A program made the translations under genes and the position numbers. The notes below the pieces were generated by a model, which searched no databases, was not told where the DNA came from, and saw nothing but the letters and a program-made list of their open reading frames with translations. A DNA stretch of 64,000 nucleotides from Sphingobacteriales bacterium (GTDB lineage Bacteria > Bacteroidota > Bacteroidia > Chitinophagales > Chitinophagaceae): contig JADJGB010000002.1 of assembly GCA_016708305.1 (NCBI GenBank), positions 65,330-129,329 on the forward strand, read 5' to 3'. Of this stretch, positions 1 to 64,000 are shown piece by piece. Numbering within the stretch: position 1 is the stretch's first letter; every line of letters begins with the position of its first letter.

Positions 1-150
1 ATCGTTAATAAAAAAGTAAGTTACGCATGACATTGAATTGTTAGTTAAAATTTAAGCAAGCAAGATAATCAATTTTGCCCATTAAAGGAGGCTCCTTTTC
101 GTGCAAACGATTGAATTTTTTGAAAATAAAAAGGTTCTGTTCAGATAACT

Positions 151-158
151 TAAATTTG
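151..158 (+). promoter_or_regulatory. Bacteroidota -7 promoter box (TAAATTTG)
   Basis: Matches the TAnnTTTG consensus just upstream of the ORF at 164. Confidence 0.5.
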
Positions 159-163
159 CTATT

Positions 164-625
164 ATGTTAAGCAATAAGAATCTGGTAGAAAGCTTTTTCA
201 AAAGTATGCAGAAGGGTGATTTTCGTGCCTTAAATGCATGTTATTCGTATGATATTATTTATAGCGACCCTATTTTCGGGTTATTAAAGGGCGATGATGT
301 AAAAATGATGTGGCAAATGTTGCTGGAGGGCGCTAAGAATATATCGGTAAAAATTCTGGAAATTGAAGATGTTGATGAAGAATATATAACCTGCCGTTAC
401 AGCATCAACTATTTTTTTGAACCAACAGGTGGAAACATCAGCAACTTGCCTAAGGCGTTTATGAGAATAAAGGATGAAAAAATTATTGAGCACAGCGATG
501 GCTACAGGCTCAGTACTTTTATAGCCGATACCTATGGGCTAAAGGGGCAGATTCTGGGTTGGTCGGGATTTATGAAAAAAAAGTGTACAGAGGAAATACA
601 GGAATATGCTGACTCAGTTTATTAA
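164..625 (+). CDS. NTF2/SnoaL-like family protein
   Basis: ~150 aa; FF..M..GD...L.ACY and YSDPIFG pattern typical of SnoaL-like proteins; the C-terminus may be frameshifted at the A-run near 575-582. Confidence 0.7.
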   Translation: MLSNKNLVESFFKSMQKGDFRALNACYSYDIIYSDPIFGLLKGDDVKMMWQMLLEGAKNISVKILEIEDVDEEYITCRYSINYFFEPTGGNISNLPKAFMRIKDEKIIEHSDGYRLSTFIADTYGLKGQILGWSGFMKKKCTEEIQEYADSVY

Positions 626-631
626 TATGTT

Positions 632-1180
632 CTAACAGTTCTTCGCAATTTTTTCAGCCAGCCATAAAAATTCGGCAACAAAGTTGTGAATATTATTATA
701 AAAATTTTCATCAATCAGGTTGCCATGAATGTCGAATTTCTGATCGGCTTTTGGCACCAACATTAATTGCGGCGATGCTATGCAAAACATGGCTGCGGAT
801 AAAAGAATCATTTGCTGCACACATCTCATGCCTCCCAGCGCACCTGTGGATACTGCCACTAAGCCAACGGGCTTATGCAATTGTTTGGAAAAATGGTCAA
901 TTAAGTTTTTCATTGCGGGTGAGTAGCTGCCGTTAAACTCCGGCGAAACCCAAATAAAAGCGTTAGCGCCAAACATTCTTTCTGCAAGAGGCTTAAACTC
1001 ATCCGGCGTCATTTCTACCGATTTGAACACTGACTGTAATGGCGGTAGTTGAAATTCTCTGCAGTCAATTAATCCTATTTCATGTTTAGTTGTCTCCTTT
1101 AACCATTTTTGTAATGCCAGGGCTACCCTTACCGATATACTTTCTTTTCTGGGGCTGCCCGAAATTATTTCAATTCTCAT
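632..1180 (-). CDS. NADPH-dependent FMN reductase (flavodoxin-like)
   Basis: ISGSPRKES and SPEFNGSYSPAMKN motifs, GALGG. Confidence 0.85.
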   Translation of the reverse strand: MRIEIISGSPRKESISVRVALALQKWLKETTKHEIGLIDCREFQLPPLQSVFKSVEMTPDEFKPLAERMFGANAFIWVSPEFNGSYSPAMKNLIDHFSKQLHKPVGLVAVSTGALGGMRCVQQMILLSAAMFCIASPQLMLVPKADQKFDIHGNLIDENFYNNIHNFVAEFLWLAEKIAKNC

Positions 1181-1315
1181 TCAGTTCGATAATTTTATTC
1201 TGTAGCAAACATAATAGTATTTTGTTCTGAGACATTATTTTTTTAACTAACATTTTTTCATCATTTATTGAGCCTGCTTATGATTTAAATATTAATTTCG
1301 TTATAAATCCTTTTT

Positions 1316-2350
1316 ATGCTAAATAGAAAACGTTTTTTGCAGATAGCTTCTTTGACCGGTGTGTCTTCTGTATTTTTCAATTCGCTGAACGGTCAAAAGA
1401 TTAAACCCAATCTCAATAATCCTGTAGTAATTTCTACCTGGGATCAGGGTATTGCTGCCAACAAAGGCGCTTGGGAAGTATTGAAAAATGGCGGGTCTGC
1501 ATTAGATGCTGTTGAAAAAGGAGTGATGGTTACAGAATCTGAACCAAATTGTTGCGTGGGCTTGCAGGCCAATCCGGATAGGGATGGCTTTGTAACGCTC
1601 GATGCCAGTATTATGGATCACCAATATAATTGCGGCAGTGTGGGTTTTTTGGAAAGAATAAAACATCCGATATCCGTTGCGCGGCGTGTGATGGAAAAAA
1701 CGCCGCATGTAATGTTAGTGGGGCAGGGGGCGCAGCAGTTTGCTGCAGCCGAGGGTTTCCCATTGGAACCTGAAGTGCTGTCTGAGGAAGCCCGGAAAGC
1801 TTATGACGCTTGGTTAAAAAACTCTCATTATGAACCGCAGATAAACCGGGAAAATATCCAGAATAAAGGACACGGTCCTTTTGCTCCCGCTAAATATGAC
1901 GATGGTAGCTGGAATCACGATACAATCGGGATGCTGGCAATGGATGCCAAAGGTAACTTAAGTGGTAGCTGCACCACCAGTGGCATGGGTTTCAAAATGC
2001 GCGGACGCTTAGGAGACTCGCCCATCATCGGTGCAGGACTGTATGTGGACAATGAAGTGGGCGCTTGTGTGGCCACCGGTCAGGGCGAAGATATTATCAG
2101 AGTGGCAGGCTCTCATAGCGTGGTGGAGATGATGCGTCAGGGACACAATCCTGAAACAGCCTGTAGAAAAATTATAGAAAGGATTGTGAAGATAAAGGGA
2201 GCAGATGCCAAAAAAATTCAGGTAGCCTTTATCGCCATTAATAAACACGGAGTAATAGGCACTTTTTCCATCCATAAAGGCTTTAGCTATGCACTGAAGA
2301 ATAAGGCTACCGAAAAATTGGTAAATGCGAAAAGCATTTTCAGGCAATAG
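1316..2350 (+). CDS. N(4)-(beta-N-acetylglucosaminyl)-L-asparaginase (Ntn hydrolase), Tat-type signal
   Basis: NRKRFL N-terminus; HDTIG autocleavage motif; GRLGDSPIIGAG; ATGQGE. Confidence 0.9.
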   Translation: MLNRKRFLQIASLTGVSSVFFNSLNGQKIKPNLNNPVVISTWDQGIAANKGAWEVLKNGGSALDAVEKGVMVTESEPNCCVGLQANPDRDGFVTLDASIMDHQYNCGSVGFLERIKHPISVARRVMEKTPHVMLVGQGAQQFAAAEGFPLEPEVLSEEARKAYDAWLKNSHYEPQINRENIQNKGHGPFAPAKYDDGSWNHDTIGMLAMDAKGNLSGSCTTSGMGFKMRGRLGDSPIIGAGLYVDNEVGACVATGQGEDIIRVAGSHSVVEMMRQGHNPETACRKIIERIVKIKGADAKKIQVAFIAINKHGVIGTFSIHKGFSYALKNKATEKLVNAKSIFRQ

Positions 2351-2432
2351 GCTGTAGGCTATAAGCAGAAGGCTTTTACATCAATGAAATATTGAAAAAT
2401 AATTGTAAGTACTTAAATAGAAATCATCAATC

Positions 2433-3156
2433 ATGTTAATCGAAATAGCTACTACCGATTTTGAATCTACCCGGCAGGCTGTGGCCGGCGGTGCCGACAG
2501 GATAGAGCTTTGTGCCAATCTGGGCGAGGGTGGCACCACCCAATCCTACGGAGTAATAAAAAACTGCCGCGAAAATTTTGGAGTTAAAGTTTACCCCATC
2601 ATCCGTGTACGTGGCGGCGATTTTTTATATACAGATGAGGAATACCAATGTATGTATGATGATGCCATGATGTGCAAACAATTGGGTTGCGATGGCGTGG
2701 TAATTGGTTTTTTGAAAAAGGACGGAACGATAGATGTGGAGCGTACTGCAAAAATTGTAAAGATGTGTATCCATTGGGCGTAACTTTTCATCGTGCTTTC
2801 GACAGGTGTAAGGATCCGTTTGAAGCTTTGGAACAATTGATTGAAGTCGGCTGCGAAAGAATACTCACCAGTGGTCAAATGCGTACTGCACCGGAAGGAG
2901 TGTCGTTAATCACACAACTGCAACATCAAGCCAGCAACCGAATCGTGCGATGCCGGGCAGCGGCGTAAGAAGCAATAATATCCGCCAACTGGCAGATGCT
3001 ACGGGCTGCACCGAGTTTCACACATCCTTGCGTGAATTGGTATTTAGCCAAATGGATTTTATTACGCCTGCCTTTAAAGATGACCCCGAAAACAATCATT
3101 ACAGCGTAAATGCTGAAAAGGTAAGAGAGTTGAGGCGTTCTTTGGAAAATGGCTGA
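2433..3156 (+). CDS. cutC: Copper homeostasis protein CutC, split into three frames
   Basis: GADRIELC, GGTTQS, IRVRGGDF in piece 1; TFHRAFD, RILTSG in piece 2; PGSGV in piece 3. Confidence 0.85.
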
Positions 3157-3161
3157 TTAAC

Positions 3162-4213
3162 TTACTGATTCAGCTTTTTGCAGATTTTACTTACGATGGC
3201 AGGGCCTTCATAAATAAAACCCGTCCAAACCTGAACTAAGGATGCTCCTGCTTTTAATTTTTCGCGGGCATCCATGGCGGTGAAAATACCCCCCGATGCA
3301 ATGATAGGAATTTGTCCATTGGCTTTTTCAAAAATATATTTTACAATCGCCGTACTCCTTTCGGTAACCGGCTTTCCACTCAACCCACCTGCACCCATTT
3401 TTTCAACCTCCTCAATCGGTGTGGTTAATCCAGCTCTGGAAATAGTAGTATTGGTTGCAATGATGCCATCTAACTTTATTTCGAGCGCCAGTTCTATCAC
3501 ATCATCTAATTGTGCCGGAGTAATGTCGGGTGCTATCTTGAGCAAAACGGGTTTGGCCACCGCCTTAGCATTATTCATCATGGCAAGGTTGAGCAATATT
3601 TTTTTCAAAGAATCTTTTTCCTGTAGTTCACGCAGGCCGGGTGTATTGGGGCTGCTCACGTTTACAGCAAAATAATCAACATAAGGATGCAGCTTATTGA
3701 AGCAGACAGCATAGTCATTCCAGGCTTCCTCATTGGGAGTAACTTTATTTTTACCAATATTCCCGCCAATAATCATAGGAAGCTTTTTGTTTTGCCGTCC
3801 TTCCTTTTCGCGCCAGTTTTTCAACCTTTCGGCAATTACATCAGCGCCTTCATTGTTAAATCCCATGCGGTTAATCAGCGCTTTGTCTTTGGCAGCCTGA
3901 AAAGGCGGGGTTTTTCATTGCCCACCTGTGCCAAAGGAGTAACGGTGCCAATTTCTACAAATCCAAAACCCAATGCCTCTAATTCATTCAGATAAGCGGC
4001 ATTTTTATCAAAACCGGCTCCAAGTCCCAAAGGATTTCTAAAATTCATGTTCAAAAATTTCACCTTAAGGCTCTTGTCTTTGGGCGTTAAGAAAAAGGTC
4101 AGAATGTTTTTTCCAAAAGGAATTTTGGCAAGAATTCGTAAATAATTCATTGCAAAATGATGCACTGCCTCCGGGTCGAAGAGAAAAAATATTTTTCGAA
4201 ATAGCTGATACAT
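3162..4213 (-). CDS. pyrD: Quinone-dependent dihydroorotate dehydrogenase, one frameshift near 3870
   Basis: NPLGLGAGFDKN, GTVTPLAQVGN, MGFNNEG, NVSSPNTPGLR, GGLSG motifs. Confidence 0.9.
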
Positions 4214-4286
4214 ATCTGCAAAGATAAAAGAAGTTGAAAACCATTTTGGAAGAAATAAAAGGCTTTATTATATTTGGAGATAAAAG

Positions 4287-5500
4287 TTGTTTATGCAACT
4301 TAAAAAACTTAAAAAATTAATGATGCAGGAAGCCTATATTGTAGCAGGATACAGAACAGCAGTTGCCAAAGCCAAAAGAGGCGGTTTCAGGTTTTATCGC
4401 CCTGATGATTTGGCAATAGAAGTAATTAAAGGCTTGATGGCCTCGGTACCCGAACTGGAGCCAAGCCGTATTGACGACGTACTGGTGGGCAATGCCGTAC
4501 CCGAAGCGGAACAGGGTTTGCAGGTAGGCAGAATTATTGCTGCAAGGGCTTTAGGCATCCAAACTCCCGGAGCCACCGTCAATCGTTATTGTGCTTCGGG
4601 CTTAGAAACTATTGCTATTGCCACTGCTAAAATCAGGGCGGGGCAGGCAGATTGTATCATTGCCGGTGGTACCGAGAGCATGAGTTTAGTGCCTTCCTCC
4701 GGATGGAAAACGGTTCCTGCATATTCCATTGCAAGCGATGAGCCGGATTATTATCTCAACATGGGGCTTACTGCCGAAGCCGTTTCAAAAGAGTTTAATG
4801 TGAGCCGTGAGCAGCAGGATGAATATAGCTATCACTCTCACCAAAAAGCGATTCATGCCATCCAAAACGGCTATTTCAAGGAGGGGATTTTACCTATCAA
4901 TGTGGAAGAAGTTTATTTGGATGCAAAGAATAAACGACAGGTAAAACAAAATGTGATAGACACAGACGAAGGACCCAGATCAGACACTTCGTTGGAGGCT
5001 CTGGCAAAGCTTAGACCTGCATTTGCAGCTAATTGCACTGTCACTGCCGGAAATTCTTCTCAGATGAGTGATGGCGCTGCCTTTGTGATTGTGATGGGCG
5101 AAAAATGATGAAAGAACTTGAGTTGAAACCCTTGGGAAGGTTAGTTGCCTGTGCTTCGGCAGGAGTGCATCCGCGCATCATGGGCATTGGCCCTGTGGCT
5201 GCTATTCCAAAAGCATTGAGGCAGGCAGATATGGGCCTTAATGAAATAGACCTGATAGAACTGAATGAAGCATTTGCCGCACAAACAATAGCAGTAATCC
5301 GCGAAGCCAAATTAAATCCTGATATTGTTAATATTAATGGTGGAGCTATTGCTTTGGGGCATCCGCTTGGTTGTACAGGAGCTAAGTTAACCATTCAGGT
5401 TCTCCATGATTTGAACCGATTGAATAAGTGTTACGGATTGGTAACTGCCTGCGTGGGCGGCGGCCAGGGTATTGCAGGCATTATAGAGAAATGTTTTTAA
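4287..5500 (+). CDS. Acetyl-CoA C-acyltransferase (thiolase), frameshift near 5105
   Basis: NRYCASG, ELNEAFA, GAIALGHPLG and CVGGGQG catalytic motifs. Confidence 0.9.
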
Positions 5501-5537
5501 GTAGGAATAATACATTATTCTTAATAATTACTTAATC

Positions 5538-6240
5538 ATGATAGCGCAAGCCCATTCATTTGTTCACATGCTTTTTATAAGCATCATCGCCTTGTTTCCT
5601 GTGGTCAATCCTTTTGGCTCTGCATTGATTGTAAGTCCTTATGTCTCACAACTTTCAGAACCTGATAAAAAAGCATCTGTAAAAAAAAATAACAATATAT
5701 GCTTTTTTTATATGCATTGTCTTTTTGCTGGGTGGTCATTGGATTCTTGAGCTTTTTGGCATATCGGTTCCGGTGATTCAACTGGCTGGTGGTATCATGA
5801 TTTGCAAAATGGGCTGGAACTCTCTTTCGGCAGGAACAGACAATCCTACCGAAAAAGCTGATGTAAAAGATTATTCAAAAACTAATAGCGGAGAAAATAT
5901 AAAAGACAGGCTTTTTTATCCGCTTACATTTCCGATAACTACAGGAGCGGGTACCATATCGGTGCTTTTTACTTTAAGCGCCCATAGCTCCAGCGCTGAC
6001 TGGATCAGCTATTTGATAAATACAATAGCTGTACTAACGGCAATAATAGTGATGTGTATTTTGGTATATATTTTTTATGTAAACACCAAAATCATTATTA
6101 ACAAACTGGGTAGTAACGGACAGGATATTGCCAACAGGATTATTGCATTCTTAATATTTTTCGTAGGCTTACAAATTGCTGTTACCGGAATAAAAAGCCT
6201 TTTCCCAATTGCGACCACACTAAAAGGCATCGCCAATTAA
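5538..6240 (+). CDS. MarC family membrane protein, frameshift near 5700
   Basis: VVNPFG, FGISVPVIQLAGG and PLTFPITTGAGTI motifs. Confidence 0.8.
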
Positions 6241-6380
6241 TTTATTCAGCTAATCTCGCTATCAGACAGATATAAGAAATGTTCCGGTTTTTAAAGTTTC
6301 CTTAAAGATCAGCCATTTTGACTAAACTATTAATAATCATTAGTAGCTTTATGTCCAATTTTAATCCTAAAAACTGATAA

Positions 6381-6773
6381 ATGAAAACGAAAATTTTCAC
6401 CACCACCCGCGTGTTCGCATTGGGTGTTATTAGCCTTGTAATTGTAGGTTTTAGCTCCTGCGCCCCGGCTTATTATCCTTATGATGACTATTATGGATAT
6501 TACCCAAATTATTATTACTCCCCCGGCTATTATGGGTATAACTACTATTACCCACGTGTTCGACACAGTGTTTTTGTAAACAGGCGATACGAAACCCGAA
6601 GGTATAATGCAAGGCGCAGCAATACGAATCCAAGGGTTTTTAGAAATGACTCCAGGAGCAATATAAGAACTCCACAGCGTAGTGCGCCATCAATAAGAAA
6701 TGTGGTGCCGCCAAGAGGCAGTGGCAACATAGGCCGTTCAGGTAGAAGCAGCAGTTCTGCAAGAGGAAGATAA
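6381..6773 (+). CDS. Hypothetical lipoprotein with Tyr-rich and Arg/Ser-rich low-complexity regions
   Basis: Signal peptide ending in lipobox FSSC, then a YY-rich segment and an R/S/G-rich tail. Confidence 0.6.
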   Translation: MKTKIFTTTRVFALGVISLVIVGFSSCAPAYYPYDDYYGYYPNYYYSPGYYGYNYYYPRVRHSVFVNRRYETRRYNARRSNTNPRVFRNDSRSNIRTPQRSAPSIRNVVPPRGSGNIGRSGRSSSSARGR

Positions 6774-7191
6774 CAAATATTGCAAAATGGGTTAATTTTC
6801 CTTTGATCAATAATATTGGTAACCTGCCGAACCTGTACGAAGTATAGATTTAGCAGACTTTTCTTTGTAATGCTGAAGAAAGTATTGGAAATTTAGAAAC
6901 CTTTCCCTGCCAATAGGGATTTTTAGCCCAAAAAACAAACCCTTGCCCTGCCTAAAACAGAATATAATCAATTACAATATTGATACAAGTAGAAGGCTTT
7001 TTGCATAAGCGAAAAAGAAGGCTTTTATTTTATAAAATACATCATATTGTAATATATTATATGTATTATTTTTCGCACAATTCATAAATAATTATGGAAA
7101 AAATGAAAATATTTCGCAAATTTTAAAAATTTATTGTAAATTATTTGGATATTAGTTTTCAAAAACTATACTTTTACATAAAATTAATAAA

Positions 7192-9377
7192 ATGTCATTA
7201 AGATTTAAAGCGCTTTCCAATCTTCAAACATCTCTGGAGGATCTTGGAAAAATATCACCACAAACCACCACTTATTTTGGCTCTCATGTATTTAATTTGA
7301 AAACGGCGCGGCAGTTTTTGAATGATGAGGCTTATAAAAGTCTGATAGCCTCAGGAAAACCAGCCACAAAATTGAACGTAGTATGGCCAACCAAATAGCC
7401 AATGGTATGCGTGCCTGGGCCGAGCAAAAGGAGCTACCCACTTTTCACACTGGTTTCAACCACTTAGCGGAGCCACAGCCGAAAACATGACTCGTTTTTA
7501 CGCTCAAAGGCGACGGAACTGCCATTGAGCAATTTGATGGGGATGCGCTGATGCAACAAGAGCCGGATGCATCCTCCTTTCCTAACGGCGGGTTGAGGGC
7601 TACTTTTGAGGCCAGAGGTTATACTGCATGGGATCCATCTTCACCTCCATTTATTATCGAAATGAACAGAGGGCGTACACTTTGCATCCCTACAATATTC
7701 ATCGCTTATACCGGCGAGTCGCTCGATTATAAAGCGCCTTTGCTCAAGTCAATTGAAGCGCTGGACAAGGCTGCAGTGGACGTTTGTTATTATTTTGACA
7801 GAAATATAGAGAAAGTGACACCCACTCTGGGCTGGGAGCAGGAGTATTTTGTGGTAGATGAAGGCTTGTATTTGGCACGACCCGACCTTCTGATGTGTGG
7901 TAGAACACTTTTTGGCCACAACTCTGCCAAAAATCAGCAATTAGACGACCATTATTTTGCCGCTATTCCCGAACGGGTGTATGCATTTATGCGCGATTTT
8001 GAAAATGAATGTTATAAATTAGGTATTCCACTTCGCACCCGTCATAATGAAGTAGCACCCGGCCAGTTTGAGTGCGCTCCAATATACGAAGAAGCCAACA
8101 TTGCAGTGGACCACAATACACTGCTGATGGATACCATGTCGCGCACTGCATTAAAGCATAACCTGAGGGTTTTGCTGCACGAAAAACCTTTTGCAGGAGT
8201 AAACGGAAGCGGGAAACACAACAACTGGAGTCTGGCTACTAATACAGGCATCAATTTGCTGGCACCGGGGAGAACGCCTAAAACCAACCTGATGTTTCTT
8301 GCGTTTTTTGTAAATACCATCAAAGCGGTACATGACTATGCCGATATTTTAAGGGCTTCCATTGCTTCTGCACAAAATGACCATCGTCTTGGTGCCAATG
8401 AAGCGCCACCGGCTATCATGTCGGTATTTATTGGCGAGTATCTTTTCAAGGCATTGAATGATGTTAAGGAACGGGTAAATGAAGGCATGGACGAGCAGGA
8501 TGAAACTATGCTGAAATTAGACATTCATAAGCGAATACCGGAAGTGCTTTTAGACAATACCGACAGAAACAGAACCTCACCTTTTGCGTTTACAGGTAAC
8601 AAATTTGAGTTCAGGGCAGTGGGTTCTTCGGCCAATTGTGCCTATCCGATGACCGTACTCAATACGATAATGGCAGAAACGCTGAACAAATTTAAAGAGG
8701 AGGTTGATGATCTTATTGAAAAAGGTGAGAAGAAAGAAATTGCCATCATGCATGTAATCAGAGAATATATAGTTGCCAGCGAAAGAGTATTATTTGAAGG
8801 GGATGGCTACAGTAAAGCCTGGGAAGAAGAAGCCGAAAAAAGAGGATTACCCAACCAGAAAACAACACCCCGGGCACTGGATGCCATGCTTGCTGATAAA
8901 AATATCGACTTATTTGTGAGCAATAAAATTTATACTAAAGCAGAAATTGAAGCAAGGCACGATATCGAGTTGGAGAAGTATATTAAAAAGGTGCAAATTG
9001 AAAGCCGCCTGATGGCAGAAATAGCTACCAGTATGATTTTGCCACCTGCTATTCGTTATCAAAACCTTTTGGCTAAAAATATTGCCGGCTTGAAAGGTGC
9101 AGGTTTGAGTGAAAGCGCCTATGCCAATCAAAAGCAGATTCTGGACAAAATATCCGAGCATATCAATAATGCCAGTGACTTAGTAGAACAGATGATAGAT
9201 GCCAGAAAATCGGCCAACAAAATAGAAGGCAACAGAGAAAAAGCCATAGCATACGAAGAAACAATTAAAGAAGCATTTTTCGAAAAAATTCGCCGCCATG
9301 CAGATAAACTGGAACTGTTGGTGGATGATAGAGAATGGTATCTCCCCAAGTATCGCGAATTATTGTTTTTGAGATAA
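7192..9377 (+). CDS. Glutamine synthetase type III, N-terminus frameshifted (7192-7550)
   Basis: QQEPDASSFPNGG, GWEQEYF, HNEVAPGQFE, GVNGSGKHNNW, DRNRTSPFAFTGNKFEFRA. Confidence 0.92.
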
Positions 9378-9505
9378 GTTTTTTTTAAGGGAAAAAATTT
9401 GTAACTTTAAAGTCTGTATTTTATTATGCGGTAATAAAATTCTTATTCAAAAATAATCACAGCATGAAAGGTTTGAGTAGCCTAAAAAAACTCACAAAAA
9501 TTAAT

Positions 9506-9711
9506 ATGGCAATTGTAAAAGTAATTGAAGTAATCCTTCATCTGAAAAAAGTATTGAAGATGCTATTGAATCTGATGTAGCTGAAGTATCAAAAACCGTT
9601 CGCAATATAGACTCTGTGTATGTAAAAGACATAAAGGCTCATGTAAAGGATGGCAAAGTGTCCACCTATGGTTGTATCTGCAAGATTTCGTTCAGGGTAG
9701 ATGCGGTGTGA
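9506..9711 (+). CDS. Dodecin-family small protein, not in the ORF track (frameshift near 9535)
   Basis: Manual translation: MAIVKVIEVI / SEKSIEDAIESDVAEVSKTVRNIDSVYVKDIKAHVKDGKVSTYGCICKISFRVDAV. Confidence 0.75.
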
Positions 9712-9725
9712 TATTTATTTATGAA

Positions 9726-9776
9726 GTCAGGGATTAATTAATAGGTTAAACCTGATTAATTAATCCCTGACTTTTT
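9726..9776. terminator. Intrinsic terminator hairpin with a long stem
   Basis: 17-bp perfect stem GTCAGGGATTAATTAAT ... ATTAATTAATCCCTGAC followed by TTTTT, just after the dodecin stop. Confidence 0.75.
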
Positions 9777-9816
9777 ACATAATTCTTTATAGTATTGAAA
9801 ACAAAATTCTTTGAAA

Positions 9817-9888
9817 TCACCCTTTCAAAAACTTATTAACGGCCTCTTCTTTAAATCTGGCATTTTTGCCGTCCCAGTTTAGGGTTTG
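9817..9888 (-). repeat. Left direct repeat: isolated copy of the last 23 codons plus stop of the Gfo/Idh/MocA gene
   Basis: 9820-9888 matches 22689-22757 at 65 of 69 positions; translates as QTLNWDGKNARFKEEAVNKFLKG*. Confidence 0.9.
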
Positions 9889-9929
9889 TTTTGAAAATAA
9901 CAAAGATGCTTACACCTGAGTGCCGGCTA

Positions 9930-11420
<1,491 letters not shown>

Positions 11421-11425
11421 TTTAT

Positions 11426-11974
11426 TTAAATAGATTTTGGGAATAAATATATATAATCCAAATGTGAGGACGTTCGGTGCAGAACAGTTAAATATTCATT
11501 TAATCGGGGTGCATACTGAATGTGATAATCTTCGTGAAGCTTTGTTTTTAAAATCGTTATTGCCTTTTTTACTAAAAGAAAAACCTGATAGTTATACTTT
11601 GTAAAGCATGTTGTAAACGAGTTGGAAGAGTTGGAAAATGGAATTTCCAGAACATCCAAAATCAATTCCATTTCAAGGGCTTTATTCCTGCATACTTTGC
11701 CAAATTCATTAATCCGTTTATTGCAAGCAGCAAACATATTTGCCAATTGCAATTCTTTAGAATATCCTTTGTAACTCTTTCTGTAAAGCATGTTTAAATC
11801 GCTCTTTGCGGTTTCAAATAAATCATGTTCACCATATTCTTTATCAATATAATTAATCAATAAATAATCGTGAAATTGTTTACTTGCTGACGCTGCTTTC
11901 AAAACCAATTTTTGCAACTCCCTTTTTTCTAACGATTCAATTTTGTCTTTAATAATAGGGTTTATTTTTGCCAT
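11426..11974 (-). CDS. Hypothetical protein directly upstream of hsdM
   Basis: 182-aa ORF ending 5 bp before the hsdM start; no motif recognised. Confidence 0.6.
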   Translation of the reverse strand: MAKINPIIKDKIESLEKRELQKLVLKAASASKQFHDYLLINYIDKEYGEHDLFETAKSDLNMLYRKSYKGYSKELQLANMFAACNKRINEFGKVCRNKALEMELILDVLEIPFSNSSNSFTTCFTKYNYQVFLLVKKAITILKTKLHEDYHIQYAPRLNEYLTVLHRTSSHLDYIYLFPKSI

Positions 11975-12092
11975 ACAATATTTGATTTATCATTGAGGTT
12001 TTCAAATTTTTATTATAATGTTTGCTTCCAAATTCTCTATATGATATTTACTATATTTTTACATTATTTATTGCCAAATTATTTTCCTTTAT

Positions 12093-12316
12093 TAGCTTCG
12101 TAGGAGCGTAATATTAATAAAAATAATTTATCTACCGCCATTATTATAGCTCCGTAGGAGCGTAATATTTTTAGGATTAACAATCACCGTTTTTTGTATC
12201 GCTCCTATGGAGCTATTAGGTTGATTATATTTACCTTGTCTATTAAGTTTACCCACCGCTGGGGCTTCGGTATCATTTGCCTCCTCTTTTATTAACCTTT
12301 CGCCCCTACGGGGCTT
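12093..12316. repeat. Dispersed REP-like palindromes in both orientations
   Basis: Plus-orientation copies at 12093 and 12147; inverted copies near 12199-12215 (tcgctcctatggagcta) and 12290-12316 (attaacctttcgcccctacggggctt). Confidence 0.8.
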
Positions 12317-12332
12317 GCGTATCATTTCCGTT

Positions 12333-13426
12333 TAGCTCCGTAGGAGCGTAATATCAACAAAACCACCTTTCATCATTCTCGCTTTTTAGCCCCGTAGGAG
12401 CGTAATGTCAATAAAACCAACAATCATCATCCTCGCTTTTTAGCTCCGTAGGAGCGTAATATCAACAAAACCACCTATCATCATTCTCGCTTTTTAGCCC
12501 CGTAGGAGCGTAATATTAATAGAAATAATTTATTTATCATCACCGGTTAGCTCCGTATGAGCGTAATGTCAATAAAACCAACAATCATCATCCTCGCTTT
12601 TTAGCCCCGTAGGAGCGTAATATCAACAAATCCACCTATCATCATTCTCGCTTTTTAGCTCCGTAGGAGCGTAATATCAATAAATCCAACAATAATCATT
12701 CTCGCTTTTTAGCTCCGTATGAGCGTAATGTCAATAAAACCAACAATCATCATCCTCGCTTTTTAGCTCCGTATGAGCGTAATGTCAATAAAACCAACAA
12801 TCATCATCCTCGCTTTTTAGCCCCGTAGGAGCGTAATATTAATAGAAATAATTTATTTATCATCACCGGTTAGCTCCGTATGAGCGTAATGTCAATAAAA
12901 CCAACAATCATCATCCTCGCTTTTTAGCTCCGTAGGAGCGTAATATCAACAAAACCACCTATCATCATTCTCGCTTTTTAGCCCCGTAGGAGCGTAATAT
13001 TAATAGAAATAATTTATTTATCATCACCGGTTAGCTCCGTATGAGCGTAATGTCAATAAAACCAACAATCATCATCCTCGCTTTTTAGCTCCGTAGGAGC
13101 GTAATATTAATAGAAATAATTTATTTATCATCACCGGTTAGCTCCGTATGAGCGTAATGTCAATAAAACCAACAATCATCATCCTCGCTTTTTAGCTCCG
13201 TAGGAGCGTAATATCAACAAAACCACCTATCATCATTCTCGCTTTTTAGCCCCGTAGGAGCGTAATATTAATAGAAATAATTTATTTATCATCACCGGTT
13301 AGCTCCGTATGAGCGTAATGTCAATAAAACCAACAATCATCATCCTCGCTTTTTAGCTCCGTAGGAGCGTAATATCAATAGAAATAATTTATTTATCATC
13401 ACCGGATAGCTCCGTAGGAGCGACAC
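12333..13426 (+). repeat. Tandem array of 21 palindromic 20-bp repeats (consensus TAGCTCCGTAGGAGCGTAAT) with 20 spacers of 33-34 bp
   Basis: Cores start at 12333, 12387, 12441, 12495, 12548, 12602, 12656, 12710, 12764, 12818, 12871, 12925, 12979, 13032, 13086, 13139, 13193, 13247, 13300, 13354, 13407; hairpin GCTCC-GTA-GGAGC; the last core diverges after GGAGCG. Confidence 0.95.
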
Positions 13427-13883
13427 CATAGTCATCAAATATATATTCCGATTTGAAATCAATTTGGTACACATTTAAAAATTCGATATATTCTTCTCTA
13501 AACGTTTTCTTTCTGTGATGCTCTTCCTGATTCAAAATATAATTGATCACGATTCGTAATTGAGACTGGCTAACGGTAAATGCACCAAAACCCGTTTGCC
13601 ATTCAAATTTCCCAATCACATATTTATTATCGTTGATCCATTTGGATGAATTTGCTTTTATGTCTCGCAATAAATCCGAGAGATTGCAATCCGGTTTTAA
13701 CCCAAGAAGAATATGAATATGATCCGACATGCCATTTATGACCATCAATTTTTGATTTTTGTGGGTAACAATGCCCGTGATGTATTGATACAATGTTTCT
13801 TTCCATTTTTTGGAAATGAGATTGCCTCTGCCTTTTACGGCAAATACCACGTGGATGTATAATTGGGTGTATGTATTAGCCAT
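13389..13883 (-). CDS. tnpA: IS200/IS605-family (Y1 HUH) TnpA, REP-associated type
   Basis: YTQLYIHVVFAVKGR start, HUH motif DHIHIL, WQTGFGAF, catalytic Tyr in YILNQEEHH; no tnpB nearby. Confidence 0.88.
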   Translation of the reverse strand: MANTYTQLYIHVVFAVKGRGNLISKKWKETLYQYITGIVTHKNQKLMVINGMSDHIHILLGLKPDCNLSDLLRDIKANSSKWINDNKYVIGKFEWQTGFGAFTVSQSQLRIVINYILNQEEHHRKKTFREEYIEFLNVYQIDFKSEYIFDDYGVAPTELSGDDK

Positions 13884-13896
13884 TATTGTTATTTTG

Positions 13897-13915
13897 TTTC
13901 GCTCCTACGCAGCTG
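13897..13915 (-). repeat. Degenerate REP copy just upstream of tnpA, inverted relative to the array
   Basis: Reverse complement is CAGCTGCGTAGGAGCGAAA. Confidence 0.7.
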
Positions 13916-13938
13916 TTTGAATATTTTTCTACTTGGGT

Positions 13939-14068
13939 GCTATTAACCTTTCGCCCCGATGGGGCTTTTGTGTCTTTTGTTTCCTTTTTTCTATTAACCT
14001 TTCGCCCCGATGGGGCTTTTGTGTCTTTTGTTTCCTTTTTCTATTAACCTTTCGCCCCGATGGGGCTT
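13939..14068 (-). repeat. Three REP-like copies at 47-bp spacing inside the hsdS 3' end
   Basis: CTATTAACCTTTCGCCCCGATGGGGCTT occurs three times; hairpin GCCCC-ATC-GGGGC; encodes KPHRGERLI repeats. Confidence 0.9.
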
Positions 14069-14756
14069 CCTTTTCTTTCGCTGCTCTTATTCTCTCCAAC
14101 AACTTCTCGGCAGGTTCATCATTGGGGTCTTGCGGAACGAGTTTGCCTTCATAAGCTTTTTTGATAATGCTCAACCGCAGGGCTTCTGCCTGTTGCAAAC
14201 TGCCCTCTATGGTTTCTTCAATTTTATCGCAAACGGAAAGGCGGGATTCGATTTCTTTAACAATTCTATCTTGGTCGTTGTTTTCCATTGGCAGAGGTAT
14301 ATCCATATTAGCAATATCTGTTAGACTTAGATTTGCTCTGGCCACATCAACTACTTTTTCTAAATATTTTTGTTTTGCAACTTCTGCATTTAGAAAATGA
14401 GAGAGATATTTATTTGAAATCGACTTTTTTAAGCGAATAATTGCAACGGCTTGATTAATGTTTGAAATTTTGTCAAGGTTGAAAATTGCGGCTCTTCCAA
14501 TTGAAGCACCAACAAGATTAAATAGGACATCTTCCTTTTGCAAAATTGAACGCTTTTGAATTTTGTTGAACCCTAGACTTAAATACTTGGGATCAGAAAC
14601 ATCTATATAATTTTCACGAACATTTTCACTTGTAACAAAAAGCAATTGGGTTGCATCATTTATGTAGTTAAAGCCTTGCCATTTAGGTGATGCTCCTTTT
14701 GTAATTAGATTGCAATGCTCACCTAGTTTTACTTCATTATTAATCGTTACCCAATT

Positions 14757-15828
14757 TAGTTCGTATTAATTTTCTATGCTGCGTATCTGACGTGGTCTGC
14801 ATGGAAATATTTTTGCACCTGCTTTTTATTGCTTTTTCTTTCATTCATAAAACCTTCAACGTTGGCGCATTTCAGCTTTATTGATAGGACGCTTTTTGCC
14901 GATAACATTAGTCTTTACATCCTGATTCAAATATTCTTGCGCATTCAACTCAGGGCTATAGGGCGGAATGAAAAACACCTCTATTCGATGTTTGCTTTCC
15001 TCCAGCCACACCTTCAATTTTTTGTTTTGTGTGCAGGATGACCATCCGTTACATAGAATATCTTTTGTTTACTATAACGAATCATTCGTTGCAAAAAATC
15101 AATAAATACATCACCGTTAAACTTCTCTATCAGCATAAACTGTAAATGACCTTTATTGCTGATAGCTGAAATCATATTGAGCGAAAACCGTTGTCCTGTT
15201 GATTTCACCACGGGGTTTTGCCTTTAGGCGCATAGCTTCTGCCTGCCTGATGGTCGCTTCGCATACCGGTTTCATCTCCAAAATAAATCGTTCCTTTCTC
15301 CTTAGTTGCCCGCTTCTTTATGGCAGGGTATTCCTTCTCCAACCATTGCTTTACCTGCTCGGGTTTCTGTTCAAATGCTTTGCGGATAGGCTTTTGCGGT
15401 GTATAGCCCCAGCTTTTAAATATCGACCTACCTGCTTCACGCTTAATACAACGCCATATTTCTGTTCGATAAGCTGTTGTACGGCTGCACGCGTCCATAA
15501 ACTAAAGGCCAGTTTTAACCGGTCGGGCATCTTATCCTTTATCAACCGTCGAACTTCGGCAGCCTGCTGGCCGGTTATCTTCTTGCCTCCTTTTACGCCA
15601 CGCTTCTTATTCAAAAGTGAACGCTTGCCTTCTTTTTTGTATTTATTCCATGTTTTATTTACACTCCTTTCTGATACAGAAAATATCTCGGAAGCCTGCT
15701 TTTGAGTGCCCCGTTTGTTTTTTAAGTAGCCCACTATCCGAAAGCGAGTCTCTTCCTGAGCATCTTTGTTCTTACGTTTTGTATTAGCCATGGGCAAATA
15801 TACAAAATATATTTTAAAATAAGAACTA
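14757..15828 (-). mobile_element. IS630-family insertion sequence, ~1.07 kb, transposase broken into 3-4 frames
   Basis: HTH N-terminus; YTPQKP, FGDETG, DGHPAH and PPYSPELN motifs; ends TAGTTC(G/T)TATT in inverted orientation with flanking TA. Confidence 0.85.
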
Positions 15829-16279
15829 AATTATGTCTTTATTAATAATTAAAGAATTTGTCAACCTTCCTTCAAACGCCCATTTCAAAACTCCTTGTCT
15901 ATATACCTTCAATTGCTGCTTTGTGGTTTCTAAATACTCAATGCCTTTATCAAGGTCGGTGAGTAGTTGTTCGAGGTTGGCAAGGATGCGGTGTTGCTCG
16001 GGAAGGGGGGCGAGGGGAATATTTAAGTCCTTAATAATTCCTTGACTAATGTTGGGTTGTGCACCACCTATACTTTGCTTTATCAAGTTACCACGCTGAT
16101 ACAACAAGAAATAATACAAAAGATGTGCATAAATAGCGTCACTTTCAAAAATGCCACAAACAGCTTGATTAGTCGCAGCAGGCACTCCAAGAAAAGCTAA
16201 TTTGCCGACAGTTGCCCCATATAAAGCAATTAGTAAAGTTCCCTTAGGAAATACTTTGTATCCCTTCGTCCAACCCCGT

Positions 16280-17800
16280 CATTGTTGTTTAAAGTTGGCA
16301 TCATAGTTTTGTGGCAGCAGTTGGTATAGGTTTTGCTTTTTGGCGCTGTTGATTTTTTCGAATACGTGGGTAAGCCAGTGTTCGGGATTGATGTTGTGCA
16401 GGCGGCATGTGGCGAACAGGCTATAAAGCATTGCTGCATCCTGTGCCCGCTCGTGGCTTCCGGCAAACAGATAATTTTGCGCCCCAGCGCCACAGGGCGA
16501 ATAGCGTTCTCAATAAGGTTATTATCGATTTGCAAAATGCCGTCTGTGGTGTACACGCACAATTTCTGCCATCGTGTTAATGTATAAGCAATGGCCTTGC
16601 CAAAAGGACTTTTGGGTAATACCTTTTGGTGAGCAACATTTCGGTTAATGTGCTTTGCAAATTGTTTAATACGGGTAGGGCATGTTCATGCCGATGGTTT
16701 TTTATTTGCTCCGGCGTAAAGTTTTCATCGCGGCAATAGGATTCTATTTTATATAAATCCTGTATCAGGCTCAAAACCGCATCCGCATTGGCTTTGTCGT
16801 AATCTTTGGCTTCGTAAAATTTTCTGCGCGCATGCGCCCAGCAGCAAAAGGGGGTAACGCCTTCTACTTTATCGAAAGTTTCGTAAGCATCGTAGCCATC
16901 TGTTTGCAAATAGCCTTTAAACTTGTGCAACATAGCTTTGGGATACAAAGCGCCACGCCCGGGCTGATAATCGAACAACGCTAATTTTCGTTGCGTATCG
17001 TAATACACCCAATAGTATCCTGTATGTGTGGTTTGTTTTTTGTCCTTATCCAAACCTTTATCGTGGTTTCATCCACATTCAAATAGTTTGTATTCAAAAC
17101 CTGCCAGCAATGCAGGTCGTAAACCGGTTCAATCAACCGCATCGCATCTTTTATCCAGCCGCTTACCGTGCTGTGATTGATGTTTACATTTTGACGTTTG
17201 AAGATGGCTAACTGGCGATACACAGGCAGATGGTCCACAAACTTGCTTACCAGCAAATGCGTAAGCAATGATGCGCCTGCAACAGATTTCTCAAGCGGCA
17301 TGGCCGGCAATGAAGCAATGATGCGGCTTGCGTTTAATCCATCATTTGAAGGTTTGATATACTCGGGACGTACATATTGTTTCACAAACAACTCGCCGGG
17401 CCGGTACTCCAGCTTTTCGGTAATTTCTTTACCAACGGGATGCAAACCTTTTACATCCTCTTTGGGCATCAGCTCTATTACTTCGCGGCGAAGGCTTTCC
17501 GGCAAAGGGTTACGTCCGGGATGCTTTACGGTAAGTTTGGTTTGTTGCTTTTGATATTCTTTTACCAGTGTGGTTTTTACCACGTCTATCTGCCCCAGTT
17601 TATCATCAGGGAATAATTCAGGCTGTGAAACGGCGGTTGCATTTGCTGTTACAAACTTCTCTGCCCTGCCGCCAAAGAGCATTTTCTTTAATTCGGCTAA
17701 TTGCAACTGTAGCGATTGTATCTGTAATCGCAATTCAATATTGTGACTCCTTTCCTGTTCAAAGAGGATTTTGTAGTCTATAAAACTATTGCCGGAAGCG
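16280..17800 (-). CDS. tnpC: IS66 transposase TnpC, frameshifted
   Basis: KHPGRNPLP, KFVDHLPVYRQ, VDETTI, LQTDGY, CWAHARRKF and IDNNLIENAIRPVALGRK motifs. Confidence 0.85.
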
Positions 17801-17984
17801 ATATGTGAAACTGTTTGCAAGATGTTTACAGGTAGTACAAATATCATGCTAATAATTGCCTGAAATGCAGTATTGACAGGTATTTCAGACAGTATGGCAA
17901 TAGTGGAATTATTGGCAGGTAAACCTGATTTTTGTCGCACCGTTTTTAAAATTACACCCTGCAAAATAAATTGTAATTGCTGTG

Positions 17985-18254
17985 AGGTGATGCAAAAATG
18001 ATCGTTATGGCTGGCGGGAGGTCTTTCAAAAGTGCCCTGCTCCAATCCTTTTTCATAGAGCGCAAAGCCATCGCTATCCCATTGTAGTAATTTTATTTTG
18101 TTACCACGCCGGCCAATAAAAATGAATACGTCGCCACCAGCACATCCTGTTGCATCTCGTTGCGCACCAGGCCGCTCAACCCGTAGGCTCCCTTGCGAAA
18201 ATCAGCAGTGCCGTTGTAATAAAAGTAGCGACAAGCGGAGTTTAGATGCAACAT
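17985..18254 (-). CDS. tnpB: IS66 accessory protein TnpB, frameshifted
   Basis: Manual translation ADFRKGAYGLSGLV...FIFIGRRGNKIKLLQWDSDGFALYEKGLEQGTF. Confidence 0.8.
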
Positions 18255-18273
18255 AGCAGCTCTTTTAAAACGG

Positions 18274-18537
18274 CTATATTAATACTGCCCAACTCAAGCC
18301 GCACACCATTAGGGTAGCAGATAGTTGCGGCACTGCCGCGGTGGCTATCGGTGTCACCTGCGTGAAAGTGGGTGTGGTCGCTGCGTTAATAGGCAACCGT
18401 TTTTGCCAGTAATAATATTTGGATGCCGCAAGCCGGTGTTCTTTGCAATAAGATACAACCGTTTGGCCGCTTGTGCGGCAGGCTTCAATGTGGGCGTGCA
18501 TTATACCGGCACGGTCGGAGGTATTGTTAGTTTCCAT
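18274..18537 (-). CDS. IS66 accessory protein TnpA (HTH-like)
   Basis: SGQTVVSYCKEHRL..SKYYYWQKR; first gene inside the inverted repeat. Confidence 0.7.
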   Translation of the reverse strand: METNNTSDRAGIMHAHIEACRTSGQTVVSYCKEHRLAASKYYYWQKRLPINAATTPTFTQVTPIATAAVPQLSATLMVCGLSWAVLI

Positions 18538-18809
18538 CCGGCAAAAATCAATAAACTATCTTAGTAAAGCAATACGGGGTTGGACGAAGGGATACAATAC
18601 TTTTGCACTTGATTCTTTTATTGCTTCATCTGTAATCTTTTCTTCTGTATCAAGAATCAACCCTTTGTCTAATTCTCCTGATTTAACCCAAGGGATATTT
18701 CCACCAAAATATTTTGGCACTTTTCGGCTCGGTGTTCCACCGCTTGTTGTAAAGCAGATATCCCCTAACTTGGCAATTGTCCAGCCCTTCGGTAAAGAAT
18801 CAAATTCAA

Positions 18810-19499
18810 TCATGATTTGTTGGGGTTTTCTGAACGGGTTAAAGAATCGCCTTCCCAATTTTTGGGATTGTTAATGATATATTTTTTTATTCGCAGGTAT
18901 TCATCCCTGTTTCGGATGATATGGTCATGATAATTGGGTTGAAAAAAATGGTTGTGCCGATTGTATTTGGGTATAACCAATTTGTTATCGTCAATATAAT
19001 CATCAATTTTAGAATTGACCCCCGATTTGAACCCTGCCATAAACGATGAAATGGATTTGGGTTTGCGAATTAAATGGGGCGGTTGGGGGGAATGTGGATT
19101 CGGCTGCGTTTCCGATTTTGGTTGTTGCGGATTTGGTTGTTGCGGATTTGGTTGTTGTAGAGGCGCACGGCCGTGCGCCTCTACAACAACAACAACGTTA
19201 CCTAAATCATTGGTATTTTTATCATCCATTTTTTGCAAAACCACAATCGCGTGCAAATGGTTGGGCATGATGATATATTCATCCAAAAACAATTCCTGCC
19301 TAATTTCAAATGATTTTAACCATTGGGATTGCACAATCTTTCCAAAATCGGATAGTATCATTTGTCCATTTTTTATTTCACCCAAAATACATTCTCTGTT
19401 TTGGGTAACCAACGTGATGAAATAATATCCGTTACCTGCATAATCCCACCCTTTTAATCTGTTAGATTCAATTCTGTATTTCCCTGCAAATTTTTCCAT
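18810..19499 (-). CDS. REP-associated tyrosine transposase-like HUH nuclease (RAYT/Y1)
   Basis: RLKGWDY..GYYFIT, MPNHLHAI (HUH), QPNYHDHIIR and KYIINNP motifs; 1-bp overlap with the hsdR stop and 4-bp overlap with the hsdS start. Confidence 0.88.
   Translation of the reverse strand: MEKFAGKYRIESNRLKGWDYAGNGYYFITLVTQNRECILGEIKNGQMILSDFGKIVQSQWLKSFEIRQELFLDEYIIMPNHLHAIVVLQKMDDKNTNDLGNVVVVVEAHGRAPLQQPNPQQPNPQQPKSETQPNPHSPQPPHLIRKPKSISSFMAGFKSGVNSKIDDYIDDNKLVIPKYNRHNHFFQPNYHDHIIRNRDEYLRIKKYIINNPKNWEGDSLTRSENPNKS
19151..19190. repeat. Perfect 40-bp palindrome inside the RAYT gene
   Basis: GTTGTTGTAGAGGCGCACGG|CCGTGCGCCTCTACAACAAC; next to three ~15-bp tandem units encoding QQP(N/K)(P/S). Confidence 0.9.
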
Positions 19500-22286
19500 T
19501 ATGCTGCCAGTGCTTCGTTTAGTTCGTTAATAATTTCATCCATCTGCTCTCCAAACAACTGCCACATTTTGCCTTTACCGCCTTCGGCATCAAAGGGCGT
19601 ATAGTCTAAATCGTCTGCATCTAAATGTATGCTTGTGGCAATATGGTCTTTAATCATTCTCAGCCATTGCATTTGCTCTTCGGTAAATCGGTTGTGTTGT
19701 CCTGCATTCTTTTTCAACATCCAGTCACGGAAATTCAAGTCCACTTTGTTTGAATAATCAATCAGCGTTGAATCAATGCCTGAAATTCTGCGAAGCAATG
19801 AAACCAATGCAATCAATTCCGATTTTGGACTTCCTGTTGCTTTCTCTAATTGCTCATAAGCCCGCCAAACCTGCATAGGTGCAAGCAATGGTCTTTCAAA
19901 TTTCAGTTTTTCCAACACTTCCTGAATCATTTTGTAATTCAGTTCACGCCTTCTTACTGGTTGCGAATAGAAAATTTGCAAAGCTGTTATTTCATCTTGA
20001 TGTTGAGCAATCCATGTTTTAAAGTCAGCAACAAGGTTTTCGGATTTCTCTTTACTATCGGTTGCCCATCCTTTATTCAGTAGCGTGTCAGGATTGGTAA
20101 TATCAATGGTTTGTTCATGTGCTTTGCGAACATTTTCTATGTATTCTCTTAAATCACTGTTGTGAAATACTTCCGCTGCTTTTTCCTTTAGTTCGTCATG
20201 CAATTTGTTGACCGCTTCTTCTTTTGCTGCTGGCGATTTTCCAACCATTTCCATTTCCACTTTGGTTTTCAAATCATCCAACACGTCAGGATTATAGGCT
20301 TGCAACAATTCATTTACAACTTGCTTCAGTGTTTTGCCTTCTGCCTTTTCGCTGAATTGTTGCTTTTCCTGTTCTGTAACTTGCTTTTCTAATCTTGTCA
20401 AGCGATTTGCCAATGATGAAAACAAATCTTCGTCACGGTTCCCAACGGCAATTGCTCCCAATAAATCTTTTAGCGGAACACCGGGTTTCTTTTCCAGTGG
20501 TCGGCTATCGGATTTTAGGCTTTTGGTTACGCCAACAGCATCAATAATTACAAAATGGTCTTTAGTGTATTTTGCGCTTGGCGTTACTTTACGCAGGTCA
20601 TCAAGGGTAATAATTCTAGTTCCCCTGCCTTTCATTTGCTCGTAGTAGTTTCTGCTTCTTACATCACGCATAAAAAGCAAACACTCCAATGGTTTTACAT
20701 CTGTTCCTGTGGCAATCATATCTACAGTTACCGCTATTCTTGGTAAATAGTCATTTCGGAATTGTGCTAAAACCGATTTTGGGTCTTCGTCTTTGTTTCT
20801 GTATGTAATTTTTTTGCAGAAACTATTTCCTTCTCCAAATTCTTCTCTCACAATGTTGATGATATCGTCAGCATGTGAATCTGTTTTGGCGAAGATTAAA
20901 GTTTTCGGTACCTCAAATTCTCCTTTGTCAGTTAAGCGGTCGGGAAACATTTCAGGCAAATGCTCTTTGAAAGTTTTTATAATAAGCCTGATTTGATTCG
21001 GGTTTACAATGTCTTTATCGAGTTGATTGGCCGTGTAGTTTTCGTTTTCGTCTTGTAATTCCCAACGTTTTTTTCTTGATAGTTTTTCTCTACGTTCTAC
21101 ATATTCACCTTGCCAAATGGTTCCGCCTTGTTGGGTTATTTGTGTTTCAATTAAGAAAACATCAAAGCCAACATTTACCCCGTCTGCAATGGCTTGTTCA
21201 TGGGTGTATTCACTTACAATGTTTTGATTGAAATAACCAAAGGTTCTATTATCAGGAGTGGCTGTTAAGCCAATTTGAAAAGCATCATAATATTGAATAA
21301 CCTGCATCCACAAGTTGTAAATACTTCGGTGGCATTCATCAATTACAATGAAATCGAAAAACTCTATCGGCAATTTCTCACTGTAAACTACTGGCATAGG
21401 CTCTTTGGCTTGCCAACGAGATTCATTTGGATTTTCTTCTTCGGCTGCTTCTTCTAATTCAGTTCCTTTCAGAATAGAATAAAGCCTTTGAATAGTGCTG
21501 ATATAAACATGATTGTCGGTAGGCACAAAGCTTGATTTTAAGCGATGTACGCCATACAATTCAGTAAATTTTCTGTTGTCGTCATTTGGCAGAAAAGACA
21601 TGAACTCTTGTTCCGCTTGTTCGCCAAGGTTTTTGGTGTCCACCAAAAACAAAATGCGTTTAGTGTTCGTGTACTTCAGCAAACGATAAATAAAAGAAAT
21701 GGCGGTAAAGGTTTTTCCCGAACCCGTTGCCATTTGAATTAAAGCCTTTGGCTTAAATTCTTTGAAAGAACTTTCCAGTTTTGTGATGGCGTTGATTTGG
21801 CAATCTCTCAAACCTTCGGTTTGCAAAACAGGAATGTCCAACAAACTTGCCCGAAGCGATTTTTCGGTTTTCAGCCAATTCCTGAAAGTTTCAGGTCTGT
21901 GGAAAGTAAAAACCGGTCTTGAACGTGACTTTGGGTCACGAAAGTCAGTGAACCTTGTTACATCACCTGTGCTTTCATACACGAAAGGCAAGGGGTCGTT
22001 GTTTAGATATTTTAATTTGCTTTGAGCATATTGTTCCGATTGCGATTCATGCATTGTTAAGCGGTGTCCTTCTTCTTCTCGTTTTGCTTCAATTACACCA
22101 ACCGGTTTTTTGTCAATGAATAAAACGTAATCCGTTTCTTTTCCCGTCCTGCGTCAAATAGTAACGAACAACCACACCGATTCCCGCATTCAGGTTTATC
22201 TTGTCTTTGTCCTGAATAACCCAGCCGCTCCGCATAAGTGCGGAGTCAATATTATCTCTTGCTATTTGTTCCGGGTCCTGATTCAC
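19499..22286 (-). CDS. hsdR: Type I RM restriction subunit (~928 aa); probable GTG start at 22286, one extra A near 22140
   Basis: VIEAKR nuclease motif, MATGSGKT Walker A, DECHRSIY, GLTATP, QMKGRGTR, EcoEI-like C-terminus. Confidence 0.9.
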
Positions 22287-22685
22287 TTTTACTTAAATAT
22301 TTACAATTTTTAGTCGGTTAAAATAGGCAAAGTAAGCCTAAATTAAAATGTAATCCACTGTCGTGCATAGTTGCAAGACCGGTTCTTTTGGATTTGCCAT
22401 TGTTTCGCCTTTAGAACAGTGACAAAGCCAAATGCTCCTCCAAACATTAGGGATAAGCCGACAAAATTTAAATATGTTTCGTGTGGTATGGGAAAATTAC
22501 ACTCAATTGAATCAGAAATAAGTGTCGCTTTGTCCACTGCCTAAATGTTGTATCATTTTAATCTGTACCACCAGTTAAAACGATATAATTCACTGTCATG
22601 TTTCCATTATATTGCAATGAATTTAAATTAATGTTAATATTAGTTAAAGCTTTCACCTAACAACAAATTATACCAAACAACTCCC

Positions 22686-24012
22686 CTACCCTTTCAAATA
22701 CTTATTAGCCGCCTCTTCTTTAAATCTGGCATTTTTGCCATCCCAGTTTAGGGTTTGACCCGGAAACTGAGCCGCAATCACACCCAGAAGAATCACCTCG
22801 GTAAGTTTTGCAGAATAGCTGAAGGGCGCGCTGCATTTGGCTTTGCCCAGACAGGCATCAATAAACTCATGGTAATGCTTATCTCCTTCCACGTCATAAC
22901 TCACAGTGGGTTTTCCTGCTTCTCCATTCGGGTCAAATTTGGGAATATCTATTGTTTGGTAAGTGCCACTAACAATCAATCTTGGCAACTGCATAAAGTG
23001 CGGCAGCAATAAACGTCTGCCATCTTCGCCTATAAACATAGCTCCCTGATCGGGCAATGGGTCTCCCTTTGGTAGTTTTAATTCATCCTGAGGAGCCGGT
23101 GCGCCCTTCCCATCGTACCAAACCCATTCCAGCGTATCGGTAGTGTAAGGTGTACCCGGAAAACGTACTGCACATGATTTTTTTTCGGGATGGCCAAATC
23201 CATTGGGCTTGCGGCAATCATTTTTTACGGTAAGTGGCACACTTAGTTGTAGTGCATTGTAGGGCGTGTCAAAAATATGTACACCCATATCTCCTAATGT
23301 GCCACAGCCATAGTCCACACATTTTCTCCAGTTGCCCGGATGATAATATCCTTTTTTATAGGGTCTTTTTTTGCCTCCGGCTATCCACATATCCCAGTTT
23401 AATCCTTCTGGAACGGGATCGGCGCCCTCCGGTGCAGCACCGTCATATCCCCAAACTTTTGGCGACCAGGGCAATTACTTTTTTCACTTTACCAATAATA
23501 CCGCCTCTGATGAGGATGGAAGCCAGCTTGTAGTCATAAAAAGAATGAACCTGAATACCCATCTGGGTGATCAGTTTTTTTCTGGCAGCCACTGCATCCA
23601 TCTCGCGAGACTCCGAAATGTAATGGGTTAAGGGGTTTTGGCAATACACATTTTTATTCATATTCATTGCCGCTAATGAAATGGGTGCATGGGTATGGTC
23701 AGTGGTGGACACTACTACAGCATCAATCTTTTTGCCCATTTTTTTGAACAACTGACGATAATCCTGAAATACTTTTGCCTTTGGGAATTTATCTTTTATC
23801 TTGTCAACTAAGCTGAGTCCCACATCGCAGAGGGCTACTACCTCCACCGCCGAATGGGAGGCCATCGAATGGAGGTCTGATACACCCATCATACCCAGGC
23901 CAATCTGTGCTATCCTCACTTTTTTTCCGGCGGCTAATGTAGCTACAGAAGCAGGTAGGAAGAAAGCCATTGAACCGGCGGCAGCTGTTTTTAAAAAATG
24001 TCTTCTTTTCAT
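22686..24012 (-). CDS. Gfo/Idh/MocA family oxidoreductase with Tat signal, frameshift near 23450
   Basis: MKRRHFLK, IGLGMMG, STTDHTHA, VYCQNPL, GTLGDMGVHIFD. Confidence 0.88.
22689..22757 (-). repeat. Right direct repeat (3' end of the intact Gfo/Idh/MocA gene)
   Basis: 65/69 identical to 9820-9888. Confidence 0.9.
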
Positions 24013-24203
24013 TAAATCGTTTTTAGAATGATTATTGTTTCAGTTAAATTTTTTCGATTTCGGAAAATAATTATCGCAAACAGCCAAAGTTATTCATTAT
24101 TTATTAAAAGATTTCATTAAAAACCTAAAATCAATAACTGAAATGCAGGTCTTTCAAATCCTGCTAAAAAACCCTTCAATTTGTTAATTTTCCTCATGTT
24201 TCG

Positions 24204-25850
24204 GTGTATTATGGTACATTTGCGGCTAAAATTTCAGGAATGCCTTTTTATCATTTATTTGTTATCTATCTGATACAGGTTTTGTTAGTGTGGTTGCCGT
24301 CCTTTGGACTTGCTTCATTATTTAAAAAAGCAGGAGAAGCTTCATGGAAAGCCTATATACCTTTCTATAATACCTGGGTGATGCAACACATTGCTCAAAG
24401 ACCAAAACATTGGGTATTTTGGCAGTTTATTCCTGTGGTAGGCTGGTTTATTACACCCGGTATTTTTATCGAGTTTGCAAAAGTCTTTTGTCGTTTTTCT
24501 TTTTGGATCATACCGCCGCTTCACTCTTTGCTCCTTTCTATTTCCCCTGGCCACAATAATAAAGATGCAAGATTCATCGGTCCCGAAGGCGTGAAAAAAC
24601 ACAGCAAGCCATCCTGGAGAGAGTGGATAGATGCGGCTATTTTTGCTATTATTGCTGCTACGCTGATTAGAACTTTTATATTTGAAGCTTATGTTATTCC
24701 TTCCAGTTCGATGGAAAAAACATTGCTCATCAATGATTATCTGTTTGTAAGCAAGTTCAGCTATGGTCCAAGAATTCCGAATACGCCTTTATCTATTCCG
24801 TTCATTCATAATTACACGCCATTTGGCAATAAATCATATACCAAATTGTTAGAACTCCCCTACATGCGCTGGTTTGCATCACCCGTAAAACGATACGACT
24901 GCGTGGTGTTTAACTTTCCTGACGGGGATACGGTTATTCACGCTCCGGGTTTTGAATCAGCCAATCCTTATTATGACATAAAACGAAGAGCAGCAATGGG
25001 TTCTGCAAGCGATCAGGAGGTGATTAATAACCCTGATGTGTATCCGGTGGTAGCGCATCCCGTTGACAAAACAGACAACTATATTAAGCGCTGTATGGGT
25101 GTTGCCGGCGATTCTTTAAAAGTAGTTAACGGCATTGTTTTTATCAATAATAAAGAAGCTTACATCCCGCCACACTCGGCAACATTTTATAATTTTACAA
25201 CCAAAAATAATACCCCGCTGGATGCAGATTACCTGAGAGAAGCAGGCATAAAATTGAATTTGGAAAGTGCAGGCGCAGATTTCTCAGTTTATAATAATAA
25301 TGTTTATCAGGCTAACCTGACTTTAAGCGAAGTGGAAATTTTGAAGAAATTACCGGTGGTAGATGCCGCCAGTGTTACAAAAGATATTTATCCTGCAGAC
25401 GGCCTTATAAGCACTGCCATGTTTCCTTATTATGATACGCTGCACAAATGGTCGCCTGATAACTATGGACCTGTTTGGATTCCCAAAAAAAATGTAACCA
25501 TTACACTCAATGCGGAAAATTTACCCATGTATAAAAGATGTATTGAAAGCTTTGAAAACAATAAATTGGAGATAAGGGCGGCAAAATCTTCATCAATGAT
25601 AAAGAGACAAATTCCTACACTTTTAAGATGGATTATTACTGGATGATGGGCGACAACCGCCATAAGTCGCAGGACAGCCGTTTTTGGGGGTTTGTTCCCG
25701 AAAGCCATATTGTGGGCAAAGCAGCGCTCATCTGGTTCAGTTGGGAAAACGGACCACGCTGGAAACGCCTGTTCAACACTATAAAATAAAACTCATTAAC
25801 TTTGTATGCCCCTTTCTGCACAGAGAGGGGCATTGTTGTCTAAATTTAAA
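24204..25850 (+). CDS. lepB: Signal peptidase I with N-terminal DUF5684-like membrane segment, frameshifted near the 3' end
   Basis: IPSSSMEKTL (Ser), NYIKRC (Lys), YYWMMGDNRHKSQDSRFWG in the shifted frame; TACATTTG box at 24215-24222 suggests the start is at 24240. Confidence 0.88.
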
Positions 25851-25854
25851 AATC

Positions 25855-26349
25855 ATGAAGGAACGCAAATTTCAGTTTTCATATAAAATTCTGAAGGATA
25901 TCGGCGAACTGAACGAAAATGATGCAGCCCTTTTGCAACAGGCACGCAAAGTAACCAAAAAGGCCTATGCGCCTTACTCAAGATTTAATGTAGCCTGTGC
26001 GGCAAAACTTGAAAACGGACGAACCGTAATTGGCACCAACCAGGAAAATGCATCTTATCCCGTAGGTATTTGTGCCGAAAGGGCTTTACTGGCAACGGTG
26101 GGCACACAATATACTGATGAGCCAATTGAAACCCTGGCCATAACCTACCACGCGCTTGATGGTGAAAGCAACCATCCCATTTCGCCCTGCGGCATGTGCA
26201 GGCAGGCATTGACAGAATATGAAAGAAGGACAGGTAAACCTATCCGGCTGATTCTCTCAGGAATGGAAGGAGATATTTATATCGTCAACAGCGCCAAGGA
26301 CTTGCTGCCATTGGCGTTTAGCAATGAGGATTTAGGGAAAGACGACTAA
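25855..26349 (+). CDS. cdd: Cytidine deaminase
   Basis: AYAPYSRF, NQENASYPVGICAER, PCGMCRQ. Confidence 0.9.
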   Translation: MKERKFQFSYKILKDIGELNENDAALLQQARKVTKKAYAPYSRFNVACAAKLENGRTVIGTNQENASYPVGICAERALLATVGTQYTDEPIETLAITYHALDGESNHPISPCGMCRQALTEYERRTGKPIRLILSGMEGDIYIVNSAKDLLPLAFSNEDLGKDD

Positions 26350-26354
26350 AATTT

Positions 26355-27326
26355 CTATTTGGCAGGAGTAATAACAATTTTTCTAAACTCTATCGCCCCG
26401 TGGTCTCCCTGAATATAAATGGGTCCCGGTTCGGCTTCTTTGCTGTCCAAAGCGCCGCCTGTAATACCCGGAATCTCCTGATTGCTGATTACGGTTTTAC
26501 CATTAACCACCACCGTTACCATTCTGCCAATTAAGGTAATATCAAAAGTATTCCACTGATCGGGGCCGTTTGTTACGATTTCGCTGGCGGGTAAAAAGCC
26601 ATACACGCCGCCGAACAAAACGCTATTTGGATGTGCATCCTTAGGGCTGTCTTCTATCTGCACCTCATAGCGGCCTCTCAGGTAAATGCCACTATTGCTT
26701 TTGGGCGGATACCTGAACTCGGCATGAAGTTTGAAATCATTAAATTTTTGAACAGATACTAAATTGGCGCCTGCTCCGGTATTTTTCAATATACCATTTT
26801 CCACTTCCCACTTATTATTTCCTTTGGCCAACCATCCGTCCAGGTTTTTACCGTTAAATAAATTTATGGTTTTGCCCCATACAATTTTATTAGTTCTTTT
26901 TAATAGTGACGCTCTTTCACCTGTGAAGCTGTATTTTTTGCCGTCCACATCAGTTATCACACCTTTTATAGCATCTTTACCTACAAGTTCTCCATTGAGA
27001 ACCAAGTCGTTATCACTGTTTTCCCATTGGGCAGGAATAGCAAAATTAAACTTGCCATTCTTGAAATTTACTTTTGAGATGGGTCTAGCACTTCCGCCTG
27101 TAGCCACAAAATAGCCCACTAATGTTTTAAAACCTGATAGTTTCACCTCCAGCCACGAGGGAGCATTATTGGCACTTGCATCTAATGTAAGATCCCATCG
27201 GCCAATCAAATCACTTGCTTCAAAAACTTTATAATGGTGGTTTGCATTATCACTATTTGTTTCGGATGCTGCGAAACCTGAAACTGAAAAAACGAGTATC
27301 AAAGCCAGTAAAAAGAATTTGTTCAT
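26355..27326 (-). CDS. DUF1080 (3-keto-glycoside hydrolase-like) secreted protein
   Basis: Signal peptide; LFNGKNLDGW, NSGIYLRGRYEVQI, LQGDH-like YIQGDHGAIEFRKI. Confidence 0.85.
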   Translation of the reverse strand: MNKFFLLALILVFSVSGFAASETNSDNANHHYKVFEASDLIGRWDLTLDASANNAPSWLEVKLSGFKTLVGYFVATGGSARPISKVNFKNGKFNFAIPAQWENSDNDLVLNGELVGKDAIKGVITDVDGKKYSFTGERASLLKRTNKIVWGKTINLFNGKNLDGWLAKGNNKWEVENGILKNTGAGANLVSVQKFNDFKLHAEFRYPPKSNSGIYLRGRYEVQIEDSPKDAHPNSVLFGGVYGFLPASEIVTNGPDQWNTFDITLIGRMVTVVVNGKTVISNQEIPGITGGALDSKEAEPGPIYIQGDHGAIEFRKIVITPAK

Positions 27327-27379
27327 AATAAAAATATTTGTATCTCTGTTAAATAAAAAAAATCGTTGCTACCTGAATT

Positions 27380-27817
27380 TTATTTGCCATTAAGTTCCAG
27401 TTTTTTGTCGGCTCTGTTTTCGGCTTTTAATTCAGCGTTTTTGTTGTTCTTTTCGTGTGCGCCCTGCATATTCAGTTTACCGTTGTATTTGCCTCCGGCT
27501 TCTATCTCCACTATATCCACATTGATATCGCCGTTTACTTCGCCGGAAGCTTTTAAGTGCAATGCTGCGGCATGAACCGTTCCGTTCAGTTTTCCATAAA
27601 TTACAATATCGTTTGCCTTTAAATTACCCCTTACAGAAGATTTTTCACCCAGTATTACCCCTTTGGTTACGGTTACATTGCCTTCCACCATTCCGTCAAT
27701 GCGAATAGCAGTATCGCCCGAAATATCTCCGGTAATTTTAATATCGGCGCCAATAATTGTTGAAATAGGCTGTTGTTCAAGTTCTATGGCAGACTTGTTC
27801 TTAAATTTTTTAAACAC
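27380..27817 (-). CDS. Bactofilin (polymer-forming cytoskeletal protein)
   Basis: TIIGADIKITGDI..IRIDGMVEGNV beta-helix repeats. Confidence 0.88.
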   Translation of the reverse strand: MFKKFKNKSAIELEQQPISTIIGADIKITGDISGDTAIRIDGMVEGNVTVTKGVILGEKSSVRGNLKANDIVIYGKLNGTVHAAALHLKASGEVNGDINVDIVEIEAGGKYNGKLNMQGAHEKNNKNAELKAENRADKKLELNGK

Positions 27818-27848
27818 GTTAGGATTTTTACCTTGTAAAATTATGGTT

Positions 27849-28697
27849 TTATAACTTTAAAAAGTGCTCCGGATTAATTTTTGTGCCATTTCTTATTATT
27901 TCATAGTGCAAATGAGGGCCGGTACTTCTTCCGGTACTACCAATATGACCAATTTTTTCACCGGTTTTTATCTTTTGGCCTTCTCGTACCAATATTCTGG
28001 AAAGATGCCCATAAAGTGTTTCAAAGCCATTGGAATGTTCCAAAACGATACAATTGCCATAGCCGCCTTTTACGCCGGCAAAGCTTACCACTCCATCAGC
28101 AGTGCTTTTTACAGGTTCCCCTGCATTTCCTCTGAAATCAATTCCGAAATGAGACTCGGTACCCATCCCCGAAAAAGGATTGTGCCTGTAGCCAAAATTG
28201 GAAGTTTGTTCGCCATCAGACGGAACACCCATTGGGGTAAACTTCACTTTTTCTTTAATGTTTCCAAGATAGTTTTCATAATAATCAGCCACGAGATTAG
28301 CATCTTCAATTTCAAAACCTTCTTCACCGCCAACATCCACTTTTTTCAGCTCGCCCAAACCTCTTTGTTCAAGATATTGATTAATTTCAATAAGGCTGGA
28401 ATCTATGGAAAGAAATGATTTTTTCAGTCTGTTTACATCTACGGCCTTGGCTACCACTTTGAATTTTTCATCAGCCTTGGCCAATTTCTCTTTATAATAC
28501 TGATCTGTTCTGGAAAAAACCATCCAGGCAATTATCCCGATAAGAACAATTATTGTTGCTGCAAAACCCAGAAGAAAACTCTTCCAGTTGCGTAACAAAG
28601 TTGTTGGAACCTGAACAGGTTTATTTTCTTTGCTATCAGTATTAATAAATATAACTGAAGTCTTTTTTCTCAGCATAAAAATTTGAATAAATTGCAA
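27849..28697 (-). CDS. M23 family metallopeptidase
   Basis: HFGIDF, TLYGHLS, GRSTGPHLHYE. Confidence 0.9.
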   Translation of the reverse strand: MQFIQIFMLRKKTSVIFINTDSKENKPVQVPTTLLRNWKSFLLGFAATIIVLIGIIAWMVFSRTDQYYKEKLAKADEKFKVVAKAVDVNRLKKSFLSIDSSLIEINQYLEQRGLGELKKVDVGGEEGFEIEDANLVADYYENYLGNIKEKVKFTPMGVPSDGEQTSNFGYRHNPFSGMGTESHFGIDFRGNAGEPVKSTADGVVSFAGVKGGYGNCIVLEHSNGFETLYGHLSRILVREGQKIKTGEKIGHIGSTGRSTGPHLHYEIIRNGTKINPEHFLKL

Positions 28698-28778
28698 ATC
28701 ACAGTATTACAAACGTGAAAATTTAAAAAATATTGTATGTAAATGCCTGGATTTTTAAAAAAATTGTAAAAAAGTCTT

Positions 28779-29135
28779 TTAATCCCAACTCCTTGCCAAT
28801 TCCACTCCAATTTTACCGTCAAAACCTTCAATAGGCGCGGTAATTTTATATATATTTATTTTAATACTTTTTACCGGAGGATACGTTTTCTTAATTCTTT
28901 CTGCTGTTTCAGTTAAAAAAGTCTCCAAAAGCAGGCGTGGCTGCGCCATTTCACTCTTTAGCAGCGAGTAGATTTCTGCATAATTAATAGTCTGAAAAAT
29001 ATCTTTTATTACAACCGATTCATTACCAATAGTTAAGGTACAGTTTACTTCAAACTCATTGCCTATCTTTTTTTCCAGGTCAAAAAGACCGTGAAATGCA
29101 AAAAATCTAAGTTTCTCGAGCCGGATAGTGAGCAT
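28779..29135 (-). CDS. folB: Dihydroneopterin aldolase
   Basis: FFAFHG...EKKIGNEFEV, INYAEIY, LLE. Confidence 0.85.
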   Translation of the reverse strand: MLTIRLEKLRFFAFHGLFDLEKKIGNEFEVNCTLTIGNESVVIKDIFQTINYAEIYSLLKSEMAQPRLLLETFLTETAERIKKTYPPVKSIKINIYKITAPIEGFDGKIGVELARSWD

Positions 29136-29377
29136 GAGGATAATGATTATTAAATGCTAAATATTAATAATAACCGGATATCAAATACCTGGTTATATTG
29201 AAAATACAATTTAACGAAAGGTATGTTCACTCCGAAAGCTTTGGACTTTTAAAACTAATGAATAATTTGCCTCAGTTTCAGTGATTAAAACTACAATATT
29301 TGGGAATTCACTCACTAAATTTGCCCAACTATCCCTTCCAACACAGTTTTTCCCTTGTAGTTGCAGGGCTATCAGGA

Positions 29378-30359
<982 letters not shown>

Positions 30360-30460
30360 TTAAAAACTTTAATATTCGGTAACAGTGATAAGTGTTACAA
30401 TTATTTTTAGCTTTGTTATATAAGGGAGGTAAAATCAGTAGAATGAGGAGGAGTTAAAAC

Positions 30461-30508
30461 TAAGGTTAAGGTTGAGGTTAAGGTTGAGATTGAGATTGAG
30501 GTTGAGAT
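30461..30508. repeat. Intergenic hexamer microsatellite T(A/G)AG(G/A)T x8
   Basis: taaggt taaggt tgaggt taaggt tgagat tgagat tgaggt tgagat. Confidence 0.8.
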
Positions 30509-30518
30509 GGGAAAAACA

Positions 30519-31274
30519 TTACGCTGATTTTGATTTTGATACTAAACGTATGATAATCAATATAGAAAAAGATAAAATTGCCGGTAAAGCGATAAACAGC
30601 ATACCTAATCCGGGTGTGTTTTTACCGGTTTTAGGATTATAGTTATAACAGGAGAACAGGTTACTTTGTCCCGGCAAGCGATAAGTTGGAGAAAAAACAT
30701 TATTTATACTGTTAATCAATAGACCAATATCTTTGCTGTTTCGCAAACCCAACAGTTTTTTGGTAACAAATCCCTGAGAATTGACACCAACCAGAAGCGC
30801 ATCATGATCAAACTGCAAGGTTTGTTCATACCAAACAGGATTAAAATTTACGGATGAAATAAGACGGGAGATACTATCGGTAACAGCAAATTTCCAGTTG
30901 CCTTCATGCTGTAGATTGAAACGGGTAGCCATATTTTCCATATCTTTCACAGAATCGCGCGGATCAAAACTAATAACTAATACATTATATTTTTTATTGC
31001 CAATATTTGGTGCAAATTGTAAACTTTCCTTTAATTGAATTATAAGCGGTGCACAAATTCCGGAACATCTTGTAAAAACGAAGGCTACCACCAACGGATT
31101 TTGGGCAGCCAACTGATGCATTGAGACATGGTCTCCGCTAATGATTTGTAATGGTGCATTATAAATCACTTCATTAATATTCGTCTCCTGCCAACCTGCG
31201 GCAGGCTGGGCTACTGCATCTACAAGGAAGGAGCAGACAAAAATCAGGAACGATGTAAGACCATATTTATGCAT
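30519..31274 (-). CDS. SCO/SenC family copper chaperone
   Basis: FTRCSGICA (CxxxC), SFDPRD, FDHD; C-terminal TM helix; third gene of the operon. Confidence 0.8.
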   Translation of the reverse strand: MHKYGLTSFLIFVCSFLVDAVAQPAAGWQETNINEVIYNAPLQIISGDHVSMHQLAAQNPLVVAFVFTRCSGICAPLIIQLKESLQFAPNIGNKKYNVLVISFDPRDSVKDMENMATRFNLQHEGNWKFAVTDSISRLISSVNFNPVWYEQTLQFDHDALLVGVNSQGFVTKKLLGLRNSKDIGLLINSINNVFSPTYRLPGQSNLFSCYNYNPKTGKNTPGLGMLFIALPAILSFSILIIIRLVSKSKSA

Positions 31275-32686
31275 CTTTTAAAAATACTCGAAACGAAAAG
31301 AAAAATGGCTATCAGATAAACCGTAGCAAATACTGCACCTAAGGTAGCTAATAATTTTGCAGAGGTAAACTCAACCGGGTAACTACTGTATCTTCTGGGA
31401 ACGGATTCTGCACCTGCCACATAAAAAGCTGCCAGAAAGCCTATTCCGCCCAGTAACAGGAATGAAAGTTTGAGCGAAGAAAGTCTCTCCGGCCCTTTTC
31501 TTTTGGAATATTCCACAGAAAACCAATGGAAAAAGCCAAGGCTAAACAATACATTACCCATAGCATTGTAAGAATGAAAGTGAGCGGGCACCCAAAGTGT
31601 ATTATGCAGTAAAAAGTTATTTGAAATAGTAGCATCAATAACGGCGCCTACTCCACCTATAACCCAGCCCGCTATTCCGATAAAGAACAAAAGATTAGAC
31701 AATGACCATTTTATTTTGGTACGATAAACCGCCACAATAACACTAAAAACCGTTACTCCGGCTGAAGGTAAACTGGCAAGGTAAGAAGCAAGCTGGCCTA
31801 CAATTTGCAAACCCTCCGGCTGCACAAAGTCCATATATAAATGGTGGAAAAATGCCAGCAATACAAAAAACAGCGTGAGGTTCCAGGCAATGGCCACATA
31901 CCAGGTGGTTTTCCACTTTGGTCTGCCACTGATTTCGGGAAACAGTTCGTAAATAATAGCCAACCCCAGATAAAGCATTTCATTGGCAATAGTATGGCCA
32001 AAAAAATAGGTAAGGTTTTTAATCAGCAAGGCATCATTTACAAATGCGCCATGTGAATAATACTCAGCAAAAAGAAGCACCAACAAAACCACTGCAGCAA
32101 TAAGGCAGGCGAGAACTCCCAATAGACTGATCATTGAAATCAATATAAAAGGCGGTGTTTCCACTTCCGGATTCTTATTTCTGAAATGCTGCCATGCAAA
32201 AACCTGCGAAATCGAATATTTTTTCAACAATGCGGTCATCAGACTGAGCACCCATACCAGCCATCCCACACCTAATACCGCCAATGCCCATAGGAACATA
32301 GGGGTAGCCCATGCGCTCCATGCAATCTTAAACGGCAGCGGATACAGAAATGTCCATCCAGCATGAAAATCGCCAATCAAGGTGGATACCCATAGCATCA
32401 CAACGCCAATCACCGTCATCACGAGCGCAAAGGTATTTGCCCTATAACTTGTTTTTACATATCGCTCCATGATGAAATTAACACCTGCCATACCTGCTAC
32501 AAACCAAATCCCAATCATCGTAATACCATGTATCGTCATGTCGGCATAAAAGGTGCCGGGATCCAAATGAACTGCACCACCCTGATTAAGCCGCATAATA
32601 ATTCCTAAAATGATACTTAACACAAACAACACCAACACAGCAATAATCCAAATAGCCGTATTCTTTTTAATTCCTTTTGCTTCCAT
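31244..32686 (-). CDS. Heme-copper oxidase superfamily subunit I, B-family-derived, probable NO reductase (sNOR-like)
   Basis: TIHG, GWTFLYP, FFGHTIANE (no Tyr at His+4), YE, FFHHL, HNT...AHFH, PRRY. Confidence 0.8.
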   Translation of the reverse strand: MEAKGIKKNTAIWIIAVLVLFVLSIILGIIMRLNQGGAVHLDPGTFYADMTIHGITMIGIWFVAGMAGVNFIMERYVKTSYRANTFALVMTVIGVVMLWVSTLIGDFHAGWTFLYPLPFKIAWSAWATPMFLWALAVLGVGWLVWVLSLMTALLKKYSISQVFAWQHFRNKNPEVETPPFILISMISLLGVLACLIAAVVLLVLLFAEYYSHGAFVNDALLIKNLTYFFGHTIANEMLYLGLAIIYELFPEISGRPKWKTTWYVAIAWNLTLFFVLLAFFHHLYMDFVQPEGLQIVGQLASYLASLPSAGVTVFSVIVAVYRTKIKWSLSNLLFFIGIAGWVIGGVGAVIDATISNNFLLHNTLWVPAHFHSYNAMGNVLFSLGFFHWFSVEYSKRKGPERLSSLKLSFLLLGGIGFLAAFYVAGAESVPRRYSSYPVEFTSAKLLATLGAVFATVYLIAIFLFVSSIFKRCINMVLHRS

Positions 32687-32694
32687 GATTTCTT

Positions 32695-33315
32695 TTATTT
32701 AACAGTGAAAGTTGTTTGCATTACCTGATGCGCCATACCGCAATATTCTAAACAATGAACCGTATAGGTACCCGGCTCTTCAAATTTCCAACGTAGTAAA
32801 TTTACATATCCCGGCATCGCCTGAGTTTGTGCCACAATCTGCTTGGAAGGGCTGTAAATTGCAAATCCATGATTTACGTCTAAACTGGTAACTCTGAACT
32901 CAACTAACTGATTAGCAGGAAGTTCAATAGTCATTTCGCCTTCGGGCTTATCGGGGTTAATTGCTTTATAAGACATTGTAAAAAAGAATTGTCCTGCTGC
33001 CACATGCACTACTTTTGCCGGCTGCTCTTTTGCAAAAAGATAGTAAGGAGAGCGCGGAATTGTGATAAGTGCAAAAATGCCCAGACAAACAAATAAGATA
33101 AGAAGGAACCAGAATCTTTTTTGCAGGGGATTGGCCATACCCTTTAATTCATCATCCGACTTTTTGGATGACAGATACACTATGATAAAAACCAGCGCTA
33201 TTACAGCAGCCAGTACCAAAAAGAGCAATAAGAGTGCGTATTGCATATATCTGATTTTTAGCTTATTTAATCGTTTGCGGTTTAAGTCGTTTAATAAAAC
33301 AGGGCAAACCTGCAA
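32695..33315 (-). CDS. Heme-copper oxidase subunit II with CuA site
   Basis: SLDVNHGF and HCLEYCGMAHQVM CuA ligands; N-terminal TM helices; start probably at the second Met (33243). Confidence 0.88.
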   Translation of the reverse strand: MQVCPVLLNDLNRKRLNKLKIRYMQYALLLLFLVLAAVIALVFIIVYLSSKKSDDELKGMANPLQKRFWFLLILFVCLGIFALITIPRSPYYLFAKEQPAKVVHVAAGQFFFTMSYKAINPDKPEGEMTIELPANQLVEFRVTSLDVNHGFAIYSPSKQIVAQTQAMPGYVNLLRWKFEEPGTYTVHCLEYCGMAHQVMQTTFTVK

Positions 33316-33466
33316 AGCCCAGTAGTTTGTTGAATCAGGTGCTTAAAGTTATTACATTTTTTTTTGTGAAACAATAAAATTAATTCTTAGATTCTTTTTA
33401 ACATTCAAATAAAAAATAATAAATTTGAGGGAGCGATCATGACTTCTCAGCTTTAAACCAATTTTT

Positions 33467-34741
33467 ATGACGGAAAACATCTATTTGAATATTGCCATTG
33501 GGTTGATTTTCATCTACCTTATTTATAGCATTTTTGTAACGACCATCGTGGAACTAATTGCTTCTGTTTTGGCTCATCGCCACCGCATGCTGGAGCGGGC
33601 GCTGGAGCAAATGCTGGATGGAAAGAGCATCAGCTATTACTGGTGGGATAAGATATTTAATTTTATCAGCTTCCTGTTCTACTATAAGAAATTTAAAAAA
33701 GGGAATACAAACATTATTTATAATCCACAAGCAGGTTTTACAAACGGCTTTATGGACAAGCAAAATTTTTTACAACATTCAAACAAACAATTTTCAGCAA
33801 CAAAAGCCCTGTCCGTAAATACAATTAATTGCACTAAAGAGCCTTACCGTGTCAAACTTAATAAGAAAGCTAAATTATTTGCAGCTTGTTTTACTGAGCA
33901 TCCTCTATACAGGCGATCAGCAGAACAAACGCTCCTTTACAAAAAACCGGCTTATATCAGCGAAAAGACATTCTCCAACATTTTTATTAATGTGCTTTCT
34001 CTGTATTCCTCTGAAAATGTAAAACTTTTTAGCCTAAAAGATAATTTAAATAATAACTCATTTTTTCAGGATTCGGGAATGAATGAAGAGTTAAAACAAA
34101 TCATACTTCAATTTATCAGCCAATCTGGCAATAGTATGGATGAATTTAAAAAGAGGTTGGAAGAATGGTTTTCCGATACCATGAAAAGGGTAACAGGATG
34201 GTATAAAAAACAGGTAGCCAATATTACATTTCTTATTGCTTTTGTTTTTTCTTGCCTGCTAAATGCCGATTCCATTAAAATGGCACACACACTATCCATA
34301 AATAAAACGGCAAGAGAAACCTTGGTGAAAATGGCCATAGAAAAGTCAAAAGACACTACCATCATCCATAAAAACAGCCTGAATCTGGCAGATACTACTA
34401 TCACCATCAGAGGCGCTTCGCATATTCTTGACTCGACCTACAAAGCAGACATAGCAGAAATAAATAAGACATTGGCTATTGGATGGGATTCTGCTATTTT
34501 AAACCATAATCTGGACGAGACCGGCTACCTGACAAAAAAAATAAACGAGTCTCCTGCAGCCTTACAAACAGTAAATATTTTCAAAAATGTGTTTTTCAAT
34601 GGAAAGGTATTTTTGGGTATATTATTTACCACTATTGCCATTTCTATGGGTGCTCCATTTTGGTTCGATCTTTTAAACAGGTTTGTCAATTTCAGAATGG
34701 CAGGCAAAAAATCCGAAAATGATAATACCTCCCCTAAATAA
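33467..34741 (+). CDS. Hypothetical membrane protein
   Basis: N-terminal TM; WFSDTMKRVTGWYKK followed by a TM; C-terminal TM with MGAPFWFDLLNR. Confidence 0.7.
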   Translation: MTENIYLNIAIGLIFIYLIYSIFVTTIVELIASVLAHRHRMLERALEQMLDGKSISYYWWDKIFNFISFLFYYKKFKKGNTNIIYNPQAGFTNGFMDKQNFLQHSNKQFSATKALSVNTINCTKEPYRVKLNKKAKLFAACFTEHPLYRRSAEQTLLYKKPAYISEKTFSNIFINVLSLYSSENVKLFSLKDNLNNNSFFQDSGMNEELKQIILQFISQSGNSMDEFKKRLEEWFSDTMKRVTGWYKKQVANITFLIAFVFSCLLNADSIKMAHTLSINKTARETLVKMAIEKSKDTTIIHKNSLNLADTTITIRGASHILDSTYKADIAEINKTLAIGWDSAILNHNLDETGYLTKKINESPAALQTVNIFKNVFFNGKVFLGILFTTIAISMGAPFWFDLLNRFVNFRMAGKKSENDNTSPK

Positions 34742-34750
34742 TATCTTAAT

Positions 34751-36993
34751 ATGAAGAATGAAACGTCAGTAAGTCAATATACAGAAGCTGTTTCTCATTT
34801 AGTAACCATTCTTAATAAGTTATATCACGAAAATAGCCTTAACTTTTCAGATGTACATGACAATATTGAATGGGATGATGCCAAAAAGAGGGCACTGTTA
34901 GAAAAGTATCATATCAATATTAAAGAACACAGGCAATATGCAGACATTGTACAAGAAGGGGGTGGTGTACATGGTATCGCACTTGCCGGCTACACCTATA
35001 TTTTAGAAAAGATGGGCATTTCTTTTTTAAATTGCGCAGGTACCAGCGCAGGAGCAATAAATACTATGTTGCTGAATTGTGTATATTCCAGACGGGATGC
35101 CATTTTGATGGATAAGAATGAAGAATTTATTGACCGGTGTTATGAAACAAGGTCTGAAAAAATTCTGGATTATTTATCTAAAAAAAATTTGAGCGAACTG
35201 GTGGACGGTCATATAACCTGGCAGAATCTTATTCTAAAACTATTCTCAAAAAAAGATAAAACTCCGCTAATAGATAAAATTAAGCGAAAGGCAAAAATTG
35301 CTGCCTGGAGTTTCATTATTTCCTTTAGCCTACTTATAATTTCTGCAATTGGTGTTGGCGTATCATTAACCGAAAAAGCCGGATGGATGCTATGGGTAAA
35401 TGGTATCCTAATTACCTCGGTAATTGTTATAGCCCTTTCATTTGGTTTGATAATAATAAATGGCATGTCGCTGCGCTTTCTTTATTTTAACAGTGAAAAA
35501 ATGGGTATTAACCCTGGCGAAAATTTTAAGCAGTGGATGACAGATGTAATGAATGATAATGGCATCAGGAATGTTTTGGACCTTCAGAACAAAATGCTGA
35601 ATGAAAACAGGCTGTTGAACCTAAAATATGATGTATTTATCCCGGCGTGGGTAGGGTGTCCAAACCACACAGTATTTTGGAAAGTGACAGAGAAAAATTA
35701 TCAAATATCACACAGGAAATCTCTGATAAAAGTAAAATCAATTTATTGAACCAAACTGAAGCAAGAGACGAATTCAAAATCAAAGTCGATTCTCCGTCAG
35801 ATAATCAGGAAGGCAAAGAAAAAATTGAAAATATTTCCCTTAAAAGAATTGATTTCTCCACAGAAAGTAAAGCTTTAAAATACCCAAAAGAAATACAGGC
35901 TTCATCAAATTATATTGATTTTAAAGAGTTAAGCAAAGACTTAATTGATAATCAAACAAAGGGAATAGTAGGTTTCCATATTAAAGAAAACGGAGCAATT
36001 GGAAAAGACCAGAATTATATTGACGAGCTTCTTAATAAAATCATCAGCGGCACAACCGACTTTAACCAGACTAACTGGAAGGATTTAAAAACGATTAACG
36101 ACAAAATAATTGATTCCAATTTAAATCCATTAAATAACAATCACAAATTAATAGACCTGTTAGTTACTAAATTTTATTCCTTCACAAAAAAAGTTGTTAA
36201 TGCCAAAAAGAATAAGTTTACACAACAGCTTGTAGTGGTAGCGGCAGATATTACCAATCAAATTAAAGTCGAATTTCCGGGAATGCACGAATTTTACTGG
36301 GGAGATGACTACACCATTTCGCCTGCTGAATACATCAGGGCTTCCATGTCTATCCCGTTTTTTTTCAGTCCGTATAAGGTAACCCTTCCCAACACGCAAC
36401 TCATCAAAATAAACGAAATCTGGCGAAACAAAATGAACGCCTATAAAAACTTTACCCCTCAAAACAATGAAGTGCTTTTTGTGGACGGAGGAATGTTGTC
36501 CAATTTCCCAATAAATGTATTTTATGACAACATCTCCTATTGCATTCCTACCCGTCCAACAATTGGCATAAAACTTGAGTTTGATAGCGATGATTTTTAT
36601 AAACTGGTTGATAATGAATTTAAGCTTTCCTTATCCATGCTATCTACTATGCGTTTCTTTTATGACAGAGATTTTATGCAAAAGCACAACGATTTTAAGA
36701 GAACAGTGCGGAGTGTGGATACAGGAAGTATCAGTTGGCTCAATTTTAACCCGACTGAAAATGAAAAACTGGAATTATTTTACAGAGGCGCACTGACTGC
36801 CACTATTTTTCTGGCGGGTGAGAATCTAACAAATGAGCAAAAAATGAATTATTGGAAAAAGCCAAAACAGATTTTGGAATTGAGGACTTTAAAACCGAAG
36901 ATTTGGTATATCCTGACATTATGTTTAATTGGGAAAATTATAAATTCGAAAGGGCAATGGCCGAAATCTATAAAAACCTTAGCCCCAAACTAA
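34751..36993 (+). CDS. Large patatin-like phospholipase (~750 aa) with internal TM hairpin, one frameshift near 35645
   Basis: QEGGGVHG (GxGxxG), AGTSAGA (GxSxG), IRASMSIPFFF, VDGGMLSNFP (DGG). Confidence 0.82.
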
Positions 36994-37029
36994 AAGAAAA
37001 ATCCAGTTTCACCCGTTAATAATGACTTT

Positions 37030-37708
37030 ATGTTTACATTACATTCCGAAAACAATAATCTGCAAATTTATATTGCCAATTTTGATCAGATACTTCTATG
37101 GGCAGGCATTTTGCTTTTCCTGACTACAGCCTTAACCGGCAGTTACTTGTGGTCATTCTCCAAAAATTTTTATTACAACAGTGTTGGTTCCAATAAGAAT
37201 GAAAACCTTCAAAGGAAATTTTCTATTTTGGAAGTTGAACTTCCTTTTAGAAAAACAAATTTTGAAAAAATATTACAAAACTTATCATCCAAAACAAATC
37301 AAATCATTATTAAATCCTTAAAAGCCGATTATTTCTTTATGCCGTTTGCTTATGGCACGCTATTATTTTTTTTATGGTATTTTTTGGTAAAATCTAATAA
37401 TTTGGATTTATTGGGGATTAAATACTTTCTTAACAGAACCCTGAATTTGATCTGGTATTTTCCTCATGGCCTATCTATTGGATGTTTTTGAAAATCAATT
37501 TATCGAAAAGCTACTTATCAGGATGGAGGTTCTCAAAAAGGAAAAAGCAATTGGAAAAGAAGAAAAAGAAGAAAAAGAAGCTGCAATAAAAAAAAGTATC
37601 GGCATATTTCGTTACAGGATATTGATTGCTTCATGCTTAAAATGGCTGCTGGTTTTTGTTTGTATAATTTTAATTGTAACATGCCTTATTGTTCAACTAT
37701 TCTTTTGA
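37030..37708 (+). CDS. Hypothetical multi-TM membrane protein, frameshift near 37465
   Basis: Several hydrophobic helices; the two ORFs overlap and read as one protein (LKADYFFMPFAYG ... LLDVFEN ... KWLL). Confidence 0.6.
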
Positions 37709-37849
37709 TTGTGATCCCTTTTTAAGAGAATATTTTTTCATTAACATTCATACCAGCTTTTTTTCTTTATCTAAATCTCATTTTAAATAATAGAAACGAA
37801 AGGTTTACAATCAGGTCTGATTGTTTTATTCTTTAAGGACAATTATCTG

Positions 37850-37857
37850 TAAATTTG
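37850..37857 (+). promoter_or_regulatory. -7 promoter box TAAATTTG
   Basis: Consensus match 22 bp upstream of the ltaE ATG. Confidence 0.5.
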
Positions 37858-37879
37858 CAGTTATTAATTTTGTGGCAAA

Positions 37880-38888
37880 ATGATTATTGATTTCAGATCG
37901 GATACGGTTACTAAACCAACAACTGCCATGCTCGATGCCATGATGTATGCCGAGTGGGCGATGATGTTTTTGAAGAAGACCCTTCGGTAAATCAACTCCA
38001 GAGGCTGGCAGCCGATATGTTTGGAATGGAAGACGCTTTGTTCTGCAGTAGCGGCACTCAAACCAATCAGATTGCCATCAAATGCCACACCCAACCGGGT
38101 GATGAAGTTATTTGCGATGCTGATGCACACATTTACCAGTATGAAGCAGGAGGTATTGCCTTTAATGCAGGCTGCTCTGTAAAACTATTACAGGGTAACA
38201 GGGGAAGAATTAATGCACAACAGGTATCAGAAGCGATTAATGCCGATGATGTACACAAGCCCCATTCAAGCTTAGTGTGTGTGGAAAACACAAGCAATCG
38301 CGGTGGTGGCAGTTGTTATGATTTTGCAGAGTTGGAAAAAATCAGACAGGGTGTAACGACCATCAATTAGCTTTTCATATTGATGGCGCCAGATTGTTTA
38401 ATGCGATTATTACAAAAGGAGAATCTGCAGTGCAATACGGAAGCCTGTTCGACAGTATTTCAATTTGTCTATCCAAAGTTTAGGTTGCCGGTGGGCAGTC
38501 TTTTAGTTGGCAAAAAGATTTCATTAAAAAAGCCAGAAGAATCAGAAAAGTGTTTGGAGGCGGAATGAGGCAGGCAGGTTTTTTGGCAGCAGCCGGCATC
38601 TATGCGTTGAACAATAATATTAGAAGATTGAACCATGACCATGCACATGCCGCACTCATCGCCGAAGCGCTCAGTCAAAAATCTTTTGTGAAACAAATAC
38701 TGCCGGTTGAAACAAATATCATTATTTTTGAAACGAACGGCTGCAACGCGCCTGCTTTAGCTGAAAAATTTAAAGCAGAAAATATATTATGGTATGCCAT
38801 TGCTCCAAACAGGGTGAGATTAGTGTTGCACTTGAACATTACGGAATCAATGGTAGAAAAAACAATTGAAGCGATTCATAAATTCTAA
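37880..38888 (+). CDS. ltaE: Low-specificity L-threonine aldolase, several frameshifts
   Basis: [46 protein letters not shown]. Confidence 0.88.
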
Positions 38889-38930
38889 AAAGACTATAAA
38901 CGTTTAACCCAATAAATTTAATTTCAGATT

Positions 38931-40583
38931 ATGTTACCAACAGTAAACCCTACAAAAACAAAGGCATGGAAACAGTTACAGAAACATGCTGCACAGATGG
39001 AAAATGTTTCAATGAGGCAATTGTTTGCAGAAGACCCCAAACGAGCTGATAAATTGTCGCTGGTAAAAGGAGACATTCATTTTGATTTTGCAAAAAACAG
39101 AATTACCTTAGATACGCTTGCATTGCTGATTAATCTGGCAAAGGAAGCAAAAGTAAAAGAAGCAATTTCCGCCATGTTTTCGGGGAAAATGATTAATGAA
39201 ACCGAAAAAAGATCGGTATTACATATTGCATTGCGCAATTTTGGCAAAATTGCAATCAAAAGTGAAGGAAAAGACGTAATGACGGATGTTAGAAAGGTTC
39301 AAAACAAAATGAAAGCCTTTTGCAAATCTATACATGAAGGCAATCACGTTGGTTTTACCGGAAAGAAAATTAAAAGTATTGTTAATATTGGTATTGGCGG
39401 CAGCGATTTAGGCCCACTGATGGTTACAGAGGCGTTGAAACCTTATAAAATAAAAGATATCGAGTCATACTTTGTTTCCAATATTGACGGAACGCATATC
39501 GTGGAAACACTCAAAAAAGTGAATCCCGAAACCACACTGTTTCTGATTGCTTCAAAAACCTTCACCACTCAGGAAACAATGACCAATGCCCACACGGCAA
39601 GAGAATGGTTTCTGAAAAAAGCAAAAGATGAAAAACAAATTGCCAAGCACTTTGTAGCGCTCAGCACCAATGAAACAGAAGTGAAAAAATTTGGAATCGA
39701 CACAAAGAATATGTTTGAATTCTGGGACTGGGTTGGAGGCCGCTATTCACTTTGGTCAGCTATCGGTCTTTCAATTGCCTTGACAATCGGATATGACAAT
39801 TTTGAAGAATTATTAAGAGGCGCTTATGATACCGATGAGCATTTCAGAAAAACGCCGTTTGAAAAAAACCTACCGGTAATCATGGCATTGATTGGTTTGT
39901 GGTACACCAATTTCTGGGCCGCCGAGAGTGAAGCCATACTTCCTTACGATCAGTATATGCATCGTTTCTCTGCTTACTTTCAGCAGGGCAATATGGAAAG
40001 CAATGGCAAAGGCGTAAACCGAAACGGCAGGAAAGTAAATTATGCCACAGGGCCTATCATCTGGGGCGAACCGGGGACTAATGGTCAACATGCTTTTTAC
40101 CAACTCATTCATCAGGGAACGCCCTTGATTCCCTGCGACTTTATTGCACCGGCGCAAAGTCATAATCCGACAGGCGACCATCATGAAAAACTGTTGAGTA
40201 ATTTCTTTGCCCAAACAGAAGCATTGATGAACGGTAAAACTCCTGCTGAAGTGAAAGCTGAACTCAAAAAATCGGGGCTGGATAATGCAGCTATCAATAA
40301 ACTGTTGCCTTTCAAAGTATTTGATGGCAATAAGCCGACCAATTCATTTCTGATTAAAAAGATTACGCCATTCACTTTGGGGCAGTTAATCGCTATGTAC
40401 GAGCATAAAATTTTTGTTCAGGGTGTCATTTGGAATATTTTCAGCTTTGACCAATGGGGTGTGGAATTGGGTAAGCAATTGGCCAACAAAATTCTCCCTG
40501 AACTTAAATCAGATGAAGCGATAACCAGCCACGACAGCAGCACCAATAAGCTGATAAATCTTTACAAAAAAATGAGAAATTAG
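38931..40583 (+). CDS. pgi: Glucose-6-phosphate isomerase
   Basis: [51 protein letters not shown]. Confidence 0.97.
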
Positions 40584-40611
40584 AAAGGCAACTTCCGGAA
40601 AAATAATCTTT

Positions 40612-41046
40612 TTATTTTTTCAAGTGGATGATTTCGGGTGGTTTGTTCCAGTGAGGAGGTACTTCTTCTGTTGTTAAAACCGGCATGGAAGAAGTAACTC
40701 CTCCGAGGAACGGAACTTCATTCAGAAATACCACTTTTTTTATTTTATGAAAACGTATGGAATATGAGCACATCACACAGGGTTCGTGTGTCGTGTACAA
40801 AACACAGTCAGACAAATCATTGGTTTGTAATTGACGTACCGCAGTTCTGATCGCCTCTATTTCTGCATGGCAGGTGATATCATTTTTTGTCTTGCCTGCT
40901 TCTTCAGCTTCTGCAATTATTTTGTTATCCTTTACAATTAAAGCGCCCACAGGAGGATTGCCTTTGCTGCCTGCCATCAGGCCAAGTTCCTCGCAACGTT
41001 GCATCAATTGCCTATCATTTTTCATTTGAATCTTATTAAAAAACAC
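40612..41046 (-). CDS. Nucleoside deaminase (TadA-like)
   Basis: GNPPVGA, HAEI, EPCVMC. Confidence 0.85.
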   Translation of the reverse strand: MFFNKIQMKNDRQLMQRCEELGLMAGSKGNPPVGALIVKDNKIIAEAEEAGKTKNDITCHAEIEAIRTAVRQLQTNDLSDCVLYTTHEPCVMCSYSIRFHKIKKVVFLNEVPFLGGVTSSMPVLTTEEVPPHWNKPPEIIHLKK

Positions 41047-41054
41047 ATATCGTC

Positions 41055-42040
41055 TTAGGGTACAATTACATTTCTGATACCTGCATCAAACTTTTCAAGT
41101 GCATCTAACGTCTTATTGATAGCATCTGCATCTAATGGAATAACACGGCTTACAACGTTTGAAACATCCAGCACTTTTTGGGCGGCAAATTCAATCAATG
41201 ATGGAAGTTCATGCAACAAATGGTCATTGGAGCCAATCAGTTCCAATTCATTGTCCAAAATTTCTTTGCAGGTATCCACGGAAAGTGATTTATCTGTAAG
41301 GCCCACTAACACTACTCTTCCCAAAGGGCCAACTGATTGCAGCGCCTGTTTTTGGCTTAGAGGCAAACCAATCAATTCCAATGCCACATCAACGCCTCTG
41401 TTGTTTGTTCTATTTTTTATTTCAATTACAGGATCTCCATTCATTGCATTCACAGGAATAGCGCCATGAGCAGCTGCCAGGTCCAGTTTTTCCTGATTAA
41501 TATCGACCGCAAATACCATTGTTGCACCAAATGCCCTTGCCAACTGCACCGCCGACTGCCCCAGTCCGCCAATACCATAAACAGCCACTTTATCGCCCGG
41601 TTTAATTCTGACTTTCATCAGAGCATGAAAAGATGTAGCAGAAGCACACATCAATGTTGAGCTTTGTTCAAATGAATTGATTCCGGCAAGATAATGGCAT
41701 TACGTCCGTGAACGGCAATATACTCGGCATAACCGCCATTCGTATGATGGCCTATCATTTTTCCATCAGGGCAAAATTGCTCATTACCCGAAGAGCAATG
41801 ATGGCACCGGCCGCAGGTTATCAGATAATGAAACGCCACGCTGTCCCCCTCCTTTACATTCGTTACTTTGCTGCCGGATTTTTCAACAATTCCTGGCACC
41901 TTATGCCCAAATGTAAGCGGTGTAAAACTAACCGGAGAAATACCTGCACGATAATGTGCATCTGAGAGACAAATTCCTGCTGCTTTTACTTTCACAAATA
42001 CTTCGTAATCAGTAATTTCAGGAACCGATATTTCCTGCAT
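41055..42040 (-). CDS. Zinc-binding alcohol dehydrogenase, frameshift near 41655
   Basis: AAGICLSD, GHKVPG (His ligand variant), CGRCHHC, GIGGLG. Confidence 0.85.
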
Positions 42041-42120
42041 TTCTAAAGGTCAGCCTATACCAACAAAACGTACTGCTTTCATTTACTAAAAAGGTTTTAA
42101 AATCATTAAAGCAATTACAA

Positions 42121-42543
42121 TTAAAAAAAAACATTCTCAATCCGCTCGTAAAAAAATAGCTTTTTTGCAAGCTTATAATATTCATCAGGAATGTCTTCAC
42201 CCGAATGGTTTTTTAATAATCTTTTTATGGGTTTTGATCTGGGTGATAAAATTACCGTACCAAATCCTAATGCAATCAGAAACAAGGTCAGGCTGGATAT
42301 ATACCAACCGGTAAGGAACAGGTAAGGATTAATGGAACCCATCGCTAATCCGGTGAGCAATAACAAAGTTCCTCCGACCATCACAAAAATGTGAAGTCTG
42401 TTTCTGATGAGATATGCGTGTCTCAACTCTGTCATATTAGTAGCTCTGGTAACAATGTAAATCATCACAAATCCGAAACTCATTCCTAAAATGGCAGAAA
42501 ATATATGAATCAATAAAAGAATTTTATACCACACCGCTATCAT
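42121..42543 (-). CDS. DUF2269-like membrane protein, 3' end probably frameshifted
   Basis: IHIFSAILG, GGTLLLLTGL, WYISSL pattern; four TM helices. Confidence 0.6.
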   Translation of the reverse strand: MIAVWYKILLLIHIFSAILGMSFGFVMIYIVTRATNMTELRHAYLIRNRLHIFVMVGGTLLLLTGLAMGSINPYLFLTGWYISSLTLFLIALGFGTVILSPRSKPIKRLLKNHSGEDIPDEYYKLAKKLFFYERIENVFF

Positions 42544-42695
42544 TTATTAGTTTCAATATCAATCAGTTGTCTATAGTTCTATTCCATATCAGAAGTAAAA
42601 TAAAACTGTGACTGATGCAATACTTTCAGCTAAAGTATTACAAAATCTTTAATTTTTCGCTGCCTTATCCACAACCATTTCTAAAAGATAAAAAA

Positions 42696-42725
42696 AATAG
42701 CTGCTTCAATTACGAAACAGCTATT
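42696..42725 (-). terminator. Intrinsic terminator after the DUF2723 gene
   Basis: AATAGCTG ... CAGCTATT stem with an A-run on the left (U-tract on the minus strand). Confidence 0.55.
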
Positions 42726-42746
42726 CTATTTTAGGATGATAAAATT

Positions 42747-45700
42747 TTATTTTGCAGAATCGCTTTTATACTTTGCGCTGTCTGCTGCTTTATTTACTTC
42801 CGGCTGAAGTTCCTGAACCTTATTTTCGTCTTTCTTTAGTGGATCATAATGCTCTGCAATAGAATCCAGAATATGGCCCATCACTTCATTCAATTGCACC
42901 TCACCATCTGCCAACCCCGCATAGTATTGCGGCTTTTCAATCTGCAAATAGCTGTAGTATTTTTTCTGTTGCTCAATGTCCTTTCTTACAGCTTCTGCCA
43001 CTTTTCTTGCCAATTCCAAATTACCGGTTTTATATATCGCTTCGGTATAAATCAACCCTGTCTGATTGTGAGAGCTTCTGCGGCTTACCATTCCGTAAGG
43101 AAGATTAGCAGGGTCAATACCCTTTTCTGCCTTTTCAATCAGTTTATTTGCTTCATCCTTTTTACCTGCATCTGCAAGGTTACCGGCTGCTTCTCCAAAG
43201 ATGCCACGTATATTCAGTAAGTGCCTTCTGTTTTCTTCGTCAAAATAAGAACCTTTTTTGTTGGCACCTCCAAACTCATATTTTTTAAACAAGTTGTCAA
43301 AAATCACTTTGAGGTTATTATCTCCCAATCCTGTGCCGTATCTCACTTCCTTTAAGGCCTGTTCATACACCCAGTTATCTTCAAGTGGTTTTGTTTCAAT
43401 TGGCACCAGACGATAGGCCAGTCCGTCTTTCCGCAAGAAGTGACCAAAACCCAGCTCACCATAGGGAGCTGTGAAATAAATAGGACGTTTCCACTTATTG
43501 GTGGCAATAATATTCAGAATCATCAAATCATTTCTCTGTAATCCGCCTTTTGGAATTTCAAAGTTCAACTGGTCTAACACCACATCATCATCATTCACAG
43601 TACCTTTGGAATGAACTAAGCTTTTATCCACAGGAATGGTAAACCTGCGGATAGGGAATGACAACGGCCCTGAATCTCTTCCTGTTTCAGGGTCGGGAAC
43701 AGGTCTTCCCAATACATCCTTCATTACATCATAAAGCGGATAAAAAGCGTTGGGGTCTATATTTTGGCCGGGCTGAGGTTCAGTTACCCTAATGTATTCC
43801 CTGTTGTGTCCTTCTATCTGCTCAGGCGACCATATTACATCCACGCTGTCGGCGTTGTTCACTTTGTATCGCAACTGATTGATATACCAGTCAATACCCA
43901 AGAGGCTCTGATTAATCACCCTGATATCAGGACGCACACCTTCCACTTCCTGAGCATACCAGAGCGGATAGGTATCATTATCTCCGAAAGTAAAAATAAT
44001 GGCATTAGGCGCACAGCTTTCCAGATAATCTTTTGCCAGATCCGGCGCCAGTGTTTTTTGGCTTCTGTCGTGATCATCCCATTCCTGCTGTGCCATCATT
44101 ACAGGCACTAACAGGCACAACACTCCTGCAGAAACATTAGCCATCAGCACATTATTACCCTTTCCGGCCAATGCTTTGGTTAAATAGGTAACAGCTAAAA
44201 ATACAACCATAAAAATAATGGCTGCTACGATACCTGGAATGATAATACCACCAAAGGAATTGTTCAAAGTGCTTAAAGCCGTAACCAGGAAGGTGGCCGA
44301 AGCGCCATAAATAAGCACCTTTTGGAAGGTTTCCTTATCTGCCTTTTCAATTGCAAACTTCACAAATGCCACTACAGCCAGCCCGATCCAAATAGCAAAA
44401 GCGTAAAACGAACCTACATAAGCATAATCACGCTCACGTGGCTGATTGCCCGGCTGATTCAAATACATTACAACCGCCATCCCTGTAAAGAAGAAAAGCA
44501 GCCCGGTAACAATAAAGTCCTTTCTGTTTCTAACGTATTGATACACAAATCCAATGATACCCAAAATCAATGGTAAAAGGTAAAGTTTGTTATTAGCCTT
44601 GTTGTCCTTAATGCTGTCGGGCATTTTGCTCTGGTCGCCAAGGCGCGCATTATCCAAAACTGAAATTCCAGAAATCCAGTTGCCGTCTCTTTTGTTTCCA
44701 AAGCCCTGAATATCGTTTTGCTTACCTGCAAAGTTCCACATAAAGTAGCGTATATACATCCAACTGGTTTGATAGGTTAAAAACCAGTTTAAATTGTCTC
44801 CATAGCTTGGCGCTCCATATTTAGTTTGGCCGGAATTGGGGTCTCGGGACTGTTCCAAACCCAGCCAGTCAGCATAAAACTGAGCATGCCCTTGGTCATT
44901 GCTGGAATCCCAAATACGGGGAAACAACTGCTTATCACTACTTACATATTTTACCTCACGGTCTCTTCCAATAGGAATATATTTCTTTTCGCCCTGCACA
45001 TATTTCATCTTGCCAAAGGCATAAGGATTTCCATCTTCGCCAAAATCCACCTCGGCGGCATAATGCGGGCCATAAACCAAAGGAGCGCTTCCGTACTGTT
45101 CGCGGCTCAGGTAATATACCAGATTGATTGGATTATCCACATCATTCATGTCAATTGCAGGATTTGCACTACTTCGGATCATGGATGTCAGGTACATGAA
45201 ATATCCCAGCATCATAAACGCAAAACACCACAACGTCAGCTTTAATACTTTAAGCGCAGCCGGTTTAATAAAATATCCCGCAATGGCTCCTACAACCAAG
45301 AGCAAAATAATTTTAAACACTGCGGCTGTAGCAGAAAAAGCAAAAGGTAAAAAGGCTAATGTAAAAAAGGCAGCCGCCCAAATAATAATTTTGTTTTTTG
45401 AAACATTTGCTTTGAATGTTAATGCCCAGGCAATAAGCGCTGCTATTAAAATAAAATAAACGGCAAAGCCCGAAAAGAACGGCATACCCAATGTGTTTAC
45501 AAAAACACATCGAACCATCCTGCCGCTTCCATCGAATACTGAATAATCGCTACCTGCACAATTCCGGTGATGGCACAACCAATCAGGAAGGCAATAATAC
45601 TGCCTTTAATTGTTGGCTGATACCTGCGATAATAATAAATCATCACAATGGCAGGTATGGTCAGCAGGTTCAGCAGGTGAACACCGATGGATAATCCCAT

Positions 45701-46271
45701 CATGAAAAACAGAAACACAATCCACTTATCGCTTTTTGCTCTGGCCGCTTCATCACTTCCTGCATGCTCATCGGCATGTTCCCACTTGAGCGCTGCCCAA
45801 AACACTAATGCTGTAAAGAATGATGATAAAGCATACACCTCGCCTTCAACGGCACTGTACCAAAACGAATCTGAAAAAGTATAAGCAAGCGCTCCCACTG
45901 CTCCTGCCGACATTACAGTAAATATTTGCTGTGATGACAAATCTTCACCCACACTCACAAACATTTTACGGGCAAAATGCGTAATCGTCCAAAAAAGGAA
46001 TAAAATAGTTCCCGCACTGGCCGCAGCGCTCATAAAGTTTACTGCATTGGAAGCCGTCATCGGATCATTTCCAAAAAGAATAATAAAAAATCTCCCTAAA
46101 AGGGTAAATATGGGCGCTCTCCCGAGGGTGAGGCATACCCATTTCAGCACAGGACACAAACTCGCCACAGTCCCACAATGAACCACGCGCTTCCCGCGAA
46201 AAGGTATAGGTAACCATTGCTATTAAAAACACCACCCATCCTGTGAGATTATTTACTTTTCTGAAATTCAT
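42747..46271 (-). CDS. DUF2723 membrane glycosyltransferase-like protein, frameshifts near 46150 and 45530
   Basis: SLWDCGEF, WYSAVEGEVY, GVHLLNL, QPRERDY, GDNDTYPLWY. Confidence 0.85.
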
Positions 46272-46398
46272 AATAAACAAAGCATTAAATTGATGCTTGC
46301 AAAAATAGGGATAAAGCAGGTTTGATAGGAAATTGTTTATGCAGAAGTGGTTAATATATTAATAAAATATACCCAAAATCAATGAAAAATAAAAGGAT

Positions 46399-47192
46399 TT
46401 ACCGTCTGAAGGGATTGTTGTACCAAACACCGTCAATCTCCTTTACAAAAATTTCTATCTGATGGTCAAATTTGTTTCGGGTATCATATTGTTGTTTCAG
46501 GTTATTTCCATAGAGGAAAGCTGCAGCCTGATACATTTTTACATTAAACCAGCCTTTATATTCCTTTAGTATATCGTAGCAATCATTTCCGGTTTGCCGG
46601 TTTATCAGCTTCATCAAAATCTCTCCCTGATAGGCTGAAAGATTTTTACCCCGGTCGCTAAAATCGCGCTGATGTCCTTTTCTTTTGCCTGTATGATTGC
46701 TTTTCGGGCGCTTCGGTTGCCCATGTTGTCAAGTTGTGTTTTGATATCGTTGATGGTGGTTCCTGCCGCCTTGGCCAGCGGATAGGTTACATATACCGCA
46801 TTGCGCAACCGTGCCCACTCTGCTTTCACTTTTGCCAGTTCGTAGAGCGACAGGTTAGACAACCAGATATTTTCTTCCTCAATGAAGGGCATCATTTTGA
46901 AGTCATTGTAATCTGTACCATACCAGATGGCCTGCACCTTCAAACTGTCATTTGGCCCCCAGTCTTTCATTATTTCGTGCATGGTGGGCTTGGGCGGAAT
47001 GGGTATGGTATCGGTGTTTTGAGCGCACAATTGACCAGGCGCCAACAATAGCCTTATATTCCAAAAGACCACAATACACATATAATTCAGATAGGTTTTC
47101 AATACTGCAAAGGTACTATAGGTTAGATGTCTTTTATAACCCCGAGGATGAAAAAGCCTTTTAAAGAATGTTAAAAATGTACCCTTTATCAT
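46399..47192 (-). CDS. DUF4294-like protein, frameshift near 46620
   Basis: RLRNAVYVTYPLA; MKLINRQTGNDCYDILKEYKG; YGNNLK. Confidence 0.65.
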
Positions 47193-47221
47193 AAATCATG
47201 AAATAAAGCATACAAAATGAA

Positions 47222-49816
47222 CTAAGCCCGATTTTGACCTTTCAGTTTATTAATACGATGTACCATACTTATGATGGAGCCTATGACCATGATAACGACT
47301 CCTGCCCATAAAACATTGATATAAGGGAACTTATATGCTTTTAGGGTTACATAATCCAGTACATTGGATGATTCCTTTACACCGATATCGGCTTTATTCC
47401 TTTTCACATCGTTCAACTGTAAAACTAAGCTCTGAGACATGATGGTATCTTGCAATTGATAAAGCATCCTATCCTTATTTTTTATCAGTAAAAGGTCTGA
47501 ATTATATGAAGGACCATTCAGCTCCTGCACCTTGATGGCGGCAGAGTACCCTGTGTCAGTTTTTTCAAATCCTTCAATGGGCAGATTGTCCTTCCCGGAT
47601 AATTTTTCTACAATCATATAACCTCGGCTATAATAAATCGTGTCACCGATATTCACTTTATGCGATACAAAATTAGAGGTATCGGTATTTTTCGATTTAT
47701 CAGGCAATGCCGATACATAAGTAAACACATCATGGTTCCAATAATGCCGTGATGACGGATTTGCCATCAGCCCTTCATTTCCTTTATAGTTTACAAATGC
47801 ATTCGGCCAAAGGGTAAAGTTTTCATCCTTCGACTTAAAATCTATCTTAAAATAGGTTTGTTGTTTTTTGGGATGTGCCGAGTCACCCAGGTATGTAACC
47901 TGATATTTACCCATTGTCATAGGAACTCCCTTTACCAGTGTAAGATTTTCGCCTGTTTTTTCTTTACTTTCTTTACCAAAATTTACATTGATGCCACTGG
48001 TATTCAATGACAAAACTACCTTTTTTCCCGAGGAAAGCAGTATGCCCACTACTATCAAACCAAAGCCTAAGTGAGCGATTGATCCGCCTCTTTTCCAGAT
48101 ATTTAATTTTGACCCTGTAAATATATATGCCGCATTAGCAACTACAGCATATACATTAGCCACTAAAGCCAGCCAGATATTGATGAGGAAGCCAAGCCCC
48201 TCCTTTTCATAGTTAATTTTTATTACTACTAAAATAAAGGTGGCAATCAAAGCGCTCACCAAAGTAGGAACTGCCAGTTTCTTTATTAAAAAATCTCTGC
48301 TGGTGGTTTTATATTTAAAGTACTGTCCAATAGCCGTGAGTATGCCGATAATAATGGCCACCAATACCTGTATCTGATTGTATTTGAATTCGCTATCCTC
48401 TCCGGGAGCAGTATTTATATTGAATAGTTTGTTAAATACCGGCAATGAAGTTTGAAAAATGATAATCATTGCTGCCAAAAAGAACACCAATGAACCAATG
48501 AACATCCAAAACTCACGCGAAGATGCGCTTTCTTCTTTTTGACTGGCTGGTATTAATTTATTGGTAAGAACAATAAAAGTAATGACACCGGAAAGAATCA
48601 CATACATCGGGAAACCGGGAATCACATCTGCCAGAAAATAAGTACTTAACGAAAGAATAGCAGTTACTATGGCAATAATGCATCTCTGCTTATTGCTTTT
48701 GGCTGCAAAAAACGGAGCCAGCCACACAAAAACGATCATAAACAGAAATAACTGCCCGTTCATACCGATATCGGCAAAAGCATGAACCGACGACTCACCC
48801 AAAACACCACTTTTTGTAAGAAAGGTAGAGTAAACAATAAATATAAAGGATAAGGCAAAGAAAAGAAATGTAGAACGCAGGGAATAACCTGTCTTTTTAT
48901 AAATCAACATGGTATGCAAGCCCGATACCAAAATCATCCAGGGCACTAATGAGGCATTTTCTACCGGATCCCAAGCCCAGTAGCCGCCAAAATTCAGGGA
49001 TTCGTAAGCCCATTTTGCCCCCATCATGATGCCCAAACCTAATAATGCGATGGCAAATAATGTCCAGGGAATTGCCGATTGAATCCACTCATTAAACTTC
49101 TTTGTCCATAAACCTGTCATTGCAAATGCAAAGGGTATCAAAGTAGAAGCAAAGCCGAGGAATAAAATAGGAGGGTGAATGACCATCCAATAGTTTTGCA
49201 ATAGCGGATTCAGGTCATTTCCATCCTTAATCATTGATAAATAATCAGTTCTGATGGGTTTGGTTACATCAAAATCTATGTGCATGGCGGGCGCCTGGTC
49301 AAACATACCCGAGTCTCTGAGCAAAATAAACGGGTTGGAACCTATTTTTACATCAAAAATGTAAACACCGATAATCATGGTTGCCAGGAAAAACTGGGCG
49401 AAACTAACGATGGCCATTACCGGCGCTTCCCATTGCTTTTCTCTTTTGATAATGATCAGCCCTAAAACGCAATGCCAGAAGGTCCATAACAGGGTGCTTC
49501 CCTCCTGCCCTTCCCAAAAAGCGCTCAATATATATTTAGGCTCCAGCGACAGGCTGCTGTGCTGATAGGCATAGCGATATTCGAACAAATGATGAAACAG
49601 AATGTGGAGCAAAGCGGCAAATATGGCAACTACAGAAACGGCATCAATTATAAAAGCGCTTCTTCCTAATTTCAGCCAACTGTTTTTGTCCTGAATGTTT
49701 TGGCTGTTTACTGCCTTAAAGTAGGCAAAAGCAGCTACAAGAGATGAAACCAATGAAAGAACTACAAAAAAATGCCCTATCTGTCCCGGAAGAAGATGCT
49801 CGCCTGTATAAGTCAT
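47222..49816 (-). CDS. Cytochrome c biogenesis heme lyase (CcmF/CcsA-like, Bacteroidota long form)
   Basis: WEGQEGS, NPLLQNYWMVIHPP, WGGYW-like FGGYWAWDPVENAS, SVHAF. Confidence 0.88.
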   Translation of the reverse strand: MTYTGEHLLPGQIGHFFVVLSLVSSLVAAFAYFKAVNSQNIQDKNSWLKLGRSAFIIDAVSVVAIFAALLHILFHHLFEYRYAYQHSSLSLEPKYILSAFWEGQEGSTLLWTFWHCVLGLIIIKREKQWEAPVMAIVSFAQFFLATMIIGVYIFDVKIGSNPFILLRDSGMFDQAPAMHIDFDVTKPIRTDYLSMIKDGNDLNPLLQNYWMVIHPPILFLGFASTLIPFAFAMTGLWTKKFNEWIQSAIPWTLFAIALLGLGIMMGAKWAYESLNFGGYWAWDPVENASLVPWMILVSGLHTMLIYKKTGYSLRSTFLFFALSFIFIVYSTFLTKSGVLGESSVHAFADIGMNGQLFLFMIVFVWLAPFFAAKSNKQRCIIAIVTAILSLSTYFLADVIPGFPMYVILSGVITFIVLTNKLIPASQKEESASSREFWMFIGSLVFFLAAMIIIFQTSLPVFNKLFNINTAPGEDSEFKYNQIQVLVAIIIGILTAIGQYFKYKTTSRDFLIKKLAVPTLVSALIATFILVVIKINYEKEGLGFLINIWLALVANVYAVVANAAYIFTGSKLNIWKRGGSIAHLGFGLIVVGILLSSGKKVVLSLNTSGINVNFGKESKEKTGENLTLVKGVPMTMGKYQVTYLGDSAHPKKQQTYFKIDFKSKDENFTLWPNAFVNYKGNEGLMANPSSRHYWNHDVFTYVSALPDKSKNTDTSNFVSHKVNIGDTIYYSRGYMIVEKLSGKDNLPIEGFEKTDTGYSAAIKVQELNGPSYNSDLLLIKNKDRMLYQLQDTIMSQSLVLQLNDVKRNKADIGVKESSNVLDYVTLKAYKFPYINVLWAGVVIMVIGSIISMVHRINKLKGQNRA

Positions 49817-49822
49817 CGTGAA

Positions 49823-50272
49823 TTATTGTTTGGATGTAATTGCCTGTTCGATATTATTGTAAGAAGTTTTAGTATCAGTATTACCCGGATGTTTAGAAGC
49901 ATCCTGGTCTTTATATTTACTTGGGCACTTGGTTTGAATACTCTGACAAACAAATTTGCCGTCTTCATATTTTCCTTTCATAACCAACTTTTCGCTCAGT
50001 TCAAAATTCTCGGGTTTGGGATTATGATAGACTACGTTTATTTTTTCGCCCAGACTGTCTATTGCTGTGAAAGTCAAATAGTTAGGATTTTTAAGCGCAT
50101 CATATTCCAGTGGCTCGGCTTTATCCCATTTTGCCATCAGGTGCACAAATTTACCCGGTTTCGCCTTGGCAGTGGCCACTGTGTCATAAGTAGTGGTTGT
50201 TTGCAAAAAACTTACCAACACGGCAATTGCCCCTGCAATAAGTACTAATAAAATTATATGTATCTTTTTCAT
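49823..50272 (-). CDS. ccmE: Cytochrome c maturation protein CcmE (CxxxY variant)
   Basis: KPENFE...VMKG, TKCPSKY. Confidence 0.8.
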   Translation of the reverse strand: MKKIHIILLVLIAGAIAVLVSFLQTTTTYDTVATAKAKPGKFVHLMAKWDKAEPLEYDALKNPNYLTFTAIDSLGEKINVVYHNPKPENFELSEKLVMKGKYEDGKFVCQSIQTKCPSKYKDQDASKHPGNTDTKTSYNNIEQAITSKQ

Positions 50273-50541
50273 CTAATTGATTACACCTTTTTGCGAAAGT
50301 ACATTAAAAACTGCTATCCTTATCAAGTAACAGCATAACAGACTATTTGTTGGAGATTACAGACATATTTTTATTAATCCAAAATAAATAGAAGAATAAG
50401 GAAAATCATTGTGAAACTGCAAAAACAAGCCATCTAATTATTGAGAATGAGTGATTTATTTTAGATATTTATGAATATATATTAATAACAATGCCAACAA
50501 GATGACGTACTAAATTGGATGTTAGCTCATAAAAAGAATGA

Positions 50542-50549
50542 TATATTTG
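50542..50549 (+). promoter_or_regulatory. -7 promoter box TATATTTG
   Basis: Consensus match 78 bp upstream of the type IIG gene. Confidence 0.45.
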
Positions 50550-50627
50550 CTACCGAAAATTAGAATTCAGGTTCAGAAATAGGCTATCACTTAACAAAAA
50601 TCAACTCTCCTTTAGTAATTTAGCAAA

Positions 50628-53579
50628 ATGGTAACCAAGGAACAAGCTTTACTTAAAATAAAATCGTTGGTGGAGCGGTTTGACGAGCAAAAAGAATTTT
50701 ACAGACGGGCAGACTACAACGAAACGCAGACTAGAAGGGATTTCATTGATCCGTTTTGGAAAGCGCTCGGTTGGGATATAGACAATGAAAACGGTTATGC
50801 AGAAAGTTACCGTGAAGTCATTCACGAAGACCGTGTAAAAGTGGGCGGAGCAACAAAAGCGCCTGATTATTCATTCAGACTTGTTGGTGGTAAACGACTT
50901 TTTTTTCTCGAAGCCAAAAAACCAAGCGTTTTAATCAAAGACGACATTGCACCGGCTTACCAGGTTCGCAGATATGGGTGGAGCGCCAAAATGCCGATTT
51001 CGGTAATTACAGATTTTGAAGAATTTGCAATTTATGATTGTAATATTAAACCTAAGCCCAATGATATAGCCAGTAACGGGCGAATAAAATATTTTACTTA
51101 TTCGGAGTATCTAAACGAGTTCGATTTTATTTGGGATACCTTCGCAAAAGAACGAGTGCTCAAAGGTAGTTTCGACAAATACATTACTAACGACAAAAAC
51201 AAAAAAGGAACTTCGACCGTTGATAACGAGTTTCTGCAATCGCTCGACAAATGGCGTGTGGAACTTGCCGTAAATATTGCTCTTCGTAACAAAAACATTT
51301 CCGAAGACGAACTGAATTTTATCGTTCAGCACACGATTGACCGAATCATATTTTTGAGAATTGCCGAAGACCGAAGTGTTGAACCTTACGGAGATTTGCA
51401 AACCGACATCAAAAGCGGAGATTTTTACCAAAACCTTTTGTATCGTTTTCATCAAGCCGACCAAAAATATAATTCGGGACTTTTTGATTTTGCGAAAGAC
51501 AAAATCAGCGACAAAATTTCGATTGATAACAAAGTTATCAAAAACATTATTTCGGAATTGTATTATCCGATTTGTCCTTATGAATTTTCGGTTTTATCGG
51601 TTGAAATTTTAGGAAGTGCTTATGAGCAATTTCTCGGAAAACAAATCACACTTTCTAAAAGTGGCAAAGCTACCATTGAAGAAAAGCCCGAAGTAAGAAA
51701 AGCAGGTGGCGTTTATTACACACCGCAATACATCGTAGATTACATTGTAAAAAACACGATCGGAAAACTCATTGACGGTTCGACTGGCTCACCACTCACT
51801 CCAAAAGAAATAAGCAAACTGAAAATAGCTGATCCTGCCTGTGGCAGTGGCAGTTTCTTGATAGGTGTTTATCAGTTTTTGCTTGATTGGCACAAAGATT
51901 TTTACACGCAAAATGGGGCTTCGACAGGCACAGCCGCCGCTATTGCAAAGGGTAGAAAAAACGATGTATTGACGCCAAATGGCGAACTTACAACAGCCGA
52001 AAAGAAACGCATTTTGCTCAACAATATTTACGGTGTGGACTTGGACAGCAACGCCGTGGAAGTAACAAAATTGAGTTTGCTTTTAAAATGTATGGAAGGA
52101 GAAACCAAAGAAACCATTGAAGCCCAAACCAAATTATTTCACGACCGCATTTTGCCAACGCTTGACAACAACATCAAGAGCGGAAATTCTTTAATTGACC
52201 TCGATTATTACGACAATGAACTCAATTTTGGCGAAGAACGAAAGGTAAAGCCTTTTTCCTGGCAAAAAGCATTTCCAGATGTGTTTGAAAGAGATGTGGA
52301 AATAGACAAAAGATTGCCATACAAAAAGCAGTATGAAAAGATAAAGAAATTACAATATGATACCGACCAACTTATTGAACAATTAAGAGTAGAAGAACTA
52401 CAAATTGCTTATGGTAAAAAACGCAATTTCGGATTTGATATAGTCATTGGAAATCCACCGTATGTAAAGGTTTCGGACAAAAAGATTTTTGACTACTTCA
52501 ACAACAAATTCATTTACCAAGATTATCAACAAGACTTATATTTACTCTTTTTGGAACAATATAAAAATCTGTTAATTACGGGTGGAAAATTGGGCATAAT
52601 CATTCCAAATACTTGGCTGCAAAGTATTAAGTTTCGCAATATTAGACAGTATTTGGTAAACAACTATTACTGGGAGCGAATTCTACATATCAAAGAACAC
52701 ATCTTTAAAGCGGTTGTGGACACACACATTTTGATTTTTGAGAAAAATAATTACATCAAAAATTACGATGTGCAAATTGACGTTTTAGCGAAAAAGGAAA
52801 TTGCTCCGCTACATACAATTAATCAAAATCAACTACCTGACAACGGCGATATCATCAACATTTTGGCAAGCGAAGTTGAAAAGAAATTGTTTGAAAAAAT
52901 AAAAAGCAAATCTACTTTTATTAAAGATGAATGTTTTTCAAACATAGGTGTAAAACCGTTTCAAGTTGGTAAAGGGAAGCCAAAACAAACAAGAGAAACT
53001 GTAAATACAAAACCTTTTGTTGTTGAAAATGCCCCAAAACCAAATGGCAAAAATTGGTTGCCTTTGATGCGTGGAAGTTTAATGAACAGATACTCAAATT
53101 TTTGGAATAACAACAGTTGGATTGAATATGGCGAATGGCTTGCAGAACCTAAAAAGCCTGAAATTTTTGAAGCAGAAGAAAAAAATTATTGTTCGTCAAA
53201 CAGGCGACAAAATTGTAGCAACAATTATTGGGAGAAATGTTATTGCAAGAGATAATTTACATATAATTATATCAAACGAAATAAGTCATAAATTCATTTT
53301 GGGGTTTCTAAATTCAAGATTAACAGATTTTTATTATCAGCAAATCAATCCCGAACGTGGCGAAGTTTTGGCACAAGTAAAAAAAGGACACATTGAACAG
53401 TTACTAATTCCCAAAAACGTTTCAGACAAACAAGAACAAGAAATCATCAAACACGTAGATCAACTTTTACAACTTAACAAGGACAAGCAAAACACAACTT
53501 TGCCCAACCAACTTGAAATGATTAACAACAGAATTGAATACGCAGAAAGGAAAATAAACGACTTGGTTTATGTTTTTTT
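50628..53579 (+). CDS. Type IIG restriction-modification enzyme (nuclease + N6-MTase + TaqI-like TRD); frameshift near 53180, 3' end truncated
   Basis: PDY...LEAKK, GVYYTP, DPACGSGSF, GNPPY, IVRQTGDKI..FILGFLNS. Confidence 0.88.
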
Positions 53580-53652
53580 TGTTGGGCTGTTTGGAAGCTG
53601 GCTTTTCTGGTTTTTTTTCATGGAGGTACATAAAATCCCCTACCCATAAATA

Positions 53653-54754
53653 TCAGTTCACAGGCACAGTTTGTTTTTCCATTAAATATTTTTCAGGCGG
53701 CCCACGTTTGCCAAACACTTCAATCGTTATCATGGTTCCGGTTTTGCAACAGGGGCATTTGCGTAGCAATGTCTTTGCTTTTGCCTCCGGCCTTTTTTAC
53801 TTTCAATTCACTTTGCAATGCCTGCAGTTTTCCCCGCTTCCGGTGCTGCTCAGGATTCCATAATGGCGGATACGTACAAAACGTAAGGGTAATATGTGCT
53901 GCGCAAACCGACGTACAAATTCACGATGGCTTAACCGCATCGTCTTGTTGATACCTTGCTCTCGGTAATCTTTATACGAAAAGGCAACATCAATATCCGT
54001 TACCTCCTGTAACCGATGATTGCTGATCGCTACTTTGTGCGTATATCTTCCCAAGTATTCTATCACCTGTCTGGGGCCAGCAAAAGGGCGTTTGGCATAC
54101 ACTACCCAATCTTTGTGAAACAGGCATTCTATAAGCGGCTTGTCTGCCACTCCACGCTCTCTTAACTGCTGCACATATTTTGCCCTAAATACTTTGCTTA
54201 AAGCCTTTACCGAAAACAGATATTTATTACTGCGCATTGCTTTTGCCATCGGCCATGCTTATCTATTCCTCCTCCGGGAATGATGCAATGAAGGTGTGGG
54301 TGCAAGCTTAGGTTCTGCCCCATGTGTGCAGAATGCTTATCATCCCCAATTGCACTGCGGTGTTGCGGCCAAACTGGCTCACCGTTTGCCATACCGATTT
54401 AAATAGTGCATCATATACCAATGCAGGCTGGTGCAATGCCAGAGGGTTTAACTCCTGCGGTAAGGTGAACACCAGATGATAATAAGTGCAAGGCAGTAAG
54501 TCTTGTTCTCGTTTTGCTATCCATTCTTCCCTCTTATGTCCCTGACACTTGGGGCAATGCCTGTTTCTGCAACTGTTGTAGCTGATGCTGATATGCCCAC
54601 ATCCATCACAGGCATCTACATGCCCGCCTAATGCCGGTGTGCGGCATAGTTCTATTGCCCTGAGTGTCCTTAGTTGATGGCTGTTCAAGCCTATCTGTTC
54701 TCTGTCATTGCCCAGACCCCGGATTACATCGGCTACTTCACAGGCGGGGCGCAT
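53653..54754 (-). CDS. IS91-family (Y2 HUH) transposase, frameshifted
   Basis: CRTPALGGH..C..C, YNSCRNRHCPKCQ, HLVFTLP, LHTWG, HPHLHCIIPGGG, YLGRYTHKVAISN, RIRHYG. Confidence 0.9.
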
Positions 54755-55710
54755 CGGGCAAACAGGGTGTCTAAGGGACTAAACATTCTACGGTCATCCA
54801 ACTGGCAGATGTGCAGGTACTCCATTGTAGTTTCTATATTGGCATGACCCATCAGTTCTTTGAGGGTTACGATGTTCATACCATCTTCCAGCAAATGGCA
54901 GGCATAGGTATGCCGCAATGTGTGTACGCATACTTCCTTGACGATCCCTGCATCTTTGGCTATTCGCTTCACTGCCCATTGCACGCCTCGCTGGCTGTAG
55001 CGGCCATCAAAGCCCTGGCCTTGTGGATTGCCGCTGCCGGTGAACAACCACCCTACCGGACGTTCAGCGGCTATGTACTTTTTTAATCCTCGTATGAGAT
55101 GTTCGCTCAGCGGTACCATCCGGTCTTTGCGGCCTTTGCTCTGGCGGATATGCAATAGTTTTCTTTCAAAATCCATATCTGCCAGCCGGATGTTTCTGAC
55201 TTCCATACAGCGCAGTCCGCATCCATACAACAGTCCGATGAGCATCTTATGTTTGAGCAGTGTAGCGGCATTTAGCATTTGCCATACTTCCTGCTTGCTT
55301 AGTACGGTGGGTAGTTTTTTATCCCGTTTGATAGAAGGAAGATGAAGGTGACTATAAGGCAGCCCCTCGCCTTTTGAGCATAAAGCGCAATCCGTAAACG
55401 GTGTGTTTGAAATAAGTCTGAGATGGAGTTTTACTGCGTTGCTGCAGTTCGTAGAGATAGTCTTTGATTTGGTCTTCGTCCAATTCCGTTGGCAAGCAGC
55501 CAAAGTGCAAGGCCCATGGCTGCTATGTGACGGCTGTAGTTATCAAAGGTGCGTGGACTTCTGCCGAGGATGGAGATGTTGCGTTCAAAACGTTGCGGCA
55601 GTTCTGCAAATCCATTAACTTCACCCTTCGGTTGCACTCAGGGCAGGCTTTGGCACGATTGAGATATTTATTATACCTCAGTTCTTCCGGCGATTTTTTT
55701 TTGTTGCCAT
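54733..55710 (-). CDS. Tyrosine recombinase/integrase, frameshifted
   Basis: LPTVLS, LYGCGLR..E, SKGRKDR, HTLRHTYA.HLLE, LMGH....TT..Y. Confidence 0.9.
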
Positions 55711-55970
55711 AATAAATTGTATTTTAGTGAATGCTAAATTTACGGATAGTTGCGGAAGGCTACCGTAGGTTTAGTTCAACAAGCAGTTTGGCAAGAATGG
55801 GGTTGATGTGCAAGCGGTATATGCTCAAATAGCCAAATAAAATACTAATTCTGCCAACGCAATATTGCTATAAGCCGGGTTATCGGTTTAAAAATCAACA
55901 AAGAAAACATAAACAAGAAATGCCGTCATAGATTTCAGTTTATTTATATTTGCACAAATTACTTTGCTAT

Positions 55971-57124
55971 ATGGATTTTAATTTTACCGAAGAACAATTG
56001 ATGATTCAGCAGGCTGCTGGGATTTTGCCCAAAATGAATGTTTACCTGGTGTTATTGAAAGAGACGAAAAGCAGATTTTCCCAAAAGAACAGGTTGAAAA
56101 ACTGGCTGAACTCGGATTTCTGGGCATGATGGTAAAGCCCGAATATGGCGGAGCAGGCATGGATACGGTGAGCTACGTACTGGCAATGGAGGAAATATCC
56201 AAAGTGGATGCCAGCACAGCGGTGGTGATGAGCGTAAACAACAGTTTGGTGTGCTACGGCTTGCAGGAATTTGGCACCGAAGAACAAAAACAAAAATACC
56301 TGATGCCATTGGCACAAGGCAAAAAGGATGGTCAGTTATACATCGGAGCCTTTATGCTTAGCGAACCCGAAGCCGGAAGTGACGCCACCCACCAGCGCAC
56401 CATTGCAGAGGACAAAGGCGACCATTACCTGCTTAATGGCACCAAAAACTGGATTACCAACGGCGGAACCGCCTCTGTGTATTTAGTAATGGCGCAAACG
56501 GATGCCTCCAAGGGAAGCAGGGGCATCAATACGCTTATTGTTGAAAAAAACTGGCCGGGAGTAACTGTGGCCAAAAAGGAAAACAAACTGGGCATCAGGA
56601 GCAGTGATACACACACTGTAATGTTTACAGATGTAAAAGTGCCCAAAGAAAACAAGATAGGTAATGAGGGATTCGGTTTCAAATTTGCTATGAAAACCTT
56701 AGAGGGTGGGCGTATCGGCATAGCCTCTCAGGCATTGGGCATTGCATCAGGCGCTTTTGAAAGAGCAAGAGACTATTCTAAAGTAAGAAAGGCTTTTGGC
56801 ACCGAAATTATGAATCACCAGGTGATTGCCTTCAAATTAGCCGATATGGCGCTGAAAATTGAAACATCACGCCTGCTTTGCCTCAAAGCGGCCTGGCTCA
56901 AGGATACCCATCAGGACTATGCAGTGGCTTCTGCTATGGCAAAATTGCATGCAAGCGAAACAGCAATGTGGACAACCGTTGAAGCAGTACAAGTTCATGG
57001 CGGATACGGTTATGTGCGCGAGTATCATGTAGAAAGACTGATGCGCGATGCCAAAATCACTCAGATTTACGAAGGCACCAGCGAAATACAGCGTATCGTA
57101 ATCAGCCGAAGCATTCTGAAATAA
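55971..57124 (+). CDS. Acyl-CoA dehydrogenase, N-terminal frameshift near 56020
   Basis: LSEPEAGSD, GTKNWITNG, LEGGRIGIA, QVHGGYGY, IYEGTSEIQ; TATATTTG box at 55945-55952. Confidence 0.92.
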
Positions 57125-57229
57125 TCTGTTTTTTTTCCAAGTCGGCCAGCCTAAATCAGCCGAAGAATAAAACAAAGCGGATACATTGCATTATCTTATC
57201 TTTGCGCCTCAAAAAATTTGTAATCAATA

Positions 57230-59080
57230 ATGAATTTTGACCGTAATACCGTTTTAGGGTTTACACTATTGGCAGTACTTTTTTTTCTATACTTTTATTT
57301 TAACAGTCAGGAACAGGCTGCTTTTCAAAAGGACAAAGCAATTAAGGATTCTATTGCCAATGCTCTAAAACCAAAAGTTGACTCCGCTACTGCCCGTATT
57401 GATTCAATAAGAATTGATTCTCAACAACATGTAACCAAGGCAGGTGAGTTTGTAAATGCCGCCATCGGAAAAGAAGAATTGGTTATCGCCGAAAACAGTG
57501 TGTTCAAAATTGCATTTACAAACAAAGGCGGCCAACCTAAATATGTGGAACTGAAAAAGTTCAAAAATTCATTGGACAACCAGTACGTAAAATTAGCGGC
57601 CACAAAATTCAACAATCTCAGTTATCAAATAAATACCGGAGAAAACAAAAGTACCGAAACATCCGATTTGTTTTTTTCCAATGGCAAGGTGGAAGCAGGG
57701 CCTAATGGATCGCAATTAGTTACATTTCAATTAAATACAGGAGACAGCGCTTTATCAGCATCTGCAATTACACACCAATATATTATCTATCCAGATGATT
57801 ATAATATTGACCTGAATATCAATCTGGCGCAGCCTGCCAAATTTCTGTCACAGGGCAAAATGAACCTTACCTGGCAGTATGAAGTAGTGCAGCAGGAAAA
57901 GGACATGAATTTTGAAAAACAAAATACGCAAATCGGTTATATCGAAGATAATGACTTTGATTATTATACCATTAGCAGAAAAAGCCATGTTTCTTTCAAT
58001 AAAGATGTAAAATGGATTGGTGTAAGACAGCGGTTTTTTAATGCATATTTATCTGCCAAGAATAATTTTACCGGAGGTGAAATGAATTGGGTACTACCGT
58101 CTGACAGTAGCCTCCACAGTATTGTAAAAAGTACAGCCACTATGCAGTTAAAGGTAGGGAGCAACCAAATTCCCTTGAATATATATTATGGACCTGCTGA
58201 TTATAATATCTTGAAGAAATATGACAATGGTTATAGCAAATTGGTAAATCTGGGGCAGGGTATGTACGCTTTTGTTCGCCCTTTAAACCAGTATGTTATC
58301 ATCCCGATATTCAATTTCTTCAAAACGCTAAATCTTGGTTTTGGCATTATTATTTTGCTGCTCACCTTCTTTATCAGACTGGTGATTTCGCCATTAACCT
58401 ACTCCAGCTATCTCAGCGGGTCAAAAATGAAGGTGTTGCGCCCCGAAATTGCACAACTAAAGGCAAAATACGGAGATGACCAGCAGGCAATGAGTATGGA
58501 GCAAATGAAACTGTTCAGAGAAGCGGGTGTAAATCCACTGGGCGGGTGCATTCCGGCATTACTGCAAATACCCATCTTTTTTGCGCTCTATAGCTTCTTT
58601 AATGCAAGTCTTGACCTGCGCGGCGCAGAATTTTTATGGGCTAATGACCTCTCAGCGTTTGATGATCCTATCAAATTTCGCTTTCATATACCGCTTTTAG
58701 GCAGCCACCTGAGTTTATTTACGGTCACAGCTACACTTACCAGTCTTTTGATTACTATTTACGGGATGAGCATGTCGCCCGACCAAAGTAATCCGATGAT
58801 GAAGTACATGCCGTATATCTTCCCGTTTTTCATGTTATTTTTCTTCAACAACATGCCGTCGGCGCTCACATGGTATTATACGGTATCCAATCTGGTAACG
58901 CTGGGACTACAGTTTGTGATTCAGAATTATATTATTGACCATAATAAGATTTTGGCAAAAATTCAGGAAACCCGAAAGAAGCCGAAAGCAAAATCGAAGT
59001 GGCAGGAAAGGTTGGAACAAATGCAGTCCACCCAAAAAGATCTTCAGGAAAGACAACAGAAGATAAAAAATAAAAAATAG
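57230..59080 (+). CDS. yidC: Membrane protein insertase YidC
   Basis: KMKVLRPEI, GVNPLGGCIP.LLQIPIF, FLWANDLS, LTWYYTVSNL; TATCTTTG box at 57197-57204. Confidence 0.95.
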   Translation: MNFDRNTVLGFTLLAVLFFLYFYFNSQEQAAFQKDKAIKDSIANALKPKVDSATARIDSIRIDSQQHVTKAGEFVNAAIGKEELVIAENSVFKIAFTNKGGQPKYVELKKFKNSLDNQYVKLAATKFNNLSYQINTGENKSTETSDLFFSNGKVEAGPNGSQLVTFQLNTGDSALSASAITHQYIIYPDDYNIDLNINLAQPAKFLSQGKMNLTWQYEVVQQEKDMNFEKQNTQIGYIEDNDFDYYTISRKSHVSFNKDVKWIGVRQRFFNAYLSAKNNFTGGEMNWVLPSDSSLHSIVKSTATMQLKVGSNQIPLNIYYGPADYNILKKYDNGYSKLVNLGQGMYAFVRPLNQYVIIPIFNFFKTLNLGFGIIILLLTFFIRLVISPLTYSSYLSGSKMKVLRPEIAQLKAKYGDDQQAMSMEQMKLFREAGVNPLGGCIPALLQIPIFFALYSFFNASLDLRGAEFLWANDLSAFDDPIKFRFHIPLLGSHLSLFTVTATLTSLLITIYGMSMSPDQSNPMMKYMPYIFPFFMLFFFNNMPSALTWYYTVSNLVTLGLQFVIQNYIIDHNKILAKIQETRKKPKAKSKWQERLEQMQSTQKDLQERQQKIKNKK

Positions 59081-59187
59081 AAATAGAATCCGGGTGGCAG
59101 CCCGTATTTTTTATCTATGGGCTAAAAATTTGGCTTAAAGCAACTTATTGCCTATTTTGAGCCGTCTTAAAAGCGATAAAACAGATA

Positions 59188-59844
59188 ATGAAGAAGATAT
59201 TTTTAAGTGCGCTAGCCCTATTTGTAATGATTTCGGTAGTTCTTGGCCAAAAAAAACTAACCGAAGCCACCATTTATTATGATATTGTCATCAATACCAA
59301 CAGCAGTACTCCGGGCGCAGCCGACCTGATGGACGGAGCCACCAATATTGTTTACCTCAAGGGTAACTCCAGCCGGGCAGATATGATTAGTTCACTGGGA
59401 ACCCAGTCCACCATTATTGACGGAAAAACCAATGGCGCCACCATTTTAAAAGAATACGGCGACCAGAAATATATGATTACCCTCACTCCTGCCGACTGGA
59501 AAAATTATAATAAAAAATATGATGGAGTAACCTATACCATTGAAAATGAATTCAAAAAAATAGCAGGTTATAACTGCCAGAAAGCGGTTGGCAAACTTTC
59601 TGACGGCACCACTTTTACTGTTTATTTTACAAAAGACCTGGTTCCGGTAAACAATGAGTTTCAATATATTAATAAAAACCTACCCGGACTGGCTATGCAA
59701 TACGAAGCAGCACAGGGTAAGGCTAAAGTAACATATACAGTATCTAATATTGATTTTTCAATAGTTCCTTTGGCAAAATTTGACCTGCCAAAATCTGGCT
59801 ACAGGGTGATGACTTATGCCGAAAGTACTCAGGGGAAACAATAG
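59188..59844 (+). CDS. Secreted hypothetical protein (DUF4412/GLPGLI-like)
   Basis: Signal peptide; KKIAGYNCQKA and NLPGLAMQY motifs. Confidence 0.6.
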   Translation: MKKIFLSALALFVMISVVLGQKKLTEATIYYDIVINTNSSTPGAADLMDGATNIVYLKGNSSRADMISSLGTQSTIIDGKTNGATILKEYGDQKYMITLTPADWKNYNKKYDGVTYTIENEFKKIAGYNCQKAVGKLSDGTTFTVYFTKDLVPVNNEFQYINKNLPGLAMQYEAAQGKAKVTYTVSNIDFSIVPLAKFDLPKSGYRVMTYAESTQGKQ

Positions 59845-59931
59845 TTTCAGAATATTAATTACAGACCTTATGTTTGCATATTGTTTTAAAAGCACAATGT
59901 GCAATTTTTTTTTGGCAGTGTATGACCGATT

Positions 59932-60628
59932 TTGAATACAAATTATAAAAGAATGAAAAGAATTGGGCTGATTTTGGTTTTAGTAATGATATCTTCGGTT
60001 ATTTATGCCCAGTTTAGCGCCGGAATAAGAGGCGGAGGCGGATTGGCTACCCTGCATACCAAAGGTTCTGAAACAAAATTTTTCAGGGCAACGCCCGGCT
60101 GGCAGGCCGGTATTTTTGCTGCTCAGGGTATAAGCAGAACTTTTCAGTTACAGGCTTCGCTGGATTTAACTTCTAAAGGTTATCGCGATTTTGTCCGCTA
60201 CGGAAAAATTAAATTTAATGATTACTACAGAGTCAATTATCTTGAACTGACGCCTCAGTTTTTCATAACTCCTCGGGCAGGCAAAGGGAAAATCCTTGCC
60301 GGTGTTGGCCTTTCTGTAGGCTACGGACTTGGTGGCAGGTGGAAGCAAAAGAGCTTTATGGATTCGATACCGAGTACTCATGGCAAGCTGATTTTTTGTA
60401 AATGCCCTGAAGGATGCCGGCAACGATATTAGTACCGGTGTTTATGGCAAAAAAACCGATATTGGAGCCAATCTGTCCTTAGGCTATCAGTTCAACCATA
60501 AAGTATCGGCTTTGATCAACGCCAAAGCAAGCCGTTACAATATTGCACCCAAAAATTTCGGGCAAAAACCGAATTATGATGACAGAAACTATGGAATCAA
60601 TTTAATTTTACAATACGCTGTCTTTTAG
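59932..60628 (+). CDS. PorT-like outer-membrane beta-barrel, frameshift near 60400
   Basis: Signal peptide, alternating beta-strand pattern, shifted frame ends NYGINLILQYAVF* (terminal Phe). Confidence 0.65.
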
Positions 60629-60707
60629 TACCATTGTTGCACAAAAACTGTATTAACCCTTCTTCTTTCAAATGAAGATAAGTAATTGCAATTCAGTAAA
60701 GAAGTCG

Positions 60708-62363
60708 CTATTTTTTCTTCCAAAAATGTTCAATTTCTTCCAAAGTTTTACCTTTGGTTTCAGGAACCATTTTCCACATAAATATTGCCGATAAAATACC
60801 CATGATTCCATAAATCCAATAGGCAAACCCGTGATTAAATTTTTCTGTGAGCCACATGCTATCATTTAACATGGGGAAGGTAAGCGATACCACCCAGTTG
60901 GCTATCCATTGGGCAGCCACCGCTATTGAAAGTGCGCCGCGAATACTGTTTGGAAAAATTTCGGCCAACAAAACCCAGCAAACCGGTCCCCAGCTCATGG
61001 CAAAGGATGCAGTGTATGTAAGCATAAACACTAAAGCCAAAACACCCACTTTGTTAAAATAGAACGTCAGCCCAAGCGCTATCATACTTATCGCCATACC
61101 GACAGAACCAATTATCATGAGTGGTTTTCTTCCAAATTTATCTACCGTGAGGATGGCCACTACCGTAAAGAGGAGGTTTACTGCTCCCACAATGATTGTC
61201 TGTAGTAAAGAAGAATCCGTAGAAGCGCCCATATTTCTGAAAATATTTCCTGCGTAATATAGCACTACATTGATACCTACAAACTGCTGAAATACCGACA
61301 GCATGATTCCAATAAATATAATAAAAAACCCATACGACAACCAGGGTGCATTTATTTCGTGCAAGGTGCCCTTGATTTCTTTCAATATATTAGGCGCAGT
61401 TTCTTTGCCTGCTATTTTTTCAAGAACACTCAAAGCTTTTTTATCTTCTCCTTTCATGGCCAGATAGCGAGGTGTTTCGGGCACAAAAAACAAGAGAATT
61501 AAAAAAATAATTGCAGGAATAGCCCCTGAAAAGAACATCCACCGCCATCCTGTATGGGTAAGCCATTCCTCATCACCCTGACGGGCAATAAAATAATTCA
61601 CAAAATAGATTATCAACATCCCAAAAATAATAGCAAACTGGTTAAACGAAACCAATTTGCCTCTTATTTTGGCAGGAGCTATTTCTGCAATATACATTGG
61701 GGATATCATTGAGGCAATGCCCACACCTATCCCGCCGACAATGCGGAAAATAACAAATGAATATACATCCAGTGTTCCAAAAATATTAAACGCCTCCGGT
61801 TTCCATGCCCCTATGGCAGATACAAGAAATGAAACAGCAGCAATCAGCAGGCCATTTTTTCTTCCTAAAGATTTTGAAATGAACCCAGACAAGGCTCCTC
61901 CAATTACACAACCAATCAAAGCGCTGGCAATAACAAATCCTTTTACGGCATCTATGGTGTCCTTAATGGCAGCATTGTCTTGCGGCAAAGGTTTTGCCAA
62001 AAAGAAATAAGCCCATACCGCAAGCAAAACAAGTATCAACAACGATACCGATGTTCCCTTCTGCCTGCCCAATAGTTTTAATATTTGCCCGCAAATAATT
62101 ACTCCCACTACAAACAGCACAATTACCAACATAGCCCTGTACTGGCTAATAACCTGTAAAATGTTTTGCACATAACTGTTATTTTCGGGATCGCCGATAT
62201 AAAAGCCTACCAATGATTTTTCGGCCCCGTTTACCACCGCCGTATCATATCCAAATAATAAACCGCCCAAGGTGGCTACCAGTGTGAGCGCTACAGTATA
62301 TACAGGATTCCCTTTGCTATAAGCCGTTGCCGATTGCTTGGAAGAGGTATCAATAAATGCCAT
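60708..62363 (-). CDS. xylE: D-xylose:H+ symporter (MFS sugar porter)
   Basis: GGLLFGYDTAV, PMYIAEIAP...RGKL, PETPRYL, QQFVGINVVLYY, PETKGKTLEE. Confidence 0.9.
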   Translation of the reverse strand: MAFIDTSSKQSATAYSKGNPVYTVALTLVATLGGLLFGYDTAVVNGAEKSLVGFYIGDPENNSYVQNILQVISQYRAMLVIVLFVVGVIICGQILKLLGRQKGTSVSLLILVLLAVWAYFFLAKPLPQDNAAIKDTIDAVKGFVIASALIGCVIGGALSGFISKSLGRKNGLLIAAVSFLVSAIGAWKPEAFNIFGTLDVYSFVIFRIVGGIGVGIASMISPMYIAEIAPAKIRGKLVSFNQFAIIFGMLIIYFVNYFIARQGDEEWLTHTGWRWMFFSGAIPAIIFLILLFFVPETPRYLAMKGEDKKALSVLEKIAGKETAPNILKEIKGTLHEINAPWLSYGFFIIFIGIMLSVFQQFVGINVVLYYAGNIFRNMGASTDSSLLQTIIVGAVNLLFTVVAILTVDKFGRKPLMIIGSVGMAISMIALGLTFYFNKVGVLALVFMLTYTASFAMSWGPVCWVLLAEIFPNSIRGALSIAVAAQWIANWVVSLTFPMLNDSMWLTEKFNHGFAYWIYGIMGILSAIFMWKMVPETKGKTLEEIEHFWKKK

Positions 62364-62424
62364 AAGTCTTAAAATTGAAATTGTTAAAAATGATGCTTAG
62401 TTTCAGGCCGACATCAAAAAATTA

Positions 62425-63752
62425 TTAAATATTGTTGTTAATGATATTTTCCAAGTATTCCTGCCTTCCGCTGATCATTTTTGGTTCACCTTTCTTAATT
62501 GCAAATTCTCTCAGGTTTTCAAGCGACAATTTACCTTCTTCAAATTCTTTGCCCTTACCACTATCAAATGAAGCATAACGATCGGTTCTTATTTTTTTGT
62601 ACTCAGAATTATTGAGAATATTATCTGCCACTATCAGCGCTCTTGCAAAACTGTCCATACCTCCGATGTGGGCATAGAAAAGATCGGACATGTCGGTACT
62701 GTTACGTCTGATTTTTGCATCAAAATTGATGCCTCCCCCTGCAAAGCCACCGGCTTCAAGTATTACCAGCATCGCTTCGGTAAGTTCATAAATATTATTG
62801 GGAAACTGATCGGTATCCCAGCCATTTTGATAGTCGCCACGATTAGCATCCATGCTGCCCAACATTCCCACATCAGCAGCACACTGCAATTCATGTTGGA
62901 AAGTATGACCTGCAAGAGTAGCGTGGTTAACTTCAATGTTGATTTTGAAATCATCCAGCAGGTTATATTGCCTTAAAAATCCAACAACTGTTTCTGTGTC
63001 ATAATCATATTGGTGCTTACTGGGTTCGCAGGGTTTAGGTTCTATAAAGAATGTTCCTTCAAAACCATTTGCCCTTGCATAATCTTTTGCCATATACAAA
63101 AACCTGGCGAGATGTTCCTTCTCTCTTTTCATATTGGTATTCAGCAGGCTCATGTAACCTTCTCTGCCACCCCAGAAAACGTAATTCTCTCCCCCTAAGG
63201 CAATGGTGGCATCCAGGGCGGCTTTTACCTGTGCGGCACCGTGAGCCAATACGTGAATATCGGGGTTTGTGGCAGCGCCATTCATATATCGTTTATTAGA
63301 AAACAGATTGGCAGTACCCCACAACAACTTTACACCACTTTCTTCTTGTTTTTGTTTCAGGTATTTGGTCATGACTTGCAAACGCTTGTCGTTTTCGGCA
63401 ATGTCATTTGTGTAGTCCACCACATCCACATCATGAAAACAATAATAAGGTAGCCCTAATTTGGTAATAAATTCAAAAGCGGCATCAGCCTTATCTTTTG
63501 CTCTCCTGATAGGATCTTCCTTTTTGTACCAGGGGAACAAATGGGTAGGTTCGCCAAACGGATCAGCGCCACTACCGGTAAAACTGTGCCAGTAGGCACA
63601 TGCAAAACGAAGCCAGTCTTTCATTTTCTTACCTGCTACAACTTTTTTTCGTCATACCATCTGAAAGCAAGTGGATTGTCAGTTTGTAACCCTTCGTATT
63701 TAATTTGTCCGATTCCTTTAAAAAACTCGGTTTTGCCCTTTGTGATAGCCAT
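62425..63752 (-). CDS. xylA: Xylose isomerase, N-terminal frameshift near 63645
   Basis: ACAYWH, FHDVD, WGGREGY, EPKPCEP, NIEVNHA, GWDTDQF. Confidence 0.95.
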
Positions 63753-63836
63753 AATATTAATTTTAAAATTTATTGTATAATAAGATTCTGATGAAATAAT
63801 AAATAATATTGTTAGATTTTCTCATTCTTTAACTTT

Positions 63837-64000
63837 TTAAAGATGCTTATGCAGTTCGTGTTTCCATTGCAAGTATAGTTCATCATACAAACCTGCATCC
63901 TTTGGTTGTATGTTTCCGGTTGACTTGCGGCTTTTACCTGCTTCCTCTGCACTGAAAACACCGGCGCCAATACCTGCGCCAATTGCTGCGCCATAGCTCC
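63837..64000 (-). CDS. xylB: C-terminus of an FGGY sugar kinase (xylulokinase), runs off the window
   Basis: Frame not in the ORF track: SYGAAIGAGIGAGVF...LYDELYLQWKHELHKHL*; lies upstream of xylA. Confidence 0.7.
   Translation of the reverse strand, partial: SYGAAIGAGIGAGVFSAEEAGKSRKSTGNIQPKDAGLYDELYLQWKHELHKHL

Follow-up and report, generated by a model that had tools for sequence, protein, structure and literature searches.

A 21-unit tandem array of hairpin modules at the 3' end of an IS200-like TnpA-Y1 gene in a Type I RM operon

In the 64,000-nt stretch of DNA analysed here (the window), a Type I RM operon has a gene for a Y1 HUH transposase, tnpA, between its hsdS and hsdM genes; an earlier note on the same DNA had placed this nuclease gene inside an RM operon. 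An array of short palindromic repeats and evenly sized spacers runs directly into the 3' end of this gene. Does this array belong to a CRISPR-like system that employs an HUH enzyme, or does it have another origin that is tied to the gene itself? We find no new kind of immune system here, but an unusually large case of something common in Bacteroidota, where tnpA genes of this IS200-like family are normally flanked by such short DNA hairpin modules. Very probably, the array arose when the 3' end module of a REPtron-like cassette was amplified on the spot, and it is a cluster of that cassette's cognate end module. The features of the locus are listed in Table 1.

Table 1. Features in and around the array (positions in the window)
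Feature	Position	Strand	Description
hsdM	10314..11420	-	Type I RM operon; truncated at residue 368 (orthologue at locus L001: 500 aa)
ORF182	11426..11974	-	conserved 182-aa protein, no assigned function; 5 nt upstream of hsdM; context, not part of the cassette
Whole cassette	12086..14035	-	hairpin units, tnpA, array and mixed cluster; absent from locus L101
Two further direct cores	12093..12166	+	copies at 12093 and 12147, outside the array
Mixed cluster, opposite orientation	12200..12314	-	inverted core 12200-12215; imperfect hairpin ~12252-12264; GCCCC-TAC-GGGGC 12302-12314
Array	12333..13426	+	tandem array of 21 units (53/54 bp), with a 20-bp core (TAGCYCCGTAKGAGCGTAAT) and a 33/34-bp tail per unit
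tnpA	13389..13883	-	164-aa Y1 HUH single-strand-DNA transposase, TnpA-Y1 subclass 1.2; DHIH, EWQ, YILNQEEHH
Degenerate inverted core	13900..13915	-	minus-strand sequence CAGCTGCGTAGGAGCG; 17 nt before the tnpA start; proximal 5' hairpin position
hsdS fragment	13929..14645	-	one target-recognition domain and a hairpin-encoded tail
5'-flank hairpin units	13940..14068	-	three 51-bp units of a related hairpin, minus-strand sequence AAGCCCCATCGGGGCGAAAGGTTAATAG; hairpins at 13953, 14004 and 14054
Class-2 RAYT-like ORF	19499-18810	-	NF047646, 62.9 bits; NHLH, YIINNP
hsdR	22054-19499	-	Type I RM operon

Anatomy of the array

The pattern TAGCYCCGTAKGAGCG, allowing up to one mismatch, matches 24 times in the window, compared with no match in 100 dinucleotide-preserving shuffles. 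The plus strand at 12333-13422 holds 21 of the 24 matches, spaced at a period of 53/54 bp, and TRF reports a period of 54 bp with 19.5 copies at 78% match. Together with a table of the individual units, these searches reproduce the 21-unit array and its spacer counts as they were first described: type A occurs five times, type B eight times, type C six times and an A/B hybrid once, and the last core lies within the gene. The proposed extent holds for the array proper, but further copies of the repeat, some of them inverted or degenerate, lie outside it on both sides (Table 1).

The repeat had been described as a single 20-bp hairpin. All 21 cores are present, but only eight form the hairpin as stated, and three core variants can be distinguished. 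Variant G (TAGCTCCGTAGGAGCG, eight copies) has a perfect 5-bp stem and an ssDNA folding energy of -4.2 kcal/mol, variant c (TAGCCCCGTAGGAGCG, six copies) carries a C-A mismatch (-1.9 kcal/mol), and variant k (TAGCTCCGTATGAGCG, seven copies) has a 4-bp stem (-3.0 kcal/mol). A stem-weakening change is present in 13 of the 21 cores, so that the majority of units may not be substrates, a point against the REPtron-like reading. Written as core variant and spacer type, the units follow the order GA cB GA cC kB cA G? kB kB cC kB GA cC kB GC kB GA cC kB GC G. The two elements are linked: a k core is always followed by spacer B, and the seven kB units are identical.

Above the level of single units, TRF detects periods of 107 and 161 bp, the latter at 87% match. 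Units 11-15 and 16-20 form a duplicated block of 268 bp with two mismatches (99.3% identity). The array is built of 107-, 161- and 268-bp blocks, and multi-unit blocks are more alike than single units, as in a minisatellite with higher-order repeats. Its units have been duplicated block by block.

The spacers are related to each other and to the gene. A and B are identical at 29 of 34 bases, and an alignment of B with the spacer between the first hairpins of the orthologous locus L001 gives agreement at 26 of 39 positions. Type C holds the last codons of tnpA and its stop (SGDDK, then stop), and the last 12 codons of the gene (GVAPTELSGDDK, then stop) are encoded by the last core and a C-type tail. 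Because the spacers are paralogous and type C includes the gene end with its stop codon, the whole array consists of copies of one module, a hairpin joined to a gene-tail spacer. The hairpin of this module has a 5-bp stem and a 3-nt loop. It is followed by a conserved tail, which reads TAAT-AT-T/C-AA-T-AGAAA in the array units (also written TAAT-AT-(T/C)AATAGAAA).

This anatomy contradicts the CRISPR analogy that had been drawn for the locus. The regular repeat-spacer geometry and the short palindromic repeat would suit a CRISPR array that is orphaned or degenerate, or an adaptive array of CRISPR type with the HUH enzyme as its integrase. However, the spacers are not unique. There are only three types, which are paralogs of each other and of the tnpA 3' end, each associated with particular core variants, and the 20-bp core is shorter than CRISPR repeats. 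Neither a leader nor cas genes adjoin the array; the absence of cas genes among its neighbours had been noted before. Cas1 genes of this genome lie only at C1:349314 and C1:519422, beside arrays with unrelated repeats; the real CRISPR-Cas loci, with repeats other than those of the array, are on this different contig, C1. Here, the units are whole-module paralogs that include the stop codon of the gene, and the array behaves as a higher-order tandem repeat, not as a record of spacer acquisition. There is next to no chance that the array is a CRISPR or a relative of one, and a false CRISPR-like lead is thereby removed.

A long-read mis-assembly that inflated a repeat of two or three units could also give the appearance of such an array. 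We checked the array against Logan short-read contigs from four metagenomes of different studies (wastewater, soil, biogas and bioreactor). All four read sets have an extra T at 12055 relative to the window, so that the window holds at least one homopolymer error and appears to stem from an indel-prone long-read assembly. In all four metagenomes the contigs break inside the array and do not span it; the array lies beyond the reach of short-read contigs. However, a collapsed contig of 188 nt (13191-13378) has a depth of 13.7-34.9 compared with 4.2-11.5 in the single-copy flanks. The resulting ratios of 2.4-5.8 in four independent metagenomes compare with a ratio of 4.9 predicted from the assembly (mean 31-mer multiplicity of 13191-13378). 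Moreover, random read error would not yield an ordered higher-order structure, and still larger arrays are found in relatives assembled by others. The array is multi-copy in independent samples, its unit count of 21 being that of the assembly, and the copy number may differ between populations. That the array is an assembly artefact is very improbable.

The gene and its hairpin partners

The claim that the array ends in a Y1 gene with intact motifs was confirmed. TnpA matches Pfam Y1_Tnp (PF01797) at 3.4e-27, and both the HUH motif DHIH and the tyrosine motif YILNQEEHH are present. Against NCBIfam IS200 (NF033573) it scores 70 bits (cut-off 55), and against the NCBIfam RAYT model REP_Tyr_transpos (NF047646) 29.9 bits, below the cut-off of 80. 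Its sequence matches in the PDB are IS200/IS605 TnpAs only. In a Foldseek comparison of an AlphaFold model (pLDDT 76.5), TnpAs of ISDra2, IS608 and IS200 occupied ranks 1-29 (E about 2e-8), followed at rank 30 by the RAYT 4ER8 of E. coli (E 2e-6). The gene is stand-alone, as first reported, with no TnpB.

TnpA carries the signature of TnpA-Y1 subclass 1.2, which consists of HuH DH[IV]H, WQ and Y-x3-Q-x2-HH (Quentin, Siguier, Chandler, Fichant 2018, PMC6006769), and these motifs are invariant in a 23-sequence alignment. It falls outside the class 2 RAYT clade, both by its 29.9 bits and by its Y motif, which reads YILNQ rather than ending in NP. Subclass 1.2 has been described from Bacteroidetes or Cyanobacteria, with low copy number and low identity between copies (PMC6006769). 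The present family is alike in its motifs, its length of about 150 aa, its conserved C-terminal domain, its low copy number with divergent paralogs, its Bacteroidota hosts and its lack of IS-like behaviour. This genome has four paralogs with 36-52% identity, and relatives carry between zero and seven copies. A protein database search returned 6,831 homologs at E<=1e-10, the best of which are 70-88% identical; named homologs come from Saprospiraceae, Chitinophagales and Flavobacterium.

To these genes, hairpins are attached at fixed positions. We surveyed 80 homologous loci from named genomes and assessed hairpin position in 78 of them, counting as perfect a hairpin with a stem of at least 5 bp and using 100-nt windows. 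A perfect hairpin lies at the tnpA stop codon in 55 of the 78 loci, compared with a background of 6.4% in the same loci (P about 1e-47). Upstream of the start codon the count is 47 of 78 against the same background (P about 5e-36). A second 3' hairpin follows 47-54 nt further on, mostly at 50-52 nt, a spacing in agreement with the array's 53/54-bp period. Hairpins on the 5' and 3' sides are inverted copies of each other, with stems that agree in 18 of 40 loci where 5.9 would be expected. Subclass 1.2 tnpA genes are thus normally accompanied by one or two hairpins per side, about 50 nt apart, with the two sides inverted, and the gene is flanked by cognate hairpins in the way of a REPtron.

Behind the hairpins of the homologous loci stands a conserved tail, G-(A/T)-(C/A)-AT-AT, which often continues as ...TTATAGAA. 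In an alignment selected for perfect hairpins, the stems vary between clades by paired changes (GCTCC, GCCCC, GTCCC, ATCCC, ACCCC and GACCCC). When the labels of the protein tree were shuffled, stem type proved to follow the tree, with 20 changes compared with a mean of 32.4 in the shuffles, none of which (0 of 500) was as low. Even the C-terminal 'APTEL' that the closest homologs share is the in-frame translation of the hairpin GCTCC-TAC-GGAGC. Array and HUH/Y1 gene are tied to each other, physically and in evolution.

Against a REPtron-like reading stands the published text on subclass 1.2, which describes it as generally without associated secondary structures.

That description, which extends to REPs, does not fit the present locus, nor most of the roughly 80 loci surveyed, which have short hairpins at fixed positions; such hairpins may expand into arrays, and in some genomes they are dispersed. 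The hairpin partners documented here are absent from the published account. The conflict is with a descriptive statement and not with the defining motif. A widespread Bacteroidota subclass of Y1 enzymes, with about 6,800 homologs at E<=1e-10, has hairpin partners of its own, though it was described as being without them. The hairpins also offer biochemists a concrete putative substrate for an uncharacterised HUH enzyme.

Related arrays, cassette and operon

The earlier note had suggested that homologs of this TnpA should be inspected for adjacent arrays, and such arrays exist. Counting as an array a TRF score of at least 250 within 1 kb of tnpA, 20 of the 80 loci have one, and arrays elsewhere occur in only three loci, which amounts to an enrichment of about 17-fold per kb. 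Units and copy numbers range from 26 bp x 10.8 (L017) and 56 bp x 8.7 (L072) to 138 bp x 6.2 (L038) and 220 bp x 6.5 (L078, 1.4 kb). Among the closest relatives, L094/L095, with an 88% identical protein, has a 2.4-kb 3' array of 192-bp units, and L093 (88%) has one of about 0.9 kb. Loci L001 (85%) and L098-L100 (83%) have merely two to five hairpins per side and no array. The unit designs of these relatives are wholly different from one another. The view that arrays of this kind had not been recognised before therefore does not stand, given also that tandem reiteration of REPs has been described (PMC3733652).

In this genome, two of the three other tnpA paralogs have arrays and hairpins of their own (C8:1012948-1013642 and C2:195150-195641). 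Of the 22 strongest tandem arrays in the genome, three have a subclass 1.2 gene no more than 200 bp away; about 19 others are far from any Y1 gene. The array 16-mer occurs in 35 copies, 31 of them at two tnpA loci, so the high-copy extragenic dispersal that defines REPs is not seen in this genome. It is seen in other hosts. In five of their genomes the hairpin GCTCCNNNGGAGC has 82, 88, 58, 125 and 27 copies, compared with 0-1 for a control pattern, and part of these copies form tandem arrays with a 25-bp unit at several loci; the count is three to four in each of three further genomes. The hairpin system is REP/RAYT-like in some hosts and local in this one.

As a separate point that speaks against a REPtron-like reading, the hairpin is not dispersed in this genome, where the 'repetitive extragenic' behaviour that gave such elements their definition is absent.

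The whole cassette is present in some close relatives and absent from others. A metagenome contig (L101) whose ORF182 is 95% identical to that of the window aligns to positions 14203-14036 at 91% and then directly to 12085-11313 at 94%. It lacks 1,950 bp, namely two hairpin units, tnpA, the array and the mixed cluster, and retains one hairpin unit (AAGCCCCATCGGGGCGAAAGGTTAATAGAAAAAA) at the junction. Filled and empty alleles are both present in public data. Both boundaries of the cassette adjoin hairpin tails, and the two boundaries have a loose motif in common, TAATA..AAAGGAAA. Among close relatives, the 1.95-kb cassette is polymorphic for its presence, by insertion or deletion. An empty allele with one hairpin at its junction is a natural entry to the question of how such cassettes move.

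On the minus strand the genes run in the order hsdR, RAYT-like ORF, IS66 pieces and IS630-like HTH genes, hsdS fragment, tnpA, array, ORF182 and hsdM. The hsdS gene is interrupted by the IS66- and IS630-like genes, and the 5'-flank hairpin units overlap the 3' tail of its fragment. Reads from three metagenomes show no indel in hsdM, so that its truncation is real. The RM system of this locus is degraded. Homologs with 83-85% identity occupy the same hsdS-tnpA-hsdM position in intact operons.

RM genes adjoin all four tnpA paralogs of this genome. Among the homologs, tblastn with RM queries found RM neighbours in only five of 80 loci, with a few more by RM Pfam domains; RM linkage was therefore rejected as a rule, and we read it as an enrichment. 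Other tnpA neighbours are housekeeping genes, such as hemF and hemB in Flavobacterium. ORF182 was considered as a partner of tnpA and rejected: members of its family, 143 in all, are also found where tnpA is lacking, for instance directly ahead of hsdM in L107-L109 or by themselves between aconitase and MetRS, and a search for ORF182 in the 80 tnpA loci gave no matches. The PADLOC defence-system library contains no match for tnpA, ORF182 or ORF229.

Could the array have a function of its own? It might act as a sink that titrates TnpA, as an insulator that separates hsdS/tnpA from ORF182/hsdM or a structure that stabilises mRNA there, or as a precursor of small RNAs. The genes around the array all run in one direction, so that it is probably transcribed, and REPs in E. 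coli are described as acting as 3'UTR elements. Metatranscriptome contigs of a 93% relative cover tnpA, ORF182 and hsdM; within the array they comprise only a few pieces of 38-53 nt. However, the array is missing from the closest relatives that share this operon position (L001, L098-L100), and is thus dispensable there. Unit designs differ completely between relatives, most hairpins of the array are degraded, and the operon is itself no longer intact. Scanning 9-17 kb of the window against Rfam gave only a chance miRNA match, and no ORF of at least 50 aa passes through the array. A reading of the hairpins as terminators was discarded, as they are weak and without a T or U tract. An own function is improbable, and the decoy and small-RNA ideas that had been put forward for the array find no support in the Rfam scan or the metatranscriptome.

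Array growth and comparison with REP and IS systems

At this locus the cassette's 3' end module, with the last codons and stop of tnpA, has been copied into 21 tandem units through duplications of blocks of one, two, three and five units. Growth would have started from the canonical hairpin doublet, with direct modules slipping during replication or recombining unequally. We consider slippage or unequal exchange the most likely growth step, though by odds only somewhat better than even. It is favoured because the most amplified unit, kB, has a weakened hairpin, because the latest event is a 268-bp block duplication, and because the genome has many unrelated tandem arrays. The array would need no function of its own. 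It probably expanded freely, since the surrounding RM operon is already broken.

Alternatively, as the earlier note had proposed among other ideas, the enzyme itself could have built the array. TnpA would cut at the tail of one module and join it to the equivalent site of a neighbouring module, or reinsert a circle of n modules. Arrays are about 17-fold enriched beside these genes and have arisen independently, with different unit designs, in many lineages. Each unit comprises a hairpin and a conserved tail, like an IS200/IS605 end, the cassette indel ends right behind such a tail, and a similar model has been proposed for REP arrays (PMC3733652). On the other hand, the seven identical kB units carry a weakened hairpin, a 268-bp duplication at 99.3% identity is the expected outcome of unequal exchange, and the roughly 19 strong arrays far from Y1 genes mark the host itself as prone to expansions. 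Furthermore, no junction could be assigned to a fixed site, as the chimeric units (7 and 20) show too few base differences. We regard joining by the enzyme, given the repeated expansions in separate lineages, as a serious though less likely alternative, and the stricter view that the array is a direct product and record of HUH activity as somewhat less likely still.

IS200/IS605 TnpA and TnpA-REP recognise a hairpin and its tail on ssDNA. By analogy, the subclass 1.2 TnpA is predicted to recognise the hairpin and tail of its module on ssDNA. Taken further, subclass 1.2 enzymes might be the engines of a second, IS200-derived REP system, which adds and removes end modules by single-strand cut-and-join and lets the hairpin-bounded cassette enter and leave operons, Type I RM loci among them. 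We consider this unlikely, though worth stating: if it were true, tandem arrays would be direct products of these enzymes.

The nearest parallel to the cassette is found in REPtrons (Nunvar 2010; Bertels & Rainey 2011, PMC3116915; Ton-Hoang 2012; Bertels 2017, PMC5581495). Here too, a single-copy Y1 gene lies between its own inverted hairpins, the hairpin co-varies with the protein clade, and hairpins multiply and cluster, with tandem clusters being known. In contrast to REPtrons, the present protein is of class 1 (IS200-like) and not of class 2, the stems are only 5 bp long, and there is almost no dispersal in this genome. In addition, the modules are direct doublets about 50 nt apart, whereas REPINs are inverted pairs.

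Elements of the IS200/IS605 type (IS608, ISDra2) provide the best matches of sequence and fold, and share the Y1_Tnp transposase and an end composed of a hairpin and a short conserved tail. Their subterminal hairpins, however, lie on the same strand, whereas the hairpins on the two sides of tnpA are inverted and thus on opposite strands. The present gene also has no TnpB and no near-identical genomic copies (none above 52% identity), and in some genera it occupies a syntenic position (hemF-hemB in Flavobacterium).

In clusters of the GTAG/CGTC super-families of REPs, head-to-tail units are reiterated together with flanking DNA, and REPs with 5-bp stems have been found through tandem-repeat searches (Di Nocera et al. 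2013, PMC3733652). The hairpin described here likewise contains GTAG (CC-GTA-GG). Those clusters, however, were reported from hosts with class 2 RAYTs, mostly Proteobacteria, and were not presented as expansions of the 3' end of a transposase gene.

Many of the tnpA homologs are found on contigs of only about 1 kb. Arrays beside subclass 1.2 genes would account for the frequency of such contigs in short-read assemblies.

Neighbourhoods of subclass 1.2 genes

The tnpA gene of the Type I RM operon belongs to TnpA-Y1 subclass 1.2, and RM genes also adjoin all three of the other subclass 1.2 paralogs in the source genome, G000. Among loci from other genomes, only 5 of 80 have RM genes beside the subclass 1.2 gene. 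In Flavobacterium and its relatives (loci L008, L009, L015, L016, L018-L020, L022 and others), the tnpA homolog is flanked by two genes: coproporphyrinogen oxidase, found as the upstream neighbour in 8 loci out of 70, and delta-aminolevulinate dehydratase, the downstream neighbour in 6 out of 68. This conserved syntenic position argues for a long residence of the homolog. In a genome of the same genus as G000, a 194-bp tandem repeat (x2.4; L082:1927-2385) begins while the tnpA homolog still has up to 24 nt to run, meaning that the repeated unit again takes in the 3' end of the gene.

Disrupted genes of the RM operon and their neighbours

hsdS is in pieces, with its fragments parted by several elements in the region 14645-18537. 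hsdM is shortened to 368 residues, against 500 aa in the orthologue at L001, a related locus. Contigs from three metagenomes carry no indel at the hsdM end point, and the truncation is therefore real rather than an assembly error. Contigs from all four metagenomes have one extra T after position 12055, where the T missing from the window is probably a homopolymer error of the assembly. The 7.9-kb contig C4 of G000, probably a contaminant or an artefact, differs from the rest of the genome in consisting mostly of G and C runs; its G+C content is 70%, against 38.8% for the genome.

Besides tnpA, the operon holds one more Y1 HUH gene, which belongs to a different class. Its 229-aa product carries the motifs NHLH and YIINNP and a PQQPN low-complexity insert, and matches the NCBIfam model REP_Tyr_transpos with 62.9 bits, under the cut-off of 80. 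Two paralogs of this ORF are found on contig C1.

ORF182 belongs to a family of ~143 proteins, almost all exactly 182 aa long, with no match in Pfam, NCBIfam or PADLOC. At three loci (L107-L109) the family member sits immediately upstream of hsdM. Some others are close to Fic genes, one (L105) stands by itself, flanked by aconitase and MetRS, and many are carried by contigs of ~1 kb.

Coordinates of features in the window and elsewhere in G000
Feature	Position	Strand	Remarks
hsdM, shortened	window 10314-11420	-	last residue 368 (...VLFFDN)
ORF182	window 11426-11974	-	
hsdS fragment	window 13929-14645		
IS630-like HTH gene	window 15351-15797		among elements parting hsdS fragments
hsdS fragment	window 15826-16185		
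IS66 element, in three frames	window 16230-18045		among elements parting hsdS fragments
TnpA accessory gene of IS66 element	window 18274-18537		
Second Y1 HUH gene (229-aa ORF)	window 18810-19499	-	between hsdR and hsdS start
Subclass 1.2 paralog locus	C8:1012476-1016391		hsdR-like gene, 875-aa MTase
Subclass 1.2 paralog locus	C2:192327-199405		fragmented Eco57I-like type IIG genes
Subclass 1.2 paralog locus	C10:400105-404463		fragmented Eco57I-like type IIG genes
CRISPR-Cas locus	C1:349314-351602		Cas1 match 187.7 bits
CRISPR-Cas locus	C1:519422-523859		Cas1 match 103.5 bits
Orphan hairpin cluster	C1:600908-601193		three copies of the array's hairpin
Non-coding tandem array	C8:989830-991424		120 bp x 13
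Non-coding tandem array	C8:997648-999091		77 bp x 18.5
Non-coding tandem array	C8:853679-856195		dispersed ~79-bp family with inverted repeat

Other repeats in the genome

Genuine CRISPR-Cas is present at two loci on contig C1, where the arrays adjoining Cas1 have periods of 64 (x15) and 76 (x40). G000 is generally rich in minisatellites, and the three large arrays on contig C8 have no Y1 gene nearby. There is likewise no Y1 gene near the orphan cluster on C1, in which two of the three hairpin copies lie 51 nt apart; this cluster is the sole sign in G000 of the array's hairpin dispersing.

Follow-up and report, generated by a model that had tools for sequence, protein, structure and literature searches.

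An IS200-like Y1 nuclease gene that ends inside the first unit of its own downstream hairpin array

The window, a 64,000-nucleotide stretch of contig JADJGB010000002.1 (GenBank assembly GCA_016708305.1) from a Sphingobacteriales bacterium, carries on its minus strand a Y1/HUH gene at 13883..13389. The gene encodes a 164-residue protein resembling the IS200-like single-strand DNA transposases. Residues 5-119 match the Pfam family Y1_Tnp (PF01797, E=3.4e-27). The protein passes the NCBIfam IS200 model NF033573 (70 bits, cut-off 55) and fails the RAYT model NF047646 (29.9 bits, cut-off 80). Reading the translated ORF revealed the HUH motif DHIH at residues 54-57 and the catalytic tyrosine, Y115, within YILNQEEHH. 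Together with EWQ, these correspond to the Y---Q--HH, DH[IV]H and WQ signature of TnpA_Y1 subclass 1.2. By the motif definitions described in PMC6006769, the protein thus appears to fit this subclass. Further shared features are a core of ~150 residues followed by a specific C-terminal domain, a distribution in Bacteroidetes and Cyanobacteria, and a low copy number (PMC6006769). The gene is single-copy in its genome, where the other paralogs reach at most 52% identity, and a search of the genome found no near-identical element copies and no second copy above this level.

The protein ends in GVAPTELSGDDK (also written as the longer or shorter termini DDYGVAPTELSGDDK and EYIFDDYGVAPTELSGDDK), followed by a TAA stop at 13391..13389, and its final 12 codons lie inside the first unit of a repeat. 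On the gene strand they read gtC GCT CCT ACG GAG CTa tcc ggt gat gat aaa taa, in which the capitals mark a 15-nt core, CGCTCCTACGGAGCT. In the DNA centroid fold this core forms a hairpin with a 5-bp stem and a 3-nt loop. Core 1 (13408..13422, minus strand) is located within the ORF and encodes (V)APTEL. It is followed by the gene-terminal spacer, C' (ATCCGGTGATGATAAATAAATTATTTCTATTGATATTA; 13370..13407, minus strand), which encodes SGDDK and the stop codon (13389-13391) and continues for 20 untranslated nt. The 5' flank of the core ends in CTATTRAYATTA or GGTGT. A GT(A/G)G head was not found 5' of the palindrome; the only GTAG is on the complementary strand, where it spans loop and stem. The fold energies of the units relative to shuffled sequences gave z of -1 to -2, which is not significant. 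The hairpin is too small for such a test, and it is therefore conservation, not energy, that carries the argument for it.

Upstream of the gene, 17 nt from the ATG, lies an inverted copy of the core with one mismatch (CGCTCCTACGCAGCT; 13900..13914, plus strand), which together with core 1 forms a REPtron-like bracket. This arrangement recurs at homologous loci, among them L181, L199 and L205. A sister hairpin type (CGCCCCGATGGGGCT, with CTATTAACCTTT before it) makes up three further inverted units at 13940..14068 on the plus strand; these have a period of 51 nt and are translated in frame as the C-terminal tail of an hsdS fragment. The upstream inverted units (AGCCCCATCGGGGCGAAAGGTTAATAG) are the array element in reverse.

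Downstream, the gene strand carries 23 copies of the core (at most two mismatches) between 13422 and 12094. Of these, cores 1-21 form an uninterrupted series, all on one strand and spaced by 53 or 54 nt. The array unit of ~54 nt consists of the 15-nt core and a spacer of 38-39 nt, arranged head-to-tail. Tandem Repeats Finder returned periods of 54, 107 and 161 nt with scores of 1136-1289; the repetition is not due to chance. Units 2-21 (12334..13369, minus strand) comprise 20 direct cores and spacers of three types, with the 107- and 161-nt periods as higher-order repeats. Spacer A (AAAAAGCGAGGATGATGATTGTTGGTTTTATTGACATTA) is present in eight identical copies and spacer B (AAAAAGCGAGAATGATGATAGGTGGTTTTGTTGATATTA) in three identical copies plus variants. 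Spacer C (AACCGGTGATGATAAATAAATTATTTCTATTAATATTA) occurs in five mutually identical copies, at 13263-13300, 13102-13139, 12995-13032, 12834-12871 and 12511-12548 on the minus strand. The interior units are identical, and the first and last units are diverged. Past the array is a linker (12163..12333) with inverted hairpins (plus-strand cores at 12301-12315 and 12200-12214). The linker resembles the upstream region of the gene, and is homologous to the linker with inverted hairpins that follows a repeat doublet in L205. Beyond it are two distal direct cores, units 22-23 (12094..12162, minus strand), with a diverged C-like spacer that aligns to the gene-terminal spacer with z=4.8. A JGI metagenome contig of 918 nt (L208), which is an independent assembly, is 100% identical across the gene and the first 5.3 units; the total of 23 units is that of one assembly.

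The regular repeat-spacer geometry and the palindromic repeat give the array the appearance of a CRISPR-like or other RNA-encoding locus unrelated to the nuclease gene. However, a CRISPR array combines identical repeats with unique spacers, whereas here three mutually homologous spacer types recur, in up to eight copies each, and there is variation among the repeats as well. The nuclease gene includes the first repeat, the same units flank homologous genes elsewhere, and an Rfam scan of 11800-14200 gave no match at E values up to 1. Such a locus is disfavoured, and we assign it next to no probability.

In the 4.08-Mb genome there are 34 cores with at most one mismatch, 31 of which are found in two arrays adjoining Y1 genes. 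Perfect GCTCC-N3-GGAGC hairpins number only 21 genome-wide, and dispersed, highly over-represented REPs were not seen in the genome. Same-genus genomes contain homologs that are just 52-63% identical, with matches that stop near residue 150, and therefore the Y1 gene looks to have been acquired horizontally in this genome. We did not find an orthologous empty or short-array site in the same-genus relatives, which yielded distant paralogs only.

To place the terminal residues in a wider context, we searched a collection of 5.8 billion proteins, obtained 6,831 homologs and scored the tail in the closest 120. An [AST]P-x-E tail is present in 78 of these 120, at 70-88% identity to the query. Its usual form is G-[VIA]-A-P-T-E-L, followed by 0-7 Asn/Asp/Glu/Lys-rich residues, and the source labels of the tail-bearing homologs include Saprospiraceae, Lewinellaceae, Chitinophagales, Ignavibacteriales and others. 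The recurrence of the motif in so many close homologs speaks for a functional peptide under protein selection, for which the hairpin would be a side effect of the codons. We regard this reading as very improbable given the behaviour of the underlying DNA, which we collected from 180 homologous loci, supplemented by loci from exact-protein look-ups and a phylum-wide genome search. In 18 distinct read-through coding sequences GCTCCTNNGGAGCT is invariant, synonymous sites included, with the exception of one locus (L027). This runs contrary to codon usage in the gene bodies: Ala is GCT in 17/18 hairpins and in 35% of cases in gene bodies, Pro is CCT in 17/18 (25%), Glu is GAG in 17/17 (24%) and Leu is CTN in 18/18 (43%). 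Positional entropy falls to 0 between nt -1 and +13, the exceptions being the loop position and three positions altered in L027 only. It shows a 3-nt periodicity 5' of the hairpin, and is high and aperiodic beyond +14. In L027 both arms of the stem are altered together (GCCCCGCCGGGGCT; stem GCCCC/GGGGC), a compensatory double change that makes the peptide read APPGL. Residue x takes just seven identities in the 78 proteins (T, P, K, S, L, M or A), each of which has an NNG codon, as required by the stem.

Two further observations weigh against selection on the peptide. Relatives carry the same hairpin after the stop codon, and independent read-throughs of other hairpin types yield different peptides, namely ITPTGF in L115 (hairpin ACCCC/GGGGT) and STPAEL in L165. 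The tail is also predicted to be disordered, with AlphaFold2 pLDDT below 50 for residues 154-164 (the model was used for tail disorder only), and the residues past the hairpin are unconstrained. These comparisons show that the hairpin DNA is the conserved object and that the AP-x-EL peptide is a by-product. The original prediction had proposed aligning homologs to see if the tail is repeat-derived in other genomes, and named homologs ending before the repeat as the contrary outcome. The tail proved to be hairpin-derived in the 18 coding sequences, and about 80 of the closest 120 proteins run through the hairpin.

The association of gene and hairpin extends beyond the read-through loci. In the published classification (Quentin et al. 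2018, BMC Genomics 19:475, PMC6006769), subclass 1.2 is listed without REP and "generally without" terminal structures. In contrast, we found a perfect GC-rich hairpin at -50 to +45 nt of the stop codon in 125 of 189 non-redundant homologous loci. In a separate count, made on distinct coding sequences, 135 loci have the hairpin; an inverted copy lies within 150 nt upstream of the ATG in 48 of these, and same-strand neighbour hairpins are present at 40. The spacing of the neighbours clusters at 47-54 nt, and this holds across differing stems (GCTCC, ACCCC, GTCCC, GCCCC and TCCC). The wider family thus shows a layout in which an upstream inverted hairpin brackets the gene, often with 2-4 tandem direct units at 47-54 nt.

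Homologs differ in where the ORF stops relative to this hairpin. In the more distant, non-read-through homologs, a conserved Phe codon is followed by the stop after 3-15 nt and by the start of the hairpin after 16-36 nt. In read-through loci with a correctly placed anchor, the hairpin is always exactly 15 nt past the Phe codon and in frame; there is no stop before it, and the ORF ends 0-7 codons into the spacer. In a tree of the N-terminal 148 residues, which with 148 columns is poorly resolved, 15 read-through rows fall in one 27-row clade (SH-aLRT 87); a subclade without read-through branches either inside this clade or as its sister (SH-aLRT 93). According to the tree, read-through arose separately in L046, L056, L115 and L165. 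Since distant homologs stop before the same hairpin, and only the DNA hairpin is conserved, we interpret the tail as an old, clade-wide read-through into the repeat, and not as a gene segment that seeded it. The hairpin is the older feature, and the ORF was later extended into it.

We also considered that the read-through might be peculiar to this genome, an extension into a pre-existing array. The same-genus homologs that end near residue 150, and the paralog on contig C8, which ends in EYLFKWIE and a stop, are in keeping with this. It is refuted by the clade-wide tail, which homologs of many lineages share at 70-88% identity, and is left with hardly any probability. The fixed 15-nt offset from the Phe codon also opposes it, and so do the 1-3 units found at most loci, as no large array is needed for the tail to exist. 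REP sequence inside a Y1 gene is known from subclass 2.4, where REPs are inserted within tnpA_REP genes (Quentin et al. 2018, PMC6006769). There the insertions are in the gene body, whereas here the 3' flanking hairpin joins the ORF by loss of the stop and the catalytic domain is uninterrupted.

The C spacers connect the array to the end of the gene. As the original prediction had noted, the gene-terminal unit with its stop codon recurs five more times with two differences, and coordinates and sequences confirm this: each C copy is 95% identical to the gene-terminal spacer. The core that precedes each copy is the CAT variant, CGCTCATACGGAGCT, and core and spacer together differ from the gene unit at three positions. 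With its variant core, a C copy would read AHTELTGDDK and a stop. L205, the closest sister with DNA (protein 88% identical), has a C-type gene-terminal spacer, the orthologue of C', with 31/38 positions identical. The L205 spacer begins with AACC like the array copies, and so the ATCC of our gene-terminal unit is a later, derived change. The second difference between C' and C is a G or A in CTATTRAY, and either state is commonly seen in the family.

Arrays in other genomes were likewise found to copy their own gene ends, which was a further point to be checked. The locus L203 (protein 80% identical, from a different metagenome and not a restriction-modification locus) has an array of 18 units that repeat every 50-52 nt. 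Here seven spacers match the one at the end of the locus's own gene (beginning tggaggtgattga and encoding GGD and a stop), stop codon included. In L046, from a Kapaibacterium, there are four units with spacers 86-89% identical to the gene-terminal one, each retaining ttgaaatga. Own gene-end copying is likewise seen in L190 and L027 at 72-77% identity, and in L186 a longer piece (ending FDDFGIAPTELNNGYNDY and a stop) is repeated within 184-nt units. Nearly every read-through locus has a direct doublet, most having only this doublet or 1-3 units, and long arrays are found in 2 of ~19.

In its strict form, the model of the original prediction takes the gene 3' end as the source and makes each C copy separately, by repeated nicking at the hairpins. 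The 95% identity of C spacers to the gene-terminal spacer, the C type at the gene terminus of L205, the gene-end copies in arrays elsewhere and a published model of this kind (PMC2817692) all lend it weight. However, the five C copies are mutually identical, and they share one difference from the gene unit as well as the variant core. Every C copy sits in a 92-nt block consisting of an A spacer, the CAT-variant core and the C spacer, and the five blocks are 100% identical. This points to amplification as blocks rather than separate copying from the gene. The hairpin is, in addition, older than the read-through in the family. We consider the strict model improbable. The simplest history for the C spacers is one founding duplication of the terminal unit, followed by amplification of 107- and 161-nt blocks within the array. 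The stop codon is part of unit 1, and gene-end copies thus enter the array whenever this unit is duplicated. The claim that the array is built from the gene's terminus stands insofar as the C spacers are paralogous to the terminal unit, but the terminus is itself a repeat unit, and the idea of a segment reiterated copy by copy gives way to block amplification.

The A and B spacers are only ~55% identical to C, and they were found neither at L205 and L181, the two sister loci closest to ours, nor in the rest of the genome. They are homologous to gene-terminal spacers of other lineages, with z=6.0 for the A spacer against that of L190. In the frame of the gene, the A spacer would read APTELKSEDDDCWFY and a stop. 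From these alignments, all spacer types appear to be one unit family, in which the conserved part is CTATTRAYNTTN followed by the core.

For the multiplication of the units, our best guess, in which we place about even confidence, is in-register multiplication initiated by the enzyme and then homogenization by the host. Multiplication would start with the enzyme cutting single-stranded DNA at directly repeated hairpins and would proceed by strand transfer or rolling-circle copying; unequal exchange by the host would later homogenize the interior units. The period that is kept across divergent hairpin types, the recurrence of long arrays beside these genes and the location of 31 of 34 cores beside Y1 genes, suggesting local multiplication, favour this view. 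Alternatively, the host alone may have expanded an ancestral direct hairpin doublet, ~53 nt apart, by slippage and unequal crossing-over, with the nuclease uninvolved. Small hairpins and direct repeats of 15-20 nt are good substrates for slippage. The direct doublet at nearly all read-through loci would provide the starting point, and the higher-order periods of 107 and 161 nt are consistent with such a process. The combination of identical interior blocks and divergence in the first and last units is a classic signature of unequal exchange and requires no transposase. A stem-weakening change is present in 13 of cores 2-21, which would be odd if the hairpin is the enzyme substrate. On the other hand, host processes alone do not readily account for a period of 47-54 nt kept across lineages with different hairpins, for long arrays recurring beside these genes (if in few read-through loci), or for repeats that occur almost solely beside Y1 genes. 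Slippage of a C-only doublet, moreover, cannot yield the divergent A and B units. We rate the host-only explanation as quite possible though short of probable, one of our two weighings being slightly more favourable to it. Mapping by hand of the hybrid cores (CAT and GGGG variants) against the neighbouring spacer types placed junctions both 5' and 3' of the core, and this is compatible with a fixed nick site and with homologous exchange alike. The account as a whole, comprising the junction of Y1 gene and array, the family layout, the read-through clade, the block-amplified C spacers and enzyme-initiated multiplication as the best guess at mechanism, is one in which we have good confidence.

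The copying of gene ends has precedent in related enzymes. Nunvar et al. 2010 (BMC Genomics 11:44, PMC2817692, Additional file 4) described rayt 3' ends incorporated into adjacent BIMEs: for four classical RAYTs, the 3' end and the sequence from the stop to the REP are built into the downstream BIME. In the model that they proposed, the enzyme cleaves at two direct REPs and rolling-circle copying takes over from there (PMC2817692, Fig. 6B), and thus the nick-and-copy model is not new. Our locus is similar in that the 3' end of a Y1 gene, with its stop, is reiterated in inter-REP segments just downstream. In the published cases the enzymes are classical proteobacterial RAYTs, their REPs have a GT(A/G)G head and alternate in orientation, and the REP comes after the stop. 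Here, in contrast, the enzyme belongs by its motifs with the IS200-like subclass 1.2, the units are all direct, and the hairpin is inside the ORF across a clade. This also distinguishes the array from a BIME, in which REPs alternate, as all 21 contiguous cores are on one strand.

In REPtron Mb of Marinomonas sp. MWYL1 and in Thauera, REPs are concentrated near tnpA_REP, which has been read as local multiplication after acquisition (PMC2817692, PMC8266576). The locus described here shares with these a 5-bp palindrome, the inverted-REP bracket and the concentration of copies near the gene. It differs in the missing GTAG head, in having 34 copies in the genome (31 in two tandem arrays) and in failing the RAYT model. 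Of the features by which RAYTs and REPtrons are recognized, it has the Y1 HUH domain with the tyrosine and the inverted palindromes (13900-13914, plus, against 13408-13422, minus), and lacks a score above the NF047646 cut-off, dispersed REPs and the GT(A/G)G head. The closest protein model is that of IS200 (NF033573), and the hairpins resemble the subterminal left-end and right-end hairpins of IS200/IS605 TnpA as presumptive recognition elements. Unlike an IS200/IS605 element, the gene exists as a single copy, its flanking hairpins are inverted and not on the same strand, and there are no identical element copies. Gene-end copying as such has precedent; the locus differs in its enzyme subclass, in the missing GTAG head, in an array of direct units only, in very low copy number across the genome and in the clade-wide hairpin inside the ORF.

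An IS200-like subclass recorded without REPs thus shows a REPtron-like arrangement, built from very small hairpins in a conserved unit of ~50-54 nt. Throughout one clade the presumptive recognition hairpin of the gene is itself translated, and the AP-x-EL protein motif owes its conservation solely to that of the DNA. Both the APTEL tail and the CRISPR-like geometry are traps for annotation, and what looks like a conserved "protein motif" can be a DNA hairpin in translation. We tentatively propose, with somewhat more doubt than belief, that subclass 1.2 nucleases act in cis on the hairpin and its ~38 nt, multiplying this unit in register by cutting at the hairpin. If this is true, the downstream arrays, 23 units here and 18 in L203, would be a fossil record of enzyme activity, in which the stop codon tags every product, since the first hairpin lies in the ORF. 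With their readable block structure and this built-in tag, the unidirectional arrays are tractable for testing REP multiplication, and would offer a simple natural system in which to work it out.

In two homologous proteins, P0082 and P0110, the C-terminal end reads ...AAP(Q/T)TLRS(Y/S)GAKKQ*. The LRSYGAKK segment of this type of tail is the next hairpin unit translated in another frame, so the ORFs of certain homologs traverse two units. In the window, the tail of an hsdS fragment (13929-14100, minus strand) lies over three inverted hairpin units (13940-14068, plus strand), which encode its C-terminal end, ...KEAPSGRKVNRKRKQKTQKPHRGERLIEKRKQKTQKPHRGERLIAPK*. hsdS is a second gene, besides the nuclease gene, with a frame that enters the repeats. 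The hsdS frame likewise passes through inverted hairpins at two homologous loci, L189 and L199.

Both at window positions 13355-13422 and across the family, the loop and closing pair that occur most often are C-TAC-G on the gene strand and C-GTA-G on the complement. The latter corresponds to the GNA-triloop type of DNA mini-hairpin, a class known to be unusually stable. Its presence on the complement may show which strand is structured.

The closest sister locus, L205 (ENA ERZ15186001, 1254 nt), carries the segment that follows the nuclease gene a second time, upstream of the gene and with four differences. The duplicated segment comprises, in order, a core, a C-type spacer (the gene-terminal type), a core, a linker and an inverted hairpin. 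Since the post-gene segment is present on both sides of the gene, the entire gene-plus-repeats unit may be tandemly repeated in L205. The window has a linker and inverted hairpins at 12163-12333 with two direct cores after them, and this stretch resembles another unit of this kind from which the gene has been lost. Elsewhere in the genome, outside the window, seven cores of the same sequence form a second cluster (contig C2, 195150-196257) with units of approximately 200-225 nt. A frameshifted Y1 paralog with 43% identity is located downstream of this cluster, whose cores have the orientation of that paralog rather than being inverted.

The nuclease gene is placed between hsdS and hsdM in a type I restriction-modification operon (9936-22054). 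hsdM (9936-11420, minus strand) can be aligned to intact homologs over all 500 amino acids, yet its ORF stops at 10314, suggesting an in-frame premature stop; the gene is probably a pseudogene or contains a sequencing error. hsdS (13929-18816, minus strand) is fragmented into pieces at 13995-14588, 15856-16257 and 18595-18816, between which lie frameshifted remnants of an IS630-like element (14856-15797, with DDE_3 and HTH domains) and of an IS66-family element (16230-18045). Judged from its sequence, the restriction-modification system of the window looks dead. Between hsdR and the N-terminal piece of hsdS lies a 229-residue ORF (18810-19499, minus strand), for which a Pfam search returned no match and which scored 62.9 bits against the NCBIfam RAYT model, below the cut-off of 80. 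It possibly encodes another Y1 nuclease, a divergent one, within the same operon.

Four other members of the read-through clade (L186, L190, L202 and L203) are at loci outside restriction-modification systems. The order hsdS-nuclease gene-hsdM is also found in L189 (an Ignavibacteriales MAG, 1-5241) and in three metagenome contigs, L199-L201 (L199, 1553-5233). At these four loci, the nuclease start adjoins or overlaps the hsdS stop, and identity to the window copies is 77-79% for HsdM and 79-83% for the nuclease. The nuclease gene therefore seems to have accompanied the restriction-modification cassette for a long time, as a passenger or as one of its components.

Follow-up and report, generated by a model that had tools for sequence, protein, structure and literature searches.

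sNOR is one of the nitric oxide (NO) reductase families that have been proposed on sequence alone. It is known from ammonia oxidizers such as Nitrosomonas europaea and Nitrosomonas eutropha (Stein et al. 2007; Hemp & Gennis 2008; Murali et al. 2024, PMC11214002), and the "qCuANOR type II" of Bacillus azotoformans and Geobacillus, encoded by cbaB2-cbaA2-senC2-cbaC2 (PMC3475470), is an sNOR according to Murali et al. The active site of sNOR is that of bNOR, and sNOR further has, in the region of its K channel, a conserved Glu whose position differs from what is seen in other heme-copper oxidases and is not numbered in the text (PMC11214002). The bNOR (qCuANOR) of Bacillus azotoformans has been purified and its NO reduction demonstrated; bNOR occurs in Bacillales only and is reported not to be close kin of sNOR. 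NO is likewise reduced by another Tyr-less enzyme, eNOR (PMC11214002), some members of which have a His/Lys low-spin heme.

We analyzed a 64,000-nt stretch of DNA (hereafter, the window) from a Niabella-like bacterium, whose genome is a metagenome-assembled genome (MAG) of 4.08 Mb that is 90% complete. A sequence-only reading of this window had proposed that three of its genes belong to the sNOR family:

32695-33246 (or to 33315), minus strand: subunit II (NorS-like), 206 aa as an open reading frame from the TTG at 33315
31244-32686, minus strand: subunit I (NorY-like), 480 aa, Pfam COX1
30519-31274, minus strand: SenC/SCO-like copper chaperone, 251 aa, Pfam SCO1-SenC

Since subunit II homologues in 59 loci are ~183 aa long, the ATG at 33246 (183 aa) is the probable start of subunit II. 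The end of the subunit I gene and the start of the SenC-like gene overlap by 31 nt. We predict, with a probability of roughly 0.7, that these genes form a three-gene sNOR operon of the NorS-NorY-SenC type whose product would reduce NO to N2O.

Subunit I matches Pfam COX1 at 1.7e-57, above the cut-off, and the six His ligands that it had been said to keep were all located (H53, H231, H281, H282, H369, and H371) and are invariant in both alignments. Since HMMER pairs its segment FFGHTIANEMLY with FFGHPEVYILIL of mammalian COX1, Asn235 falls exactly at the position of the cross-link Tyr (His+4). This agrees with the proposal that GHTIANE stands in for H-P-x-V-Y, as solved oxidases have GHPEVY where our protein has GHTIAN; with the cross-link motif thus replaced, a B-family O2 reductase was rejected as an assignment. 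Helix VII reads WNLTLFFVLLAFFHH; the 17 residues that precede the H281-H282 pair are free of Tyr, the sole Tyr of this helix (Y263) lying at its far end. The helix VII Tyr of the C family is therefore missing, as had been noted, and this alternative site for the Tyr was rejected as well. The downstream Glu of the expected Tyr-Glu pair is present as E247.

Residues N235, E236, Y246, and E247 are invariant in 159/159 homologues at ≥57% identity, and so these active-site features are not due to chance. In addition, N235 is invariant in 220 relatives, and GHxxxN occurs in every relative down to ~27% identity, GHPVVY appearing in more distant matches. Outside the sub-branch with the Asn-Glu pair, the equivalent of E236 is mostly hydrophobic. 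The position of E247 is occupied by Glu or Asp in 41 of the 43 sequences of the 40-57% identity group; this residue is also present in ammonia-oxidizer NorY and does not occur in the NC10 group. An AlphaFold2 model of subunit I (pLDDT, 92.4) has 12 transmembrane helices, and a Foldseek comparison against the PDB gave comparable matches to subunit I of the A and B families and thus did not discriminate between them.

The claim of a CuA-bearing subunit II is borne out by matches to Pfam COX2 (3.5e-08, above the cut-off) and TIGR02866 CoxB (1.6e-23), and by a complete Cx3Cx3Hx2M motif, CLEYCGMAHQVM, at residues 188-199 (C-L-E-Y-C-G-M-A-H-Q-V-M), with the upstream CuA His lying within "VNHGF". Its hydrophobic segments at residues 28-46 and 68-86 correspond to two N-terminal transmembrane helices, which are followed by the CuA cupredoxin domain. 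The protein is 34.8% identical to NorS of an amoA-bearing genome. The subunit II of sister lineages carries a fused cytochrome c domain (CxxCH), and therefore cytochrome c is indicated as the electron donor. The SenC-like protein matches SCO1-SenC at 4.7e-06 (27 bits versus a cut-off of 22.8 bits) and has an N-terminal signal or anchor together with a C-terminal transmembrane helix. The copper-binding triad of SCO chaperones, Cys-x3-Cys and a His, is retained: C70, C74, and H157 are ≥90% conserved in 52 homologues, including ammonia-oxidizer SenC.

Maximum likelihood analysis (IQ-TREE) placed all Asn-type enzymes in one clade with 100/99 support, apart from the Tyr-bearing B-family oxidases, in a tree that did not include curated bNOR, gNOR, and nNOR references and whose anchors had been recognized by the presence of amoA in the genome or by the name of the source. 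This clade comprises ammonia-oxidizer NorY, the Bacillaceae "type II" enzyme, the NC10/Methylomirabilis enzyme, and our subunit I, and Tyr-type B-family relatives form separate clades; subunit I thus does not cluster with O2 reductases. To obtain the NorY anchor, we sampled 400 genomes from the order to which a Lautropia MAG belongs and used amoA to find ammonia oxidizers among them. Of the five genomes that ranked highest for amoA, only one had an sNOR-type enzyme; this amoA-positive genome of the order Burkholderiales, which has a norS-norY-senC-orf1 cluster, supplied the anchor. The Bacillaceae anchor, a 493-aa enzyme from Cytobacillus, fits the "type II" cluster of B. azotoformans (PMC3475470). 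Within the clade, our subunit I lies in a Bacteroidota/Ignavibacteriota sub-branch with the invariant Asn-Glu pair.

Other NO reductase families were rejected on their defining features. In gNOR, one active-site His is replaced by Asp and subunit II is devoid of CuA ligands; here, three B-site His and a full CuA site are present. nNOR has a cNOR-like Glu ligand and a His/Met low-spin heme, whereas our subunit I has Asn at His+4 and the low-spin ligands H53 and H371. This Asn and the His/His coordination also speak against eNOR, and an eNOR-like paralogue of the same genome falls outside the Asn clade. As for bNOR (Bacillales, 13 helices, ~568 aa, and a small third subunit; PMC3475470), our protein has 480 aa, 12 helices in the model, and a Bacteroidota host, and there was no bNOR-like sequence among its 150 best relatives. 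Collectively, the motif, the CuA subunit, the SenC-like gene, the gene order, and the grouping with the ammonia-oxidizer NorY anchor agree with the family originally proposed, and they support the assignment of the operon as a new member of the known sNOR family, a B-family-derived heme-copper branch.

The adjacent SCO/SenC gene and the norS-norY-senC arrangement known from ammonia oxidizers had both been pointed out, and both hold when related loci are compared. The comparison covered the best 80 loci of a scan of genome contigs, with no nitrifier among those 80; the order subunit II, subunit I, SenC is kept in essentially all of these, across many phyla. SenC lies directly 3' of subunit I in most of them, and the 31-nt overlap recurs in most of the loci closest to ours. 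The fourth gene of the ammonia-oxidizer cluster, orf1, had no match in our genome by tblastn or blastp (best E value, 8.6), and the same searches with ammonia-oxidizer orf1 gave a single weak match among the 80 related loci. This gene is accessory to the ammonia-oxidizer clusters and is not part of the family definition, which is based on subunit I. The flanks of the operon in the window hold housekeeping genes only, and we found no homologues common to these flanks and those of the 80 related loci. In several relatives, the operon is flanked by genes for an Rrf2-type regulator and DUF1858/DUF2249 proteins, and some have a GACAAnnTTGTC palindrome ~90 nt upstream of subunit II. One cultured carrier of the operon is Gelidibacter japonicus Bio7-1. 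The window lacks this palindrome, and so do the 600-nt regions preceding nosZ in five genomes of carriers; scans for sigma-70-type promoters and terminators performed no better than on shuffled sequences.

The conservation of the operon bears on whether it could be a decaying or non-functional oxidase remnant. Several genes of the MAG are split, namely, trxB adjoining the operon, ccoN (by stops), nrfA, and a patatin gene, which might suggest decay next door as well. However, the three open reading frames are intact, the ligands and dozens of other positions of subunit I are invariant over 159 homologues, the operon structure is conserved over phyla, and the model is a confident one. We therefore regard a remnant as extremely improbable.

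Compared with the sNOR of ammonia oxidizers, our operon has the same two-transmembrane-helix CuA subunit II, a subunit I of similar size (~480-500 aa) with six His and Asn at His+4, a Tyr-Glu pair toward the end of helix VI, a SenC gene immediately 3', and membership in the same Asn clade. It differs in that identity is only 33% for subunit I and 35% for subunit II, orf1 is missing, an extra invariant Glu236 stands beside the Asn, its SenC-like protein has diverged and carries a C-terminal anchor, and the host is a heterotrophic member of the Bacteroidota in whose 90%-complete MAG nirK was not found. The qCuANOR type II of Bacillus shares the short 12-helix subunit I, the two-helix subunit II, the Tyr-to-Asn replacement, the adjoining SenC, and the clade, but it is ~33% identical, its cluster adds a membrane protein of 4-5 helices, and it has no Glu at His+5. 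bNOR resembles our enzyme in its active site of three His plus Asn and its CuA subunit (PMC11214002), and differs in its 13-helix subunit I (~568 aa) and 46-aa third subunit. The ba3 oxidase of Thermus thermophilus has the same fold (Foldseek probability, 1.0; TM-score, ~0.8), a CuA subunit II, and a K-path residue that corresponds to our helix VI Tyr (Y246); unlike our enzyme, it has GHPVVY with the cross-linked Tyr. Finally, eNOR, a characterized NO reductase in Rhodothermus marinus, is likewise B-family-derived, CuA-dependent, and Tyr-less, whereas in the eNOR-like paralogue of our genome, Gln occupies the His+4 position and one of the His ligands of the low-spin heme is replaced by Lys.

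We found no nirK, nirS, or nosZ in the window, as had been stated, and none elsewhere in the genome (4.08 Mb, 90% complete), a search that the earlier reading had recommended for nirK and nosZ. The genome does carry nrfA, an intact aa3 oxidase, a cbb3 oxidase, and a second Tyr-less operon, which is the eNOR-like one. O2 reduction in this genome is already served by the aa3 and cbb3 oxidases. Among 40 carriers of sub-branch enzymes, 35 have nosZ (clade II) and 15 have nirK, versus 78 and 15, respectively, of 251 genomes sampled evenly across Bacteroidia, counts that are not phylogenetically independent.

These data also bear on the possibility that the enzyme serves as a terminal oxidase with high affinity for O2 and does so without the canonical Tyr. 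Such a role has been suggested for the sNOR of N. europaea, whose genes are upregulated 2.7- to 10.8-fold under O2 limitation (PMC6967387). Subunit I is B-family-derived and is accompanied by CuA and a copper chaperone, and Tyr284, two residues past the His pair, is conserved, yet the Tyr-type B-family relatives also have a Tyr there. The split cbb3 gene of the host might leave room for another oxidase; however, the aa3 oxidase is intact, and the cbb3 split, one of several in the MAG, looks like an assembly indel error. Moreover, a cross-linked Tyr is found in all characterized O2-reducing heme-copper enzymes, the Tyr-less eNOR is incapable of O2 reduction (PMC11214002), Asn235 is invariant over the whole clade, and nosZ and nirK are more common in carriers. 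Given this evidence, we consider O2 reduction quite unlikely.

A slightly less remote alternative, though still an improbable one, is that the enzyme acts on another small oxidant or performs other NO chemistry (NO dismutation, or the reduction of peroxide, nitrite, or N2O), with the Asn-Glu pair marking a distinct activity. The function of sNOR is itself a proposal from sequence, and new chemistries have arisen more than once among heme-copper enzymes, as in NOD and in a putative N2O reductase (PMC11214002); the invariance of E236 in the sub-branch, set against its mostly hydrophobic equivalents elsewhere, would fit such a change. Nevertheless, neither sequence nor context indicates a specific alternative substrate, the remaining active site is that of other sNOR and bNOR enzymes, and helical geometry suggests that His+5 would not face the metal center as His+4 does. 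A related idea, to which we assign a low probability, only just above that of the preceding alternative, is that the Asn235-Glu236 sub-branch is functionally distinct, the carboxylate, for example, tuning or helping to ligate an iron in the B site or delivering protons, so that the enzyme would be an electrogenic cytochrome-c-dependent NO scavenger. If true, NO reductases of this sub-branch would scavenge external NO in nosZ clade II N2O reducers and in non-denitrifiers such as our host.

Under the favored assignment as an sNOR, a periplasmic c-type cytochrome would donate electrons to CuA, from which they would reach the low-spin heme and then the high-spin heme/metal-B center, where two NO would be converted to N2O. 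The Tyr radical required for four-electron O2 reduction would be dispensable, because NO reduction is a two-electron reaction. The SenC-like protein may load copper into CuA and possibly also into the B site. Protons may be drawn from the cytoplasmic side along a polar path to which the invariant Y246-E247 pair belongs, in which case the enzyme would be electrogenic. Given that nrfA was found and that nirK, nirS, and nosZ were not found in the 90%-complete MAG, NO removal, rather than a step of complete denitrification, is the likeliest role, and the NO would most likely come from neighbors or from the host's own nitrite ammonification.

The sequence-only reading had also anticipated that such an enzyme would automatically be labeled as a cytochrome c oxidase, and its close homologues are indeed annotated at NCBI as "cbb3-type cytochrome c oxidase subunit I." Because sNORs are annotated in this way, the N2O-producing potential of Bacteroidota in sludge, sediment, and soil may be undercounted. 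Our finding leaves the picture of the sNOR family unchanged and adds a new carrier, one that has an eNOR-like enzyme and nrfA as well and whose 90%-complete MAG yielded no nirK, nirS, or nosZ, in keeping with NO detoxification or scavenging being a trait in its own right.

The three-gene operon lies on the minus strand of the window, and each of its products matches a Pfam family above the curated cut-off:

32695-33315, minus strand: subunit II, 206 aa when read from a TTG codon (COX2, 3.5e-08)
31244-32686, minus strand: subunit I, the query, 480 aa (COX1, 1.7e-57)
30519-31274, minus strand: SenC-like gene, 251 aa (SCO1-SenC, 4.7e-06)

NCBIfam returned only generic oxidase models, with scores far under their cut-offs. 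Since subunit II homologues in 59 related loci are ~183 aa long, translation of subunit II probably begins at the ATG at 33246. Subunit I shares a 31-nt overlap with the SenC-like gene, as it does in most of the closest related loci, which suggests that the two are translationally coupled. Two hydrophobic helices and a full CuA motif (Cx3Cx3Hx2M) are present in subunit II. The SenC-like protein, although a weak Pfam match, retains Cys70, Cys74, and His157; across 52 homologues, the SenC of an ammonia oxidiser among them, each of these is conserved to 90% or more. The CuA subunit II and the adjacent SCO/SenC gene named in the sequence-only reading are present.

That reading had also described a subunit I with all six histidine ligands and an Asn in place of the catalytic Tyr, and our alignments agree. 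HMMER alignment to solved cytochrome oxidases placed 'FFGHTIANEMLY' of the query opposite 'FFGHPEVYILIL', so that Asn235 stands where those enzymes have the cross-linked Tyr, at four residues past the first metal-B histidine. The canonical histidines (H53, H231, H281, H282, H369, and H371) are all kept and invariant. A C-family-type cross-link was ruled out, as the 17 helix VII residues preceding the His pair contain no Tyr. AlphaFold2 modelled subunit I with high confidence (pLDDT 92.4, pTM 0.92) as a protein of 12 long helices; a Foldseek search matched subunit I of both A- and B-family enzymes (probability 1.0, TM-scores ~0.8) and did not tell the families apart.

A Niabella sp. MAG holds the nearest database protein (97% identity), and more than 100 further proteins, from Bacteroidota and Ignavibacteriota MAGs, are 69-76% identical. 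The named ones among them nearly all carry the label 'cbb3-type cytochrome c oxidase subunit I', in keeping with the cytochrome c oxidase label that the sequence-only reading expected from an automated pipeline. Among 1.84 billion cluster representatives, a search picked out 699 relatives, and the alignment revealed G-H-x-x-x-N in every full-length one down to ~27% identity; the next, remoter layer carries G-H-P-V-V-Y, the B-family oxygen-reductase motif. In addition, four Asn-type clusters (P0136, P0138, P0150, and P0319) have a subunit I of ~665-684 aa, ~200 aa longer, with one member annotated as oxidase subunit 3, suggesting fusions to a subunit-III-like domain. Two full-length relatives (P0188, 470 aa; P0225, 476 aa) lack the metal-B histidines, read 'LEEFLR' and 'LEIFLR' at the helix VI motif, and have no His pair in helix VII; these are possibly non-catalytic heme-copper homologues.

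The family name was anchored indirectly, on three groups. First, cluster P0132 comes from Candidatus Methylomirabilis/NC10, which Murali et al. credit with an sNOR (PMC11214002). Second, cluster P0140 (493 aa, Cytobacillus) agrees with the 'type II' cluster described for B. azotoformans, with its 1482-bp subunit I gene (12 helices), two-helix subunit II, Tyr-to-Asn replacement, and adjacent SenC (PMC3475470). Third, amoA was sought in a 400-genome sample from the order to which a Lautropia MAG belongs, and one of the five best amoA-positive genomes searched carries a strong match. Its locus encodes, in order, a multicopper oxidase, an unknown gene, a COX2-type protein (174 aa, CuA motif), a COX1-type protein (496 aa, 'GHVVIN' and 'AVYELLP'), SenC (209 aa), a 189-aa membrane protein, and, on the opposite strand, a formate/nitrite transporter; this is the norS-norY-senC-orf1 arrangement of ammonia oxidisers (PMC6967387 and genome papers).

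Phylogenetic analysis (IQ-TREE, 46 sequences, 502 columns, LG+C20+F+G4 by PMSF) recovered all Asn-type proteins as a single clade (support 100/99), apart from two Tyr-type B-family groups and the A-family outgroups. Within it, the ammonia-oxidiser NorY and the Cytobacillus protein (100/100), the NC10 group (100/98), and a group of 20 sequences containing the query (100/99) were recovered, with their branching order not resolved. The query itself falls in a Bacteroidota/Ignavibacteriota sub-branch (100/100), beside one Ignavibacteriota and one Ferruginibacter sequence, and a quick tree of 58 sequences was consistent with this result. The query lies in the same Asn clade as the ammonia-oxidiser NorY, apart from the Tyr-type B-family proteins. 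All three anchors are in this clade, and the sNOR-family membership proposed from the sequence is well supported.

The sub-branch has a signature of its own. N235, E236, Y246, and E247, the last being the downstream Glu of the YE pair already pointed out, are invariant in all 159 sequences with 57% identity or more. Of 43 sequences at 40-57% identity, 38 have Ile, Leu, Val, or Met at the E236 position, immediately following the Asn, and Glu is not among the five commonest residues there in the 18 more distant ones. By helical periodicity, His+5 would point ~100 degrees away from His+4, so that a second-shell role would be more likely for E236 than metal ligation. In 41 of the 43, position 247 is Glu or Asp; E247 is shared with the ammonia-oxidiser NorY and is missing from the NC10 group. 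It is a candidate for the conserved, unusually placed Glu that Murali et al. mention in the sNOR proton path (PMC11214002).

The genes follow one another as subunit II, subunit I, and SenC-like in essentially all of 80 related loci, which span Bacteroidota, Ignavibacteriota, Acidobacteriota, Pseudomonadota, Planctomycetota, Actinomycetota, and others, and no fourth conserved gene was found beside the operon across related loci. The likeness to the ammonia-oxidiser cluster covers the three genes and stops short of orf1, whose protein has no homologue in the own genome and just one weak match in the 80 loci. In the 45%-identity sister group, subunit II is often ~330-365 aa long (318-365 aa in L056, L057, L073, L082, and L085) with a CxxCH heme c motif ahead of the CuA domain, a cytochrome c-CuA fusion as in caa3 oxidases, which supports putative electron entry via cytochrome c.

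An Rrf2-family regulator adjoins the operon in several relatives (L014, L028, L029, L033, L042, L054, L032, L050, and L088) and lies directly upstream of it in several close-clade loci, frequently in the company of DUF1858-DUF2249 proteins, an unknown 428-aa protein, a 107-aa protein, and carboxymuconolactone-decarboxylase-family proteins. The DUF1858 domain is also N-terminal in iron-centre repair proteins. This group looks like a nitrosative-stress module and is a candidate NO-stress regulon. None of these genes occurs in the window's own flanks (dihydroneopterin aldolase, M23 peptidase, bactofilin, split trxB, and a patatin operon); the Rrf2/DUF2249/428-aa module is found on another contig (G000:C1:300469-305705), ~20 kb from nrfA. 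Of 42 upstream regions, 7 contain a 12-bp palindrome, GAC(A/T)AnnTTGTC, where its genome-wide frequency predicts ~0.2; it lies ~90 nt (L009, L010, L013, L042, and L050) or ~200 nt (L015 and L028) upstream of subunit II, and three of these seven are close relatives. The window lacks it, as do the 600-nt regions preceding nosZ in five carrier genomes, and no upstream motif common to the operon and nosZ emerged in the five genomes checked.

The own genome (a MAG of 4.08 Mb, 10 contigs, 90% complete) also encodes an A-family oxidase ('GHPEVY'), a cbb3 CcoN ('WWYGHNAV') interrupted by stops, an nrfA split by one stop, and a second Tyr-less operon:

G000:C8:~1590768-1594260 (locus L002): CuA subunit II (442-1365, 307 aa), subunit I (1540-3111, 523 aa), and SenC-like gene (3175-3936)

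Its subunit I reads 'GHSSQQ', with Gln at the Tyr position, and 'GHFK', with Lys replacing the second low-spin heme His. It looks eNOR-like, because Murali et al. report His/Lys ligation in some eNORs (PMC11214002), and it forms a long branch outside the Asn clade. The sequence-only reading had seen no nir or nos genes in the window; nirK, nirS, nosZ, and cytochrome bd were likewise not found in this 90%-complete MAG.

Just downstream of the operon, trxB (29378-30359, minus strand) has a frameshift near 30150-30170, which puts the N-terminal 70 aa, with the GSGPAG motif, and the other 263 aa into different frames; the spacer between it and the SenC-like gene holds a hexanucleotide tandem repeat, (AGGTTG) x 7.3, at 30463-30506. 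Two overlapping ORFs in different frames, 34751-35749 and 35647-36993, correspond to the first half and the second half, respectively, of the Pfam Patatin profile, and 34751-36993 is probably one frameshift-split patatin gene. Collectively, the split genes (trxB, ccoN, nrfA, the 428-aa gene, the DUF2249 gene, and the patatin gene) suggest assembly indel errors rather than pseudogenes.

Among 40 genomes with close-clade loci, 35 carry clade II nosZ and 15 carry nirK above cut-off, vs 78 and 15 among 251 genomes sampled evenly from the same class, counts that are not phylogenetically independent and come, for the carriers, mostly from MAGs. The operon occurs in 4 of the 250 other genomes of that sample (one at 43% identity only, one a stop-interrupted fragment; three of the four with nosZ), while all six genomes examined from the same family lack it. 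Its distribution is therefore patchy and associated with N-oxide respiration.

A published rival view, based on induction under O2 limitation, holds the sNOR of N. europaea to be a high-affinity oxidase (PMC6967387); judged by sequence alone, this is an unlikely but possible reading of the query as well. For the query, we infer NO reduction, because the redox-active Tyr needed for O2 reduction is lost, because bNOR and eNOR, both without this Tyr, have been shown to reduce NO (eNOR being unable to reduce O2), because the active-site residues of sNOR are identical to those of bNOR (PMC11214002), and because both nosZ and nirK are over-represented among carriers. The operon is an additional member, of modest interest, of the already-known sNOR family, with a predicted activity. 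Since nirK, nirS, and nosZ were not found in this MAG, yet nrfA and a second Tyr-less enzyme are present, the enzyme's most likely role here would be to remove exogenous or self-made NO.
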